Shown in pieces: positions 1 to 64,000 of a DNA stretch of 64,000 nucleotides. The first letter of the stretch is position 1. Each line of letters starts with the position of its first letter. The position numbers and the translations under genes are program-made. Below the pieces are notes generated by a model, which ran no database searches, was not told the DNA's origin, and was given only the letters and a program-made list of their open reading frames with translations. The stretch comes from Actinomycetota bacterium (GTDB taxonomy: Bacteria > Actinomycetota > Actinomycetes > Actinomycetales > Microbacteriaceae): positions 2,200 through 66,199 of the forward strand of contig JAAFHT010000001.1 in the NCBI GenBank assembly GCA_013297625.1. The letters are read 5' to 3'.

Positions 1-169
1 ACGCCCGCATCACAATTCGGGCCGGGTTCGACTTTCGTCATACCAAAGGCCTAGGCTGGAAGGCTTCGCTCGGCCACCCCGGGTGAGGCTGCGCGAGCTG
101 TGCCCGCGCACGCCAGCCACCGCCACACCGCGACCGCCACAAGCGGCCGCGGCCAATCGAGGACGCACC

Positions 170-2092
170 GTGTCGACGACGAAACCAGATCAGCCCCGCC
201 TGAGCACCTTTCGGGCGATCGCGCGTATCTACCCTTATGCGAAGCCCGCCATGCCGTGGATCTATGCCGGCATGGCTGCGGCGCTCGCCGCCGGGGTGAT
301 CGCTCTCGTCATTCCGCTCGTGCTGCAAGGACTCGTTGACGGCCCGCTGTCGACGCGCGACCCCAGCCAGATCTGGCCCGCCGCGATCGCCGTGCTCGTG
401 CTCGGCGTGCTCGAGGCCGTCTTCATCATGCTGCGCCGCTTCTTCGTGCTCACGCCCGGCACCCACATCGAGGCGCGCATGCGCAACGCCCTCTACGCGC
501 ACTTGCAAGACCTGCCGGTCGCGTTCCACGACCGCTGGCAGTCGGGGCAGCTGCTGAGCCGCGCGGTGAGCGACCTCAATTTGATCCGGCGTTGGTTGTC
601 GTTCGGCTTCGTGCTGCTCATCGTCAACGGCATCACGATCATCATCGGCTTCGTCGTGCTCATCAACTGGAGCCTCTGGCTGGGTGTGCTGTTTCTCGTG
701 GCGAGCATCCCGCTCTGGATCTATGGCTACCTCTTCGAGAACAAGTACTCCGTCATCGCGCGGCGTGCGCAAGACCAGCAGGGCGACCTCGCTACGGCGG
801 TCGAAGAGAGCGTGCACGGCATCCGCGTGCTCAAGGCCTTCGGGCGCGGCAAGCACTCGCTGCTGAAGTTTGCCGACCAGGCCGAGCTGCTGCGCGCCAC
901 CGAGATCGAGAAGGCCAAGGCCATCGCGGGCATTTGGTTCTGGCTCATCCTGATTCCCGACGTGGCGTTCGCTCTCTGCTTGTTGGGCGGTGTTGCCCTC
1001 GCGGCCGCGGGCGAGCTCACGGTGGGCGAGCTCTTCGCGTTCTTCGCCACGGCGACCGTGTTGCGCTTTCCGATCGAGTCGATCGGCTTCTTGCTCTCGA
1101 TGACCTACGACACGCGCACGGCCGTCGACCGCTACTTCGAGGTCTTGGACGAAATCAACGCCATCACCGACCCCGAATCGCCGGCCACGATCACCGTACC
1201 GCGCGGCCGCCTCACGTTCGAGAACGTGGTCTTCCGGTATCAGGATGCTCCCGCCGACCAACCCGGAACCCTCAACGGCATCACCCTCGAACTCGAACCC
1301 GGCGAGACCATGGCCCTCGTCGGCATCACGGGCAGCGGCAAGACCACGCTCACGGCGCTCACGACGCGACTGTATGACGTCACCTCGGGGCGGATTCTCA
1401 TCGACGGCGTCGACATTCGCGAGCTCACGCGCGAAGAATTGCGCCGTCACATCGCGATGGCGTTCGAAGACGCCACGCTCTTCTCGGCGAGTGTGCGCGA
1501 CAACGTGCTGCTCGGCAGGCCCGAACTCACCGAGGCTGACACGCCTGAGGCGGCTGCCGAAGCCGAGCGCGTGCTCGCCGAGGCCCTCGACATCGCTCAG
1601 GCCGAGTTTGTGCACAGCCTGCCCGACGGCATCGAAACGACTGTGGGTGAAGAGGGCTTGAGCCTCTCAGGCGGTCAGCGCCAGCGGCTCGCGCTCGCAC
1701 GCGCCGTCGCGGCGAACCCCGCCGTGCTCGTGCTCGACGACCCGCTGAGCGCGCTCGATGTGGACACGGAGGCGCTTGTCGAGGCGGCGCTGCGTCGGGT
1801 GCTCGCGACGACCACGGGCCTCATCGTCGCGCACCGACCATCCACCGTGCAGATGGCTGACCGCGTTGCCCTGCTGCAAGAGGGCCGCATCACCGATGTC
1901 GGAACCCACGGCGAACTGCTCAAGCGCAACGAGCACTACCGCTACGTCATTTCGTCGCTCGAAGACGAAGAGCTCGCGGCGGCCGAGCGCGCTGACCGCG
2001 ATCTCAAGCTCGCCGAACAAGAGGGCCGGCGCCGTGATGCGATCGACCGAGAGAGCCGCGTTATCGAGCAGGAAGGCGAGGTGACCCGATGA
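170..2092 (+). CDS. ABC exporter, fused permease/ATP-binding subunit (first of a pair)
   Basis: ORF 83..2092. Hydrophobic six-span N-terminal half, then Walker [10 protein letters not shown], signature LSGGQRQR and Walker B VLVLDDP. Start trimmed to in-frame GTG 170 behind GAGGA (158-162). Confidence 0.9.
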
Positions 2093-3897
2093 GCGTCACC
2101 GGTGTTGACGGCGAAGAGCGCGACGACTTCTCGCGCGCCGAGTCGAAGAGCATGCGGGCGCGCTCACTACGTCTGTTGGGCTCGCTCGTGCGACCCGTGC
2201 GCGGGCGCATCGCGCTCACGATGATTGTCATCGTCATCTCGATCGCGTTGCAGGTCGCGGGGCCGTGGCTCTTGGCGGTCGGCATCAACCAGGGCCTGCC
2301 CGCTCTGCTCGATCAGAACGACTGGATGCCGATTGGGCTCGTCGTTGCCGCCTACCTGTTCAGCGGCATCGCGGGTGCCGGGCTCATCGCCGTGTACCAG
2401 GTCATGAGCGCGCGCCTCAGTCAAGAGATCTTGCTCGATCTGCGCAAGCGCGTTTTCTTGCACACGCAGCGGCTCTCGCTCGAGTTTCACGAGTCGTACA
2501 CCTCGGGCCGCATCATCGCGCGGCAAACGAGCGACCTCGACTCCATTCGTGAGTTGCTTGACTCGGGGCTCAACCAGCTTGTCTCGGGGCTCATCTACAT
2601 GGGCTTCACGGCAGCGGCGCTCGTGCTTCTCGACCCGACCTCGGGGCTCGTGCTCGCAGTCTCGCTGATTCCCCTGCTGTTGCTCACGCGCTGGTTCCAA
2701 GTGCGCTCGCAAACCCTGTTTCGCCAGACCCGCGTGGCGTCGGCCCGCCTGATCGTGCACTTCGTCGAGACCATGACGGGCATCCGTGCCGTCAAGGCCT
2801 TCAGAAAAGAGCCGCGCAACGCACGCCAATTCGCCGGCCACGTCGAGGACTACCGGCACGCCAACGCGCGCGTTATTCAGCTCTTCGGAATCTTCGACCC
2901 GGGGCTCGTGCTCATCGGCAACGTCACGGTCGCGGCCGTGCTCGTGGTCGGCGCGTTCCGCGTCGTCGAAGGCGACCTGCTCGTCGGCTCGCTGCTCGCG
3001 ATCGTGCTCTACACGCGGCGGTTCTTCGACCCCGCCGAAGAGATGGCGATGTTCTACAACTCGTACCAGTCGGCCGCCGCCGCGCTCGAAAAAATCTCGG
3101 GTGTGCTCGAAGAGAAGCCGAGCGTGCCTGACCCAACAACACCCATCGACCTGTGGAAGGCGCGCGGCACCGTGCACTTCGACAAGGTGCGCTTCTCGTA
3201 CAACGACGACGCCGTGGTGTTGCCCGATCTCGAGCTCACGATTCCGGCGGGGCAGACGATCGCGCTCGTGGGCACGACCGGTGCCGGCAAGTCGACGCTC
3301 GCCAAGCTCATCGCGCGGTTCTACGACCCCACCGAGGGCGCCGTGACGCTCGACGACGTTGACCTGCGCAAGCTGCACCCGAAAGACCTGCGGCGCGCGA
3401 TCGTCATGGTGACGCAAGAGGCGTACCTGTTCTCGGGCACCGTGGCCGACAACATTGCGCTCGGCAACCCCGAGGCGAGTCGCGAGCAAATCGTGGCGGC
3501 AGCGAAAGCTGTTGGGGCCCACGACTTCATCGAGTCGCTGCCCCAGGGGTATGAGACCGACGTCAACAAGCGCGGCGGTCGCGTCTCGGCGGGGCAGCGG
3601 CAGTTGATCTCGTTCGCGCGCGCGTTCTTGGCCGACCCCGTCGTGCTGATTCTCGATGAAGCCACGGCCTCGCTCGATATTCCGAGCGAGCGCCTTGTGC
3701 AGCTCGGCCTGCAGACGCTGCTCGCTGATCGCACCGCGGTGATCATCGCGCACCGACTCTCGACCGTCGCGATCGCCGACCGCGTGCTCGTCATGGAGCA
3801 CGGTCGCGTCATCGAAGACGGCACGCCCGCCGAGCTCATCGCGGGCACGGGCAAGTTTGCGCAGTTGCACGCGGCCTGGCGCGAGTCGCTCGTGTAG
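2089..3897 (+). CDS. ABC exporter, fused permease/ATP-binding subunit (second of a pair)
   Basis: ATGA overlap with the upstream gene. Walker [10 protein letters not shown], signature VSAGQRQL, Walker B LILDEAT. Confidence 0.9.
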
Positions 3898-5175
3898 GTG
3901 CGTTCACGACGGCTCGGTAGGGTTCGCGGTGTGAGCGATCAGCCGACGGATGCTGCGCCCGAGCCCAGTGAGGCCCTCGAGCCCGCGCGGCCGAAGGGCA
4001 CCCCGCTCGAGGTGCTGCGCGCATTCACGGTGTTCGGCCTCACGTCGTTCGGTGGACCCGTGGCACACCTCGGCTACTTTCGCGAGCAGCTCGTGGTCCG
4101 CCGCCGGTGGATCACCGAGCAGGCCTACGGCGAGCTCGTCGCCCTGGCGCAGTTCGTCCCGGGCCCGGCGTCGAGCCAAGTGGGGTTCGTGCTCGGGGTG
4201 CATCGGGCGGGGTGGCTCGGGGGGCTCGCCGCGTTCCTCGCGTTCACGCTGCCAAGCGCGGTACTGCTCGTGCTCGTGGCCTTCGGGGCACCGTTGCTCG
4301 AGGGCCCGCTCGCCGAAGGGCTCATCGCCGGGCTGAAGGTCGTGGCCGTGGCGGTCGTGGCGCACGCGGTGTGGGGCATGGCGCGCACGCTGACTCCTGA
4401 CCTGCGCCGCGCGGCGATTGCCGTGGCCGCGGGTCTGGTCGTGCTTCTCGTCGGCGTGGGGTGGGCGCCGCTGGCGGCGATCGCGCTCGGGGCCGCCCTG
4501 GGTCTCGTGCTGTGCCGGGGAGCAGGGGCGGACGAGGGGCGAGCGCTGAGCATCCCGATCTCTCGTCATGCGGGGGCCGCGTGCCTCATCGCGCTCGGGG
4601 CGTTGCTCGTGGCGCTGCCGGTGCTCGCCGCGCTCATTCCGAGCCAGCCACTCGCGGTCGCCGACGCGTTCGCGCGCGCGGGAGCCCTGGTGTTTGGTGG
4701 CGGGCACGTCGTGCTGCCGTTGCTCGAGTCCGCGGTGGTGGAGCCGGGCTGGGTGACCGAGTCGCAATTTCTCGCCGGCTATGGCGCCGCGCAAGCCGTG
4801 CCCGGGCCGCTCTTCACGTTTGCCGCCTACCTGGGCGCCGCGATGGCCCCCGGCGTCGAGGGTCTGGTGCTGGCCGGCATCGCGCTCGTCGCGATTTTCG
4901 TTCCGGGCCTGCTGCTCATCATCGGCGTGCTGCCGTTCTGGTCGGCGCTGGAGGCACGACCCGCGGTGCGTGCCCTCGTGCGCGGAGCGAGTGCCGCCGT
5001 TGTGGGCGTGCTCGCCGCGACGCTCTACGACCCCGTGGCGACAAGCGCGCTCGTCGACGTTCCGACCGTGACGCTCGCGGTGCTGTGCACGGTGCTGCTC
5101 ATGGTCGTGCGCGTGCCGGCGTGGGCCGTGGTGCTCGTGGGCGCTGGCGGCGGGATGCTCGTCGCGGCGTTCTGA
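3898..5175 (+). CDS. chrA: chromate ion transporter (CHR family)
   Basis: FGLTSFGGPVAHLGYFREQ...FVPGPASSQVGF in the first half and ALVFGGGHVVLPLL...AVPGPLFTFAAYLG in the second half, the internal duplication typical of ChrA. GTG 3898 directly abuts the upstream stop; GTG 3931 is an alternative start. Confidence 0.8.
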   Translation: MRSRRLGRVRGVSDQPTDAAPEPSEALEPARPKGTPLEVLRAFTVFGLTSFGGPVAHLGYFREQLVVRRRWITEQAYGELVALAQFVPGPASSQVGFVLGVHRAGWLGGLAAFLAFTLPSAVLLVLVAFGAPLLEGPLAEGLIAGLKVVAVAVVAHAVWGMARTLTPDLRRAAIAVAAGLVVLLVGVGWAPLAAIALGAALGLVLCRGAGADEGRALSIPISRHAGAACLIALGALLVALPVLAALIPSQPLAVADAFARAGALVFGGGHVVLPLLESAVVEPGWVTESQFLAGYGAAQAVPGPLFTFAAYLGAAMAPGVEGLVLAGIALVAIFVPGLLLIIGVLPFWSALEARPAVRALVRGASAAVVGVLAATLYDPVATSALVDVPTVTLAVLCTVLLMVVRVPAWAVVLVGAGGGMLVAAF

Positions 5176-5203
5176 CCGCGCGCGAGCATCCGCCCCGCAA
5201 CCG

Positions 5204-5701
5204 CTAGCGGCGGCGCAGCCCCGCGGTGTTCTCGGCGATCGCGACGAGCGCGACGTTGACCTCAACGATCATGCGCGCGAGCACGACGGCCACGAGAGTG
5301 GCAATGGGGGCAAGCACGATTGCGGCGAGAACTGTCAGCAGGCCCGGGATCGGTTGCCCGCCCGTCATGAGGCCGACACCCGTCACGACGATGCTGAAGA
5401 ACGCGACGAGGCCCGAGAGCACGATGCTGACGAGCAAGATCGCGTAGATGAAGCCTGCGATGCGACGCGTGATGAAGGTCGTGAAGCGAAAGTCGACGAG
5501 CGCGCGAAAGAAGCCGGGCGCGGCGCTCAAGTCGAGGGCCATCAGTTGCTCGGCGAGCGGCGTGGCTTCGGGCGCCGCGGCGGTGGGCGCAGCCGGCGCC
5601 GCTGCGGGCTGCGCGCTCGCGGGCTTGGCGGCCGCGGGCTTGGCGGGCGCAGCCTTCGCGGTCTTCGTCGCGCGAGGGGCGGGAGTGGTCGAGTCAGTCA
5701 C
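5204..5701 (-). CDS. DUF4282-like membrane protein with Ala/Pro-rich N-terminus
   Basis: LVDFRFTTFITRRIAGFIYAILLVSIVL motif plus further TM spans. Start placed at GTG 5701 behind GGAGG rather than at the ORF start 5749. Confidence 0.6.
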   Translation of the reverse strand: MTDSTTPAPRATKTAKAAPAKPAAAKPASAQPAAAPAAPTAAAPEATPLAEQLMALDLSAAPGFFRALVDFRFTTFITRRIAGFIYAILLVSIVLSGLVAFFSIVVTGVGLMTGGQPIPGLLTVLAAIVLAPIATLVAVVLARMIVEVNVALVAIAENTAGLRRR

Positions 5702-5773
5702 GAGAACCTCCGGGGTTCGGGATGCGCGGCGCTCGCCGCTCACCGGCACAGTAGCGCCGCTGGGGGCGCAGGG

Positions 5774-6097
5774 CTAGGAGGGCGCCCAGCGCGCCGCGCG
5801 CAGGTCAAGGCGATACGCGTGCGGGTCACTCCCTGCCGCGCCCGCGCGCAGGGGCGTGCCTTCTGCCCGATAGTGGGTGAGCGCCTCCGCCTCGTGCCCC
5901 TCAGGTGGCCGACCGTCGGCCCGCACCACTCGCCACCACGGAACGCTCGAGCCCTCGGTGGCCATGACGCGACCGACCGCTCGCGCGCCGCGCGAGCCCA
6001 GCTCGGCGGCGACATCGCCATAGGTCATGACGTGGCCCGGCGGAATATCGGCGACGACGAGCAAGACGGCCCCGCCGAAGTCGAGCGGTGCCGACAT
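5774..6097 (-). CDS. alkyltransferase-like (ATL) protein, MGMT-family DNA-binding domain without the catalytic Cys
   Basis: GHVMTYGDVAAELG...VPWWRVVRADGRP. The PCHR active-site Cys position is Trp (PWWRV). TGATG overlap with the upstream GNAT gene. Confidence 0.75.
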   Translation of the reverse strand: MSAPLDFGGAVLLVVADIPPGHVMTYGDVAAELGSRGARAVGRVMATEGSSVPWWRVVRADGRPPEGHEAEALTHYRAEGTPLRAGAAGSDPHAYRLDLRAARWAPS

Positions 6098-6549
6098 CAG
6101 ATGGTCAGCGCGCCGATCTTCTCGCCGTACTCGGTGTCGCCGGTCTCGACGAAGCCGATGTGGCGGAAGAAGTCACCCGGGCCATCGTCTCCGGTCTCCC
6201 AGATGACGGTGACGGTGTGGAATCCGCGCTGACGCGCTTCGTCGGCGAGGGCGTGCACGGCGAACTTGCCGATGCCGCGGCCTTGAGCCGTGGCATCCAC
6301 ATTGATGCGCCAAATGCAGCTGCGAAACTCGGGTTTGGGGCTGTCGGCGTCGAAGTTGCCGCGAATGAAGCCCACGACGTCGTCATCGTCGAGCACGACA
6401 CGTGCCCACGTGGTCGTGGGGTTGACGTAGGCGTCAGCGGCCGAATACGACACGGGCGTGACGAACTGTTCTTGGCCCGGTCTCAAGGTCAGGCGGTTCG
6501 CCGCCACGATGGTCTTGGCCGAGAGCTCTTCGAGTCTTAAGGTCCCCAT
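6097..6549 (-). CDS. GNAT family N-acetyltransferase
   Basis: 150 aa. The Q/RxxGxG-type acetyl-CoA loop AQGRGIGKFAV lies in a GNAT-sized protein. Confidence 0.8.
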   Translation of the reverse strand: MGTLRLEELSAKTIVAANRLTLRPGQEQFVTPVSYSAADAYVNPTTTWARVVLDDDDVVGFIRGNFDADSPKPEFRSCIWRINVDATAQGRGIGKFAVHALADEARQRGFHTVTVIWETGDDGPGDFFRHIGFVETGDTEYGEKIGALTI

Positions 6550-6593
6550 GCTCCCCAGGGTAGACGGTGCCTCCGATCTCGGGGGCGACTATG

Positions 6594-6611
6594 TATCTCG
6601 ACATCGAGATA
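6594..6611. promoter_or_regulatory. perfect inverted repeat TATCTCGA-CA-TCGAGATA in a divergent promoter region
   Basis: Read directly. Lies between the GNAT start (6549) and the icd start (6672). A TAGGCT -10-like hexamer follows. Confidence 0.3.
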
Positions 6612-6671
6612 ACGGCCTCGAGGAGAGTAGGCTCGCTCGCGGTACATCACTGACGGAAAGGCACCCACCCC

Positions 6672-7886
6672 GTGCAAAAGATCAAGGTCGAAGGAACGGT
6701 CGTCGAGCTCGACGGCGACGAGATGACCCGCATTATTTGGCAGTTCATCAAAGACCGCCTCATTCACCCCTACCTCGACGTCACGCTCGAGTACTACGAC
6801 CTCGGCATCGAGAACCGCGACGCGACCGACGACCAGGTCACGATCGACGCCGCGCATGCGATCATCAAGCACGGCGTGGGCGTCAAGTGCGCCACGATCA
6901 CGCCCGACGAGGCCCGTGTTGAAGAGTTCGGCCTCAAGAAGATGTGGAAGAGCCCGAACGGCACGATCCGCAACATCATCGGCGGCGTCATCTTCCGTGA
7001 GCCCATCGTCATCTCGAACATCCCGCGCCTCGTGCCCGGCTGGAACAAGCCCATCATCATCGGCCGTCACGCTTTCGGTGACCAGTACCGCGCCACCGAC
7101 TTCCGCTTCGAGGGCAAGGGCACGCTCACGGTCGAGTTCACGCCCGACGACGGCTCAGAGCCGCTGAAGTTTGAGGTCTACCAGTCGCCCGGCAGCGGTG
7201 TTGCCCAGGTGCAGTACAACCTCGACGAGTCGATTCGCGACTTCGCGCGCGCCTCGCTCAACTATGGCCTCGCCCGCAACTACCCCGTCTACCTCTCGAC
7301 CAAGAACACGATTCTCAAGGCCTACGACGGTCGCTTCAAAGACCTCTTCGAAGAGATCTTTGAGGCCGAGTTCAAGGCCCAGTTCGAGGCCGCGGGCATC
7401 ACCTACGAGCACCGCCTTATCGACGACATGGTCGCCTCGGCCATGAAGTGGGAGGGCGGCTACGTCTGGGCGTGCAAGAACTACGACGGCGATGTGCAGA
7501 GCGACACCGTGGCGCAGGGCTATGGCTCGCTCGGGCTCATGACGAGTGTGCTCACGAGCCCCGACGGCAAGGTCGTTGAGGCCGAGGCCGCGCACGGCAC
7601 GGTCACGCGCCACTACCGCATGCACCAGCAGGGCAAGCCCACCTCGACGAACCCGATCGCGTCGATCTTCGCGTGGACGCGTGGCCTCATGCACCGCGGC
7701 AAGCTCGACGGCAACCAGGCGCTCATCACCTTTGCCGAGACCCTCGAAGACGTCGTCATTACGACGGTCGAGAGCGGCGCGATGACGAAAGACCTCGCGA
7801 TTCTCATCAGCGCCGAGCAGCCGTTCCTCACGACAGAGGCCTTCTTGGCCGCGATCGACGAGAACCTGAAGTCGCGCTTGGCCTAA
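6672..7886 (+). CDS. icd: NADP-dependent isocitrate dehydrogenase (eukaryote-like homodimeric type)
   Basis: [31 protein letters not shown]... and full-length similarity to the IDH1/IDH2-type family. Confidence 0.95.
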
Positions 7887-7905
7887 GGGTGCGCTGATTC
7901 ACCGC

Positions 7906-7932
7906 ATGCCCGGGGCTGCGTGCCTCGGGCAT
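7906..7932 (+). terminator. GC-rich hairpin after icd
   Basis: ATGCCCGGGG-CTGCGTG-CCTCGGGCAT, 10 bp with one G-U pair, 20 nt after the icd stop. No clean U tract. Confidence 0.4.
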
Positions 7933-8008
7933 CCGTCGTCTTCGCTGCCGGCAGTTGCCAGGCCCAACGGCACTGGCGACAGCCAGGGTGGGGGAGTAGA
8001 CCTAGGGC

Positions 8009-9904
8009 ATGACTCGACTTGTCGCGCTCGTTCGCCGCTTTCCGCTCGTCGCCGTGACGATCGGCATCGGGCTCGCCGCGGCCGCGCTCGTCGCCGCAGG
8101 GCTCGAGCCCGCAGCGCGCTGGGTGATCTCGCTCTACGCGCTCGCGATCGCCGGTGTCGAGGCCGTGCGCATGATTCGCGGGCTGCTTTCGAAGCAGTTC
8201 GGCCTCGACATTCTCGCTGTCACGGCCATCGTCAGCACGATCGCGGTGGGCGAATACTGGGCGAGTTTGCTCATCGTGCTCATGCTCACGGGCGGCGAAG
8301 CACTCGAGGTCGCGGCGGCGGGCCGCGCCCAGCGCGAGTTGCGGTCGTTGCTCGACCGCGTGCCACAACTCGCGCACCGCGTCGAGGCCCACGGCGAGGT
8401 TGTCGATGTGCCGGCAGACGAGGTGCGCGTGGGCGACCGACTGCTCGTGCGCCCCGCTGAGATCGTGGCGGTGGATGCCGAGCTCGCCAGCGAGCTCGGA
8501 GGCTTCGACGAGTCATCGCTCACGGGCGAGAGTCTGCCGGTCGAGAAGGTGGCGGGCGACACGGTGCTCAGTGGCTCGGTCAATGGCCCCGTCGCGGTCG
8601 AGGTTGTCGCGACGGCACTCGCGGCTGACTCGCAGTACCAACGTATTGTCGAGCTCGTGCGCGAGGCGACGAGCAGCAAGGCTCCGATCGTGCGGCTGGC
8701 CGACCGCTATGCCCTGCCCTTCACCGCCGTGTCGCTCGCGATCGCCGGAATCGCGTGGGCCCTCAGCGGCGACCCCGTCCGCTTCGCCGAAGTGCTCGTC
8801 GTCGCAACGCCGTGCCCCCTGCTCATCGCCGCCCCCGTCGCCTTCATGGGCGGCATGAGTAGCGCCGCGAAACGCGGCATCGTCATGAAGAATGCGGGCT
8901 CGCTCGAAAAGCTCGCCCGCGCCCGCACGGTCGCCTTCGACAAGACCGGAACCCTGACGGTGGGTCGACCCGCGGTCGTCGGCGCGCACGCCGAGCCGGG
9001 GTTCACCGAGACCGAGCTCGTGCAGTACGTCGGGTCAGCAGAGCGCTACTCGTCGCACGTGCTCGCCGAGTCGCTGCAGCGCGCCGCCCTCGACCGCGGT
9101 CTGCCGCTACTCGACTCTGCCGACGCTCGTGACGTCGCCGCCCACGGCGTGATCGCGACCATCGAGGGCCGCGAGGTCGTGGTCGGTAAACCCGCCTTCG
9201 TGGGCGGTCACGCGCCTGACCTCGTGCCGCGCCCCGGCGCGAGCGGTGAAGCCGTCATCTACGCGTCGATCGACGGTCGCTTCGCCGGTGTTGTGGTGCT
9301 GCGGGATGCCGTGCGCACCGATGCCGCCGACACTCTTGCCGCCCTGCGCGCCCTCGGAGTCACCCGCACCCTCATGGTCACGGGCGACGTTGCCGCCACG
9401 GCCGAACCCATCGCGACGGGCCTGGGCATCACCGAGGTGCACGCCGAGTGCTTGCCCGACGACAAAGTGCGCATCATTCGCGAGGCGCAACCGCGGCCCG
9501 TTGTCATGGTCGGCGATGGTGTCAACGACGCGCCCGTGCTCGCGGTGAGCGACGTGGGCATCGCCATGGGGGCGAAAGGCTCGACGGCCGCGAGCGAGTC
9601 GGCCGACGTCGTTATTCTTCTCGACGACATCGCGCGCGTCGCCCGCGCCGTCGCCATTGGGCAGCGCACGGTGCGCATCGCGCTGCAGAGCATCTGGCTG
9701 GGCATTGCCATTTCGATTGCGCTCATGCTCGTGGCCGCGGTGGGCCTGCTGCCCGCGATCGCCGGAGCCGCCCTGCAAGAGGTGGTCGACCTCATCTCGA
9801 TCGTCGGCGCCTTGCGCGCCGTGCGCGCGGGTGCCGCGCCCGTGCCGGGGCTCGACGCTCCGGTGCGGCAGCCCGATCGTGTGCGCGAGCCTGCGCTGAG
9901 TTAG
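8009..9904 (+). CDS. P1B-type heavy-metal ATPase, core-only, TPCP transmembrane motif
   Basis: TGES, DKTGTLT and GDGVNDAP motifs. The TM6 motif is ATPCPLL instead of CPC. There is no N-terminal HMA domain and no C-terminal extension. Confidence 0.9.
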   Translation: MTRLVALVRRFPLVAVTIGIGLAAAALVAAGLEPAARWVISLYALAIAGVEAVRMIRGLLSKQFGLDILAVTAIVSTIAVGEYWASLLIVLMLTGGEALEVAAAGRAQRELRSLLDRVPQLAHRVEAHGEVVDVPADEVRVGDRLLVRPAEIVAVDAELASELGGFDESSLTGESLPVEKVAGDTVLSGSVNGPVAVEVVATALAADSQYQRIVELVREATSSKAPIVRLADRYALPFTAVSLAIAGIAWALSGDPVRFAEVLVVATPCPLLIAAPVAFMGGMSSAAKRGIVMKNAGSLEKLARARTVAFDKTGTLTVGRPAVVGAHAEPGFTETELVQYVGSAERYSSHVLAESLQRAALDRGLPLLDSADARDVAAHGVIATIEGREVVVGKPAFVGGHAPDLVPRPGASGEAVIYASIDGRFAGVVVLRDAVRTDAADTLAALRALGVTRTLMVTGDVAATAEPIATGLGITEVHAECLPDDKVRIIREAQPRPVVMVGDGVNDAPVLAVSDVGIAMGAKGSTAASESADVVILLDDIARVARAVAIGQRTVRIALQSIWLGIAISIALMLVAAVGLLPAIAGAALQEVVDLISIVGALRAVRAGAAPVPGLDAPVRQPDRVREPALS

Positions 9905-11388
9905 TAGCCGGCGAAGTAGTCGGTGTGCACGCGCCGCACTCCAGCCCGACGCAGAGCCGTGCGGGCCGCGGCGACGATCGACGGTGCGCCCGAGACGTAC
10001 CCGCGCCGGGTGGCGAGGTCGGGCACGAGCTCGCGCAGGGCATCCGTCGTCAATTGATCGGGGGCGACCTCGACGATGCGGGCCGATGCGCGCTCGAGCA
10101 CGTCGCGGTAGAGCACCTCGCCGGGGTTCGACGACACGACGACCACCACGACGTCGCGCTGTTCGCCGCGCTCGGCGAGGCTCGCCAGCTGGCTCGCGAA
10201 CGGAGTCATGCCGATTCCACCGGCGACCATGATGATCGGGATGCTCGCATCACGCGGCAGCACAAAGTCACCCGCCGTCTGCGTCACCGCCACGCGGCTG
10301 CCCGGCTCGAGGGCACCGAGGGCCTTCTTGAACGAGCTGCCGCTCGGGGGAGTGCGCATGCCGATGGCGATGCGCGGGGACTCAGTGGCCACGGCCTGCT
10401 CGGGGGGTGACGCGATCGTGAACGTGCGACGCAGGCCGCGAACGTCGGCGGCGTGCGGCAGGTGCAGTTCTAGGTATTGCCCGGCGGTGAACGGCACGCG
10501 GCGCGAGGGCTCGAAGCGGTACTCGGTCGCAAACGGAGAGAGCGTCACGCGCTCGACAAGGCGCAGCGAGAAGCCGCTGCGGCGTGAGATAGCGAAGGCG
10601 ACGATGTTGCCGAGAACGAGGGCGAGCTCGGGCGAGCGGTAGATCGGCCCGAAACTGAAGGGCACCGAGAACGCCACCGCAACGGCAGCCGCGGTGACCC
10701 ACTGCTGCCACCGGCGCGGCGGCAGCGTGAGTGGTTCGCTGAGCATGAAGCCCGCGAGAAACACGATCGGAAAGAGCTGCAGCACGGTCGTGGCCGCGGT
10801 GAGCGGATCGCTGCCCGTCGCCACCAAGCGGCTGCCGCTCAGCACGACGGCGAGCACGATGAAGATGAGGCCGACATCGAGTCGGCGCGTGCGGTCGAGC
10901 AGCAGCAGGGCTCCGATCGCGACGGCGGGCAAGAGGGCGGGAGTGGCAACCCACCAGAAGCCCACGCCTTGACCGGCGTAGTAGCCGATGATGCCCGCGA
11001 TGAGCACGCCCGTCGCCGCCGGGTTGAGCAGGTGCCGCCCGCGCCACACAATGAGGTACTTCGAGAGCGCGGCAATCACTCCCGCACCGGCCGCGGCGAT
11101 GAGTGCTGGCGTCGTCAAGCTTGGTTGCGCGATGCACGCGATGATGAGCGCCGTGATGACGCTCGACTCGCGATGCGGCACGACGCGGGCGAGGCGAGCG
11201 GATATCTCATTCGCGCCGAGAGTGGCCACGATGACGACCCCGAAGGTGCCGAGAATTGCGAAGGGGTCTGGCCCGATCACGTCAAGAAACGCGAAGAGCA
11301 CGGCTTGCGCGAGCACGACGGCGAGCGTGATGGTGGCCAGGCGGTACATGCTAACCCGGCCCGTGATGGCGTCGATGCGTGCTCTCAT
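9901..11388 (-). CDS. membrane NqrB/RnfD-like domain fused to an FNR-like FAD/NAD(P)H oxidoreductase module
   Basis: About 270 aa polytopic N-terminus with an RHLLNPAA motif. C-terminus carries RTFTIAS (RxYS-type FAD site) and MVAGGIGMTP (NAD(P)H site). ATGA overlap with apbE. Confidence 0.75.
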   Translation of the reverse strand: MRARIDAITGRVSMYRLATITLAVVLAQAVLFAFLDVIGPDPFAILGTFGVVIVATLGANEISARLARVVPHRESSVITALIIACIAQPSLTTPALIAAAGAGVIAALSKYLIVWRGRHLLNPAATGVLIAGIIGYYAGQGVGFWWVATPALLPAVAIGALLLLDRTRRLDVGLIFIVLAVVLSGSRLVATGSDPLTAATTVLQLFPIVFLAGFMLSEPLTLPPRRWQQWVTAAAVAVAFSVPFSFGPIYRSPELALVLGNIVAFAISRRSGFSLRLVERVTLSPFATEYRFEPSRRVPFTAGQYLELHLPHAADVRGLRRTFTIASPPEQAVATESPRIAIGMRTPPSGSSFKKALGALEPGSRVAVTQTAGDFVLPRDASIPIIMVAGGIGMTPFASQLASLAERGEQRDVVVVVVSSNPGEVLYRDVLERASARIVEVAPDQLTTDALRELVPDLATRRGYVSGAPSIVAAARTALRRAGVRRVHTDYFAGY

Positions 11389-12290
11389 GCAAACAGCTCC
11401 CCTCGAAGACCGGGGCTCGCGTCGAGCCGCCCGTCACTCGTCAATCGAACCCACTCGAACGAGAAGGCTTCGGCCAATCGCACCGGTTCAGCGAAGAATA
11501 GTGCCGTGGCGAGCCCGTCGGCCACCAGCGCGGTGTCGGCGACCACCCAGGTGGCGATCACACCCTGGTCGACCGGCAGTCCCGTCACGGCATCGATGAT
11601 GTGGTGCAGCCCATTGCCCCAGGCGCGGCGGTTGATTGCTGAGGCGCACAGCGCGGCGTTGTGCAGCTCGACGACGCCGACCGCCTTCGTGGGGTCGGCC
11701 GGGTTCTCAAGCGCCACGCGGATGCTGCGCTCACCCCGCACGCGCACGTCGCCACTCGCATCGACCACCGAGTCGCCCACGCCGCGGGCCGCGAGCAGGT
11801 CGCCGACGAGGTCGACGAGGTAACCCTTTCCGGCGGCACCCACGTCGAGCACGACGGGAGCAACTGTGTCGAGAGTGATCCCCTCGACGGTGTGTCGCAG
11901 CGCGATGGTGTCGGCCCAGCTCGGGGCGGGCAGTGGCGCTCCGGAGGGCGTCAGTCGGTAGGCGGCGTCGTAGCCGAGGCGCTCAAGTGAGGCTCCGACG
12001 AGGGGCGTGAGGCGGGCATCCGTCAGCGCATGAAGCTGCTCGTAGAGCGCGAGCATGGGCCGGGCATCGGCCGGCAAGCGCCACGACCCGGCCTCGCGAG
12101 CGATGCGCGACACGAGTGAGTCGTCGCGAAAGCGGGACCAGTCGCGGTCGAACTGCTCGATGCGCTCGAGCACTGCCGTGAGGTCGTCAGGGGCCAACGC
12201 GGCTCCGAGAGAACCCACGGGGGTTTCGGCGCCGCCGTGGCCGATGCGCCACGGCGTGCCGATCGCCTCAAAACTCGAGGGCCCCACCAC
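11385..12290 (-). CDS. apbE: FAD:protein FMN transferase (ApbE family)
   Basis: FEAIGTPWRI..., DVGAAGKGYLVD, ASGD and TALVADGLATALF blocks typical of ApbE. Start uncertain: GTG 12290, or TTG 12380 which would overlap the upstream gene by 77 nt. Confidence 0.85.
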   Translation of the reverse strand: MVGPSSFEAIGTPWRIGHGGAETPVGSLGAALAPDDLTAVLERIEQFDRDWSRFRDDSLVSRIAREAGSWRLPADARPMLALYEQLHALTDARLTPLVGASLERLGYDAAYRLTPSGAPLPAPSWADTIALRHTVEGITLDTVAPVVLDVGAAGKGYLVDLVGDLLAARGVGDSVVDASGDVRVRGERSIRVALENPADPTKAVGVVELHNAALCASAINRRAWGNGLHHIIDAVTGLPVDQGVIATWVVADTALVADGLATALFFAEPVRLAEAFSFEWVRLTSDGRLDASPGLRGELFA

Positions 12291-12303
12291 GGCAGGCGCG
12301 GCC

Positions 12304-12759
12304 CTAGCCGACGAGAGCTTCTGCCTTGATGGTCGTGATGGCTTCGCGGAATCCGTTGCCCGTGAGCGACGAGCCAGCAACCACCGTGACGTCGAGCTTG
12401 TCGATGTCTTGGCCGATCACGATGTCACCGATACCGTCGGCAAACTTGCTCTGGAAGTTGGCGGTTGTCGGGTTGGTCGGGTTTGACGTGACAACAACGC
12501 CCGTGACGATGTCGTTCGTGAGCTCGATTTCAACCGTGATGGTCTCGCTGCCGTTGGGCGACTCGTAGCCGCCATCAGCCAGATACATGCCATCGCGGTA
12601 GCTCGCGTCGACGGGCTGCGCGGGCTGATCAGCCGGCGGCTCGGCGGTCGTCGCGGTCGAGCACCCCGTCAGGGTGCCGATGAGGGCGGCAGCGACGCCA
12701 ACCGGGGCCGCAATGCGCCCCGCGGTCGTGCGGGCGTTGGTGGTCATCATGCGGGTCAT
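12304..12759 (-). CDS. FMN-binding domain lipoprotein
   Basis: Signal peptide with lipobox LTGC. C-terminal DKLDVTVVAGSSLTGNGFREAI resembles actinobacterial FMN_bind flavinylation segments. GGAGA RBS. Confidence 0.75.
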   Translation of the reverse strand: MTRMMTTNARTTAGRIAAPVGVAAALIGTLTGCSTATTAEPPADQPAQPVDASYRDGMYLADGGYESPNGSETITVEIELTNDIVTGVVVTSNPTNPTTANFQSKFADGIGDIVIGQDIDKLDVTVVAGSSLTGNGFREAITTIKAEALVG

Positions 12760-12884
12760 CGTGTCTCCAGGGCTCGCGTGAGAGTGTTGGCTGTGCTCAG
12801 CCTACGGTCACCAGCCTGTCGGTCTTCGGTGGGGATTCGCTGAGCCTGTGTCAAGCATTTGCCGGGTTTGCGCGCGGGTGCGGC

Positions 12885-13361
12885 TTAGTCGTCGAGTGCT
12901 TCTGCCTTGATCGTTTCGACGGCCGCGCGAAAACCGATGGATGTCAACGACGACCCCGCCACCACGGTGACATCGAGGTCGTCAATGTCGGTGCCGATGA
13001 CCTTCTCTGCGATGCCGCCAGCAAAAAGATCTTGGTAGGTCGAGCTCGTGGCACTGGTGGGGTAGAGCCCAATCTCGACGTCGGTCACGATGTCGTTCTC
13101 GAGCTGCATCACGACGATGATGCTCTCGTCTCCGGCAGGGGACTGGTAGGCACCATCGGCCCGAAAGCTGCCGTCGCGGTAACTGGGGTCGACGACGATC
13201 TCGGGCTCCGTCGTGGGCTGGAGCTCGGGCTCAGCCTCGACCGTCGTGTCGACCGCGGCAGCGCATCCGCTCAGGGTTGCGATCACGGCGGCGCTCGCCA
13301 CCACAGGCGCGGCTCGCCGTGCGGCTCGCGCGCGCGAGGGTGCCGTCAACATTTGACTCAC
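12885..13361 (-). CDS. FMN-binding domain lipoprotein (paralogue)
   Basis: Lipobox LSGC; DDLDVTVVAGSSLTSIGFRAAV. Clearly paralogous to 12304..12759. GTG start behind AGGAGC. Confidence 0.75.
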   Translation of the reverse strand: MSQMLTAPSRARAARRAAPVVASAAVIATLSGCAAAVDTTVEAEPELQPTTEPEIVVDPSYRDGSFRADGAYQSPAGDESIIVVMQLENDIVTDVEIGLYPTSATSSTYQDLFAGGIAEKVIGTDIDDLDVTVVAGSSLTSIGFRAAVETIKAEALDD

Positions 13362-13461
13362 AAAGGCTCCTGACGCTCACTCGATCGGGCCGCTTTGCCG
13401 TGCTCAGCCCGCCATCAACGAGCTTTCAGCCTGGCGAGAGATCGTCGGTATTCGCTGAGAC

Positions 13462-14094
13462 TCAGTCGGGCGTTTGCTCTGACGATTCGGCGTGCAACTC
13501 AGTGTCGGCCTCGGTCGCGCGCCAGCCGAGAAAGCGCACGCTCAGGCCTGATCGCGTTGGCGCACACACCATCGGCCCGACGAGGGCCGACTCGTGGGCA
13601 AAGCGGGCGACACGCACGAGCCGCCACTCGGGGTCGATCGACCTGCGCGCGCGAATCACGACGGCGTCGACCATGCGGGATGCTCGCACCGTCACGACGC
13701 TGCTCACCCACTCATCGGCGCGCCCGGTCGACCAGTCGCTCGCACCGGTGGTGACGACGGCGCCGAGCTGCATGTGCCCGTCGCTGAACTCGACCCCAGC
13801 CTTGATCCAATTCTCGGCGTCCACCATGACGGCGAGCCCGGCTTGATCGAAGTCACCGGTGAAGCCGCTCAGCTCGAAGTCGACCTCGATCGCGGTGCCC
13901 GCATCCCACCGGCGCAGCAGCGCGTGGCCATTCTCGTGACGAAAGCCATACGCGGTGTCGCGCCACCAGTCGCTGCCTTCGGCGGCGACCACGGTGAGCG
14001 CGCCGTCGGCGTCGAGCGTGGTGCTGACCGGTTCGCGGCTCCACGTGCCCTCGTCGAAGGCGATCGGGCCGATGAGGGTCGGCTGCTCGCTCAC
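13462..14094 (-). CDS. DUF1349-like (concanavalin-like fold) protein
   Basis: The real part of ORF 13462..14406 starts at GTG 14094, a GTGA overlap with the purU stop. WWRDTAYGFRHENGHALL block. Confidence 0.7.
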   Translation of the reverse strand: MSEQPTLIGPIAFDEGTWSREPVSTTLDADGALTVVAAEGSDWWRDTAYGFRHENGHALLRRWDAGTAIEVDFELSGFTGDFDQAGLAVMVDAENWIKAGVEFSDGHMQLGAVVTTGASDWSTGRADEWVSSVVTVRASRMVDAVVIRARRSIDPEWRLVRVARFAHESALVGPMVCAPTRSGLSVRFLGWRATEADTELHAESSEQTPD

Positions 14095-14945
14095 GTGAAG
14101 ATGATCGTGCGTTGGCCGTCGAGCAGCACGCGGTCTTCCGCGAACCAGCGCACGGCCTGGCTCAGGGTGCGGCTCTCGATGTCGCGCCCGATGACGACGA
14201 GTTCGTCGGCCGAGCGCGAGTGGTCGACGCGTGTGACGTTTTGCTCGATGATCGGGCCCTCGTCGAGGTCGCTCGTGACGAAGTGCGCCGTCGCGCCGAT
14301 GAGCTTCACGCCGCGGGCGTGGGCCCGCGCGTAGGGGTTGGCGCCCTTGAAGCCGGGCAAGAACGAGTGGTGAATGTTGATGGCTCGCCCCGCGAGCGCC
14401 GCGCACAGCTCGGGCGAGAAGATCTGCATGTAGCGCGCGAGCACGACGAGCTCGATGTCGTGCTGCTCGACGGCCTCGAGAATGCGCGCTTCCATCGCGG
14501 CTTTCTCGTCGGCATTCGTGACCGAGCGTGACTCGAAGGGCACGTCGTAGAACGCCGCGAGTTCGGCGAGGTCAGGGTGGTTGCCGAGCACGAGGGGAAT
14601 CTCGATGGGGAGGTGCCCGCTGCGCTGACGGAACAAGAGATCATTGAGGCAGTGGGCGGCTTTCGACACGAGCACGAGCGTGCGCAACGGTCGGCCCACG
14701 GCGTCGATGCGGCACTCCATGCCATAGCGGTCGATGACGGGCTGCAGGGCGGCGCGAAGCTCGTCGTGGTCGGCGTGGGTCTCGGTCTGCAGGCGCAAGA
14801 AAAAGCGGCCCGAGCCGAGGCTTGAGAACTGCTGCAGTTCGGTGATGTTGCCCTCGGCTTCGACGATGCCGCCCGTGACGGCATGCACAATGCCGGGGCG
14901 GTCGTCGCACACGAGCGTCACGATCCAGTGGTGGGGAGTGCTCAC
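14091..14945 (-). CDS. purU: formyltetrahydrofolate deformylase
   Basis: N-terminal ACT-like domain plus a formyltransferase core with INIHHSFLPGFKGANPY. Confidence 0.92.
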   Translation of the reverse strand: MSTPHHWIVTLVCDDRPGIVHAVTGGIVEAEGNITELQQFSSLGSGRFFLRLQTETHADHDELRAALQPVIDRYGMECRIDAVGRPLRTLVLVSKAAHCLNDLLFRQRSGHLPIEIPLVLGNHPDLAELAAFYDVPFESRSVTNADEKAAMEARILEAVEQHDIELVVLARYMQIFSPELCAALAGRAINIHHSFLPGFKGANPYARAHARGVKLIGATAHFVTSDLDEGPIIEQNVTRVDHSRSADELVVIGRDIESRTLSQAVRWFAEDRVLLDGQRTIIFT

Positions 14946-14976
14946 CCTCTCAGCCTATTCGGGCCGCGAGGCGTGA

Positions 14977-16251
14977 TTGCGCGGCTACGCTGTGGCCGTG
15001 CGCCTGCCCTGGTCATCGCTGCTGCTGCTGTCGGCGGGCATCTTCGTGGCCGTCACGAGCGAGTTTCTGCCGATCGGGCTGCTGCCGCAACTCACGACCG
15101 AGCTCGGCATCACCGAGGCGCAAGTGGGTTTGCTCATCACGGTCTTCGCCGCTTCTGTCGTCATCGCGACGGCGCCGCTCACGCACCTCACGCGCTCGGT
15201 GCCGCGCAAGTCGTTGCTCATTGCCTTGCTCGCCGTGTTTGCCCTGGCCAATCTCGTTGCGGCGCTCGCGCCGAGTTATGCCGTGCTTCTGGTTGCTCGC
15301 GTCATCGGCGGCGCCGCGCACGGCGTTTTCTGGGCCGTCGTCACTCCGTACGCGGCTCGGCTCGTCGCCCCGCAGCGGCTTGCGAGCGCCGTCGCGGTTG
15401 CGACTGCAGGCGCAACGGTCGCGAGCGTGGCAGGCCTGCCACTCGGCACCCTGCTGGGCGCGGCCGTCGGCTGGCGGGTCTCGTTCGCCGTCATCGCGGC
15501 CCTCGTGGTCGTCATCGCCGTGCTCATTGTCGTCGTGTTGCCGCCGGTCGAGCATCGGTCGACGGATGCGCCATCCCGTGCGCGCTTCGCTGCCGTGCGC
15601 GACGCCACTTTCGCGCCCGTCATGGTGCTGTGCGCCACGATCGTGCTCGTCACCCTCGGCCACGCGACGCTTTACACCTATATCGCCGCGTGGGTCATCG
15701 AGGTTGCGGGGTTCGCCGTGGCTGACGTCGCGGGCATCTTGCTGCTGTTCGGCGGCGCGGGTGCGGTGGGTGTGGTCGTTGCGGGAGTGCTCGGTGATCG
15801 GGTGCCTCGCACCCTGTTACCTGTTCTGCTGATCGGCGTCACGGCTTCGGTCGCGGGGCTTGCCGCGGCATCCGACTCACCACTCGCGGTTGTGGTGCTG
15901 CTCATACTGTGGAGTGCGTTCTTGGGCGGCGTGCCGGTGATCGCTCAGGCGCGCCTGCTTCAGACGGCATCCCTCGCCCTGCGCGACATCGCGGCCGCCT
16001 GGCTAACCGTGGCGTTCAACATCGGCATTGGCGGTGGAGCGCTGCTCGGGGGCATCGTCATCGGCACGTGGTCGGTGGCCGCGCTACCCCTCGTGACCCT
16101 CGGCTGCCTCGTTCTCGCTCTCAGCCTCGTCGTGCTCGTCGCTCGGCCACACGTACTCGTCGATGATGACGACGAGGGCGACGATGCCGTTGACCATCCA
16201 GGTGAGGGCCAGCGGCGTGATGCCGGGGATGAGCGGCGCCGCGAGCCATAG
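14977..16251 (+). CDS. MFS transporter (12-TM efflux type)
   Basis: 12 hydrophobic spans. Paralogue of 17426..18658. The acidic C-terminal tail overlaps the convergent ltrA-like gene. Confidence 0.85.
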   Translation: MRGYAVAVRLPWSSLLLLSAGIFVAVTSEFLPIGLLPQLTTELGITEAQVGLLITVFAASVVIATAPLTHLTRSVPRKSLLIALLAVFALANLVAALAPSYAVLLVARVIGGAAHGVFWAVVTPYAARLVAPQRLASAVAVATAGATVASVAGLPLGTLLGAAVGWRVSFAVIAALVVVIAVLIVVVLPPVEHRSTDAPSRARFAAVRDATFAPVMVLCATIVLVTLGHATLYTYIAAWVIEVAGFAVADVAGILLLFGGAGAVGVVVAGVLGDRVPRTLLPVLLIGVTASVAGLAAASDSPLAVVVLLILWSAFLGGVPVIAQARLLQTASLALRDIAAAWLTVAFNIGIGGGALLGGIVIGTWSVAALPLVTLGCLVLALSLVVLVARPHVLVDDDDEGDDAVDHPGEGQRRDAGDERRREP

Positions 16252-17316
16252 CGACGTGAGGGCCGCCATACCGAGCAAGTGCGACCGCAACCACGGCCGC
16301 CCGATCGAGCGCTTGAAAAGCAGGTTGCCGAGCAAGTAGAGGGCGGGCGCTGCCACGACGACGGCAAGCGTCGCGGCATCGAGCGGATCATCCGGATGCG
16401 CGAGCACGAGTTCATCGCCCACCGCCACGAGCACGACCCCGCCCACCAGGATCATGTGCAGGTAGGTATAGGTGAGACGTGCGATTGCCCCGGATTGCTC
16501 AGACGCCGAGATGAAGCGGTGCCCGTGCTCGGCCCCGTGGCTGAAGTAGAGCAGCCAGAACAGAATCGTGCCCACGAAGGCCGCGAGAAACGCGAAGATC
16601 GTCGACGGTGTGAAGTCGCTGCGGCTAAAGACCGTACCCGTCACGATGATCGATTCGCCCAGGGCAACAATCATGAAGAGCCCCGCGCGCTCGGCCATGT
16701 GGCCGCCCGCGACCGCCCACGAGTCCATGTTCGCGTTGCCGATGCCGGGCACCCAATACCGCACGGTCGGGGCGAACAGCTCGATGCCGAGGGCGAGCGC
16801 CCACAACACGAACTGCAGGTCGCCCCCGATAGCGGCCCCGGCGATCCAGAACGGCGCCGAGAACACGAACCAGATGCCGATGCGCGTGAGGTTCACGGCG
16901 TTGCCGGGCTGTCCGACGCGGCGGTAGCTCACCACCACAAAGATCGTGCGGCCCAACTGCATGACGATGTACGCGATCGCGAAGGGCCACGCCCGGTCGG
17001 CGAACGCGTAGGGGATGGCCGTGCTGAGCACGAGGCCCGCGAGCATCATCGCGATGAGCATCCATCGCACGGGCGTTTTTTCGGGGTTCATCCAGTTGGT
17101 GACCCACGTCGTATAGATCCACACCCACCACACGGCCACGAGCATGAGCACGCCTTCGAGAACCCCGCGCGGGGTCAAGTGTTCAATGACGTGGTGCGAG
17201 AGTTGCGTGACGGCGAAGACAAACACGAGATCGAAGAACAGCTCGATGAACGCCACACGGTCGGCGCCGGGCGCGCGGCTGCGGAAGAGGCGGGCGATGG
17301 GCAGGTAGGCGGTCAC
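16084..17316 (-). CDS. low temperature requirement protein A (LtrA) family membrane protein
   Basis: RVAFIELFFDLVFVFAVTQLSH N-terminal signature, polytopic. GTG start behind AGGAG. Confidence 0.8.
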   Translation of the reverse strand: MTAYLPIARLFRSRAPGADRVAFIELFFDLVFVFAVTQLSHHVIEHLTPRGVLEGVLMLVAVWWVWIYTTWVTNWMNPEKTPVRWMLIAMMLAGLVLSTAIPYAFADRAWPFAIAYIVMQLGRTIFVVVSYRRVGQPGNAVNLTRIGIWFVFSAPFWIAGAAIGGDLQFVLWALALGIELFAPTVRYWVPGIGNANMDSWAVAGGHMAERAGLFMIVALGESIIVTGTVFSRSDFTPSTIFAFLAAFVGTILFWLLYFSHGAEHGHRFISASEQSGAIARLTYTYLHMILVGGVVLVAVGDELVLAHPDDPLDAATLAVVVAAPALYLLGNLLFKRSIGRPWLRSHLLGMAALTSLWLAAPLIPGITPLALTWMVNGIVALVVIIDEYVWPSDEHDEAESENEAAEGHEG

Positions 17317-17425
17317 GGGCGCTCCTGTCGGATGGTGGTGGCGTTAGCCTAGAGGCGGATGCCCGCCTTGGGGTCCCCGTGCTCGTCAGCGGCGTTGCGC
17401 TGACCGCGAAAGCCGTTGTCTTCTC

Positions 17426-18658
17426 ATGACTAGCTCTGACCGCCCGTTTCCGTGGGTGGGCCTCATCACCCTTGCCGCCGCCATCTTCGTGCTCGTCACG
17501 AGTGAGTTCTTGCCCACGGGCCTCTTGCCCATCATGGCGAGCGACCTCGGCGTAACCGAGCCCCAAATCGGGCTGCTCATCACGATCTTCGCGGGCACGG
17601 TCGTGCTCACGGCCGCGCCCCTCGCGGCGCTGACGAGGCACTACTCGCGCAAGAGCCTGCTGCTCGTCGTGCTCGGGGTCTTCGCGCTCGCCAACGTGCT
17701 CGCGGCTATCGCGCCGAGCTACGAAGTGCTTGTGGGTGCGCGCGTGCTCGGCGGCCTCGCGCACGGACTGTTCTGGGCCGTCGCCGGCGCCTACTCGGCG
17801 CACCTCGTGCCGCGGCACCAACTCGCGCGGGCCGTCGCGGTTACGAGCGCGGGCGGCACGATTGCGTTCGTGCTCGGCGTTCCGCTCGGTACGGCTCTCG
17901 GCCTCGCGTTCGGCTGGCGCGCGGCGTTTGGCGTCATCGCCGCGACCGTGGTCGTGCTCGTCGTGGCCGTCATCGTCTTTCTGCCGACGGTCAATCACCA
18001 CGTCTCGCTCGCCACGGGAGAGATTCGCCTGCCGGTGCGCCGCGACCCCACGATGCCCTCGGTGCTCTTCATTTGCGTGCTCGTCGTCATCATCATCACG
18101 GGCCACAACGTGTTCTATACCTACATCGCACCGTTCGTTCTCGATACCGCAGGGTTCGCGCCAGAGTCGCTCAGCATCCTGTTGTTCCTCTATGGCGGCG
18201 CGGGAGCCATCGGCCTCGTGCTCGCGGGCGTGGTCGGCGGCCGCTACCCGCGAGGCGGCCTGTACGGGATGTTCGCGGGCGTCATGCTCGCCGTCAGCAC
18301 CCTCGCGCTCTTCGCCGGAGTTCCCGTGATCGTGGTCATCGCGTTCGTGATCTGGGGCACGGCCTTCGGCGGAATCCCCGCGCTGCTGCAGACCCGATTG
18401 CTCCGCGTCGCCTCACCCAACGTGCGCGACGTGGGCGCTGCCCTGTTGACCACCTCGTTCAACATCGGCATCGGCGGCGGGGCAGCGATCGGCGCGCTGC
18501 TGTACTCGATCTCGGGTACGACCTGGTTGCCCTGGGTCGAGGCCGGAGCCCTCGGGCTCGGCATCGTCGCGCTGCTCATCATGGAGTCGCGGCGCCGCGC
18601 GCGCGGAGTGCCCCTCACCACCCGGCCGATCACGGTCATCGAGGCTGAGTCGCCGTAG
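17426..18658 (+). CDS. MFS transporter (paralogue of 14977..16251)
   Basis: VTSEFLPTGLLP...RKSLL...FALAN..AA.APSY blocks are shared with the other MFS gene. Confidence 0.85.
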   Translation: MTSSDRPFPWVGLITLAAAIFVLVTSEFLPTGLLPIMASDLGVTEPQIGLLITIFAGTVVLTAAPLAALTRHYSRKSLLLVVLGVFALANVLAAIAPSYEVLVGARVLGGLAHGLFWAVAGAYSAHLVPRHQLARAVAVTSAGGTIAFVLGVPLGTALGLAFGWRAAFGVIAATVVVLVVAVIVFLPTVNHHVSLATGEIRLPVRRDPTMPSVLFICVLVVIIITGHNVFYTYIAPFVLDTAGFAPESLSILLFLYGGAGAIGLVLAGVVGGRYPRGGLYGMFAGVMLAVSTLALFAGVPVIVVIAFVIWGTAFGGIPALLQTRLLRVASPNVRDVGAALLTTSFNIGIGGGAAIGALLYSISGTTWLPWVEAGALGLGIVALLIMESRRRARGVPLTTRPITVIEAESP

Positions 18659-18667
18659 TGCATCGGG

Positions 18668-19111
18668 TCAGTCGTAGAAGACCTTTTCAATCGTGTGCCA
18701 GTCGCCACCCAGGAGGGAGTCAGCAGTCGCCTGGTTGACGCGGACCCAGATGTCCGTGGGTTCCATCACGTCGTCAGCAATGGTGAATGCCGCTGCGTCG
18801 AGTTCCATGTGGCGAGCCAACATCAGGTAGATCGAGGGCAGGTCTGCCAGCTGAGCAAGCAGTCCGTTTCCTTCGCCAAGATCGAGGACGAAGATCGCGG
18901 TCCCACCGCCAAGATCGCGAGACTTCACGGACCCAACCATCCCGATGCCGGAGCTGCTCGCCTCGACGATGTGTGGCATCACATCCTCCAGCGACGGAAT
19001 CACGATGCGAGATGACCGTGGAGCATCGCCGACTGACTGCTCATTGTCGACAGGGTCAGGCATAGCGCGATTGTACGGTTGCGGCCGCGGCGACCCCGTT
19101 CGCCCATCCAT
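18668..19111 (-). CDS. hypothetical protein (no family recognised)
   Basis: ORF 18668..19117. AAAGGA sits 6-7 nt before the ATG at 19111. Lower GC than the flanks. Divergent from the HTH gene. Confidence 0.5.
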   Translation of the reverse strand: MDGRTGSPRPQPYNRAMPDPVDNEQSVGDAPRSSRIVIPSLEDVMPHIVEASSSGIGMVGSVKSRDLGGGTAIFVLDLGEGNGLLAQLADLPSIYLMLARHMELDAAAFTIADDVMEPTDIWVRVNQATADSLLGGDWHTIEKVFYD

Positions 19112-19122
19112 CGTCATTCCTT

Positions 19123-19142
19123 TGTATGCTTGTGTGCATACA
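19123..19142. promoter_or_regulatory. inverted repeat TGTATGC-N6-GCATACA, candidate operator
   Basis: Perfect 7-bp arms centred in the 47-bp gap between the divergent genes at 19111 and 19159. Confidence 0.4.
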
Positions 19143-19158
19143 GTAGAGAGGGCTCGGC

Positions 19159-19674
19159 ATGAGCATGCTTATTCGTGAGCAACGCGTGCGCACCGGCGTG
19201 AGCGTGCGCGAGCTCGCCCGCCGTCTCGCCGTGAGTCCCGCGACGATTCAGAACTATGAGCGCGCCGAAGCGAGTGGGCGTATACAACTCGACACGCTAC
19301 GCCGTGCGCTCGCCGCTCTCGACGCGGAGGTGAGTGTTCGAGTGATGCCGTTGGCAACACTGCACCTGGAACGTCGGGAAGAGCGTGTAGCTCTTGAACT
19401 GCACAAGAAGGTCGCGGAGCATCTCCTGCGTGATGCGGATGCAACCCTCGCGAACGTCAACCGCATCTCGATCGAGGCCCGGCGACGAGTTGATCCGTAC
19501 ACGGCCGCGCTCCTCGACGAGTGGATGCGCTTCGCTGACGCACGCGATCTGCCCGGTCTCTTGCACGCGATGACCGCCACAGATCAGCACTCGATCGACA
19601 TGAGGCAGGTCGGACCGTTCAACGGTGTGCTGAGCGACGACGAGCGACTCGACGCGATTCGGCGGGCGCGCTGA
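19159..19674 (+). CDS. XRE-family helix-turn-helix protein with an all-alpha C-terminal domain
   Basis: RTGVSVRELARRLAVSPATIQNYE is a Cro/C1-type HTH. About 100 aa of helical C-terminus of unknown family. GAGAGGG RBS. Confidence 0.8.
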   Translation: MSMLIREQRVRTGVSVRELARRLAVSPATIQNYERAEASGRIQLDTLRRALAALDAEVSVRVMPLATLHLERREERVALELHKKVAEHLLRDADATLANVNRISIEARRRVDPYTAALLDEWMRFADARDLPGLLHAMTATDQHSIDMRQVGPFNGVLSDDERLDAIRRAR

Positions 19675-20225
19675 TGGCCACGAACGCGGAGCTGCAGATC
19701 GCACTGAAAGAGGCGGGGCGCCTCGTTCGGGGTGGTCGGTTACTCGTGATTGGCAGTCAGTCGTTGCTGGGTACCTTCTCGCACGACGAGCTTCCTGCCG
19801 AAGCGACAGCGTCTCTCGAGTTCGACGTGGCAGTCTTCGGGGACATCGACTCGCAGGCGGCCGACCGAATCGACGGAGCGCTTGGAGAGTGGTCAGATTT
19901 CCACGATGCTCATGGCTTCTACGTGCAGGGCGTCGACGTCGACACCGCTGTCGTGCCTGCGGGTTGGCAGGACCGCGTGACGCGGGTGCCGGTGCTCGAA
20001 GCCCCTGACGTCGAGGCAGTGTGCCTAGACCCGCACGACACGTGCGCGGCCAAGCTTGCACGCAATGAGGAGCGGGATCGAGATTTCGTCCGAGCACTCG
20101 TCGACGCTAGCCTGATCGACCCTTTGACCTTGGCTGAGCGCATCACCATGATTCCCGACGACAGGCTTGAAACCGCCCGCAAGCGCGTAGTGCTGGCCTT
20201 CGTGCGAAGTCTCGCGCCGCGATAG
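19674..20225 (+). CDS. minimal nucleotidyltransferase-fold protein (DUF6036-like)
   Basis: [11 protein letters not shown] (hG[GS]), LEFDVAV ([DE]h[DE]h), [23 protein letters not shown]. Its ATG shares one nt with the upstream TGA. Confidence 0.65.
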
Positions 20226-20231
20226 ACTCAT

Positions 20232-20310
20232 CCGCGTCGCAACTGGCGTTCGGATGGGTCACCATCAGGGAGCGACCGACACGGTGTGGGGCCGTACGCC
20301 TGGGCCCCCA
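20232..20310 (+). promoter_or_regulatory. ZTP (pfl-motif) riboswitch
   Basis: GUCGC-AACUGGCG-UUC-GGAUGG-GUCA-CCAUC-AGGGA-GCGAC, a linker, then GGGGCCGUACGCCUGGGCCCC. This matches the P1/P2 and CGCCUGGGC pseudoknot/P3 signature. It lies directly upstream of glyA-folD. Confidence 0.8.
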
Positions 20311-20358
20311 GCAGAACCCCGCTGGCTGCGGCCGGCAGACCCTCGAAGGAGAACTCCC

Positions 20359-21636
20359 GTGTCTGACAAACTGCCCTCGTCGTTCAACGACGCCCTCATC
20401 GACGTCGACCCCGAGATCGCCGCGGTTCTCGAGCAAGAGCTTGGCCGCCAGCGCGGAACGCTCGAGATGATCGCGAGTGAGAACTTCGTCTCGCGCGCCA
20501 TTCTCGAAGCCCAGGGTTCGGTGCTCACCAACAAGTACGCCGAGGGCTACCCCGGCAAGCGCTACTACGGCGGCTGCGAGTTCGTCGACATCGCCGAGAA
20601 CCTCGCGATCGAGCGGGCCAAGGCGCTCTTCGGCGCCGAGTTCGCCAACGTGCAGCCCCACTCGGGCGCGCAGGCGAGCGCGGCCGTGCTGCATGCCCTC
20701 GCGATGCCCGGCGACACGATCCTCGGCCTCGAGCTGGCCCACGGCGGTCACCTCACGCACGGCATGAAGCTCAACTTCTCGGGCAAGGTCTACAACGCCA
20801 CGAGCTACGGCGTTGACCCCGAGACAATGCTCGTCGACATGGATGTCGTGCGCGCCAAGGCGCACGAGGTCAAGCCGACCGTCATCATCGCCGGCTGGTC
20901 TGCCTACTCACGTCAGCTCGACTTCGCGGCCTTCCGCGCGATCGCCGACGAGGTGGGCGCCAAGCTCTGGGTCGACATGGCCCACTTCGCCGGTCTCGTC
21001 GCCGCGGGCCTGCACCCCTCGCCGCTGCCGCACGCGCACGTCGTCAGTTCGACCGTGCACAAGACCCTCGGTGGTCCGCGCTCGGGCATCATCCTCAGCA
21101 ACGACGAGTCGCTGTTCAAGAAGCTCAACTCGGCGGTGTTCCCGGGTCAGCAGGGTGGGCCGCTCATGCACGTCATCGCCGCGAAGGCCGTGGCGTTCAA
21201 GCTGGCCGCGACCCCTGAGTTTGTCGAGCGACAAGAGCGCACCATCCGCGGCGCGCAGCTTCTTGCGGCTCGCCTCACGCAGGCCGACGCGATTGCGGGT
21301 GGCGTCAACGTGCTGACGGGCGGCACGGATGTTCACCTCGCGCTCGTCGACCTGCGCGAGTCGCCCCTCAACGGCCTCGAAGCCGAAGACCTCTTGCACC
21401 ACGTTGGTATCACCGTGAACCGCAACGGCGTTCCGTTCGACCCGCGGCCGCCGATGGTGACCAGCGGCGTGCGCATCGGTACCCCGGCGCTTGCCACTCG
21501 AGGATTCAACGACACCGAGTTCACCGAAGTGGCCGACATCATCGCCCACACCCTCATGCCGAACCCCGACGTCGCGGCGCTGCAGTCGCGTGTCGCGGCG
21601 CTGACCGACGCGTTTCCGCTCTACCCGGGGCTGTAA
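20359..21636 (+). CDS. glyA: serine hydroxymethyltransferase
   Basis: Full-length SHMT similarity, with the PLP lysine in [12 protein letters not shown]. Start trimmed to GTG 20359 behind GAAGGA. Confidence 0.95.
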
Positions 21637-21638
21637 TC

Positions 21639-22541
21639 GTGAGCGCTTCTGGTTCTGGCCAGATCGCGCAGAAGCTCGACGGCACCGCGACCGCAGCGGC
21701 CATCAAGGCCGAACTGCGGGCGCGCGTCGACGCGCTGCGCGAGAAGGGCATTGTTCCCGGCCTGGCGACGGTGCTCGTCGGTGACGACCCCGGTTCGCAG
21801 TGGTACGTCGCGGGCAAGCACCGCGATTGCGCCGAAGTCGGGATCGCGTCGATTCGGCGCGATCTGCCGGCGACGACGAGTCAGGCCGAGCTCGAATCCG
21901 TCATCGACGAGCTGAACGCCGACCCCGCGGTCACGGGGTTCATCGTGCAGTTGCCGCTGCCGAAGCACCTCGACACCGACGCGATTCTTGAGCGCGTGCA
22001 TCCCGATAAAGATGCCGACGGGCTGCACCCCACCAACCTGGGGCGCCTCGTGCTGCGCGTTGATCGCCCGATCGACACGCCCTTGCCGTGCACGCCGCGC
22101 GGGGTAATCGAGCTTGTCGAACGGCACGGGTTGTCGTGGGCCGGCAAGGACGTCGTGGTTGTGGGTCGCGGTGTCACGGTCGGTCGCGCGATCGGCTCGC
22201 TGCTCACGCGCCGCGAGTACAACGCCACGGTCACGCTCACCCACACGGGAACGCGCGATCTCGGGGCGCATCTCCGGCGGGCTGACGTCATCGTCGCGGC
22301 GGCGGGCGTGCCGGGCATCGTGACAGCGGCCGACGTCAAGCCTGGCGCGATCGTTCTCGACGTGGGCGTCTCGCGGCTCGTCGACCCCGACACGGGGGTC
22401 TCTCGCATAGCGGGCGATGTGGCCGACGATGTGGCCACCGTCGCCTCGTGGATTTCGCCGAACCCCGGAGGCGTCGGGCCGATGACGCGCGCGCTGTTGC
22501 TCGCGAACGTCGTCGAGACAGCCGAGCGCGCCGCGGTCTAG
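21639..22541 (+). CDS. folD: bifunctional methylenetetrahydrofolate dehydrogenase/cyclohydrolase
   Basis: [16 protein letters not shown]..., [22 protein letters not shown] blocks. Starts 2 nt after glyA. Confidence 0.95.
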
Positions 22542-22545
22542 CAGG

Positions 22546-23442
22546 TCAGTAGCGGCCGGCGGCCAGCCGCAGTCGCACGGGCTGGCCCGGCCGCAGCTGA
22601 GCGAGCAGGTCGAGCGAGGCATCCACCACGACCGCGATGACGGGATACCCGCCCGTCACCGGATGGTCGGGCCCCAGCACGGTGGGCGCGCCGTCGGGAG
22701 AGATCTGGATGCTCCCGCGCAGCATCCCCTCGCTCGCCAGTTCGACGCCCACCAGGTCGGGCACGCGCTCGAGTGCGGGCCCCTCGAGGCGCACTCCCGT
22801 GCGGTCGCTGCGGGCCGAGGTGAGGTAGTCGCTCGTCGTGAGTAGTCGCCAGGCCTCGGCTGTGAACCAGTCGTGGCGGGGCCCGGGGCGCACCCTGAGC
22901 TCGACGACCCCGTCGCGGGGCGGATCAATCGGCACGAGGTCGGCGGGTGGCACGGGCGTGGCAGGTTCGGGGCCAATCGGCAGCATGTCGCCCGTGCGCA
23001 GGGGTTCGGGGCCCAGGCCCGCGAGAGTGTCGCGCGAACGCGAGCCGAGCAACGCCGGCACCGCGAGCCCGCCACGCAGAGCAACCGTCGTACGCAGGCC
23101 GTGCGTCACGGTGCCGAGGTGTAGCTCGGCCGGGGTTTCCACGCGCGTTGCGGTGTGCGGCTCGACTGCCCGGCGCGCGCCCTCGTCGGTGACGAGCACG
23201 GCGTCGCTCCACGCGCCGGTCACGGCGAACCACGTGCCCGCCGGCAGCGCGAGCCGCAGCCCGCCGAGCAGACTCTCGATCGCCGCGGCGTGGTCGGGGT
23301 TGCCGACGAGGCGGTTGGCCAAGCGATGGGCCGACCTGTCGAACGCGCCCGATGCGCTGACCCCGAGAGAGGCGTAGCCGGGCCGGCCGAGGTCGTGAAT
23401 GAGCGCGAGCGGGCCCGGCTCGATGACGCGCGCCGCGCTCAC
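22546..23442 (-). CDS. pxpC: 5-oxoprolinase subunit C (KipA / allophanate hydrolase subunit 2 family)
   Basis: IEPGPLALIHDLGRPGY..G...SGAFD signature. GTGA overlap with pxpB; the ORF start 23514 is rejected. Confidence 0.85.
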   Translation of the reverse strand: MSAARVIEPGPLALIHDLGRPGYASLGVSASGAFDRSAHRLANRLVGNPDHAAAIESLLGGLRLALPAGTWFAVTGAWSDAVLVTDEGARRAVEPHTATRVETPAELHLGTVTHGLRTTVALRGGLAVPALLGSRSRDTLAGLGPEPLRTGDMLPIGPEPATPVPPADLVPIDPPRDGVVELRVRPGPRHDWFTAEAWRLLTTSDYLTSARSDRTGVRLEGPALERVPDLVGVELASEGMLRGSIQISPDGAPTVLGPDHPVTGGYPVIAVVVDASLDLLAQLRPGQPVRLRLAAGRY

Positions 23443-24065
23443 GAGGGCCTCGCGACGAAACGCACGCGCGTGCCGGGGGCGAGCAGCGCGGGGGAGTCGC
23501 GGTCGAGGCTCCACAACTCGGCGTCGGTGTGGCCGATCAACTGCCAGCCGCCCGGCGAAGCGTGCGGGTAGACGGCGGAGTACTCGGCCGCGAGCCCGAG
23601 GGATCCCGCGGCGATGAGCGGGCGCGACGTGGCGCGGCGAGGCACGGAGGGCAGGGGTGCCGACGCTGCGGCGGGCACCAGGTAGCTAAAGCCGGGCGCG
23701 AAGCCGATGAACGCGCAGACCCAGGGCGTGGCGGTGTGACGCGTGGCTACGGCTTCGAGCGAGCATCCCCAGGTCTCGGCCACGACCGCGAGATCGTCGC
23801 CGTCGTACGTGACGGCAATCTCGACGAGGGGTCCGTCTCCGTCTCCGGCGGGTGCCACGGGGGCGTGGGCGGTCAACCACTGCTCAGCGGCGCCGAGCCC
23901 CATGACGCGCGGCTCGATGCGCACGAGTACCGTGCGGGCGGCGGGCACCAGTTCGACGATGCCCGCGGGCGCCTCGGCCACCCAGAGCTCGTGTGCCGCG
24001 CGCACGAGGCTGAGGCTCTCGAACTCGGCAATCAGCGCGCGGTCGCCAGACGGCAACAGCCTCAT
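23439..24065 (-). CDS. pxpB: 5-oxoprolinase subunit B (KipI family)
   Basis: GFAPGFSYL and YPHASPGGWQLIG blocks. ATGA overlap with pxpA. Confidence 0.85.
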   Translation of the reverse strand: MRLLPSGDRALIAEFESLSLVRAAHELWVAEAPAGIVELVPAARTVLVRIEPRVMGLGAAEQWLTAHAPVAPAGDGDGPLVEIAVTYDGDDLAVVAETWGCSLEAVATRHTATPWVCAFIGFAPGFSYLVPAAASAPLPSVPRRATSRPLIAAGSLGLAAEYSAVYPHASPGGWQLIGHTDAELWSLDRDSPALLAPGTRVRFVARPS

Positions 24066-24814
24066 GCGAACGCCGCGACCTCGACCCCGGCGGCGTCGAG
24101 CGCCGATCGAACGGCACGCGCGATCGCCGCGGCGCCCGGAGTGTCGCCATGCAAACAGACCGACTCGGGCCGCACGGTCAACGACGTGCCGTCGACCGCC
24201 TCGATCGTGCCGTCCACGACCATGCGCACGACGCGCGCGGCGACCACCTCAGGGTCGGTGATGACGGCGCCGTCGAGGCCCCGCGGGGCGAGAGTGCCGT
24301 CGGCCAAATAGCCGCGGTCGGCGAACGCCTCGGGCACGAATCGTACTCCGGCGCGATCGCACGCGGTCTCGATAGCCGAGCCGGGCAACCCCAGCACCGG
24401 CAGCCTCACGGTCGAGGCAATGTGGGCGATGACCTCGGCCACGTCGAGGTCAACCGCGATGCGGTTGTAGAGGGCGCCGTGGGGCTTGAGGTAGCGCACG
24501 GCCCCGCGCGCGTGCGCGGCCATACCCGCGAGGGCTGACACCTGATACAGCACATCGGCGTGCAGCTGTTCGGTGGGTACTTCCATGTCACGCCGACCGA
24601 AACCGGCGAGGTCGCGATAGGCCGGATGCGCTCCGATCGCCACCCCGTTGGCCACCGCCCCCCGGCACGCCGTGAGCATCGTGGCCGGGTCGCCCGCGTG
24701 AAAACCACAGGCGATGCTCGCACTCGTCACGAGCGGAAACATCGCGTCGTCGTCGCCCATCGTCCACGCGCCGAATGACTCGCCGAGATCGCAGTTGAGA
24801 TCGATGAGCGCCAT
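24062..24814 (-). CDS. pxpA: 5-oxoprolinase subunit A (LamB/YcsF family)
   Basis: IDLNCDLGESFG, ACGFHAGDP and LKPHGALYN blocks. Confidence 0.9.
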   Translation of the reverse strand: MALIDLNCDLGESFGAWTMGDDDAMFPLVTSASIACGFHAGDPATMLTACRGAVANGVAIGAHPAYRDLAGFGRRDMEVPTEQLHADVLYQVSALAGMAAHARGAVRYLKPHGALYNRIAVDLDVAEVIAHIASTVRLPVLGLPGSAIETACDRAGVRFVPEAFADRGYLADGTLAPRGLDGAVITDPEVVAARVVRMVVDGTIEAVDGTSLTVRPESVCLHGDTPGAAAIARAVRSALDAAGVEVAAFA

Positions 24815-24889
24815 GCCGAGAGCCTACGACCCCAAGCGGCGGCGCGGGCCCTCCTGAGCACGCCGGTCGACTGGTCATAGAGTTTGACT

Positions 24890-25552
24890 ATGGATACTGA
24901 CGCGCGTTCCCGGTCTCGGGTGCGGTTAGCGATCCTCGATGATCACGAACTGCTACTCGACAGCCTGTCGTCGTGGATCGCCGCTCACGCCCGCGACTTC
25001 GACCTCGTGCTTACGGCGCCCACGTGGTTCGAACTCGTTCAGAGTGATCAGTTTCCGACTGATCTGGTGTTGCTCGACTTTCAACTCAAAGAGCCCGTGT
25101 CGATCGAGGCGCGCGTGCGCACGTGCCGGGCTGCGGGCGCGAAGGTTATTGTGCTGACGAGCCTCGACACAGCGGAGGCTCGAGAGCGAGCGTTGGCGGC
25201 GGGGGCGTCGGCGTTTGTGTCAAAGGTTGAGCCGTTGAGCGAGGTCATGGAAACCGCGCGGCGGGTCATGGGCATGGAAGCGTCGGGCGATACCGCGCGT
25301 GATTGGCGGCCGCTGCCAAAGGGGGCGCTGCAGCACGCTCGCCCTAAACTGTCGACGAGCGAGCGTGAGGCCTTGGCGCTGTATGCGAGTGGATACAGCT
25401 TGGCCGAGGTCGCGAGCCACATGAACGTGCAGTATGAGACCGCAAAGACCTATTTGCGGCGCGTGCGCGAGAAGTACTCCCGGGCAGGGCGCCCGGCGAG
25501 CACGAAGGCCGACCTGATTCGTCGGGCGGCAGAAGACGGACACTTGCAGTAA
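24890..25552 (+). CDS. NarL/LuxR-family response regulator (orphan)
   Basis: Receiver residues ILDDH, LLDFQL (acceptor Asp), VLTS and FVSK. C-terminal LuxR HTH LSTSEREALALYASGYSLAEVA. No kinase gene adjacent. Confidence 0.85.
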   Translation: MDTDARSRSRVRLAILDDHELLLDSLSSWIAAHARDFDLVLTAPTWFELVQSDQFPTDLVLLDFQLKEPVSIEARVRTCRAAGAKVIVLTSLDTAEARERALAAGASAFVSKVEPLSEVMETARRVMGMEASGDTARDWRPLPKGALQHARPKLSTSEREALALYASGYSLAEVASHMNVQYETAKTYLRRVREKYSRAGRPASTKADLIRRAAEDGHLQ

Positions 25553-26238
25553 TGGCCAAGCTCTACTTTCGATACGGCGCAATGAACAGCGGCAAGAGCA
25601 CCTCGCTGCTGCAAGCGGCCTACAACTACGAAGAGCGCGACCAAGAGGTCGTGCTCGCCAAGCCCCGCATCGACACGAAGGGCGACCAGACCATCGTGTC
25701 GCGGCTGGGGGTGACGCGCCCGGTCGATTTCACGATCGATGCGGCCGACGACGTCTACACCCGGTTTCAAGCGCATCGTGCGGCGGTCATCCGCGAGACC
25801 GGGCGCGACGTCTCGTGTTTGCTCGTTGACGAGGCCCAGTTCTTGACGATGCAGCAGGTTGATGACCTGCTGCGCATCGCCGTGCGCGAAGACGTGCCGG
25901 TGCTCGCCTACGGCATCCGCACCGACTTTCAGACAGTGGCATTTCCGGGCAGCCGCCGGTTGCTCGAGATCGCGCACTCGCTCGAAGAGTTGAAGACGAT
26001 CTGCCGCTGCGGCCGCAAAGCCATCTTCAACGGGCGTTCGATCGACGGGGTGTTCGTCTTCGATGGCGATCAAGTGGCGATCGATGGCGTGGATGTGACC
26101 TACGAGTCGCTGTGTGCGGCCTGCTATCTCGACGAGTCGGGCAACAATCTCGCTTCAGGATGGCGCGCACCCGTGCCCCTCGACGCCGTCGACTCTCTCG
26201 CTGCCGGCTCGCTCGGCCCGCACGCCGACTTCAGCTAG
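25552..26238 (+). CDS. tdk: thymidine kinase
   Basis: P-loop GAMNSGKST, VDEAQF, and zinc ribbon CRCGRK...CAAC. TAATG overlap with the regulator gene. Confidence 0.92.
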   Translation: MAKLYFRYGAMNSGKSTSLLQAAYNYEERDQEVVLAKPRIDTKGDQTIVSRLGVTRPVDFTIDAADDVYTRFQAHRAAVIRETGRDVSCLLVDEAQFLTMQQVDDLLRIAVREDVPVLAYGIRTDFQTVAFPGSRRLLEIAHSLEELKTICRCGRKAIFNGRSIDGVFVFDGDQVAIDGVDVTYESLCAACYLDESGNNLASGWRAPVPLDAVDSLAAGSLGPHADFS

Positions 26239-26257
26239 CACCCCTGCTCACGGGCAC

Positions 26258-26297
26258 ACAAAAATGAGGACCGCCATTGGCGATCCTCAATTTTTGT
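26258..26297. terminator. AT-rich bidirectional intrinsic terminator
   Basis: ACAAAAATGAGGA...TCCTCAATTTTTGT, about 13 bp with one bulge and T runs on both strands. Lies between tdk and tRNA-Pro. Confidence 0.55.
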
Positions 26298-26370
26298 CGG
26301 GGTAACAGGATTTGAACCTGCGGCCTCGTCGTCCCGAACGACGCGCGCTACCAAGCTGCGCCATACCCCG
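26297..26370 (-). tRNA. tRNA-Pro (anticodon CGG)
   Basis: The reverse complement folds as a cloverleaf: acceptor CGGGGTA/TACCCCG, anticodon loop TTCGGGA, T-loop TTCAAAT. CCA is not encoded. Confidence 0.95.
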
Positions 26371-26399
26371 GTGCTACCCGAGCGAACCAGGGCAACCCG

Positions 26400-27350
26400 T
26401 CAAGAATAGCCGATGTCGTCACCGACGAGTGTCACGAGCACGGCCTCGGGCGGGCATGCGAAGCGCACGGGGGCGTAGATCGACGTGCCGATGCCCGCCG
26501 AGACGTTGAGGTACGACGCGTGGTGAGCGTGGTGCCAGACCGAGAGGCCTCGTGCTCGGTCGCGCGGCAGGTCGCAATTGGTGATGATCGCGCCGCCGCC
26601 GGGCAGGCAGACCTGCCCGCCGTGCGTGTGACCCGCGAAGATCACGTCGGCACGCTGCGTCGTGAAGGCGTTGAGCACGCGCTGGTAGGGGGCGTGCGTA
26701 ACGCCGATCATGATGGCCGGGTCATCGGTGTCGTCGTCGTCGAGCTCGCGCAGGGAATCGACGAGTCCGGGAAGAATGTCGAGTCTGTCCCAGCCGCGGT
26801 GTGCATCGTTGGTTCCCATGAACTCAAGAATTGAACCCTTGATCGTCAGTTGCGCAACCGCGTTGTTGAGCGAGGACCAGCCGAGGCGCTCGCCGAGCAG
26901 GCTCTCGAGCGCTTCGGTGTCGAGGGCAACCGCGGTCTCGGTCTCGCCTTTCGAGGGGCCCGCGAGGTACTTGAACGGGTTCTTCGGAGTGGGCGCGAAG
27001 TAGTCGTTTGACCCGTGCACGAAAACACCGGGAACTCCATCGAACGCCATGAGTGCGTCAGTGAGCGCCGGCAGGGCATCGACGTGTCCCAGGTTGTCGC
27101 CCGTGTTGATGACGAGGTCGGGGGCAAGGCTGGCGAGCGACCGAACCCAGGCGACTTTCTCGCGCTGCCAGGGCGCGAGATGCAGGTCGCTCAGGTGCAG
27201 AATGCGAATCGGGTCAGCGCCCGGGGCGAGCACCGGAACAACCTCGCGGCGCACGCGATACGCGCGTCGTTCGAACGCCGAGGCATACACGGCGACGGCC
27301 GCCGCGACCCCGAGGGTCGCGACGGCCGCCGTGCGAAGGGCCGAGTTCAT
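26400..27350 (-). CDS. membrane-anchored metallophosphoesterase
   Basis: N-terminal TM span. LHLSDLHL, TGDN, VHGSND(Y) and AGHTHGGQ motifs. TAATG overlap with the PBP gene. Confidence 0.85.
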   Translation of the reverse strand: MNSALRTAAVATLGVAAAVAVYASAFERRAYRVRREVVPVLAPGADPIRILHLSDLHLAPWQREKVAWVRSLASLAPDLVINTGDNLGHVDALPALTDALMAFDGVPGVFVHGSNDYFAPTPKNPFKYLAGPSKGETETAVALDTEALESLLGERLGWSSLNNAVAQLTIKGSILEFMGTNDAHRGWDRLDILPGLVDSLRELDDDDTDDPAIMIGVTHAPYQRVLNAFTTQRADVIFAGHTHGGQVCLPGGGAIITNCDLPRDRARGLSVWHHAHHASYLNVSAGIGTSIYAPVRFACPPEAVLVTLVGDDIGYS

Positions 27351-29899
27351 TAGCAGCTGAGCTTCGCCTCGGTCAGAGACATCGGCGTGCCGAACAAGAA
27401 CTTTGTACCGGGTGCGGCGCTTTGCTCGACGATCACCCCATCGAGTAGAGGATCGTCGCCGGGTTGTAGCTCGTAACAGAGGGTGGTTACCGCACCGAAG
27501 CCCGCATCAGAGAACGCTGCTAAGGCATCGGCGAGACTTGTCGGAACCGACGTGACGTCGGGAACAACACCCATGTTTCCGAGGCTGAGCGTCACCGACA
27601 CGATCGTTCCGCGCGCGAGCAGCGTGTCGACAGGGAACGACATCGATGCAACGCGGTCGATCGGAATGTCAGAGTCGACCGAGCCCGCGATCTCGAACTT
27701 GAAGCCCAATCCTTCGAGCAACGACTTCGCCTGCTCAGCGGTCTGGCCCGTCACGTCGGGAAGCCGAACTCCGGATCCGGTGAGCAAACGCTCGGGGGGT
27801 GAACCGAACGCGCTTCCGCCGTATTGGGCATTGATGGCGCCTTGCATGACCCGGAAGATCTGGTGACGCAACTGGCCACCGCTCGGGTAGCTACGAATCG
27901 GCACTTTGCCGATAACGTTGCCGACCCACACGGCGGTCGCAACGCGAGAGGTTGAGCCGACGATCCAGGTCTGGTTCGAGCTGTCGGTTGTTCCGGTCTT
28001 GCCCAATACCGGAATGCCGTCGCCGACTCGCGAGGCCGTGGCGGTACCGCTCGAGATGACGGCCTGCATCGGTGCTGCTGCGGCGGCGGCTACCTCGGCA
28101 GACAGCGCGCGCTGGCACTCGACGTCTTGGCCATCTAGTTGGTTGCCATCGCGGTCGACGAATCGGTCGACGATGATGGGCTTGCAGTAGATCCCGCCGC
28201 TGGCGATCGTCGCGAAGGCGTTGGCCATCGTGAGCGGCGCGATTTCGTTGGTGCCGAGCACGGCAGAGGGGTTGGTCTGCAGCGTGCCGCCATCAGCGCG
28301 GTGCACGCCAAGCGATTCGGCTGCGGCACGGATGTCGCACTGATCAAGCTGTTCGCCCACCGAGGCGAAGGCCGTGTTGACCGACTGCACCGTCGCGTTG
28401 AATACGCTCATCGCGGGTGCCGCGGGCGCGTCGTTCTTCGGGTTCCAGGGGCCGCCCCAGGGGCCGCCGCCGTCTTCACACGTGTCGACGAATGCGGCGA
28501 GGTTGCGCTGTCTCACCGTGGCGTCAACGACCTCGTTGAGGCCACGGCCCTCGTTGAGCCACTCCACGAGCGCGAAGACCTTGTAGGTCGACCCCACCTG
28601 GAAGCCACTGGATCCGCCGTAGTCGCGGTCGGTCGCATAGTTGACGGCCGTGGTGCCGACGGCCCCGCCCCCAAACTCGGGGCTGCGGTCATCAAACACT
28701 CGGTTCTGCGCCATCGTGATGACACGGCCCGTGTTCGTCTCGATCGACGTGGCAACGCTACCGATCTCGAGGCGGGGGTCGTTGGTCGGAACGACTTCCC
28801 ACACGCGAGTTTGAGTAGCCGTTTGAAGCGAGAGGTTGAGCGTCGTGTAGACGTCGTAGCCACCAAGCTTCCAAGCGGCCTCACGCTCAGGCTCGTCCGC
28901 GCCGAGTGTTTCGAAGTCGCCCACGCTCTTGAGAACAAAGTCACAGAAGAACTTGGCGTACTGGTTGGCGGCGTAGCACCCACTCTGGGGAGGGGTGAGG
29001 GTAACGAACTCGTCGTCGACAGGAGTATTGATGGCTTCGTCGTGCTCAGCTGCAGAAATAAAGCCTTCAGCGAGCATCGAGTCGAGAATCACATCGCGAC
29101 GGCCCTCGTTGGCCGCGTAGTTGTCGGGACTACCGAGTGAGCGAGCGCCGGGCTGCTGCACGATCGCGATGAGGCTCGCGGCCTGCGCGATCGTGACGTC
29201 TGACGCCGGCACGCCGAAGTATTGCTGCGCGGCGGCCTGGATGCCGTAGGTGTTTCCGCCGAAGCCGGCGATGTTCAAGTAGGCGAGAAGAATCTCGTCT
29301 TTCGTGTAGTTCTTCTCGAGGCCGATGGCGAGCTTGGCCTCTTTCAGCTTGCGCTCGAGGCTCTGCTCTTGGGCTTGATCGATGAGGTCATCACGCTCTT
29401 CAATCGTGTCGGCCTTGAGGGCTTCGGTGATGAAGATGTTCTTGACGAGCTGCATCGTGAGCGTCGATGCGCCCGACTCGATGCCGCCCGAGGTGAGGTT
29501 GCCCAGACCGGCGCGAACGATCGACTGAAGGTCAACACCGTTGTGCTCGTAGAAGCGGCGGTCTTCACCGGCGATCGTGGCTTGCTTGATGTACTCCGAC
29601 ACCTGATCCCACGGCACCTCTTCGCGGTTTTCGGCGTAGACGGTGGCAATGGCGGTGTAGCCATCCGCAGGATTCGCGGTGTTTTGGGCCCACAGCACGT
29701 TGCGCTGTGATTGCTCGTTGATCTTGATGTACTCGGGCAGGCCCTCGAAAATTCCAATGGTGTTGCTCGCGGCGATGCCGGTCACAGCAAGGGCGGGCGT
29801 GACCATTACGGTCACGAGAACGCCGGCGAGGGCGCTCAGACCGAGCATCCCTCCAATGGCGCCGAAAACTCCGGAGGCCTTCTGATTCTGGGCAGACAT
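27350..29899 (-). CDS. class A penicillin-binding protein (transglycosylase/transpeptidase) with C-terminal PASTA repeats
   Basis: EDRRFYEHNGVD and GASTLTMQLVKN (GT51); STYK and KTGTT (transpeptidase). Two VPDVTG/VPDVTS-led PASTA-like repeats. Start at ATG 29899. Confidence 0.9.
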   Translation of the reverse strand: MSAQNQKASGVFGAIGGMLGLSALAGVLVTVMVTPALAVTGIAASNTIGIFEGLPEYIKINEQSQRNVLWAQNTANPADGYTAIATVYAENREEVPWDQVSEYIKQATIAGEDRRFYEHNGVDLQSIVRAGLGNLTSGGIESGASTLTMQLVKNIFITEALKADTIEERDDLIDQAQEQSLERKLKEAKLAIGLEKNYTKDEILLAYLNIAGFGGNTYGIQAAAQQYFGVPASDVTIAQAASLIAIVQQPGARSLGSPDNYAANEGRRDVILDSMLAEGFISAAEHDEAINTPVDDEFVTLTPPQSGCYAANQYAKFFCDFVLKSVGDFETLGADEPEREAAWKLGGYDVYTTLNLSLQTATQTRVWEVVPTNDPRLEIGSVATSIETNTGRVITMAQNRVFDDRSPEFGGGAVGTTAVNYATDRDYGGSSGFQVGSTYKVFALVEWLNEGRGLNEVVDATVRQRNLAAFVDTCEDGGGPWGGPWNPKNDAPAAPAMSVFNATVQSVNTAFASVGEQLDQCDIRAAAESLGVHRADGGTLQTNPSAVLGTNEIAPLTMANAFATIASGGIYCKPIIVDRFVDRDGNQLDGQDVECQRALSAEVAAAAAAPMQAVISSGTATASRVGDGIPVLGKTGTTDSSNQTWIVGSTSRVATAVWVGNVIGKVPIRSYPSGGQLRHQIFRVMQGAINAQYGGSAFGSPPERLLTGSGVRLPDVTGQTAEQAKSLLEGLGFKFEIAGSVDSDIPIDRVASMSFPVDTLLARGTIVSVTLSLGNMGVVPDVTSVPTSLADALAAFSDAGFGAVTTLCYELQPGDDPLLDGVIVEQSAAPGTKFLFGTPMSLTEAKLSC

Positions 29900-29950
29900 A
29901 TGATTGAGGGTACGCCACATGGCTTATGACGACGCTGAATGGACCGCGCG

Positions 29951-30118
29951 ATGACCCAATGGGAATACCTCACGACCCCGCTCATGATCCACACGACCCA
30001 GGCAATCCTCAACAACTGGGGCTCGCAGGGCTGGGAGCTCGTGCAGGTCGTGCCGGGCCCTGAGGGCGGGCTTGTTGCGTATTTGAAGCGCCCGATCGCC
30101 GGGGAGGCCGCAGCGTGA
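29951..30118 (+). CDS. DUF4177-like small protein (55 aa; absent from the ORF track because it is under 60 aa)
   Basis: MTQWEYLTTPLMIHTTQAILNNWGSQGWELVQVVPGPEGGLVAYLKRP. GTGA overlap with the ridA-like gene. Confidence 0.7.
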   Translation: MTQWEYLTTPLMIHTTQAILNNWGSQGWELVQVVPGPEGGLVAYLKRPIAGEAAA

Positions 30119-30576
30119 GCGCCATCGACGCGCGCCTGGCCGAGCTGGGCATCAGCATCCCCGCGGTCACTAAGCCTGTAGCCGCCTACGTGCCCGCTGT
30201 AGCCAGCGGCAACCTCGTTTTCACGGCTGGTCAGCTGCCGTTTGTTGACGGCGCGCTGCCGCAAACCGGCAAGGTCGGTGCCGAGGTCACACCCGAGGCC
30301 GCTGTGGGCTATGCCCGCACGGCGGTGCTCAACGCTCTCGCCGCCGCGCAGAGCGTCATCGGCTCGCTCGACCGCGTCACGCGTGTCGTGAAGGTCGTGG
30401 TCTTCGTTGCGTCACCCGCTGACTTCACGGGCCAGCCCGCCGTGGCGAACGGCGCCTCGACCCTGCTCGGCGAGATCTTCGGCGACGCGGGCGCGCACGC
30501 GCGTAGCGCGGTGGGCGTGGCGGTGCTGCCGCTGGATGCTCCCGTCGAGGTCGAGCTCATCCTCGAGTTCGCGTAG
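30115..30576 (+). CDS. RidA/YjgF family protein
   Basis: LVFTAGQLP...ARSAVGVAVLPLDAPVEVE, the typical family C-terminus. Confidence 0.85.
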   Translation: MSAIDARLAELGISIPAVTKPVAAYVPAVASGNLVFTAGQLPFVDGALPQTGKVGAEVTPEAAVGYARTAVLNALAAAQSVIGSLDRVTRVVKVVVFVASPADFTGQPAVANGASTLLGEIFGDAGAHARSAVGVAVLPLDAPVEVELILEFA

Positions 30577-30584
30577 CGCGAGCC

Positions 30585-30613
30585 GGCCGCGCGCGGTACC
30601 CCGCGCGTCGGCC
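30585..30613. terminator. GC hairpin between convergent ridA-like and acs genes
   Basis: GGCCGCGCGCGG-TACC-CCGCGCGTCGGCC. Confidence 0.5.
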
Positions 30614-30618
30614 GCCTC

Positions 30619-32583
<1,965 letters not shown>

Positions 32584-32779
32584 CAGCATCCTTGGTCGAT
32601 GTGAAGCGGACTGGCCTGGTCTGCCGCGGACGAAATGGGGAACACCGCTCAGCTTACTTCTGCGCCCTCCGACGCGTCGTGATGGCGTGTTGCGCACTCG
32701 CGCGACCGTGCTGTGCCCCGTTGGGGGGACACCAAGCTGTGTCCTCCCTATGGAGGACAGAATGGGGAGCACAATTCCC

Positions 32780-32807
32780 TTGACCTCAGCAACCCGCCAC
32801 CTACACT
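32780..32807 (+). promoter_or_regulatory. sigma-A-like promoter of the 6C sRNA
   Basis: TTGACC (32780-85), 16 nt spacer, TACACT (32802-07). Confidence 0.45.
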
Positions 32808-32813
32808 TAGTCG

Positions 32814-32917
32814 AGTCAGCAGCACGTCTGACTTTGGCAGCGCGCATGTTTCCCCCAATCACGCGCTGCCGTGGCGGCGCCCGATTCCCCCCAATCTGGG
32901 CGCCGCCCCCGTTTTTT
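32814..32917 (+). ncRNA. 6C-family small RNA
   Basis: Two perfect hairpins with near-identical C-rich loops. They are GGCAGCGCG[..UUUCCCCCAAUCA]CGCGCUGCC (32836-70) and GGCGGCGCCC[GAUUCCCCCCAAUCU]GGGCGCCGCC (32873-907), followed by a U6 tract (32912-17). Confidence 0.7.
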
Positions 32918-33026
32918 CGGTCAACGGCTCCTGACCCTCGATGGCCCCTCCCCACGAGGGGCCTTCGTCGTTGGTGCCACGGGATGCTCGCACCTCGCCG
33001 CCCGTCCCCTCACCATCGGGCACCCT

Positions 33027-34085
33027 GTGCGCGTGCAGCCCTTCGTGCCTCGTGATCCCCGTGATCCTGTGCCGCTCGAGCCCGCGCCCGAGCCCCCGTC
33101 CGAAACCCTGTTGCCGGCCGCCCGGCCCACGGTGCTCGAGCGCCGCATCCCCGCCGCTGCCCGCGCCGCCCTCGGGCCCCTCGCCGCCGTTGTCGCCGAC
33201 CCGGCAGCAACCGACGTGTTCGTCACCGGCGATGGCGTGGTGTGGGTCGACGCGGGCGCGGGCGCGCATCGCGTGCCGGGCGTGCGCCTCGAGCCGGCGG
33301 CCGCACGCGGTCTCGCGGTCGGACTCATCGCGGCGGGAGGTCGCCACGTTGACGAAGCGACCCCGTGTGCCGATGTGCGGCTAGGGGAGGGCATGCGGGT
33401 GCACGTGGCACTGCCTCCTGTGGCCTGGGGAGGAACGGCAATCTCGGTGCGGCTTCCGCGCGTGTCGCGCGTCACGCTCGAGGGATCGGGGTTGAGCGCA
33501 GCGACGCTCGCGTCGCTCGAACACGCCATCGTCGAGCGCCGCACGGTGCTCTTCACGGGGGCCACCGGCAGTGGCAAGACGACCCTCATGGCGGCGTGGC
33601 TCAGCGAGGCGCTCGCGACCGATCGCATCGTCATCATCGAAGACGTTGCCGAAGCGCCGATCGCTCACCCGCACGTCGTCGCGCTCGAGTGCCGCCAACC
33701 CAACATGGAAGGGGCGGGTGGCGTTGACCTGGCGCGGCTCGTGCGCGAAGCGCTGCGTATGCGCCCCGATCGGCTCGTGGTCGGCGAGTGTCGCGGCGCT
33801 GAGATTCGCGAGTTCTTGGCCGCGCTTAACACGGGTCACCGCGGCGGCTCAGGAACCCTGCACGCCAACTCGCTGCTCGACGTGCCCGCGCGGCTCGAGG
33901 CCGTCGGCATGCTCGCAGGCCTCGCTCCCGAGGCCCTCGCGCGCCAGGTCTTGAGCGGCATCGACCTGGTTGTGCACCTTGAGCGTCACTCCCCGGCTGA
34001 GCGCCGGGCGACCCTCGGTCAGTTCGTGCTCGACGACCGAGAGCGGCTCGCGGTCGAGCCGGTGAGCTCGGCGGTGAGCTCGTGA
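33027..34085 (+). CDS. TadA/CpaF-family secretion ATPase
   Basis: Walker A GATGSGKTT, IIIEDVAE, VGECRGAE and GHRGGSGTLHANS blocks. Start moved downstream of the 6C terminator to GTG 33027 (uncertain). Confidence 0.85.
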   Translation: MRVQPFVPRDPRDPVPLEPAPEPPSETLLPAARPTVLERRIPAAARAALGPLAAVVADPAATDVFVTGDGVVWVDAGAGAHRVPGVRLEPAAARGLAVGLIAAGGRHVDEATPCADVRLGEGMRVHVALPPVAWGGTAISVRLPRVSRVTLEGSGLSAATLASLEHAIVERRTVLFTGATGSGKTTLMAAWLSEALATDRIVIIEDVAEAPIAHPHVVALECRQPNMEGAGGVDLARLVREALRMRPDRLVVGECRGAEIREFLAALNTGHRGGSGTLHANSLLDVPARLEAVGMLAGLAPEALARQVLSGIDLVVHLERHSPAERRATLGQFVLDDRERLAVEPVSSAVSS

Positions 34086-35035
34086 CCGCGGCGAGCCGTG
34101 AAGGCGCCGAGCTCGCGGGCCACGTGCACCGACTCGCCGTGCTCATCGCGGCGGGGCTTGCCCCGCGAACAGCGTGGGCGCATGCCGCGACCGTCGCTGA
34201 GACCCCGCTCATTTCCTCGATTGCCGCGCACATTGATCACGGAACTGACGTGGGTGACGCGATCGAGTCGGTTGTCGGCTCGGGCGAGCACGCGCTCTCG
34301 GTCGACGACGAGTCTGCCTGGCGGTCACTCGCGGCCGCGTGGCGTGTGGCAACGATCAGCGGGTCGCCGCTCGCGCCCGCGTTGCGGGGGTTCGCCGAGA
34401 CCCTGCGTGATCGCGAAGCGGCGCGTCGCGACATCCGCATCGCGCTCGCGGGGCCCCAGGCGACGGCGCGCATCGTCATGCTTTTGCCCGCGGTCGCCGT
34501 GCTGCTCGGGCTGCTCATGGGCGTCGACCTTGTCGCCACGATCAGCACGCCGTTGGGGGCCGGGGCGGTGGCGGCTGGCGTCGTGCTCATCATCGTGGCC
34601 CGGCGGTGGATGCGCCGTCTCGTGCTCGCCGCGACCCCACCGGCCCCGACCGTTGGTCTCGCGCTTGACCTGCTCGCGGTGGCAGCGGGCGGCGGTGGCT
34701 CGCCCGAGGCCGCTGCTGCTCTTGTCGTGGCCGAAGTGCGTCAGGCGTTGCCCGCACCGACCCTCGAGGCGGATGACACACCGAGCCGCGATGCCGCACA
34801 GCTCGACGCGCTCGTGCGGCTCTCGCGCGCGGCGGGCGCCCCGCTCGGTGAGCTCGCCCGGGCGGAGGCCGCCGAGACCCGCAACCGCGCCCGTGCCGAG
34901 TCGCGAGAGAGCGCCGAACGGCTCGCCGTGCGGCTCATGCTGCCGCTCGGGGCCTGCATCTTGCCCGCCTTCCTTCTCCTCGGCGTCGTGCCGATGCTCA
35001 TGGGGCTTCTCTCCTCCACAGCCGGCGCGTGGTGA
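34082..35035 (+). CDS. type II secretion system F-family protein, apparent TadB-TadC fusion
   Basis: Two successive T2SSF-like halves (about aa 1-185 and 186-317), each ending in TM spans. GTGA overlap with tadA. Confidence 0.7.
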   Translation: MTAASREGAELAGHVHRLAVLIAAGLAPRTAWAHAATVAETPLISSIAAHIDHGTDVGDAIESVVGSGEHALSVDDESAWRSLAAAWRVATISGSPLAPALRGFAETLRDREAARRDIRIALAGPQATARIVMLLPAVAVLLGLLMGVDLVATISTPLGAGAVAAGVVLIIVARRWMRRLVLAATPPAPTVGLALDLLAVAAGGGGSPEAAAALVVAEVRQALPAPTLEADDTPSRDAAQLDALVRLSRAAGAPLGELARAEAAETRNRARAESRESAERLAVRLMLPLGACILPAFLLLGVVPMLMGLLSSTAGAW

Positions 35036-35151
35036 CCGGAGGGCCCCGCAAGGGCGCCGCCGCACCCCGGCATCGGCGAGTTGCGGCACTCTGTGCGTGT
35101 TCGTGCCGACCGATCGCCCGCTGAGCGGGCGCCCCGAGAGGACGACCTTCT

Positions 35152-35451
35152 ATGCACGGCACGACCACTTCGTACTCCACGGCTTCTTCGCACCCCACGA
35201 CTTCTTTGCTCGGCACGACGCCCGCTGCGGGTGAGACCACCACGCGCAGCCAGGCGTTTGCCCGTCGGCTCGGGCTCCGCGCCGCTGGTGATTGCACGGC
35301 ACATGACCGCGGTGCCGCGACCGCCGAATACGCCATTGCGACCATGGCGGCGGTCGGGTTCGCAAGCCTGCTGGTGGTCATCATGCAGAGCGACGAAGTG
35401 CGTGGCATTCTGACCGACCTCGTGCGCACCGCCCTGACCGTCGGCGGATGA
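35152..35451 (+). CDS. Flp-type / DUF4244-like prepilin
   Basis: G|AATAEY processing-type motif followed by the hydrophobic AIATMAAVGFASLLVVI. GAGAGGA RBS before ATG 35152. No other in-frame ATG or GTG start before the motif; one TTG without an RBS. Confidence 0.7.
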   Translation: MHGTTTSYSTASSHPTTSLLGTTPAAGETTTRSQAFARRLGLRAAGDCTAHDRGAATAEYAIATMAAVGFASLLVVIMQSDEVRGILTDLVRTALTVGG

Positions 35452-35795
35452 GTCGCCGTCGCCGGGCTTGCGCCGATCGTGGTTCAGTGACTGCCGAGAT
35501 CGCGGTCGGATTGCCTGCTGTCGTGATGGTGTTGGCCGCGTGCCTCGGTGCCCTGACCCTCGGCACCAGTCAGGTGCGCCTGACTGATGCCGCCGCCGAT
35601 GCGGCGCGGTTGCTCGGCCGCGGCGAGTCGTCGGCCGCGGCCCAGCGGCACGTCGACCTCGTCACCCCCGGGGCCCAGCTCGTCGTTCAGCATCCCGATG
35701 ATCTTGTGTGCGCGACCGTGTGGGTCGAACGACCGATCCTGCTGGTTCCCGTGCGCGTTGAGGGCCGGTCGTGCGCGCTCGCGGGCGGGCGGTGA
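35448..35795 (+). CDS. TadE-like pseudopilin
   Basis: ATGA overlap. RGSVTAEIAVGLPAVVMVLA N-terminus. Confidence 0.7.
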   Translation: MSRRRRACADRGSVTAEIAVGLPAVVMVLAACLGALTLGTSQVRLTDAAADAARLLGRGESSAAAQRHVDLVTPGAQLVVQHPDDLVCATVWVERPILLVPVRVEGRSCALAGGR

Positions 35796-36154
35796 CTGAG
35801 TTGCCCGCGCGGAAGTTTGTCGACCGCGGAGCCGGGTCGATTCTGGTGGTCGCGCTCATCGCCGTGGCGGCCGCGGCGGGGCTCTCGCTCGCGAGTGTTG
35901 CGCATGCACTCGCGCGTTCGCAACAGGTCACGGCCGCCGCCGACTCCGCCGCGCTCGGCGCCGCCGACGTGCTGCTCGGCTGGGTGCCGGGCGACCCGTG
36001 CGCCGTTGCGCAGAAGGTCGCCGCGGCCCACGCCGCGCGGCTCACCGAGTGCCGCAGCGAAGACCTCACGGTGCTCGTGCGGGTCGAAGCGGGCATCCTC
36101 GGCATGACCGTTGTGAGGTCGGCGCGCGCGGGTCCGCCCGACGCCGAGTGGTAG
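35792..36154 (+). CDS. Rv3654c-type TadE-like protein
   Basis: DRGAGSILVVALIAVAAAAG N-terminus and a conserved Cys pair. Start placed at GTG 35792 (GTGA overlap) rather than 35771. Confidence 0.7.
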   Translation: MTELPARKFVDRGAGSILVVALIAVAAAAGLSLASVAHALARSQQVTAAADSAALGAADVLLGWVPGDPCAVAQKVAAAHAARLTECRSEDLTVLVRVEAGILGMTVVRSARAGPPDAEW

Positions 36155-36280
36155 CGCGCGCGAAATTCCTGTGTATGGTGTGCCTGATTGCGACTCGCGG
36201 CGCTCGCCGGGTGTCGCAGCATCGGCCGGGGTGCGGATGCCATCCCCCCGCCACACAGACGTTCGTAGGTTAGGAGCACC

Positions 36281-39133
36281 GTGCCACAGGGCAAGAAGCT
36301 GGTCATCGTTGAGTCGCCCGCTAAGGCGAAGACGATCGGCAAGTACCTCGGCGACGACTACGAGGTGCAGGCCTCGGTCGGTCACATTCGCGACCTCGTT
36401 GAGCCCAAGAACCTTCCGGCCGAGCTCAAGAAGGGCCCCCTGGGCAAGTTCTCGATCGACGTCGATAACGGCTTCGAGCCCTACTACGTGGTGTCTGACT
36501 CGAAGAAGAAGACGGTCGCCGACCTCAAGCGCGCGCTGAAAGACGCCGACGAACTCTGGCTCGCGACTGATGAAGACCGCGAGGGCGAAGCCATCGCGTG
36601 GCACTTGCTCGAGGTGCTCAAGCCCAAGGTTCCCGTCAAGCGCATGGTCTTTCACGAGATCACGGCCGAAGCGATTCAGCGCGCCGTTGACAACACGCGC
36701 GAGCTCGACACGGCTCTCGTCGACGCACAAGAAACCCGCCGCATTCTCGACCGCCTATATGGCTACGAGGTCAGCCCCGTGCTGTGGCGCAAGGTGGGCC
36801 CCGGGCTCAGCGCCGGTCGCGTGCAGTCGGCGGCGACGCGACTTGTCGTCGACCGCGAGCGCGAGCGGCTGGCCTTCATCAGCGCGGGCTACTGGGATCT
36901 CGACACCACGCTCACCCCCGCGGGGGCCAGCACCCCGTTCACCGCCCGCCTTGCCCGTCTTGACGGCAAGAAGGTCGCGACCGGTCGTGACTTCACCGAT
37001 CGCGGCGAGCTCAAGGGCGCCGACACGGTCGCCCTTGACCAGGCCCTGACGACGTCGCTCGCCGAAGCATTGCGTGACCCGGCCATCGCCGTCACCGTCA
37101 CGGGTGTCGAGTCGAAGCCTTACACGCGCCGCCCCGCGGCGCCGTTCACGACGTCGACTCTGCAGCAAGAAGCCGGCCGCAAGCTGCGGTTCACCGCTCG
37201 CCAAACCATGTCGGTGGCGCAGTCGCTCTACGAAAACGGCTACATAACCTATATGCGTACCGATTCGACGACGCTCTCGCAGCAGGCAGTTGACGCCGCA
37301 CGCTCGCAAGCCGTCACCCTCTACGGTGCCGACAGCATTCCCGAGCAGCCGCGCGTCTACGCGAGCAAGTCGAAGAACGCGCAAGAGGCACACGAGGCCG
37401 TGCGGCCCGCCGGCGACGTGTTCCGCACCCCCACCGAACTCGAAGGCGTGCTGCGCGGCAACGACTGGAAGCTCTACGACCTCATTTGGAAGCGCACCGT
37501 TGCGAGCCAGATGGCGGATGCGCGGGGGCAGACCGCCTCGGTGAGCATTCAGGCGGGGCCGACCCCAGCATCCGCCACTCCCGCCGGCGTCATCGCCGAG
37601 TTTGCGGCGAGCGGCACCGTCATCACCTTCCGCGGGTTTCTCGCGGCCTATGAAGAAGGCAACGACGAGTCGACCGAGGCCGACGAGAAGACCGAGCCGG
37701 CCGAGGCCAAGCTTCCGCCGCTCACGGCGGGGCAGGCGCTGAGCGTCGTCGACGTCGAGGCCAAGGGTCACGAGACGAGCCCGCCCGCACGCTACACCGA
37801 AGCAAGCCTCGTCAAGGCGCTCGAAGAGCGCGGCATTGGCCGCCCGAGCACGTACGCCGCCATCATCTCGACGATCGTTGATCGCGGCTACGTCACGCCC
37901 CGCGGCTCGGCTCTCGTGCCCAACTGGATCGCCTTCTCGGTCGTGCGCTTGCTCGAAGAGAACTTCAGCGACCTCGTCGAATACGACTTCACGGCCGAGA
38001 TGGAAGCCGACCTCGACCGCATCGCCAACGGCGAGGCCGACCGCACCGAGTGGCTCACGGGCTTCTACTTCGGCGACGATCACCAACCCGGCTTGCGCCC
38101 CGTCATCGACAACCTCGGTGACATTGACGCCAAGACGCTCAACTCGATGCCGCTGACCGACACGATCACGCTGCGCATCGGCAAGTACGGCCCTTATCTC
38201 GAGGTCACCGATCCCTTGGCTGAGGCGGGCGCCGACGGTGTAGCGGCCACGCCGCGCCGCGTGAACCTGCCGCAAGAACTCGCTCCCGACGAGCTCACGG
38301 CGACCAAGGCGCAAGAGCTTGTCGATGCTCCTGTCGTGGGCGACCGCGTGCTCGGCATCAACCCGGAAAACGGCAAACAGGTCGTCGCGAAAGACGGTCG
38401 ATTCGGCCCGTACGTGACCGAGCTCGACCCCGAACCCGAGGTGACTCCCGAGGAGGCTGCCGCGCTTGCCGCGGCTGAAGCCCCGCTCGTTGACCCCGCC
38501 ACGGGTGAAGTCATCGAGGCGCCGAAGAAGCGCGCGCCCGCGAAGAAGAAGGCTCCTGTCGAGAAGCCGCGCACGGCATCCCTCTTCAAAGATATGGACC
38601 CGAACACGGTCGACTTCGAGACGGCGCTCGCGCTGCTCAATCTGCCGCGTGTGGTCGGAAACGACCCCGAAAGCGGCGACCCCATCACAGCCCAGAACGG
38701 TCGCTATGGCCCGTATCTGAAGAAGGGCACCGACACGCGTTCGCTCGACGCCGAAGCGCAGATCTTCGAGATCGACCTTGATGGTGCGCTCGCGAAGTTC
38801 GCCGAGCCCAAGTACGGCGCACGCAAGGCCTCGAGTGCGCTCAAGGAGTTCGATGCTGACCCCGTGAGCGGCAAGCCCATCAAGCTCAAAGACGGCCGTT
38901 TCGGGCCCTATGTGACCGATGGCGAGACGAACGCGACGGTTCCGCGCGGTGAAGACCCCATGGAGATCGACTTCGATCGCGCCGTGCAGCTGATCGCCGA
39001 TAAGCGCGCGAAGGGCCCCGCGAAGAAGCCCGTCAAGCGTGCGGCCGGGGCCGGCGCGAAGACGGCCGCCAAGAAGGCGCCCGCGAAGAAGGCAGCGGCA
39101 CCGAAAGCCACGGCACCCAAGAAGGCGCCATGA
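36281..39133 (+). CDS. topA: DNA topoisomerase I
   Basis: Toprim LVIVESPAKAKTIGKYLG, active-site YITYMRTDS, and the actinobacterial Lys/Ala-rich C-terminal tail. AGGAG RBS before the GTG start. Confidence 0.97.
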   Translation: MPQGKKLVIVESPAKAKTIGKYLGDDYEVQASVGHIRDLVEPKNLPAELKKGPLGKFSIDVDNGFEPYYVVSDSKKKTVADLKRALKDADELWLATDEDREGEAIAWHLLEVLKPKVPVKRMVFHEITAEAIQRAVDNTRELDTALVDAQETRRILDRLYGYEVSPVLWRKVGPGLSAGRVQSAATRLVVDRERERLAFISAGYWDLDTTLTPAGASTPFTARLARLDGKKVATGRDFTDRGELKGADTVALDQALTTSLAEALRDPAIAVTVTGVESKPYTRRPAAPFTTSTLQQEAGRKLRFTARQTMSVAQSLYENGYITYMRTDSTTLSQQAVDAARSQAVTLYGADSIPEQPRVYASKSKNAQEAHEAVRPAGDVFRTPTELEGVLRGNDWKLYDLIWKRTVASQMADARGQTASVSIQAGPTPASATPAGVIAEFAASGTVITFRGFLAAYEEGNDESTEADEKTEPAEAKLPPLTAGQALSVVDVEAKGHETSPPARYTEASLVKALEERGIGRPSTYAAIISTIVDRGYVTPRGSALVPNWIAFSVVRLLEENFSDLVEYDFTAEMEADLDRIANGEADRTEWLTGFYFGDDHQPGLRPVIDNLGDIDAKTLNSMPLTDTITLRIGKYGPYLEVTDPLAEAGADGVAATPRRVNLPQELAPDELTATKAQELVDAPVVGDRVLGINPENGKQVVAKDGRFGPYVTELDPEPEVTPEEAAALAAAEAPLVDPATGEVIEAPKKRAPAKKKAPVEKPRTASLFKDMDPNTVDFETALALLNLPRVVGNDPESGDPITAQNGRYGPYLKKGTDTRSLDAEAQIFEIDLDGALAKFAEPKYGARKASSALKEFDADPVSGKPIKLKDGRFGPYVTDGETNATVPRGEDPMEIDFDRAVQLIADKRAKGPAKKPVKRAAGAGAKTAAKKAPAKKAAAPKATAPKKAP

Positions 39134-39750
39134 CCGGATTGTTCATCACCCTCGAGGGTGGTGATGGCTCGGGCAAGAGCACCCAGATGGGTGCTCTGAC
39201 CGAGTGGCTTGAGGCGCGCGGGCACGCGGTCGTGCAAGCCCGCGAGCCCGGCGGTACCGAGCTCGGGCTCGAGCTGCGCGAAATCATCTTGCATCGGCGC
39301 GGCTACATCGCGCCGCGGTCTGAGGCGCTTCTCTATGCGGCCGATCGCGCCCACAACATCGCCACGGTCGTGCGGCCCGCGCTCGAGCGCGGCGACGTCG
39401 TGATTCAAGACCGGTACCTCGACTCATCGGTCGCCTATCAGGGCGCAGGACGCGTGCTCGACCCCACCGAAGTGCGCGAGGTGTCGCTGTGGGCAACCGA
39501 AGGGCTGCTGCCGCACCTGACGGTGCTGCTCGATCTCGACCCCGCCGTTGGGCGTGAGCGGCTCGACGCCAGCCGTACGCGCTACGACCGACTCGAGGCC
39601 GAAGAGTCCGCCTTTCATGAGCGCGTGCGAGCCGCCTATCTCGCGCTCGCTGCGGCAGAGCCCGCGCGGTTTCTCGTGCTCGACGCAACGTTGCCGGTTG
39701 ATGAGCTGCAGGCGAGCATCCGCGACCGCGTGTCAGCCCTGCTCGGCTAG
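39130..39750 (+). CDS. tmk: dTMP kinase
   Basis: ITLEGGDGSGKST P-loop and DRYLDSSVAYQG. ATGA overlap with topA. Confidence 0.92.
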   Translation: MTGLFITLEGGDGSGKSTQMGALTEWLEARGHAVVQAREPGGTELGLELREIILHRRGYIAPRSEALLYAADRAHNIATVVRPALERGDVVIQDRYLDSSVAYQGAGRVLDPTEVREVSLWATEGLLPHLTVLLDLDPAVGRERLDASRTRYDRLEAEESAFHERVRAAYLALAAAEPARFLVLDATLPVDELQASIRDRVSALLG

Positions 39751-39759
39751 GGTTGCGGC

Positions 39760-40920
39760 ATGAACGCCTGGGATGAGCTCACCGGGCAAGAGGCGGCGAT
39801 CGCCACGCTTCGGGATGCCGTCGCCGACCCGAGCGCCATGACCCACTCGTGGCTCATCACGGGCCCACCCGGCTCGGGCCGCTCAAACCTCGCCTTCGCC
39901 TTCGCCACGGCGCTGTTGCAAGGATCAACCGAGGGTGCCGAAGCCCAGCGCACCGCGACGCAGGTTGCGGCCCGCACGCACCCCGACCTGGCCGTACTCG
40001 CGACCGATCGCGTCATCATCTCGATCGACGAGGTGCGCCAGCTCGTGGCGCAGAGTCAGTTCTCGCCGAGCGTTGCTCCCTACCGCGTGATCGTCATCGA
40101 AGACGCCGATCGCATGGCCGAGCGCACCTCGAACGTGCTGCTCAAGGCTCTCGAAGAGCCGCCGCCGCGCACCGTGTGGATTCTGTGTGCCCCGAGTGCA
40201 GCCGACTTGATTCCGACGATTCGGTCGCGCGTGCGCACGGTGCGCTTGCGTGTTCCGAGCGTCGCCGAGGTCGCCGAGTTGCTCGTGCGCCGCGATGGCG
40301 TTGCGCCCGAGCTTGCCGAGCGTGCGGCTCGCGAGTCGCAGAACCACATTGGAATGGCCTTGCGCCTGGCAACCGATGCCGATGCACGAGACCGTCGGTC
40401 GCGCACGCTTGACCTTGCGCTCGGAGTATCGAGCGTGAGCGGCGCGGTGCTCGCGGCCGAGCAGTTGGTCGCGATCGCAACCGATGACGCCAAAGCCTTC
40501 ACCGCCGAACGCGAAGAAGAAGAGCGCGCCGCGGCCTTGCGCTCGCTCGGCATCGAACCGGGGGCGAGCGTGCCCGTGGGGCTGCGGGCAAGCCTCAAGG
40601 CTCTCGAAGAAGATCAGAAGCGCCGCGCCACGCGCTCGGTTCGCGACGGCATCGACCGCGTGCTTGTTGATCTCTTGTCGCTGTATCGCGATCTCGCGAT
40701 GCTGCAATTGGGGGCCGGCACCGAGCTCGTCAACGAGGCGATTCGCGGTCACCTCGAGGCGGCCGCGCGCGCGGGAACCGCCGCACAGTCGCTCGCAGCG
40801 CTCGACGCCATCGCGCTGGCCCGTCGTCGCATCGACGGAAACACGCCGCCCGTGCTGGCGATCGAAGCGATGCTCATTTCAGCGAGCGGAAGGGCGCCGG
40901 CGCTAGGCTCTGCCTCGTGA
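39760..40920 (+). CDS. holB: DNA polymerase III subunit delta-prime
   Basis: HSWLITGPPGSGRS and VIVIEDADRM...NVLLKALEEPP blocks. Confidence 0.88.
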   Translation: MNAWDELTGQEAAIATLRDAVADPSAMTHSWLITGPPGSGRSNLAFAFATALLQGSTEGAEAQRTATQVAARTHPDLAVLATDRVIISIDEVRQLVAQSQFSPSVAPYRVIVIEDADRMAERTSNVLLKALEEPPPRTVWILCAPSAADLIPTIRSRVRTVRLRVPSVAEVAELLVRRDGVAPELAERAARESQNHIGMALRLATDADARDRRSRTLDLALGVSSVSGAVLAAEQLVAIATDDAKAFTAEREEEERAAALRSLGIEPGASVPVGLRASLKALEEDQKRRATRSVRDGIDRVLVDLLSLYRDLAMLQLGAGTELVNEAIRGHLEAAARAGTAAQSLAALDAIALARRRIDGNTPPVLAIEAMLISASGRAPALGSAS

Positions 40921-42461
40921 CCCGACGTGCCGCTCTTGTCTCGCTGATTCTCGTTCCGACGCTGCTGCTGAGTGGCTGCGTGCCCAGCTGGCTGCAGGGC
41001 ATTGTCGGGGGCGGAACCGTCTCGACGCCCACGGGTGAAGAGGTTGCAGAAGAACTCACGCCGTACTACACGCAAGTGCTCACCTGGACGGGATGCGGCG
41101 GCGGCGCCCAGTGCGCCACCGCCATCGCTCCGCTCGATTGGGAGAACCCGGGCGAGGGCGACGACATCGAGCTCGCGCTCGTGCGTCACCCGGCGACGAG
41201 TGGCGAGCCGCAGGGGTCGCTCTTCATCAACCCCGGTGGCCCCGGCGCCTCGGGCTTCGACTTCGTGCGTGACAGCGTCGACTTCGCCGTGAGCGCCGAC
41301 CTGCAGCGCGAGTTCGACATTGTCGGCTGGGACCCGCGCGGGGTGGGTCGCTCGAGCGCCGTCACCTGCTACACCGACCCGGCTGACCTCGACCAGTTCA
41401 TTTTTGGCATTCCCGAGGCCGAGTTCGGCACGCCCGAGTGGGAGGCCGAGATCATCCAGAGCTCGATCGACTACGCCGAAGCCTGCGCCGAGAACACGGG
41501 CCCCCTGCTGGGCTTCGTTGACACCAACAGCACCGTTCGCGATCTCGACATGATGCGAGCGATCGTGGGGGATGCCCAACTCAACTACTTCGGATACTCC
41601 TACGGCACCGACATCGGCGCCCGCTACGCCGACCAGTTCCCTGAGAAGGTCGGCCGGCTCGTGCTCGATGGCGCGACCGACCCGACCACGACGACGTTCG
41701 AGGTCGTGCTCGCCCAGTCAGAAGGATTCGAGCTGGCGCTGCGCGCCTACCTTGAGGGGTGCCCCGACTTGGGTGCCTGCCCGTTCCCTGGCTCGGTCGA
41801 CGAGAGTCTCGCGCTCATCAGTGACCTCTACGACCAACTGAACGAAAACCCCATCGAGGCTGCCGACGGTCGGTTCTTCGATGCCAACGTTCTCGACATT
41901 GCGGTTGCCACCGCTCTCTACGACGAAGAGTCGTGGTCGTTCTTGTCGCAGATGTTCACGGAGTTGCGCACGGGCGTGGTCGAAACGGGCTACCTGCTCG
42001 CCGACTTCTACTACGGGCGCGAGAACGGCGAATACATCGACAACTCGCTCGAAGCGTTCATCGCCATCAATTGCCTCGACTATCCGGTTGAAACCGACCG
42101 CGCCGTGATCGCGGAACAGAACGCCCAGATTCGCGCCGTCGCGCCGACCACCGCCGGCGAAGGCTCACCGCTCGGCGACGTACTGTGCGCCAACTGGCCG
42201 TACCAGTTCGAGGGCGAACTCGGCCCCGTGAGCGGCGCGGGCGCAGCGCCCATTCTCGTGATCGGTACGACGGGTGACCCGGCCACGCCCTATCAGTGGG
42301 CCGAGGCACTCGCCGAACAACTCGAGAGTGGCGTGCTGATCACGTGGGTGGGCGAAGGCCACATCGCCTACGACGAAGGCGACCCGTGCATCAACGATCT
42401 CGTCGACGCGTACTTCATCACCGGCGCCGTGCCGGCCGACGGGCTCGTCTGCGACAACTGA
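40917..42461 (+). CDS. secreted alpha/beta hydrolase lipoprotein (tripeptidyl-aminopeptidase-like)
   Basis: Lipobox LLSGC and nucleophile elbow GYSYGT. GTGA overlap with holB. Confidence 0.8.
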   Translation: MTRRAALVSLILVPTLLLSGCVPSWLQGIVGGGTVSTPTGEEVAEELTPYYTQVLTWTGCGGGAQCATAIAPLDWENPGEGDDIELALVRHPATSGEPQGSLFINPGGPGASGFDFVRDSVDFAVSADLQREFDIVGWDPRGVGRSSAVTCYTDPADLDQFIFGIPEAEFGTPEWEAEIIQSSIDYAEACAENTGPLLGFVDTNSTVRDLDMMRAIVGDAQLNYFGYSYGTDIGARYADQFPEKVGRLVLDGATDPTTTTFEVVLAQSEGFELALRAYLEGCPDLGACPFPGSVDESLALISDLYDQLNENPIEAADGRFFDANVLDIAVATALYDEESWSFLSQMFTELRTGVVETGYLLADFYYGRENGEYIDNSLEAFIAINCLDYPVETDRAVIAEQNAQIRAVAPTTAGEGSPLGDVLCANWPYQFEGELGPVSGAGAAPILVIGTTGDPATPYQWAEALAEQLESGVLITWVGEGHIAYDEGDPCINDLVDAYFITGAVPADGLVCDN

Positions 42462-42530
42462 TCGGGAGGTCTGCGCCGGTCATCGGAATCGGCTAAGCTT
42501 TCACCTCGTGTCACGGCCTCGGTCGTGTCC

Positions 42531-42606
42531 GCCGCCTTAGCTCAGTCGGCAGAGCGTCTCACTCGTAATGAGAAGGTCGTGGGTTCGATTCCCACAGGCG
42601 GCTCCA
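42531..42606 (+). tRNA. tRNA-Thr (anticodon CGT), CCA encoded
   Basis: Cloverleaf read by hand: acceptor GCCGCCT/AGGCGGC, anticodon loop CTCGTAA, T-loop TTCGATT. TAAGCT -10-like box upstream. Confidence 0.95.
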
Positions 42607-42662
42607 TGTTTCCAGCCTTGCCACTCGCGTTGCTGTTGGTGCGCTGACGCTGGCGCGTCACG

Positions 42663-42688
42663 GGGTTCGATTCCCACAGGCGGCTCCA
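42663..42688 (+). repeat. 26-nt exact copy of the tRNA-Thr 3' end (T-arm to CCA)
   Basis: GGGTTCGATTCCCACAGGCGGCTCCA occurs at 42581-42606 and again at 42663-42688. The upstream sequence does not complete a second tRNA. Confidence 0.8.
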
Positions 42689-42693
42689 CCGCT

Positions 42694-43929
42694 TCACTGC
42701 TGCGACGCGACCCGCATCACCGCGGGCTTGCGAAACGCGAAGCCCTCGGGTTCTGCCGCCTCCACGACGCGCAAGCGCCCCAAGCGATCCCAGAGGGCCG
42801 TGATGGCTCCGGTGGTCTGGGCCCGTGCCAAGTGCAGACCGAGGCACGCGTGCACGCCGAACGAGAACGACAGCGAGCGCGAGGCATTCGCGCGAGCGAG
42901 GTCGAAGTGCAGCGGGTCATCGAAGTGCGCGGGGTCGCGGTTCGCGGCGAGCACGCTCACGCCGACGAACTCGTGGGCCGGCACGTCGATACCCGCGATC
43001 GTGACCGGCGCGGCGGTCCAACGCTCGATGAACGAGACCGGCGGAATCAGGCGCCGTGCTTCTTCTTGGGCTCCGCCGAGCAGAGTGCGATCATCCATCG
43101 CCGCTGCCTCTTGGTCGGGATGCTGTGCCAGCAGATAGAGCGTGTTCATGACCGAGGCCTGAATGGTCTCGATGGCGCCAAACAGCACGACGCGCAGCTG
43201 CGCGGCGAGCTCGTCATCAGAGAGTCCGTGGGAGGCGTCGTTGGCGACCTGTGATGTCAGGGAGTGGCCGGGAGACCGACGGGCCGCCTCGAGCTCCTCG
43301 AGCAGGACGGCCGTGAGCTCAGCGCGCGCCACGTCGGCGCGGCGCATGGGCTCGGGGTCGCCCGTGTACTCCATGGCGCCGGCGAAGTCACTGTAGAAGT
43401 CGTCGATGCGCTCGGTGTCGGTGAGCGAGAGGCCGAGCAACTCGCCGCCCATGAGCACGGCAAAAGGCGAGGCGAAGCGAGCGCCGAGGTCGAAGGGCTC
43501 GCCAGCGTGCGCGGCGGGGCCGAGGTCGTCAATGAGGCGGTGCGCGAGCGCCGCGATGCGTTCGCCGTAGCGCAGCTCGATGTCGCGGTTGCGAAAGGGC
43601 GCTTCGAAGGGTCGCCGCTGCGTGTCATGCGACTCGCCGTCGCTCGTGAGCATCATGGGCCCGAGCGAGTTGCGCACCATGTTTTGATCGACCTCGACGG
43701 TCATGGGCGCGGTGGGGCTCAGCACCTCACGCGCGGCGTCGCGGCTCGTGACGAGCCAGCCGCCGAGTGCGGGCATCCACGTCACCGGCTCATGCTCGCG
43801 CAGGTCATCGAGCACTCCTTCGCGACCGGCGAGCGCCAGATCGTCGAGGGTCAGGGCCGCCCCGCGGGGAAACTGCTCGCGACGTGCGGCGTCGAGCTGC
43901 GCGGTCACGTCGGCCTGTGCGATCACCAT
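42694..43929 (-). CDS. cytochrome P450
   Basis: Haem-thiolate loop FSFGVHACLGLHLA and an EEARR (ExxR) block. ORF trimmed to ATG 43929 behind AAAGGAG. Confidence 0.9.
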   Translation of the reverse strand: MVIAQADVTAQLDAARREQFPRGAALTLDDLALAGREGVLDDLREHEPVTWMPALGGWLVTSRDAAREVLSPTAPMTVEVDQNMVRNSLGPMMLTSDGESHDTQRRPFEAPFRNRDIELRYGERIAALAHRLIDDLGPAAHAGEPFDLGARFASPFAVLMGGELLGLSLTDTERIDDFYSDFAGAMEYTGDPEPMRRADVARAELTAVLLEELEAARRSPGHSLTSQVANDASHGLSDDELAAQLRVVLFGAIETIQASVMNTLYLLAQHPDQEAAAMDDRTLLGGAQEEARRLIPPVSFIERWTAAPVTIAGIDVPAHEFVGVSVLAANRDPAHFDDPLHFDLARANASRSLSFSFGVHACLGLHLARAQTTGAITALWDRLGRLRVVEAAEPEGFAFRKPAVMRVASQQ

Positions 43930-44040
43930 GCGAACTCCTTTGGTCGCGAACGGTTTCAGGCTATGGGCGGGGGATGCGCGGCGCAATGACGGTGCGGCAC
44001 GCATGGCGCGGGCGCGGGGTGGCGCGGGGCCGTCGCCGCG

Positions 44041-44069
44041 TTGACCCACAACGACGGCGACCTTAAGCT
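44041..44069 (+). promoter_or_regulatory. sigma-A-like promoter (TTGACC-17 nt-TAAGCT)
   Basis: Read directly. It would start a transcript about 240 nt upstream of the SPFH start codon. Confidence 0.45.
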
Positions 44070-44314
44070 GTGACGGCTGCTCACACACCAGTCGGCTGAG
44101 GGGCTGTTGCCTTGAGGTACCGGCGAGTAGCACGTGTCTGAGGAACACTCCATTTGGCAAAGCGGTTCGAATCCGTATCGGCGTGTCCGCGCCGGCTCTC
44201 TTCGGAGAAGATTCGCGAAGGCTCTGCGGTTGCATCGTCGGCTCGCCTGCGAGAGTAGCCCCGCCATCGCGAGGACGCCGGTCGCGGGCACGTCACCGAA
44301 CGAACGAGGTCACA

Positions 44315-45019
44315 ATGTCTTTCAGCTTCATCGGTGGAGACACCGGCGTTGTCACTCATGGTCGATGGGTCGAGGTCGCTCCATGGGCGAAAGCGGTTGT
44401 GTTTCGAGACGGAGTGCATACGTCAACCGAAGGTCCGGGCCGTCATCGTCGTCGCCGTCGCTCGCGGTGGCACGTGCTCGACCTTCGGCCCCAACTTCTC
44501 ACCATGCCGGCGCAAGAAGTACTCACTGCCGACGGCGTGCAAGTTCGGCTGTCGCTCGTGGGCACCGCGCAGATCATCGACCCTGTGTCGTGGCTTTTCT
44601 CGTCTGCTGCCCCGTTCGAAGCGATCTATGCCGCGCTGCAGGTAGCTGTACGAGACCGCGTCGCCACCGTCGAGCTCGCCGCGATCGCGAGCAGTCGCAA
44701 GACCCTCCTCGAGGGTGTCGATGCTGAGCTGGAACCCACGGCCACCGCACTCGGGGCCGCGATTACGGGAGTCACGCTCAAAGACCTCACCCTGCCGGCC
44801 GAGGTGCGCGACGCAATCGCCGAAACTGCTCTAGCGCGCCAGCGCGGCATGGCAGAGCTCGAGCGCGCGCGCACGGAGGCGGCCGCCTTCCGAAGCCTGG
44901 CGAATACGGCAAAGCTTCTTGCCGACAACCCTGCGCTCATGGAACTGCGCACACTGCAGGCGGCGACCGAGGGCGCGAACATCGTGATCCACCGCGACGG
45001 AGTGGTTCGCCAAGACTAA
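44315..45019 (+). CDS. SPFH/band-7 domain protein without an N-terminal TM anchor
   Basis: QEVLTADGVQVRLSLVGTAQIIDP and ITGVTLKDLTLPAEVRDAI blocks plus a coiled-coil tail. Start at ATG 44315 (GAGG RBS). Confidence 0.8.
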   Translation: MSFSFIGGDTGVVTHGRWVEVAPWAKAVVFRDGVHTSTEGPGRHRRRRRSRWHVLDLRPQLLTMPAQEVLTADGVQVRLSLVGTAQIIDPVSWLFSSAAPFEAIYAALQVAVRDRVATVELAAIASSRKTLLEGVDAELEPTATALGAAITGVTLKDLTLPAEVRDAIAETALARQRGMAELERARTEAAAFRSLANTAKLLADNPALMELRTLQAATEGANIVIHRDGVVRQD

Positions 45020-45097
45020 GGCCGATCGGCGCCGACGCCAGCCAGGACGCCGGCTCCGACTCCGTTGCGATCGGCGCGTCGATCTCGGGGGATTCGT

Positions 45098-45140
45098 TTC
45101 TTCGAGGCGCTTCCAAAAGCGCGGAAGAACGTGTTTTTTT
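45098..45140 (+). terminator. intrinsic terminator after the SPFH gene
   Basis: TTCTTC..GCGC-loop-GCGC..GAAGAA hairpin followed by a T7 run (45134-40). This is striking in a genome of about 70% GC. Confidence 0.5.
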
Positions 45141-45290
45141 GGCGACTCTTTCCGCGTTTGTGGAAGCGGCGCTGTGGAGCAATCGTGAGCGGGCAGGCAT
45201 AGCGAACACGCGGCTACCGCGGGTGTGCACGGCGCGGAGGGGCACGGCGCTGCGGGACACGGCGCGAGCGCGCGTGGGATGCTGAAGGCG

Positions 45291-46313
45291 ATGAGCACTC
45301 CACCGTTGTCGCGCCCCGCACCCGCCGGTGGCCCGGCGCCGCACCCCGTGCAGGGATCGCGCGCCCGCACGGTGCTCGCGATCGCCGCAACTCTCATCGC
45401 GGGCGTCGGCGTTGCCACGCAGAGTCGCATCAACGGCGAGCTGGGGCAACGTCTCGACGACGGCTACACCGCAGCCCTCATCTCGTTCGGCAGCGGTTGG
45501 GTGATCTTGCTCGTGTTGCTCGCGCTGTCTCCTCGGGGCCGAGCGGGGTTTGCGCGTGTGCTGACCGAAGTTCGACAGGGTCGACTCGCCTGGTGGATGC
45601 TCCTGGGCGGCTTGGCGGGCGCCTACTTCGTGCTCGCCCAGAGCCTCGTGGCCGGGATGCTCGGCGTGGCCATCTTCACGATCGCCATCGTCACCGGCCA
45701 AACGGTGACGGGCCTCACGCTCGACGCCACCGGATTCGCCGGGGCTCGGCGCACAGCGGTTGCCCCGGCGCGTGTGGTCGGAGCCGCCCTGACGGTCGGC
45801 GCGGTGGCCGTCGCGGTCATTCCTCGACTGGGCGGCGACGGATTCCTCGTTTCCGCGATCGTGCTGCCCCTGCTCGCGGGCGTCGCGGTTGCCTTTCAGC
45901 AGGGTCTCAATGGCCGCGTGCGGGCCGAAGCACAGTCGGCTCTCGCGGCCACGACGATCAACTTCACGGTCGGTTCAGCCGCGCTCTTCGTGGCGACCGT
46001 CACGCACCTTCTGCTGGTCGGCCTGCCGGAGGCGCTCCCGACCAATCCCGTGCTCTACCTCGGCGGCGCGGTCGGCGCGATCTTCATCGCGATTCAGACC
46101 CTCACGGTGGGGCGCATCGGCGTGCTCGTGTTGGGCCTGTGCCTTGTGACTGGGCAGCTCGCGGCCTCGCTCGTCTTCGACGTGGTTGCTCCGCTGGGCC
46201 CAGGGTCGACGAGCGCGACGGCCGTGGCCGTCATGCTCGCGCTTGCCGGGGTGCTCGTGGCGAGCATCCGGTGGCCACGACGCCGTGGTGCGGTTACTCC
46301 GCCGTCGGTGTGA
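45291..46313 (+). CDS. DMT-superfamily membrane protein (duplicated DUF606/YdcZ-like)
   Basis: Ten hydrophobic spans. ATQSRINGELG...AALISFGSGW and a second QQGLNGRV...TINFTVGS repeat. Start at ATG 45291. Confidence 0.75.
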   Translation: MSTPPLSRPAPAGGPAPHPVQGSRARTVLAIAATLIAGVGVATQSRINGELGQRLDDGYTAALISFGSGWVILLVLLALSPRGRAGFARVLTEVRQGRLAWWMLLGGLAGAYFVLAQSLVAGMLGVAIFTIAIVTGQTVTGLTLDATGFAGARRTAVAPARVVGAALTVGAVAVAVIPRLGGDGFLVSAIVLPLLAGVAVAFQQGLNGRVRAEAQSALAATTINFTVGSAALFVATVTHLLLVGLPEALPTNPVLYLGGAVGAIFIAIQTLTVGRIGVLVLGLCLVTGQLAASLVFDVVAPLGPGSTSATAVAVMLALAGVLVASIRWPRRRGAVTPPSV

Positions 46314-46725
46314 AGTCGAGCGCGAGCGAGTTCATGCAGTAGCGGTCGCCCGTGGGCGTGCCGAAGCCATCGGGAAACACGTGGCCGAGGTGCGAGCCGC
46401 AGGTGGCGCAGCGCACTTCGGTGCGCACCATGCCGAGCGAGGTGTCTTCGATGAGCTCTACGGCTTCGGGGCGCACCGACTCGTAGAAGCTCGGCCAGCC
46501 GCAACCCGAGTCGAACTTCGTGCCCGCGATGAAGAGCTCGGCGTTGCAGGCGCCGCACGTGTAGATTCCTGCGCGGCTCTCGTCGAGCAGCTCGCCCGTC
46601 CACGCGCGCTCGGTGCCCGCTTCACGCAGCACCTGGTAGCGCTCTTCGCCGAGCTCGGCGCGCCACTCGTCTTCGGTCTTCTCGACCGCGTACGCCTTGC
46701 CGCTGGTTGCCGGGTTCTCGCCCAT
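46294..46725 (-). CDS. msrB: peptide-methionine (R)-S-oxide reductase
   Basis: CGAC...GCGWPSF...RCATCGSHLGHVF. Start at ATG 46725 behind GAGGAA. Confidence 0.93.
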   Translation of the reverse strand: MGENPATSGKAYAVEKTEDEWRAELGEERYQVLREAGTERAWTGELLDESRAGIYTCGACNAELFIAGTKFDSGCGWPSFYESVRPEAVELIEDTSLGMVRTEVRCATCGSHLGHVFPDGFGTPTGDRYCMNSLALDFTPTAE

Positions 46726-46780
46726 GATTCCTCGCTCCTCGCCCGCGGGCGGTTGATCTCCCCCCATTAAACTCGCTCGC

Positions 46781-47272
46781 GTGCCCGACTCTTCCCCGAT
46801 CGAGAAAACCTGGAGTCACCTGACGCGCGACGAGTTCTTCGAACTCGCCCAATTGCGCACCGAGGTGTTCTTTCTCGAGCAACGCATCGACGAGCCCGAA
46901 CTTGACGAGCGCGACCGCGACGAGTCGACCGAACACGTGTGGATCACTGACGAACACGGGCCTGCGGCCTACCTGCGGGTCATCGTTGACGACGAGCCAC
47001 AACCCGGCAATCGGGATGCTCGCCGCCTGATCGGCCGCGTCGTCACCCGCGCTGACCGCCGCGGCGAGGGCCTCTCGCGCCGGTTGCTCGACCACGTCAT
47101 CCAGCGTCACGGAGCCGAGCCGCTGGCCTTGCACGCCCAGAGCTACATTCAGCCGCTGTACGCCGCCGTGGGCTTCGAGGCCTACGGCGATGAGTATGTC
47201 GAGGCGGGCATCCCGCACATCGGCATGTATCGAGCGGCACAGCCGGCGCCGACGAGCGACCCCGTACGCTGA
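46781..47272 (+). CDS. GNAT acetyltransferase (ElaA-like)
   Basis: FFELAQLRTEVFFLEQ and RRGEGLSRRLL blocks. Confidence 0.8.
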   Translation: MPDSSPIEKTWSHLTRDEFFELAQLRTEVFFLEQRIDEPELDERDRDESTEHVWITDEHGPAAYLRVIVDDEPQPGNRDARRLIGRVVTRADRRGEGLSRRLLDHVIQRHGAEPLALHAQSYIQPLYAAVGFEAYGDEYVEAGIPHIGMYRAAQPAPTSDPVR

Positions 47273-47279
47273 ACGCACC

Positions 47280-48068
47280 ATGATCGCCGCGCTCGCTCTC
47301 GCCGCCGCTGCGGCACTCGCATTGCCCGTGCCGGTCATCGGGGCCAACGCCGCACCGGCTGACGCGTGCACGGCCGAGGCCGGCTCGTTCACGTGGGGCT
47401 TCAAGGAGTCGTTTCGCGCCTACATCAGCGGCTCGATCGCCAACGGCGAGTGGAGCACCGAGGGCGACATTGGCTACGACACCCCTGCCTTCTTTAGCGA
47501 CGATCTGGCCGGTTCGATCGACCTTCAGGGCGTGAAGGGCGAGCTGAGCGTTGACGGCGCGATGCGGTTCACGGGGCACGAGGGCATTCTCGACACGACG
47601 ATCTCGACCGTGCGGCTCGTCGTCGAGAGCCCCGAGCAACTCGTGGTCGTCGTCGACGTGCGCGGCACGACGCAAGACTTCGTGCCGATTGACTCGGCGG
47701 GCGTGCGGTTTCTCACGGGCGACCTGGCAGCCGCGCAGTGGAGCGCCTCGGGTGACGGGCTGCTCATCGAGAGCATCCCGCTGACCCTGACGGCTGACGG
47801 CGCCGAGGCTTTTGGCACCTACCCCGAGGGCGAGACCTTCGACCCGCTCACTCTCGAGCTCGCGACGACCGAGGCCTGCGCCACGGCGGCGCTTGAGGCG
47901 CGCGCGGCGGCCGGCCAGATTCCGCTCTTCGTCGCGGGCGGCCTCATCGCCGTCGGGGTCGGGTTGGGCGCCCTGCTCGCCGTCGCGCTGCGCCGACGGT
48001 CACGAGCGGGGCAGGCCGCGCCCGCCGAGCCGAGCGCCGAGCCGAGCGCCGCGCCCTCCGACGACTGA
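47280..48068 (+). CDS. HtaA-domain haem-binding surface protein with C-terminal TM anchor
   Basis: Signal peptide. FTWGFKESFRAYISGS and MRFTGHEGILD (conserved Tyr/His context of HtaA CR domains). C-terminal TM span plus RRRSR stop-transfer. Confidence 0.75.
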   Translation: MIAALALAAAAALALPVPVIGANAAPADACTAEAGSFTWGFKESFRAYISGSIANGEWSTEGDIGYDTPAFFSDDLAGSIDLQGVKGELSVDGAMRFTGHEGILDTTISTVRLVVESPEQLVVVVDVRGTTQDFVPIDSAGVRFLTGDLAAAQWSASGDGLLIESIPLTLTADGAEAFGTYPEGETFDPLTLELATTEACATAALEARAAAGQIPLFVAGGLIAVGVGLGALLAVALRRRSRAGQAAPAEPSAEPSAAPSDD

Positions 48069-48094
48069 CACCGTCTCGGTGGCACGATGGCACC

Positions 48095-49078
48095 GTGAGC
48101 ACGACCGCTGAACGGTACCGGCGCTTCGCCCGCGAGGCAGCCCCTCGGTCGCGCACCTACGCGGCGTGGTCGCTCGCGATCGCCGACGATGACGAGTGCC
48201 TCGCCCTCATCGACACGCTGCCCGTTGCTGATCGGCAACCCGTGCTCGTGCTCAGTGCCGCGCGGTACTCGGGTCTCGCGGCGAGCGGCGACATTCGCGC
48301 GTGGCTCGAAGGCGAGTGGGATGCCGTGGCCCAGATCGCGCGACAGCGCGCCACGCAGACCAACGATCCGCGCCGTACGGCGCCCTTGCTCGCGGCCCTG
48401 CAGGGTATCCGCGGCCCGATTGCTCTGCTCGAAGTCGGAGCATCGGCCGGGCTCGGCCTGCTCGTCGACCACTACAGCCACGTCTTTGTCGACGTCGATG
48501 GTGTCGAACACCGCGTAGATCCGCCGGAGGGCGTGTCGACGCTCGAGCTGCGCTGCGCGCTCGGAGCGGGCGTGCCCGTGCCGACGACGATGCCGGAGAT
48601 CGTCTGGCGCGCGGGGCTCGAGCGAAGCCCCCTGCGGCTCTCGAACGCCGACGACGAACGATGGCTGCGCACGCTCATCTGGCCCGAAGAGCGCGAGCGC
48701 GCGACGCAACTCGACGCGGCCATCGCGATCGCGCGCGAGCGCGTGCCCCACCTCGTCGCGGGCGACGCGGTCGAGGGGCTCGCGGCGCTCGCCGCCCATG
48801 CACCGCACGATGCCACGCTCGTCGTCGCGAGCCCTGCCGTGCTCGTCTACCTCTCGCCCGCCGATCGCGCGCGATTCGCGGCCGCGGTCGCTGAGTTGCC
48901 CGGGCACTGGGTGTCGCTCGATGGTCGCCGAGTGCTGCCCGAGATCGGCGCGAGCGCCGATGCGCTGCTGCCCGGGGCCGACGATGACTTCGTGCTGAGT
49001 CGAGACGGCCGCGCCCTCGCCGTCGTGTCACCGCACGGGGAGGTTATCGAGCGCTGGGTGTCTCGTCAGGGGGAATAG
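48095..49078 (+). CDS. DUF2332-like protein
   Basis: AERYRRFAREAAPRSRTYAAWSLAIADD N-terminal block. Confidence 0.7.
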   Translation: MSTTAERYRRFAREAAPRSRTYAAWSLAIADDDECLALIDTLPVADRQPVLVLSAARYSGLAASGDIRAWLEGEWDAVAQIARQRATQTNDPRRTAPLLAALQGIRGPIALLEVGASAGLGLLVDHYSHVFVDVDGVEHRVDPPEGVSTLELRCALGAGVPVPTTMPEIVWRAGLERSPLRLSNADDERWLRTLIWPEERERATQLDAAIAIARERVPHLVAGDAVEGLAALAAHAPHDATLVVASPAVLVYLSPADRARFAAAVAELPGHWVSLDGRRVLPEIGASADALLPGADDDFVLSRDGRALAVVSPHGEVIERWVSRQGE

Positions 49079-50190
49079 ATGGCCCGGGCCAGCGCGTCAA
49101 GCACGGCGGGCGTGCGCGGGCCGAAGCTCAGCACTTCGCCGTCGTCCATGTCGACGAACCGCTGGGTCTCGCCCGCACGTGTGAGTCCGACCGCGGGCTT
49201 CTCGGCGAGCAGGCCGTCGACGCCGCCCACGCTGTCGAGACCTCCGGTCATGACCAAGATGAGGTCGGGGTTCGCCGCCACGAGTGCTTCGTCGGTCATG
49301 GGTCGCAGGCCGGCCCAGCCGATCTCACCCGCCACGTCGATGCCGCCGAGCCCTTCGATGAGCTCGTCGGCGCCCGACTCTTCGCCAAAGAGGTAGTAGA
49401 TGCCCGAGGCGCCACGCAGGTAGAGAAACAGAATGCGCACGCGATCAGCCGGGTCGTCAGGGCGGATCGACTCGATCGCGGTGAGCACTTCGGCGAGCTC
49501 CTGCTCGAGACGCTCGGCGAGCAACTCGCCCGTCTCGGGCGAACCCAGCGCGGTCGACACTTGCCGCGCCAGCTCGGCGGGGGCGCTGAGGCCGGGCTCG
49601 GCATCCACGTAGACCACCGTCACGCCGGCGTCACGCAACTGCAGCACGACGTCGGTCGGCCCGACCGTGCCGTCGGTGATCACGAGAGTCGGGCGAAGGG
49701 CGAGCACGGCTTCGCTGCTGATGGCATGGCCACTGCTCGTGACGACGGGCAAGCCGTCGGCTTCAGGAAACGTCGTCGAGATGTCGCGCCCGACGACCTC
49801 GTCGCCAAAGCCCAGCGCGAAGACCGTGGCTGCGATCGAGCCCGCAATGTCGAGCGGCAGAATGCGACTGGCATCGGTCACCACGACGTCACGGTCACCG
49901 TCGAGGTCGCGCGACACGACCGTGACGGGCAGCGCCTGCGCGGGGTCGGTGGCCACGGGCACGATGGCGCTCGACTCGATGAGCGCCGTCGACGGTCCGG
50001 TGAGGTCGCGCGGGTTCTCAGCCACGACAAGCTCGCTCAGGGGAACGCGCGGGCCCACGGGAGCCGTGGGCTCGGCGCTCGATGAGGGGGGTGAGACCGA
50101 GCATCCGGCAAGCATCGTCAGCGCGGCGAGTGCAGCGACCGCCGTTGCCGCGGTGCGCGAGCGCGCGCGGCGAGGGGGCTGGCGGGTCAT
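49066..50190 (-). CDS. hmuT: haem/siderophore-type ABC substrate-binding lipoprotein (HmuT-like), no cognate permease or ATPase adjacent
   Basis: Lipobox LAGCS. A class III SBP pattern (RPTLVITDG..., NPDLILVMTGG). Start at ATG 50190. Confidence 0.75.
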   Translation of the reverse strand: MTRQPPRRARSRTAATAVAALAALTMLAGCSVSPPSSSAEPTAPVGPRVPLSELVVAENPRDLTGPSTALIESSAIVPVATDPAQALPVTVVSRDLDGDRDVVVTDASRILPLDIAGSIAATVFALGFGDEVVGRDISTTFPEADGLPVVTSSGHAISSEAVLALRPTLVITDGTVGPTDVVLQLRDAGVTVVYVDAEPGLSAPAELARQVSTALGSPETGELLAERLEQELAEVLTAIESIRPDDPADRVRILFLYLRGASGIYYLFGEESGADELIEGLGGIDVAGEIGWAGLRPMTDEALVAANPDLILVMTGGLDSVGGVDGLLAEKPAVGLTRAGETQRFVDMDDGEVLSFGPRTPAVLDALARAIYSP

Positions 50191-50227
50191 GACGGTTCCG
50201 GTCGATCGAGAGTCGGCTCTGGGTGAG

Positions 50228-50246
50228 TTAGGCAAGCCTAACCCGC
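50228..50246. promoter_or_regulatory. IdeR/DtxR-like iron box (weak)
   Basis: TTAGGCAAGCCTAACCCGC matches 13/19 of TTAGGTTAGGCTAACCTAA. It contains the palindrome GTTAGGC-AA-GCCTAAC and lies 38 nt upstream of the hmuT start. Confidence 0.4.
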
Positions 50247-50342
50247 GTCGCTGTGCGGCAGGTGGGCGCCCGACTCTGAGCATGCCGCAGCTGCCGCGAG
50301 CCGCCTAGGGTCGAAGGTCCTCGCCCCGTACCCTGGTGACCT

Positions 50343-50615
50343 ATGGATGCTCCCGCCGACTCACTCGACGAGCGCGCGCAACGCGTGCTCGAGTTCGAGC
50401 GCACGTGGTGGGGGCACAGCGGAGCGAAAGAGCTCGGCATCCGTCGGGAGTTCGGCTGGACTCCAGCCCGGTACTATCAAGTGCTGAACGCCGTCATCGA
50501 CACCGAGGTCGCCGTGCGGTACGACCCCGTTCTCGTGGGTCGACTGCTCGACGTGCGCGATGAGCGCGCACAACGGCGACGCACACGACGTGCGAGCGCC
50601 GACGGCGCTGCCTGA
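50343..50615 (+). CDS. DUF3263-like protein
   Basis: LEFERTWWGHSGAKELGIRREFGWTPARYYQVLN block. Confidence 0.75.
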   Translation: MDAPADSLDERAQRVLEFERTWWGHSGAKELGIRREFGWTPARYYQVLNAVIDTEVAVRYDPVLVGRLLDVRDERAQRRRTRRASADGAA

Positions 50616-50643
50616 CATCCCTCTTGCGGAAGGCATCATCACG

Positions 50644-51225
50644 ATGGCCGAGTACACCCCTGATCGTTTCGACGAGATTCCCTCCTCGCTCGGACGGGTT
50701 GGCGCGCACCGAGCGCCTCGCCCTCGCGGGCGTGGGTGGATCGCTTTCTCGTGGGCTGCCCTCGCGACGGGCGCGCTTGTCGTGGGCGGGCTCTACGGCT
50801 TGTCACTCATCAGCGACCGCGTGAACTTTGAGCTGCCCGGGTTCGGCACCGCCGAGCCCATGCCCACTCCAACCGAGTCGCCCTCGCCGACGCCCTCGGT
50901 CGAGCCGATCACGGATCCGGCTCTCGCCCAGTTGCCCGCCGGGTTCGTCATCACGGTGCTCAACGGCACCGAGGTCGACGGGCTCGGGGCGACAGCACGC
51001 GACCTCATTACGGCACCAGGGTGGCCTGTGGGAACGGTGACCTCTGCGGCGCAAACCGATCTCACCCAGACGGTGATCTACTACAAAGACCCGACGCTCG
51101 AAGCTGTTGCCGCGGGCATGGCCCAGCTGCTCGGCGTCGGAGTTGTCGAGCTCTCTGATGCCTTCCCGGGTGCGGCCATCACCATCGCGCTGGGCGCTGA
51201 TTTCGCCGAGATCGCCGCTCCGTAG
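50644..51225 (+). CDS. LytR C-terminal domain membrane protein
   Basis: Single TM span, Pro/Ser linker, then ITVLNGTEVDGLGATARDL...TVIYY. Start at ATG 50644. Confidence 0.75.
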   Translation: MAEYTPDRFDEIPSSLGRVGAHRAPRPRGRGWIAFSWAALATGALVVGGLYGLSLISDRVNFELPGFGTAEPMPTPTESPSPTPSVEPITDPALAQLPAGFVITVLNGTEVDGLGATARDLITAPGWPVGTVTSAAQTDLTQTVIYYKDPTLEAVAAGMAQLLGVGVVELSDAFPGAAITIALGADFAEIAAP

Positions 51226-51348
51226 GCCGCTTGCGTTACGGGGGCGTTTCGCGTCGGTAAAACGTCGCGACCAGAGCCCGATAAGGCCTGGATGCGGGCC
51301 GGAGTCGTGGGTATTCTCACGGAGTCCCCGGCCACAAGGAGCCCCGCA

Positions 51349-51552
51349 ATGCCCAATGGAACCGTGAAGTGGTTCAACGCCGAAAAAGGCTTCGGCTTCA
51401 TCACCCTTGACGGTGGCGAGAGTGACGTTTTCGTGCACTACAGCGCTATCGATATGCCCGGCTACAAGGTTCTCGAAGAAGGCCAGCCGGTCACCTTCGA
51501 GATCGGCACAGGAACCAAAGGCCCGCAGGCCGAAGGCGTTCGCGTCGCCTGA
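51349..51552 (+). CDS. cspA: cold-shock protein
   Basis: [15 protein letters not shown] (RNP1) and VFVHYS (RNP2). AAGGAG RBS. 67 aa. Confidence 0.95.
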
Positions 51553-51614
51553 CGGCTTTCGGCTCACCGCTGCACCGCCTTCGCGAGGCGCGCTCTGCGG
51601 GCTAAGGTGACGCC

Positions 51615-52646
51615 ATGAGCCGCGCGACCATCCGCAGTGTGAGTATCGGCGCCTTGGGCGCCGCTCTCGTGGTGTTCGGCGGCTGCACCACGAGCGAGGT
51701 CATGCCGAACCCGACTGTCGCGCCATCGTTCGTGTCGACCTATGAAGCTCCTCCCGCCTATGGCATCGCGCCTCTCACGGGCGAGCAAATCGAGGTGGGC
51801 GCACTCACCGCACCGTCGCTCGCGGCGAAGGTCGACAACCATCCCGACGCTCGTCCGCAGATCGGGCTCGAACGCACCGACATCGTCTTTGAAGAACTCG
51901 TCGAGGGCGGCCTCACGCGGTATGTCGCCGTGTGGCACTCTGACGTGCCTGACGTGATCGGGCCCGTGCGCTCGATTCGCCCGATGGACCCCGACATCAT
52001 TTCTCCGCTCGGCGGAATCGTCGCCTACTCGGGCGGCCAAAGCCGTTTCGTCGAGATGATGCGCGCAGCCCCCGTGTACAACGCCATCCACGGTCAGCGC
52101 GACACCGACGAAACGTTCTTTCGCGGTGATAACGCGGATGCTCCGCACAACGTTCTCGTCAAGGCCCCCCAGGTCATCGCCCAACACCTCGACCGAGCCG
52201 CGCCCGTGCAGCAGTTCGCCTTTGCCGAGAGCATTGCCGCGGCAACGGCCACCAAAGACGGAACCCCCACGGCGGGCATGGACATGCGATTCGGCAGCGC
52301 GAGCGCTCCGTCGTGGAACTGGGATGCCGCGAGCCAGCGGTGGCTTCGCCTGCAGACGGGCGGCGCTCCCGACACCGACGCCACCGGCGCGCAGTTGGCC
52401 GCCGTCAACGTCGTGGTGCTGAGGGTTCCGGTGCAAGTGATCCAGAGCATCCCGACCACACAGCTCATCGGCTCGGGCGAGGCCTGGATCTCGACGGGCG
52501 GGGCAACCGTGCCCGCGACTTGGTCAAAGACGTCAATGACGGCGCCCATTCGGTTGCTCGACGCCAACGGGGTTGCCGTGCGGTTGGCCCCCGGCAACAC
52601 CTGGGTCGAACTCGTGCCGCTCGGCGGCTCGCTGTCGTTCCGATAG
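51615..52646 (+). CDS. DUF3048-like lipoprotein
   Basis: Lipobox GGC. KVDNHPDARPQIGLERTDIVFEELVEGGLTRY block. Confidence 0.7.
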   Translation: MSRATIRSVSIGALGAALVVFGGCTTSEVMPNPTVAPSFVSTYEAPPAYGIAPLTGEQIEVGALTAPSLAAKVDNHPDARPQIGLERTDIVFEELVEGGLTRYVAVWHSDVPDVIGPVRSIRPMDPDIISPLGGIVAYSGGQSRFVEMMRAAPVYNAIHGQRDTDETFFRGDNADAPHNVLVKAPQVIAQHLDRAAPVQQFAFAESIAAATATKDGTPTAGMDMRFGSASAPSWNWDAASQRWLRLQTGGAPDTDATGAQLAAVNVVVLRVPVQVIQSIPTTQLIGSGEAWISTGGATVPATWSKTSMTAPIRLLDANGVAVRLAPGNTWVELVPLGGSLSFR

Positions 52647-52696
52647 CACCGGGTTCGCGCTCTCGCACGCTCTGGCCGGATGCTCGGCTCTGGTGG

Positions 52697-52723
52697 CTTG
52701 CACTCGACACCCGCGAGTGCCAG
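52697..52723. promoter_or_regulatory. CIRCE operator (HrcA site), distal copy
   Basis: CTTGCACTC-N9-GAGTGCCAG versus consensus TTAGCACTC-N9-GAGTGCTAA. Confidence 0.7.
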
Positions 52724-52729
52724 AATCGT

Positions 52730-54426
<1,697 letters not shown>

Positions 54427-54467
54427 GTCTGCGTCACCGCGTGCGGGCATCCCGCAGCGCACACAGA

Positions 54468-54501
54468 AACGGGGCGGTTCCCTTCGGGGAGCCGCCCCGT
54501 T
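54468..54501. terminator. strong hairpin between convergent groEL and hmuO
   Basis: AACGGGGCGGTTCCC-TTCG-GGGAGCCGCCCCGTT. Confidence 0.6.
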
Positions 54502-54525
54502 CTGCGTGCCGAGAGAGTGCTCTGC

Positions 54526-55233
54526 TTAGCCGCGCGCGGCCAGCTGTTCGAAGATCAGGGTGTTGCGGTCGTACGCGCTGAGCACCTCGGCGACGACCCG
54601 CTCGGCCTCGTCACTCGCCCACCGCGCCGCGTCGAGCTGGGCCCGGTAGTCGTCTTTGAAGGCGGTCGGGTCGCTGATGCGCTCGAAGTGGTAGAACGAC
54701 GCCCCCGGGCCGGCGGGGTCGAACCCGAACTGGCGCGACACGACCCGACCGATGTGAATGCCGCCCGAGAGGTCGCCGAGGTAGCGCGTGTAGTGGTGAG
54801 CCACGAAGCCCGCGGGCCACTCGGCGGCGACCTCGCGAATGCGGGCGGCATAGTCGACGGTGGCGGGCACGAGCTCGAGGTGATCCTGCCACTCGACGCC
54901 GAGAAGTGCGGCTAGGTCGCGTTCGAGCGACGGCAGTCGGTCGAGGTCGGCCGAGAGAAACGGTGCCACTTCGGGATGCTCGCGCAGGGCATCCGCGGCC
55001 CCTTCGAGCGCCTCGTAGATGGCCCAGTGCTGCAGGACGAGGGCCGTGTAGTCATCGAGAGTGGCGCGGCCGGCCATGAGCTCGGTCATGAAGCTCGCGC
55101 TTTCGCTCGAACCGTGGTGGGCGCCGCTGCGCTCGCGCACGAGTCGGGAGAACGGCACTGCGTCGGTCGTGCCCGTGCCCGAGGGCGCGCCCGCGGCGGT
55201 CGAATCGGGTGCGGTGTCGGTGGCGGCAGACAT
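54526..55233 (-). CDS. hmuO: biliverdin-producing haem oxygenase
   Basis: FSRLVRERSGAHHGSSESASFMTELMAGR (proximal His helix) and AHHYTRYLGDLSGG. Confidence 0.85.
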   Translation of the reverse strand: MSAATDTAPDSTAAGAPSGTGTTDAVPFSRLVRERSGAHHGSSESASFMTELMAGRATLDDYTALVLQHWAIYEALEGAADALREHPEVAPFLSADLDRLPSLERDLAALLGVEWQDHLELVPATVDYAARIREVAAEWPAGFVAHHYTRYLGDLSGGIHIGRVVSRQFGFDPAGPGASFYHFERISDPTAFKDDYRAQLDAARWASDEAERVVAEVLSAYDRNTLIFEQLAARG

Positions 55234-55248
55234 CGTGCTCCTCGTGGG

Positions 55249-55267
55249 TCAGGTAAGGCTTACCTTA
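55249..55267. promoter_or_regulatory. IdeR/DtxR iron box
   Basis: TCAGGTAAGGCTTACCTTA matches 15/19 of TTAGGTTAGGCTAACCTAA and 18/19 of the degenerate TWAGGTWAGSCTWACCTWA. It lies 16 nt upstream of the hmuO start. Confidence 0.65.
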
Positions 55268-55318
55268 CTACGACGGCGCACGTCGATGGCACTCGGCGGT
55301 GCGGTTGTCAGAGCACTC

Positions 55319-55651
55319 TTATTCGTGCGGGCGCGGCTCGACCCCGAGCGTGGCGCACGCGCGGTCGTAGAGCACGACGATCTCGCGTCGAATCTCGGCG
55401 CGCTCGCTGATCGGTAGCGACCACTCGACGCGCAGCGCGTGCTCCGAGGAATCACCCGCGGTGTAGACCCAGTGCCCCGCGAGGCCGTCGAGGTGCACCA
55501 TGTGGGCAGCGTCGGCGTCACGCGTGCCAAAGGCGCGAGCGATGAGCAGGTTGTCGGCAGCGTGGTCGTCGTTCATGTGGTGCAGCACGGCGGCCACAAT
55601 GTCGTCGCTGAACACGGCGTCGGTGGGGGCGGAGGTCGAATCGGTCGTCAC
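55319..55651 (-). CDS. DUF2470-like protein (haem-utilisation associated)
   Basis: VLHHMNDDHAADNLLIARAFG block. Confidence 0.7.
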   Translation of the reverse strand: MTTDSTSAPTDAVFSDDIVAAVLHHMNDDHAADNLLIARAFGTRDADAAHMVHLDGLAGHWVYTAGDSSEHALRVEWSLPISERAEIRREIVVLYDRACATLGVEPRPHE

Positions 55652-55676
55652 GCCCCCACCCTAAACGCGAGCGCGA

Positions 55677-55967
55677 CTAGCGCATGAACATGCGGGCCGC
55701 TTGCTGCTCGACTTCTGCATAGCCCTGGCCGGCGTGCGCGAGGGCTTCGTTGATGGCGGTGAGCGTCTGCTCGACGCGCTGGTAGGCCGCCATCCACTCG
55801 CCCACGAGCCCCTGAAAGGCCGTGGCAGCAGAACCGCTCCACGTGTTCTGCAGCCCCGCGAGATTGCCCTGCAAGCCCGCAGCTTCGGCCTGCAATCGGC
55901 CGATCGATCCTCGGGTGGCGGCCGTGGCGGCAATGACCGCCTCGCTGTCGACCTGGTAGCGCGTCAT
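55677..55967 (-). CDS. WXG100-family (EsxA/EsxB-like) protein
   Basis: 96 aa helical hairpin with a central W-S-G (NTWSGSAATAF). GGAGGGAG RBS. Confidence 0.8.
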   Translation of the reverse strand: MTRYQVDSEAVIAATAATRGSIGRLQAEAAGLQGNLAGLQNTWSGSAATAFQGLVGEWMAAYQRVEQTLTAINEALAHAGQGYAEVEQQAARMFMR

Positions 55968-56014
55968 GGTGCTCTCCCTCCGCGCCGGGGCGGTTGCCCG
56001 GCGTCGGCGGCAGG

Positions 56015-57736
56015 CTAGGCCTCGGCGGGGGAGGGTGCCGCGGCGCTCTGCTCGAGCGCGGCATCCGTCGCCGTCGCAGCGGTGGGGAGGAGCGGTGAGC
56101 TCGATGCGAGCGGCAGCGACACCTGGAAGGTCGCGCCCCCGCCGGGAGTGTCGAGAACGGCCACCGAACCGCCGTGCAGCGCGACGATCGAGGCCACGAT
56201 CGCGAGACCCAAGCCCGAGCCGCCCGTGTCGCGAGCGCGCGACGAATCGGCGCGGAAGAACCGCTCGAAGATGCGCTCTTTCAGTTGGGCCGGAATGCCG
56301 TCACCGTGATCAACGACCGCAACGGTCGCCATGCCCTGGGCACTGTCGACTCCGACGACGAGCTCGATGGGTGAGCCGGGCGGCGAGAAGCGCATGGCAT
56401 TGCCCATGAGGTTGGTGATGACCTGGCGAATCTTGTTTTCTTCGCCGAGCACGATGGCCTCGACGGGCAGGTGGGGCGTTTCATCAAGAATCGGGCTCGG
56501 GATGCTCTCGGCAGGCCGGCGAGTGCGCAGGCCGCGCAACCGCGCGAAGGCCGAGCTTGCGAGCCGACCGGTGGGCTCGGGGGTGCTGATCGGCACGGAG
56601 TGGGTGAGCTCAGCATCCGTCGTCGCCGCATCGGACGCCGTCGAGGCGTCGGCCAGCACGACGGTCACGTCGCGATCGGGTGAACTCGCCATCGCGTCGA
56701 GAGCCGCGTCGCGCGCGACGGGAACGAGGTCGACGGGAGCGAGTTCGAGCGGCCGTGACTCGTCGAGTCGCGCGAGCTCGAGCAGGTCGCTCACGAGCGC
56801 GCCCATGCGAATGGCTTCTTTTTCGATGCGCTGCATGGCCTGGGCCACGTCATCGGCAGAGTCGAGAGCACCCATGCGATAGAGCTCGGCATAGCCGCGC
56901 ACCGAGACGAGGGGAGTGCGCAGCTCGTGGCTCGCATCGCCGACAAAGCGACGCATTTGCGAGATGGTTGCCGCGCGGTCGGCGAAGGCGCGGTCGATGC
57001 GGCTAAGCATGGCGTTGAGCGAGCGATTGAGGCGCCCGACCTCGGTGTTGGGGGTCGCGCCGCCGAGTCGCTGACTAAAGTCGCCGCTCGCGAACCGGGC
57101 GGCCGTGGCTTCGACATCGCGCAAGGGGCGGAAGGTCGAAGTGACGAGCATGCGCGTGACGGCCGCGCTCAAGATGACGACGACGAGACCGAAGCCCAAA
57201 AACACCGAGGCGAATGAGCCGATGATGGCGTTGGCATCGCCCAGATCGGCCCCGATGAGTAGCGTGGCCTCGGTGCTCTCGCCCGTCTCAGAGTTGGTGA
57301 CCTTCAGCGGAAACGTGATGATGCGCCACTGTGTCGTGCGATCGGTGCTCGTGACCGTCAGGCCGCCCTCGAGCTCGCCGACGAACTCACTCGTCAATCG
57401 CGTGATGTCGGGCGCCTGCGGGCGGCTGTCGTCGCTCACGTTGTCGTCGATGAGCACACCGTCGGCGTCAACGGCGCCGAAGTAGAACGGGTTCGAGAAG
57501 ATCGACGGGGTCAGCTCGTCGAAGGAGTCGAACTCGTCGACCGCGAACGACTCGGGCAGGTCATCCGCCGCCTGATTGATCTGGCGGTCAACCTCGTCAA
57601 TGAGCGTGCGCTGCAGCACCGTGAGGGTGCCGATGCCGACCACGAGCAGACCGAGCGTCACGACGAAGACGGTGACGCCGGTGATCTTCGACCGTAGCGA
57701 GATCGACTCCCACCACTGCGTCACCTGCTCGTGCAC
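56015..57736 (-). CDS. sensor histidine kinase (two TM spans, HAMP, HisKA, HATPase)
   Basis: H-box FVGDASHELRTPL, N-box NLMGNAMRF, G-boxes DHGDGIP and GGSGLGLAIV. Confidence 0.88.
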   Translation of the reverse strand: MHEQVTQWWESISLRSKITGVTVFVVTLGLLVVGIGTLTVLQRTLIDEVDRQINQAADDLPESFAVDEFDSFDELTPSIFSNPFYFGAVDADGVLIDDNVSDDSRPQAPDITRLTSEFVGELEGGLTVTSTDRTTQWRIITFPLKVTNSETGESTEATLLIGADLGDANAIIGSFASVFLGFGLVVVILSAAVTRMLVTSTFRPLRDVEATAARFASGDFSQRLGGATPNTEVGRLNRSLNAMLSRIDRAFADRAATISQMRRFVGDASHELRTPLVSVRGYAELYRMGALDSADDVAQAMQRIEKEAIRMGALVSDLLELARLDESRPLELAPVDLVPVARDAALDAMASSPDRDVTVVLADASTASDAATTDAELTHSVPISTPEPTGRLASSAFARLRGLRTRRPAESIPSPILDETPHLPVEAIVLGEENKIRQVITNLMGNAMRFSPPGSPIELVVGVDSAQGMATVAVVDHGDGIPAQLKERIFERFFRADSSRARDTGGSGLGLAIVASIVALHGGSVAVLDTPGGGATFQVSLPLASSSPLLPTAATATDAALEQSAAAPSPAEA

Positions 57737-57763
57737 GGAGGTCGCCGTTCTCGCGAAACCCCG

Positions 57764-58456
57764 CTAGGCCTTGGCAGCCTTGAGCATGTAGCCGAAGCCG
57801 CGCTTCGTCTGGATGATCGGTTCGTCGGTGTGCGGGTCGAGCTTGCGGCGCAGGTACGAGATGTAGCTCTCGACGATGCCGGCGTCGCCGTTGAAGTCGT
57901 ATTCCCACACGTGGTCGAGAATCTGCGCCTTCGACAACACCCGGTTGGGGTTGAGCATGAGGTAGCGCAGCAGCTTGAACTCGGTGGGGCTGAGCTCGAT
58001 GACCTCGTCGCCGACCGTGACCTCGTGCGTGTCTTGGTCCATCGTGAGGTCGCCCGTACGAATGACCGAGTCGTCTTCTTCTTGCATCGTGCGGCGCAAA
58101 ATCGCCTTGATGCGCGCGACGATCTCGTCGAGGCTGAAGGGCTTCGTGACGTAGTCGTCGCCGCCGACGGTGAGACCCATGATCTTGTCGTCGGTGTCGT
58201 CTTTCGCCGTGAGGAAAAGGATGGGGCTCGTGTAGCCGCTCGACCGCAGTCGCTTCGTCACGCCGAAGCCGTTGATGTCGGGCAACATGACGTCAAGAAT
58301 GATGAGGTCGGGCTCTTCTTCGAGCACGGCCGAGATGGCCTGGGCCCCGTTGCCGACGGCGCGCACGGCAAAGCCGGCGAAGCGGAGGCTCGTGGTGAGC
58401 AGGTCGCGAATGTTCGGTTCGTCGTCAACGATGAGAATCTTGGGTCCGTCAGCCAT
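57764..58456 (-). CDS. OmpR-family response regulator
   Basis: ILIVDDE, LIILDVMLPD, FLTAKD and DDYVTKPF motifs. Winged-helix C-terminus RGFGYML. Confidence 0.92.
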   Translation of the reverse strand: MADGPKILIVDDEPNIRDLLTTSLRFAGFAVRAVGNGAQAISAVLEEEPDLIILDVMLPDINGFGVTKRLRSSGYTSPILFLTAKDDTDDKIMGLTVGGDDYVTKPFSLDEIVARIKAILRRTMQEEDDSVIRTGDLTMDQDTHEVTVGDEVIELSPTEFKLLRYLMLNPNRVLSKAQILDHVWEYDFNGDAGIVESYISYLRRKLDPHTDEPIIQTKRGFGYMLKAAKA

Positions 58457-58541
58457 GCACTCAGTATCTGGGCTTTTAGTGAAAGTTTGCTGAATGCCAT
58501 CGGCCTGTCGAGATATCGGTGCGGGGCACTAATGTTCGGCT

Positions 58542-59237
58542 ATGCAGATCATCCTGATTCCCGGCTTCTGGCTTGACGGTGACTCGTGGGGTGGCATCGC
58601 CGCCGATCTCGCGGCGGCGGGTCACGCGGTCACGGCCGTGACGCTGCCCGGCAAGCGCCCTGGCGACACCAACCTCGCGGGCATCGGGCTGCGTACGCAC
58701 GTGGATGCGGTCGTCGAGATCGTCAACGCCATCGACGGCCCCGTGGTGCTCGTTGGGCACTCGGGCGGCGGAACCATCGCGTGGGCCGTCACCGATTCGC
58801 GGCCCGACCGCATCGCGCGCGTCGTGTTTGTCGACGCGATTCCGATGCCCTCCGGTAGCGTCATCAACGACGAGCTGCCCGTCGAGGGCGACACCGTGCC
58901 GCTGCCCGACTGGTCGGTGTTCGAACCCGAAGACCTCATCGATCTCGACGACGAGCTGCGCGCGCACTTTCGCGCGATCGCGGTGCCGGAGCCCGTCGGC
59001 GTTGCACACGAGCCGACGCGCCTGGACAACGAGGAACGCTTTGCCGTGCCCGTCACGATCATCGCGTGCCAATTTCCGGCGGCGCTCGTGCAGCAAGCGA
59101 TCGGCAACGAGCGCGAGTGGGCGGCGGAAGTGGCAGGCATGCAGCACCTCGAGCTTGTCGAGCTACCCACCGGCCACTGGCCGCAGTTCACGCGGCCGGC
59201 CGAGCTGGCGCGCAGCATCCTGAGCGCCATCGGCTGA
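58542..59237 (+). CDS. alpha/beta hydrolase
   Basis: Nucleophile elbow VGHSGGG. 231 aa. Confidence 0.8.
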   Translation: MQIILIPGFWLDGDSWGGIAADLAAAGHAVTAVTLPGKRPGDTNLAGIGLRTHVDAVVEIVNAIDGPVVLVGHSGGGTIAWAVTDSRPDRIARVVFVDAIPMPSGSVINDELPVEGDTVPLPDWSVFEPEDLIDLDDELRAHFRAIAVPEPVGVAHEPTRLDNEERFAVPVTIIACQFPAALVQQAIGNEREWAAEVAGMQHLELVELPTGHWPQFTRPAELARSILSAIG

Positions 59238-59249
59238 CAGCGGCGGGCG

Positions 59250-60899
59250 TCAGGCGGCTGCGGCGATCTGGTCAGCGTCGAGAATCGTGTAGCTGTAGCC
59301 CTGCTCGGCGAGAAACCGCTGGCGGTTTTGCGCGAAGTCTTGGTCGACGGTGTCGCGCGCGACGAGCGTGTAGAAGGTCGCGGGAATGCCGCTTTGCTTC
59401 GGCCGCAGTAGGCGCCCCAGGCGCTGCGCTTCTTCTTGGCGTGAGCCGAACGAGCCCGAGACCTGAATCGCGACCGTTGCTTCGGGCAGGTCGACCGAGA
59501 AGTTGGCGACCTTCGAGACGACGAGCACCGGTGTGCGGCCATCCCGAAACTCTTGAAACAGCCGCTCACGCTCGTCGACGGGCGTCGCACCCGTCAGCTG
59601 GGGTACGCCGAGTGCTTCGCTGAGCTCGTCGATCTGGTCGAGGTATTGCCCGATGACCAGGATGCGTTCGCCCTCGTGCTGCTTCACGAGGCGCTGCACA
59701 ACTCCGAGCTTGGCCGGTGCCGTCGCCGCGAGTCGGTAGCGCTGGTCATCGGCGCTCGCCGCGTACTCGAGTCGCTCGGTCGGGGGTAGGTCGATACGCA
59801 CCTCGAAGCAACTCGCGGGGGAGATGTAGCCCTGCTCTTCGATCTCTTTCCACGGCGCATCGAATCGCTTAGGCCCGATGAGGCTGAAGACGTCGCTCTC
59901 GCGGCCGTCTTCGCGCACGAGCGTGGCCGTAAGGCCCAGGCGGCGGCGGGCCTGCAGTTCGGCCGTGAGCTTGAATACGGGCGCGGGCAGCAAGTGCACC
60001 TCGTCGTAGACGATGAGGCCCCAGTCGAGCGCGTCGAGCAAGGAGAGGTGAGCGTATTCGCCCTTTCGCTTGGCGGTGAGAATTTGGTAGGTCGCGATCG
60101 TGACGGGCTTGATCTCTTTGACCTGGCCCGAGTACTCGCCAATCTCGTCTTCCGTCAGGCTCGTGCGCGCGAGCAGCTCAGCCCGCCACTGCCGGGCCGA
60201 GACCGTGTTGGTGACGAGAATCAGCGTGGTCGTATCGGCCTGCGCCATCGCGCCAGCACCCACGAGCGTCTTGCCCGCGCCGCAGGGCAGCACCACAACT
60301 CCGGACCCGCCCTCGAAGAACTGGTCGATCGCCTGCTGCTGGTACGGCCGCAGGCCCCACTCCGCGAGATCGAGGTCAATCTGGTGCGGGGTGCCCGGGG
60401 TGTAACCCGCGAGGTCTTCGGCCGGCCAGCCGATCTTCACGAGTTCTTGCTTGATCTGACCGCGCGCCCAGGGGGCCAACTCGAAGGCAGAGTGATCGAT
60501 GCGCCGCGTGAGCAGCGGGGCCACCTTCTTGTTGGCGGCGATCTCGGTGAGCACCGCAGCATCCGTCGACCGCAGCACGAGCGTGCCTTCTTCGTTACGC
60601 ACGATGATCAAGCGGCCGTAGCGCCCCACGGTTTCGGTGATGTCGATCGAGACCGACTGCGGCACCGGAAACTTGGCGTACTTCTCGAGCACGGCGAGCA
60701 TCTCGTCGGCTTCGTGGCCGGCGGCGCGGGCGTTCCAGAGGCCCAGCCGCGTGATGCGGTAGGTGTGCACGTGCTCGGGCGCGCGCTCGAGTTCAGCGAA
60801 CACCGCGAGGGCATGGCGAGCCTCGTTCGCGCGCGGGTTGGCTACCTCGAGCAGCACAGTGCGGTCGCTCTGAACGATGAGGGGCCCGTCGGGATTCAT
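59250..60899 (-). CDS. XPB/ERCC3-type DNA repair helicase
   Basis: N-terminal damage-recognition-like IVQSDRTVLLE, motif I LPCGAGKT, motif II YDEVH. ORF trimmed to ATG 60899. Confidence 0.9.
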   Translation of the reverse strand: MNPDGPLIVQSDRTVLLEVANPRANEARHALAVFAELERAPEHVHTYRITRLGLWNARAAGHEADEMLAVLEKYAKFPVPQSVSIDITETVGRYGRLIIVRNEEGTLVLRSTDAAVLTEIAANKKVAPLLTRRIDHSAFELAPWARGQIKQELVKIGWPAEDLAGYTPGTPHQIDLDLAEWGLRPYQQQAIDQFFEGGSGVVVLPCGAGKTLVGAGAMAQADTTTLILVTNTVSARQWRAELLARTSLTEDEIGEYSGQVKEIKPVTIATYQILTAKRKGEYAHLSLLDALDWGLIVYDEVHLLPAPVFKLTAELQARRRLGLTATLVREDGRESDVFSLIGPKRFDAPWKEIEEQGYISPASCFEVRIDLPPTERLEYAASADDQRYRLAATAPAKLGVVQRLVKQHEGERILVIGQYLDQIDELSEALGVPQLTGATPVDERERLFQEFRDGRTPVLVVSKVANFSVDLPEATVAIQVSGSFGSRQEEAQRLGRLLRPKQSGIPATFYTLVARDTVDQDFAQNRQRFLAEQGYSYTILDADQIAAAA

Positions 60900-60939
60900 A
60901 ACGGGCCAGTCTAGGCCGCTCGGCTGAGAGGGGCCGCGC

Positions 60940-62799
60940 CTACTCGAGAGGCTCGAGGGCCGTGATGCTCGCAACCGGGAGTGTGCGCTCGATGTCGGCG
61001 GCCTTGTCGCGCCCGCGCACCCGCCCCGCAGCGATGCCTGTGGGCTCGAGGTCGAACGAGCGCTGGCTGCCGTCGGGCAACTGCACGGTGGCGCGCAACG
61101 AGAGTTTGCCGCGCAACGCGAGTTCCCACTGCCGGGCGACCCACGCCGAGTCGCCGTCGATTCCCACGGTTGACCCACTGCGGATGCGCGCGACCGCCGC
61201 GGCCACCGAGTCATCGACAACGACGGGCGCCGGGCGGCTGCGCGTGCGGCCCGGGCGCTCGGGCGTGATCGTGCCTTCGTCGGCTGCCGCGGGATATCGC
61301 GCGTCGATGAGCGTCCACAGCACGACCGCGGGGTCGAAGCGGCTCACCGCTCGCTGGGGGCCCACGCGTCGTAGCGCGAGCGATGCCGTGGCGGCGTCGA
61401 CCAAAATCGCCTCGATGAGCAATGGGTCATCGCTGCGCACCGACGTGCGCGCGCTCAACTCGGCCGACTCGTGGTGGTCGAGAGCCCCCACGCGCACGGC
61501 GCCGTAGCGTCGGGCGGTTTCGGCGATGAGGTAGGCGAGCGGTTGCGGAACCCCCGAGAGCGAGATGCTCGAGAGAAACGCGGTGAGGTCGTCGGCCGTG
61601 TCGCCCATGGCAATCGCGCGCGTCACGCTCTCGGCCGTGATGCGATACCGGCCCGCGAGGCCCGAGCTCTCGACCTCAGCGACTCGACGCAATTGCTCAT
61701 CGATCGCGCCCGCGAGGGGGCCGGGCGACACAATCGTGAGGTCGTGCTGCACGTACACCTGGGTGACTTCGGCCGGGACGAGCGGGGCGAGCACGCCAGC
61801 GGCCGTGGATGCGTCGCTCACGACAAGCGCGCGGCCAAACGAGCTCGGCCGACCGTCGACTGCGATGCCCAACCGGTCGGCTTGCACACCGCGGCGGTTG
61901 AGGCGCGCGAGTAACGGCTCGCCGCCTGCGGGATACAGCCACTGGACGAAGTCGGCGAGCCCTGACCCCCACCGTGAATCTGCCCGCTCGGCCAGCAGGC
62001 TCACGAGCTCGGGCGGCAGCGCCAAGCGCCACGCCTCAGCGAGAGCGCTCCACCGTTCGGCGAGCGTGCGGCGCCGCCACGCGTCGCCGAGCTCGGTCGA
62101 GCGCGTCGACCCGGCATCGTCGTCGATGAGCCCCGCGAGTGCCGCGAGATCGGTGAGCGTCGGCACCTCGTCGAGCGAGCACCCTGCCGCAGCGGCAAGC
62201 CGCTTGGCGTCGGGCAGCGACAACCCGCCGCGCGCGAGCAACCGCCCGGGAGTCTCGCCGAGCGCGAGCACGACCTCGGTCACGGCGGTCGTCGTCGTAA
62301 ACGCGCGTTCGGCCGCGCCACGGTCGAGGAAGCGCCGGTCGGCATCGCCCACAGCGGTGAGCGTCGGCGGCGCGGCGTCAGACCGCAGCGCCTCAGCGCT
62401 CGGCAGGCCGCGCGCGGGCCACGCGGCGAGCTCGGCGGCAACGGCCGGCCAGACGACCACGTGAGAGTCGGTGCGATCGCACAGCAGGGCATCCATCGCC
62501 GGGTGCAGGTCGTGCAGAACCTCGTCGGGCGAGCGTTCGAGACGCGCGGCGAGCTCGGCCGGGGTGGCACCCTCACCAAACTCTGCGGCCGTGGCGAGTG
62601 CGGCCAGTGCGCGCCGCGTCAGACCCGAGAGAGCGAGAACCAGAGCGGCCGGGTCGAGCAACGCCTCGGCGAGGTCGAAGACGTCGCGCAGCGAGGCCGC
62701 CGAGATGCCGCGCTCACGAATGACGCGCGCGACGACAGCATCGTCAAGGTCGCGAAGCCGCGCCGCGAGTGCGAGAGATGCGGCGCTAGTTGCTGGCAT
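60940..62799 (-). CDS. helicase-associated protein (partner of actinobacterial XPB)
   Basis: Conserved position upstream of XPB, as with the Rv0862c/Rv0861c pair. No catalytic motif recognised. Start at ATG 62799. Confidence 0.65.
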   Translation of the reverse strand: MPATSAASLALAARLRDLDDAVVARVIRERGISAASLRDVFDLAEALLDPAALVLALSGLTRRALAALATAAEFGEGATPAELAARLERSPDEVLHDLHPAMDALLCDRTDSHVVVWPAVAAELAAWPARGLPSAEALRSDAAPPTLTAVGDADRRFLDRGAAERAFTTTTAVTEVVLALGETPGRLLARGGLSLPDAKRLAAAAGCSLDEVPTLTDLAALAGLIDDDAGSTRSTELGDAWRRRTLAERWSALAEAWRLALPPELVSLLAERADSRWGSGLADFVQWLYPAGGEPLLARLNRRGVQADRLGIAVDGRPSSFGRALVVSDASTAAGVLAPLVPAEVTQVYVQHDLTIVSPGPLAGAIDEQLRRVAEVESSGLAGRYRITAESVTRAIAMGDTADDLTAFLSSISLSGVPQPLAYLIAETARRYGAVRVGALDHHESAELSARTSVRSDDPLLIEAILVDAATASLALRRVGPQRAVSRFDPAVVLWTLIDARYPAAADEGTITPERPGRTRSRPAPVVVDDSVAAAVARIRSGSTVGIDGDSAWVARQWELALRGKLSLRATVQLPDGSQRSFDLEPTGIAAGRVRGRDKAADIERTLPVASITALEPLE

Positions 62800-63058
62800 C
62801 CGTCGCCGCTCGCCCCCGGCGCACAGCGCTGACGACAAGCAGCACGATGATGAGCACGAAGCCGATCGGCAAACCGATAAGCGGCAGAATGACGACGCTC
62901 GGCCACACGCCCTGCGTGAAGTCATCGCCCGAGAGGCCCGAGTTAACGCCCACGAGCACGGCGAAGAGGCTGCCGATACTCAGCAGAATGATGGCGGCCA
63001 CCATGTACGCGAGCGAACGCTCAACGCGACTGTTCATGACGAACGACTCTTCGGGCAT
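62786..63058 (-). CDS. small two-TM membrane protein, probably leaderless
   Basis: Two hydrophobic spans. TATTCT -10-like box 6 nt upstream of ATG 63058 and no RBS. 14-nt overlap with the downstream gene. Confidence 0.5.
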   Translation of the reverse strand: MPEESFVMNSRVERSLAYMVAAIILLSIGSLFAVLVGVNSGLSGDDFTQGVWPSVVILPLIGLPIGFVLIIVLLVVSAVRRGRAATDASN

Positions 63059-63174
63059 ACGTCAAGAATAGGGTCGATCTCAGACCTCGCCGTACCCCCT
63101 GTCGCAGGGGCAGGGCGTTCGGGGCCGTTCGCAGGTATCCTCAGAGGCTGGACCACCAATTGAGGAGTGCACGC

Positions 63175-63555
63175 ATGCCTACCGGCAAGGTCAAGTTCTA
63201 CGACCAAGAAAAGGGCTTCGGCTTCATCGCGAGCGATGAGGGTGACGAAGTCTTCTTGCACGCCTCTGCGCTGCCCGAGGGTGCTGCCGTTAAGGCAGGC
63301 ACCAAGCTCGAGTTCGGCATCGCCGACGGAAAGCGCGGCGCGCAAGCGCTCTCGGTGCGCATTCTCGACGCCAAGCCCTCGCTCGCGCGCGCCAACCGCA
63401 AGTCGGCTGACGACATGTCGATCATTATCGAAGACCTCGTCAAGCTGCTCGACGGCATCGGCTCAAACCTCAAGCGCGGCCGCTACCCCGACGGCGAGCA
63501 CGGCAAGAAGATCGCCGCCGTTCTGCGTCGCGTCGCCGACGACCTGGAGGGCTAA
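63175..63555 (+). CDS. cold-shock-domain protein with C-terminal extension
   Basis: GKVKFYDQEKGFGFI and VFLHAS motifs. GAGGAG RBS. 126 aa. Confidence 0.85.
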   Translation: MPTGKVKFYDQEKGFGFIASDEGDEVFLHASALPEGAAVKAGTKLEFGIADGKRGAQALSVRILDAKPSLARANRKSADDMSIIIEDLVKLLDGIGSNLKRGRYPDGEHGKKIAAVLRRVADDLEG

Positions 63556-63561
63556 CCGCCC

Positions 63562-64000
63562 GTGGCGCGCGCCCCCAAGAAGGCCGCCGCAGTCGTGGCC
63601 AGCACCGACGCGCTCGAGCCTCTCGCTCGGCAAGCGCTCGGCGAGATCACGCACCCCTCAAACGTCGGTGCGGTTCGGGATGTCGTCGTCGCCGACGATG
63701 TCGCGACCGTGCGCTTCTCGACCACCCAGGGCGGCTACCCCGGTTGGTACTGGACGGTCTCGATCGCCGTCAACCCCGGTCTCGAGCCGAGCGTGCTCGA
63801 GACCGAGCTCATGCCCGCCGAGGGCGCCCTCGTCGCGCCCGACTGGGTGCCGTGGGCTGACCGACTCGAAGACTATTTGGCACAGCAGGCGGCCGATGCC
63901 GAGCACGCTGATGACGACGATGATGACGACCTCGACGACGACGACGAGGATGACGACGATTTCGACGACGAGGTCGACGGCGGGCACCTTGCCGACGACG
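63562..64000 (+). CDS. DUF3027-like protein (partial, runs off the window end)
   Basis: GTG 63562, open to the end of the window and so absent from the ORF track. GGYPGWYWTVSIA block followed by a long Asp-rich tract. Confidence 0.7.
   Translation, partial: MARAPKKAAAVVASTDALEPLARQALGEITHPSNVGAVRDVVVADDVATVRFSTTQGGYPGWYWTVSIAVNPGLEPSVLETELMPAEGALVAPDWVPWADRLEDYLAQQAADAEHADDDDDDDLDDDDEDDDDFDDEVDGGHLADD

What the first reader, a model, noticed from the sequence alone, without database searches (positions are those of the whole stretch)
18668..20225. Low-GC three-gene islet: XRE-HTH protein coupled to a minimal nucleotidyltransferase, plus a divergent orphan gene (candidate toxin-antitoxin / defence module)
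This ~1.6 kb block sits between an MFS transporter stop (18658) and the ZTP-glyA-folD operon. By eye it is visibly poorer in G+C (roughly 60% versus about 70% in the flanks) and has weaker third-position GC bias. That suggests horizontal insertion into a core region. The 171-aa protein has a Cro/C1-type HTH and then about 100 aa of helical domain that I cannot assign. That domain contains R129-x6-H136, which sits at the long edge of the HEPN Rx4-6H pattern and could be chance. Its TGA shares one nt with the ATG of a 183-aa protein carrying a minimal NTase signature. The signature residues are G27-S28, E49-F-D51 and D119, within [26 protein letters not shown]-regulator plus NTase pairs recall AbiEi/AbiEii-MenA/MenT and MNT/HEPN systems. 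Here, though, the size, gene order and domain combination differ from those described pairs. The divergent 147-aa protein matches no family I recognise and could be a third component.
Basis: partly seen in the sequence, partly recalled or inferred. Interest (0 to 1): 0.7.

Follow-up and report, generated by a model that had tools for sequence, protein, structure and literature searches.

The report
Candidate nucleotidyltransferase toxin–antitoxin pair
A 1.56-kb stretch that is missing from a sister genome carries a mobile two-gene cassette: a DNA-binding protein with an undescribed helical domain, and a small DUF6036 nucleotidyltransferase; it behaves like an uncharacterised toxin-antitoxin module, and the third gene next to it is unrelated cargo.

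Summary
There are three ORFs at 18668-20225. The block has 62.5% GC against 67.6% for the window, and GC3 of 0.71-0.73 against 0.85-0.89 in the flanks. A sister Microbacterium genome has only about 28 nt between the MFS stop and the ZTP-glyA leader.

The functional unit is two genes, not three. Gene 1 (19159-19674) is an XRE HTH fused to a roughly 100-aa helical domain with no Pfam, NCBIfam or PDB match. Gene 2 (19674-20225) is a Pfam DUF6036 nucleotidyltransferase with conserved catalytic residues.

The two families are almost always adjacent:
- In 62 distinct loci, 40 have both genes intact.
- Eight have a broken NTase beside an intact partner.
- None has an intact NTase clearly lacking a partner.

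Sixty plasmids carry the NTase and no phage does. A palindrome (19123-19142) sits about 30 nt before gene 1 and recurs in distant relatives. In sibling genomes the same junction holds HigBA or is empty.

Best reading (about 0.6): a toxin-antitoxin module with an autorepressing antitoxin and an NTase toxin that works like MenT, AbiEii or Xre-MNT but belongs to neither family. The orphan gene occurs independently of the pair. No toxicity or chemistry has been shown, and no paper mentions DUF6036.

The parts
18659..20217 (.). Segment present in the window but absent from the empty site of the sister genome L010. It lies between the MFS stop and the ZTP-glyA leader.
   Evidence: In blastn against L010, L024 and L015, homology stops at 18658 and resumes at 20213-20219. 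GC is 62.5% and GC3 0.71-0.73.
18668..19117 (-). Orphan ORF, 149 aa from the first ATG and probably 103-131 aa in reality. It is independent cargo, not part of the pair.
   Evidence: It has only 13 homologues, all in close relatives. It has no Pfam, NCBIfam, PADLOC, PHROG or PDB match. It is present without the pair in L089 and absent from L001 and L036, which have the pair.
19123..19142 (.). Palindrome TGTATGC-N6-GCATACA, 17 nt before the start codon of gene 1. It is the candidate operator for the HTH and may overlap a -10-like TACAGT.
   Evidence: It occurs once in the window (0.06 expected). It is conserved in L001, L036 and L091-L096, although the sequence further upstream cannot be aligned. 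Related palindromes sit at the same position in modules with about 44% identical partners. None precedes partners that lack a DNA-binding domain.
19159..19674 (+). Gene 1, the putative antitoxin and autorepressor (171 aa). It has an XRE HTH at residues 4-59, a disordered linker at about 61-66, and a conserved helical C-domain at residues 68-171 (nt 19360-19671).
   Evidence: Pfam HTH_31 and HTH_3 match. The AF2 model has pLDDT 90.8, and Foldseek matches HigA2, HipB and ClgR on the HTH only. C-domain conservation: W122 and R149 34/34, H82 31/34, P153, F154, G156 and R163 at 90% or more. The C-domain has no family or structure match.
19674..20225 (+). Gene 2, the putative toxin: a DUF6036-family nucleotidyltransferase (183 aa). 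Its start overlaps the stop of gene 1 by 1 nt.
   Evidence: PF19502 scores 33.3 bits against a cut-off of 23.6. All 46 aligned homologues hit it, and no other NTase family is hit. Invariant residues are G27, S47, G71, S74, Y83, W98, R101, C117, D122, K127 and D135. S28, E49 and D51 are at 95% or more, and position 119 is acidic in 43/46. The AF2 model has pLDDT 94.9 and an alpha/beta fold.
20223..20228 (+). TAGACT: the NTase stop codon plus three bases. It is a -10-like hexamer shared with empty-site relatives, just before the ZTP aptamer (context only).
   Evidence: Junction alignment. No terminator-like site lies between the NTase and the riboswitch.
20229..20312 (+). ZMP/ZTP riboswitch leading glyA-folD. 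This is the host core and the right-hand flank.
   Evidence: Rfam RF01750, 57 bits, E 1e-7.

Best explanation
The core of the islet (19123-20225) is a self-contained, mobile, two-gene toxin-antitoxin-type module.

**Proposed roles**
- Gene 1 encodes the antitoxin. Its N-terminal XRE helix-turn-helix binds the palindrome TGTATGC-N6-GCATACA just upstream and represses the bicistronic operon. Its C-terminal helical domain of about 100 aa binds and neutralises the product of gene 2.
- Gene 2 is translationally coupled to gene 1 (TGATG overlap). It encodes a compact DUF6036 nucleotidyltransferase, the growth-inhibiting effector.
- By analogy with MenT/AbiEii and Xre-MNT, the NTase most likely transfers nucleotides onto an essential macromolecule. 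The 3' ends of tRNA are the favoured guess.
- The orphan gene 18668-19117 is a separate piece of variable cargo at the same hot spot.

**Shown here**
- The domain assignments.
- Conservation of the NTase catalytic residues.
- Near-obligate adjacency of the two families in many genomic contexts and on plasmids.
- Presence or absence of the module at this junction.
- The conserved palindrome.
- Asymmetric decay: broken NTase beside an intact partner.

**Inferred, not shown**
- Toxicity.
- Neutralisation by direct binding.
- Autorepression.
- The substrate.
For: **Pairing**
- Every DUF6036 locus with enough upstream DNA has the C-domain gene immediately upstream on the same strand (gap -60 to +190 nt). 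Among 62 distinct loci, 40 have both genes intact and none has an intact NTase clearly lacking a partner. One partner, L126, matches only 76% of the domain profile.
- The pairing holds in unrelated chromosomal contexts. It also holds on beta-proteobacterial and Rhodococcus plasmids.

**Polarity**
- Eight distinct loci have a frameshifted or internally deleted NTase beside an intact partner. One such deletion is seen on 8 contigs from several samples.
- A stand-alone C-domain gene without any NTase exists.
- The opposite pattern was not found.

**Antitoxin-like modularity**
- The C-domain occurs alone (about 100-120 aa) or fused to an XRE, HTH_23-type or winged-helix head.
- Palindromes about 25-50 nt before the start codon (L149's, the weakest, at about -20) are found only where a DNA-binding head is present. 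They change with the type of head.

**Enzyme under selection**
- G27, S28, S47, E49, D51, the acidic position 119, D122, K127 and D135 are conserved in 43-46 of 46 sequences.

**Selfish-element behaviour**
- The module is absent from L010 (99.5% identical MFS), L024, L015, L016 and L020.
- The same junction holds HigB/HigA in L012 and a HigB stump with an intact HigA in L014.
- GC3 is atypical for the host.
- 60 PLSDB plasmids carry the NTase, 29 of them conjugative, and no phage does.
- On pALIDE01 the pair lies next to an AbiEii pair.

**Precedents**
- NTase toxins MenT1-4 and AbiEii (PMC7450476, PMC11375011).
- The Xre-MNT TA system with an autorepressing Xre antitoxin (PMC8406773).
Against: - There is no experimental evidence of toxicity or rescue for any member. 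No paper in the library mentions DUF6036 or PF19502.
- The NTase has no hit in PADLOC, NCBIfam or PHROGs.
- Foldseek gives no significant structural neighbour. The best PDB hit has E 0.03 and TM 0.21. The NTase fold therefore rests on Pfam's classification and on motifs, not on a confident structural match.
- The C-domain has several near-invariant polar residues (H82, R149, Q150, R163). That is more than a typical passive antitoxin has, so it could have an activity of its own.
- The decay asymmetry comes partly from metagenome contigs, where frameshifts can be assembly errors. The loci were also collected through NTase peptide patterns.
- Whether the module was gained or lost at this junction cannot be told. 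No repeats, integrase or transposase flank it.
Confidence: 0.6

Rival explanations
1. Reversed polarity, as in HEPN-MNT (type VII). The helical C-domain of gene 1 would be the toxin, for example a HEPN-like RNase. The NTase would be the antitoxin and would inactivate it by nucleotidylylation.
For: - NTases do act as antitoxins in MntA-HepT. Weak Foldseek hits include MntA chains 7aer_A and 6m6w_A.
- The C-domain carries near-invariant polar residues (H82, R149, Q150, R163).
- In the close clade there is an R76-x5-H82 spacing that fits Rx4-6H.
Against: - In the wider family R76 is Arg in only 18 of 34 sequences.
- None of the 34 C-domain sequences hits a HEPN, HepT or other Pfam model even at E<=10. 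The profile finds nothing in the PDB.
- The NTase decays while the partner stays intact in 8 loci. That would be lethal if the NTase were the antitoxin.
- The DNA-binding head is fused to the C-domain, which is the usual place for an antitoxin.
- The gene order is the opposite of MNT-HEPN.
Confidence: 0.07
2. An abortive-infection or anti-phage defence pair. The same two proteins would act mainly as a phage-triggered growth arrest system, as AbiE does. This overlaps with the TA reading rather than excluding it.
For: - The closest functional analogue, AbiEi/AbiEii, is an Abi system (PMC7450476).
- The module sits in a variable hot spot and on conjugative plasmids, once next to an AbiEii pair.
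Against: - The NTase has no PADLOC model.
- There are no recognisable defence genes around it in the window or in the six chromosomal contexts inspected.
- No phage-encoded homologue was found.
- Nothing here tests phage resistance.
Confidence: 0.2
3. A non-toxic regulator-enzyme pair. A housekeeping or accessory nucleotidyltransferase, for example one that modifies small molecules or antibiotics or takes part in signalling, would be controlled by a dedicated HTH regulator.
For: - Small NTases that modify antibiotics exist, and HTH regulators next to enzymes are common.
- No toxicity has been shown.
- The module reads straight into the ZTP-glyA leader without a terminator.
Against: - The conserved partner is the non-DNA-binding C-domain, which often occurs without any HTH. 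The link is therefore protein to protein, not regulator to promoter.
- The start and stop codons of the two genes overlap.
- The genomic contexts are unrelated to each other. The glyA neighbourhood is confined to one Microbacteriaceae clade.
- The module is present or absent among near-identical genomes and is replaced by HigBA at the same site.
Confidence: 0.12
4. A three-component system in which the divergent orphan gene 18668-19117 is a functional partner of the pair.
For: - The orphan lies next to the pair in the window and in L091-L094.
- It shares the low GC3 of 0.71.
Against: - The orphan occurs without the pair in L089 and L090.
- The pair occurs without the orphan in L001, L002, L036 and all distant loci and plasmids.
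- Homology between the window and L001 or L036 starts only at 19118-19123, excluding the orphan.
- The orphan family has 13 members, all in one clade.
Confidence: 0.03

Closest known systems
MenA/MenT and AbiEi/AbiEii (DUF1814 NTase toxins, type IV/VII TA; PMC7450476, PMC11375011)
   Same: - The upstream antitoxin gene is often DNA-binding and the downstream NTase is the toxin.
- The antitoxin partners are diverse.
- The modules are found on mobile elements.
- The order of conserved residue types matches: G[GS], then [ST]-x-[DE]-x-[DE], then K, then D. Here that is S47-x-E49-x-D51...K127...D135. MenT1 has T39-x-D41...K137...D152 and MenT3 has S78-x-D80...K189...D211.
   Different: - No member hits PF08843 even at E<=10.
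- hhalign against an AbiEii protein gives 0.6% probability.
- The protein is about 180 aa against about 200-300 aa.
- The K-to-D spacing is 8 residues against 15-22.
- The partner domain is unrelated to AbiEi (COG5340), MazE-like MenA1 or COG4861.
- Foldseek similarity to the DUF1814-type structure 4o8s is not significant (E 0.42).
Xre-MNT type II TA of Streptococcus suis (PMC8406773)
   Same: - An XRE-family antitoxin gene is followed by an NTase-domain toxin gene.
- The antitoxin represses its own promoter, which contains palindromes.
   Different: - MNTss is described as similar to kanamycin nucleotidyltransferase, which is a different NTase family from DUF6036.
- Nothing in that paper describes the conserved C-terminal domain found here.
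- I did not compare the sequences because they were not at hand.
MntA-HepT (MNT-HEPN, type VII TA)
   Same: A small NTase is paired with a small helical protein in a two-gene mobile module.
   Different: - There the NTase is the antitoxin and comes first.
- The partner is a HEPN RNase with an invariant Rx4-6H motif.
- Here the order is reversed, no conserved Rx4-6H exists, no HEPN model is hit, and the decay pattern points to the NTase as the dispensable (toxic) gene.
Mobile mystery protein A/B (TIGR02612 and TIGR02613; XRE protein plus Fic-domain protein)
   Same: - Gene 1 matches TIGR02612 over residues 5-99 (E 4.6e-12). That covers the HTH plus the first helix beyond it.
- Both are XRE-headed partners of a nucleotidyl-transferring enzyme on mobile DNA.
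   Different: - The score of 46 bits is far below the cut-off of 122.6.
- Stand-alone C-domains do not hit it.
- The enzyme here is an NTase, not Fic.
Pfam DUF6036 (PF19502), 'nucleotidyltransferase of unknown function'
   Same: Gene 2 and all 46 aligned homologues score above the gathering threshold. NCBI names relatives 'DUF6036 family nucleotidyltransferase'.
   Different: The family has no described function, partner or literature. The scores are modest (best E 2.6e-12), so this clade is peripheral to the seed.

Membership tests
Pfam DUF6036 (PF19502) | Score at or above the curated gathering threshold of the family HMM | tested here: met
   33.3 bits against 23.6 for the window protein. 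46 of 46 aligned homologues match.
Pol-beta-like nucleotidyltransferase fold | An hG[GS] motif, a [DE]x[DE] pair on the next strand, and a third acidic residue | tested here: met
   G27 46/46, S28 45/46, E49 44/46, D51 45/46, position 119 acidic 43/46, D122 46/46. In the AF2 model the motifs fall at the end of a strand and on strands.
Pol-beta-like nucleotidyltransferase fold | Significant structural similarity to solved NTases | tested here: inconclusive
   The top PDB hits are NTases (TUT4 2ikf, JHP933 4o8s, NF90, Megavirus PAP, MntA). All have E>=0.03 and TM<=0.36. BFVD also gives nothing significant.
AbiEii/MenT (DUF1814, PF08843) | Match to the family HMM or profile | tested here: not met
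   None of the 46 members hits PF08843 at E<=10. hhalign against the pALIDE01 AbiEii protein gives 0.6% probability.
AbiEii/MenT (DUF1814, PF08843) | Four conserved motifs, including the toxin-specific Lys and downstream Asp | tested here: inconclusive
   S47-x-E49-x-D51, K127 and D135 are conserved in the same order as T39/D41/K137/D152 of MenT1 and S78/D80/K189/D211 of MenT3 (PMC11375011, PMC7450476). This is positional analogy only, with different spacing.
AbiEii/MenT (DUF1814, PF08843) | Toxicity through nucleotide addition to tRNA acceptor ends | not testable with these tools
   This needs expression and tRNA assays.
MNT-HEPN (MntA-HepT, type VII) | The partner is a HEPN domain with an invariant Rx4-6H | tested here: not met
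   R129 is Arg in 7/34 and R76 in 18/34. No HEPN or HepT Pfam hit in the 34 members. No PDB hit. A fold search on the isolated C-domain could not be run.
MNT-HEPN (MntA-HepT, type VII) | The NTase (PF01909 type) lies upstream and acts as the antitoxin | tested here: not met
   The NTase is downstream and does not hit PF01909. The NTase decays beside an intact partner.
Type II-style toxin-antitoxin module (generic) | Two small co-oriented genes with overlapping or abutting reading frames, conserved as a pair across unrelated contexts | tested here: met
   A 1-nt overlap here and 4-14 nt overlaps elsewhere. 40 of 40 informative intact loci are paired.
Type II-style toxin-antitoxin module (generic) | The antitoxin carries a DNA-binding domain and an operator lies in its own promoter | tested here: inconclusive
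   The HTH is present. A conserved palindrome sits at 19123-19142 and at equivalent positions in distant modules. Binding was not tested.
Type II-style toxin-antitoxin module (generic) | The toxin inhibits growth and the cognate antitoxin neutralises it | not testable with these tools
Mobile mystery protein A (TIGR02612) | Score at or above NCBIfam's curated cut-off | tested here: not met
   46.1 bits against 122.6.
Known anti-phage defence systems (PADLOC-DB 2.0) | A hit to a system-specific protein model | tested here: not met
   The NTase and the orphan have no hits. Gene 1 matches only generic HTH models such as capH and HTH_VI.

The most novel reading that the evidence does not exclude
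The pair defines an uncharacterised TA family found in Actinomycetota and Pseudomonadota and on plasmids.

- The effector would be a compact NTase with a MenT-like set of active-site residues (S-x-E-x-D...K...D).
- It would be controlled by a previously unannotated antitoxin domain of about 100 aa (motif W...[LM]-R-[QN]-x-x-P-F-x-G...E-R). This domain is swapped between different DNA-binding heads.
- The unusually conserved Arg and His residues of that domain would act in the toxin's active site. One possibility is that they trigger auto-modification of the invariant S47, as MenA does for MenT. Simple sequestration would then not be the mechanism.
Probability: 0.15. Interest if true: 0.65.

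Novelty: new variant of a known kind. Interest (0 to 1): 0.5.

Why it matters
NTase toxins (MenT, AbiEii) are a recently opened class of translation poisons. They have unusual control mechanisms and are of interest in phage defence and in tuberculosis.

If the DUF6036 pair is a working TA system, three things follow:
- A third, much smaller NTase-toxin lineage is added.
- A new antitoxin domain is added, with at least 229 sequence clusters.
- A function is assigned to a Pfam DUF and to many 'hypothetical' plasmid genes, including genes next to the transfer genes of Rhodococcus conjugative plasmids.

For this genome the practical point is modest. The MFS/glyA junction is a hot spot where TA cassettes come and go. 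The cassette ends in the -10-like hexamer just before the ZTP-glyA leader with no terminator, so it could affect transcription of a one-carbon-metabolism operon.

Tried and rejected
- **HEPN reading of gene 1.** Rejected. R129 and H136 are not conserved. R76-x5-H82 holds only in the close clade. There are no HEPN hits.
- **Orphan as third component.** Rejected on distribution.
- **Sequence searches of the PDB.** The NTase profile, the C-domain profile, the orphan and an AbiEii protein all returned nothing useful. For the partner, only HTH matches came back.
- **Foldseek.** The NTase model against the PDB and BFVD gave no significant match. The whole partner model matched only on its HTH, so the fold of the C-domain remains unplaced.
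- **PADLOC, NCBIfam and PHROGs.** No hits for the NTase or the orphan. NCBIfam has no hits for stand-alone C-domains.
- **hhalign of the NTase profile against a single AbiEii sequence.** Only the G[GS] and [DE]x[DE] motifs aligned, at 0.6% probability.
- **Mobility signatures.** I looked for flanking direct or inverted repeats, an integrase or a transposase around the insert. None was found.
- **Literature.** 'DUF6036' and 'PF19502' return zero papers.
- **A functional link to glyA or ZTP.** Rejected, because the pair sits in unrelated contexts elsewhere.
Full report
**1. The observation**

The three ORFs exist at the stated coordinates:
- 19159..19674 on the plus strand, 171 aa.
- 19674..20225 on the plus strand, 183 aa. 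Base 19674 serves both as the last base of the TGA and as the first base of the ATG.

On the left the MFS transporter (PF07690) stops at 18658. On the right a ZMP/ZTP riboswitch lies at 20229-20312 (RF01750, 57 bits), followed by glyA and folD.

- The block is 62.5% GC. The window mean is 67.6%, and only 1.2% of windows of the same length are as low.
- GC3 is 0.71-0.73 in the three genes, against 0.85-0.89 in the surrounding genes.

**2. Origin and the empty site**

The MFS protein finds its best relative in a Microbacterium sp. MAG (PNMM01000002.1, locus L010). Identities there are 99.5% for MFS, 97% for LtrA, 97% for glyA and 98% for folD.

In that genome the MFS stop is followed after about 28 nt by the same leader sequence that follows the NTase gene in the window. 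The whole 1559-nt segment 18659-20217 is missing. L024, L015, L016 and L020 also lack it.

Other relatives carry different cargo at the same junction:
- L012 has a HigB-like toxin (PF05015, E 2e-19) followed by a HigA-type XRE antitoxin.
- L014 has a 30-codon HigB stump and an intact HigA.
- L001, L002, L036 and L091-L096 have the HTH-NTase pair. They combine it with different neighbours: a small membrane protein, a second LtrA, or a sigma factor.

The junction is therefore a hot spot for small accessory cassettes, two of which are TA-type. No repeats, integrase or transposase flank the insert. Gain and loss cannot be told apart. Exchange by recombination in the conserved flanks is the simplest route, but that is inference.

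**3. Two units, not three**

Homology between the window and the relatives that carry the pair starts at 19118-19123 and runs through to glyA. The orphan gene is excluded.

The orphan has 13 homologues of 103-136 aa, all in this clade. It occurs without the pair in L089 and L090. The pair occurs without it in L001, L002 and L036 and everywhere else. It has no match in Pfam, NCBIfam, PADLOC, PHROGs or the PDB. I treat it as independent cargo of unknown function.

**4. Gene 2, the NTase**

It belongs to Pfam DUF6036, 'nucleotidyltransferase of unknown function' (33.3 bits against a threshold of 23.6). All 96 database relatives carry that domain and none has an informative name.

In an alignment of 46 relatives at 33-95% identity, these residues are conserved:
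- G27 (46/46), S28 (45/46), S47 (46/46), E49 (44/46) and D51 (45/46).
- Position 119 is acidic in 43/46.
- D122, K127 and D135 are each 46/46.

The AlphaFold model is confident (pLDDT 94.9, pTM 0.90). Foldseek nevertheless finds no significant neighbour. The best PDB hits are NTases (TUT4, JHP933, NF90, a viral poly(A) polymerase, MntA), but with E>=0.03 and TM<=0.36. BFVD gives nothing.

No member hits AbiEii (PF08843) or any other NTase family, even at E<=10. hhalign against an AbiEii protein aligns only the G[GS] and [DE]x[DE] motifs.

At the level of residue types, S47-x-E49-x-D51...K127...D135 follows the same order as T39-x-D41...K137...D152 in MenT1 and S78-x-D80...K189...D211 in MenT3 (PMC11375011, PMC7450476). 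This is an analogy, not shown homology.

**5. Gene 1, the partner**

Residues 4-59 form an XRE helix-turn-helix (HTH_31 and HTH_3). Their closest structures are the antitoxins HigA2 and HipB and the regulator ClgR.

Residues 68-171 form a confidently modelled helical domain (pLDDT about 94-97) after a disordered linker. This C-domain is the conserved part of the family:
- W122 and R149 are invariant (34/34).
- H82 is present in 31/34.
- P153, F154, G156 and R163 are at 90% or more.

A single-sequence phmmer search of 1.84 billion cluster representatives finds 229 clusters at E<=1e-3. Many are stand-alone proteins of about 100-120 aa. Others carry different N-termini: XRE, an HTH_23-like head in Arthrobacter L003, or a 306-aa winged-helix form in L008.

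The domain has no Pfam, NCBIfam or PDB match.

An R76-x5-H82 spacing exists only in the close clade (R76 in 18/34). A HEPN assignment is therefore not supported.

**6. The two families travel together**

I ran profile HMMs of both families over every locus fetched. Among 62 distinct NTase loci:
- 40 have both genes intact and adjacent on the same strand.
- 7 have too little upstream DNA to tell.
- 1 has a partner covering 76% of the profile.
- None has an intact NTase with no partner.

The contexts are unrelated to each other: proline dehydrogenase/LysR, KaiC-like, ABC transporters, PEP synthase.

tblastn finds the NTase on 60 PLSDB plasmids, mainly Rhodococcus, Cupriavidus and Mycobacterium/Mycolicibacterium. 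Of these, 29 are conjugative. It is on no phage record.

Three plasmid loci were inspected, and in all three the overlapping upstream gene matches the C-domain HMM at E 6e-13 to 6e-18:
- Comamonas: a 225-aa XRE partner.
- Rhodococcus ruber: a 116-aa partner, between the MobF relaxase gene and a TraM-recognition-domain gene.
- Alicycliphilus pALIDE01: a 109-aa partner, directly after a small gene plus AbiEii pair.

**7. Which gene is the toxin?**

Eight distinct loci have a frameshifted or internally deleted NTase next to an intact partner. One deletion variant recurs on 8 contigs from several samples, so it is not an assembly error. One Arthrobacter locus has a stand-alone C-domain gene with no NTase at all. 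I found no clear case of the opposite pattern.

This is the asymmetry expected if the NTase is the harmful, dispensable gene and the partner is the protective gene. The DNA-binding head also sits on the partner, as in most antitoxins.

Two caveats apply. Some frameshifts may be sequencing errors. The loci were collected through NTase peptide patterns, so partner-only loci are under-sampled.

**8. Regulation**

The perfect palindrome TGTATGC-N6-GCATACA lies at 19123-19142, 17 nt before the start codon. It is unique in the window, with 0.06 expected by chance.

It is conserved in nine related loci even though everything further upstream is unalignable.

Modules whose partners are only about 44% identical keep a related palindrome at the same place:
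- L004: TGTATAGT-N4-ACTATACA.
- L006: CCCTGTATAG-N6-CTATACAGGG.
- The winged-helix type (L008) has a different palindrome.
- The two partners without a DNA-binding head (L150, L151) have none.

This fits autorepression by the partner, as shown experimentally for Xre-MNT of S. suis (PMC8406773). Binding was not tested here.

**9. Explanation and its limits**

The most likely reading (confidence about 0.6) is a TA-type module. Its antitoxin is autorepressing and built from an HTH plus a new neutralising domain. Its toxin is a compact NTase. The module works like MenAT/AbiE or Xre-MNT but belongs to neither family.

The substrate is unknown. tRNA 3' ends are the best guess from precedent.

Nothing here demonstrates toxicity, interaction or chemistry. 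No paper in the library mentions DUF6036 or PF19502.

Rival readings are given separately with their weights: reversed polarity of the HEPN-MNT type (0.07), a primarily anti-phage role (0.2, not exclusive), a benign regulator-enzyme pair (0.12), and a three-gene system (0.03).

**10. Novelty and score**

Both proteins fall outside the characterised families, and the partner domain has no Pfam, NCBIfam or PDB match. The logic, however, is that of known NTase-toxin TA systems. I rate it a new variant of a known kind.

Interest is 0.5. It is a well-supported, testable candidate for a new TA family with a new antitoxin domain and a clear plasmid association. Computational prediction of new TA families is common, though, and the key property, toxicity, is untested.

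Noticed in passing
L012:7907-8490; L014:6380-6800 (same junction as window 18659-20217): In two sibling genomes the same MFS/glyA junction holds a HigB-like toxin plus a HigA antitoxin (L012), or a 30-codon HigB stump with an intact HigA (L014). This makes the site a hot spot for TA cassettes.
   Followed up: yes
window 20200-20235: The NTase stop codon TAG (20223-20225) is the first half of TAGACT. This is a -10-like hexamer shared with empty-site relatives and lies just before the ZTP aptamer. No terminator separates the cassette from the riboswitch-glyA-folD operon, so read-through is possible.
   Followed up: partly
L012 (CALRWH020000081.1) and L023 (WNZI01000053.1): These records are titled 'Pseudomonas synxantha MAG' and 'Vibrio cholerae strain 35D'. 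L012 carries MFS, LtrA and glyA genes at 97-98% aa identity to the window; L023 matches only the MFS, at 57%. They are probably misbinned or contaminant contigs.
   Followed up: no
L151:1630-3567 (Alicycliphilus denitrificans plasmid pALIDE01): A DUF6036 pair lies directly downstream of a 103-aa gene plus an AbiEii-family NTase (PF08843). Two different NTase-type modules therefore sit in tandem on a conjugative plasmid, followed by an integrase.
   Followed up: partly
L155:2501-2824 (Arthrobacter sp. UYEF2): A stand-alone C-domain gene has no NTase gene beside it. The source names it 'putative heme iron utilization protein', which looks like a misannotation.
   Followed up: partly
L143-L145, L153, L154 (about 3000-3560 in each): The NTase gene has an internal deletion that removes the D122/K127 region, while the upstream partner is intact. 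The same variant is seen on 8 contigs from several samples.
   Followed up: yes
window 27350-29920 (-): The other low-GC stretch of the window (about 58-62% at 28.7-30.0 kb) lies inside a class A penicillin-binding protein gene (transglycosylase + transpeptidase + PASTA). This is an ordinary core gene, not an islet.
   Followed up: partly
L001:1302-2342, L010:3579-4595 (equivalent position upstream of window 16084): A second MFS transporter about 50% identical to the one at 17426-18658 lies on the other side of the LtrA gene in relatives. Some relatives (L036, L089) also carry a second LtrA copy inside the variable junction.
   Followed up: no
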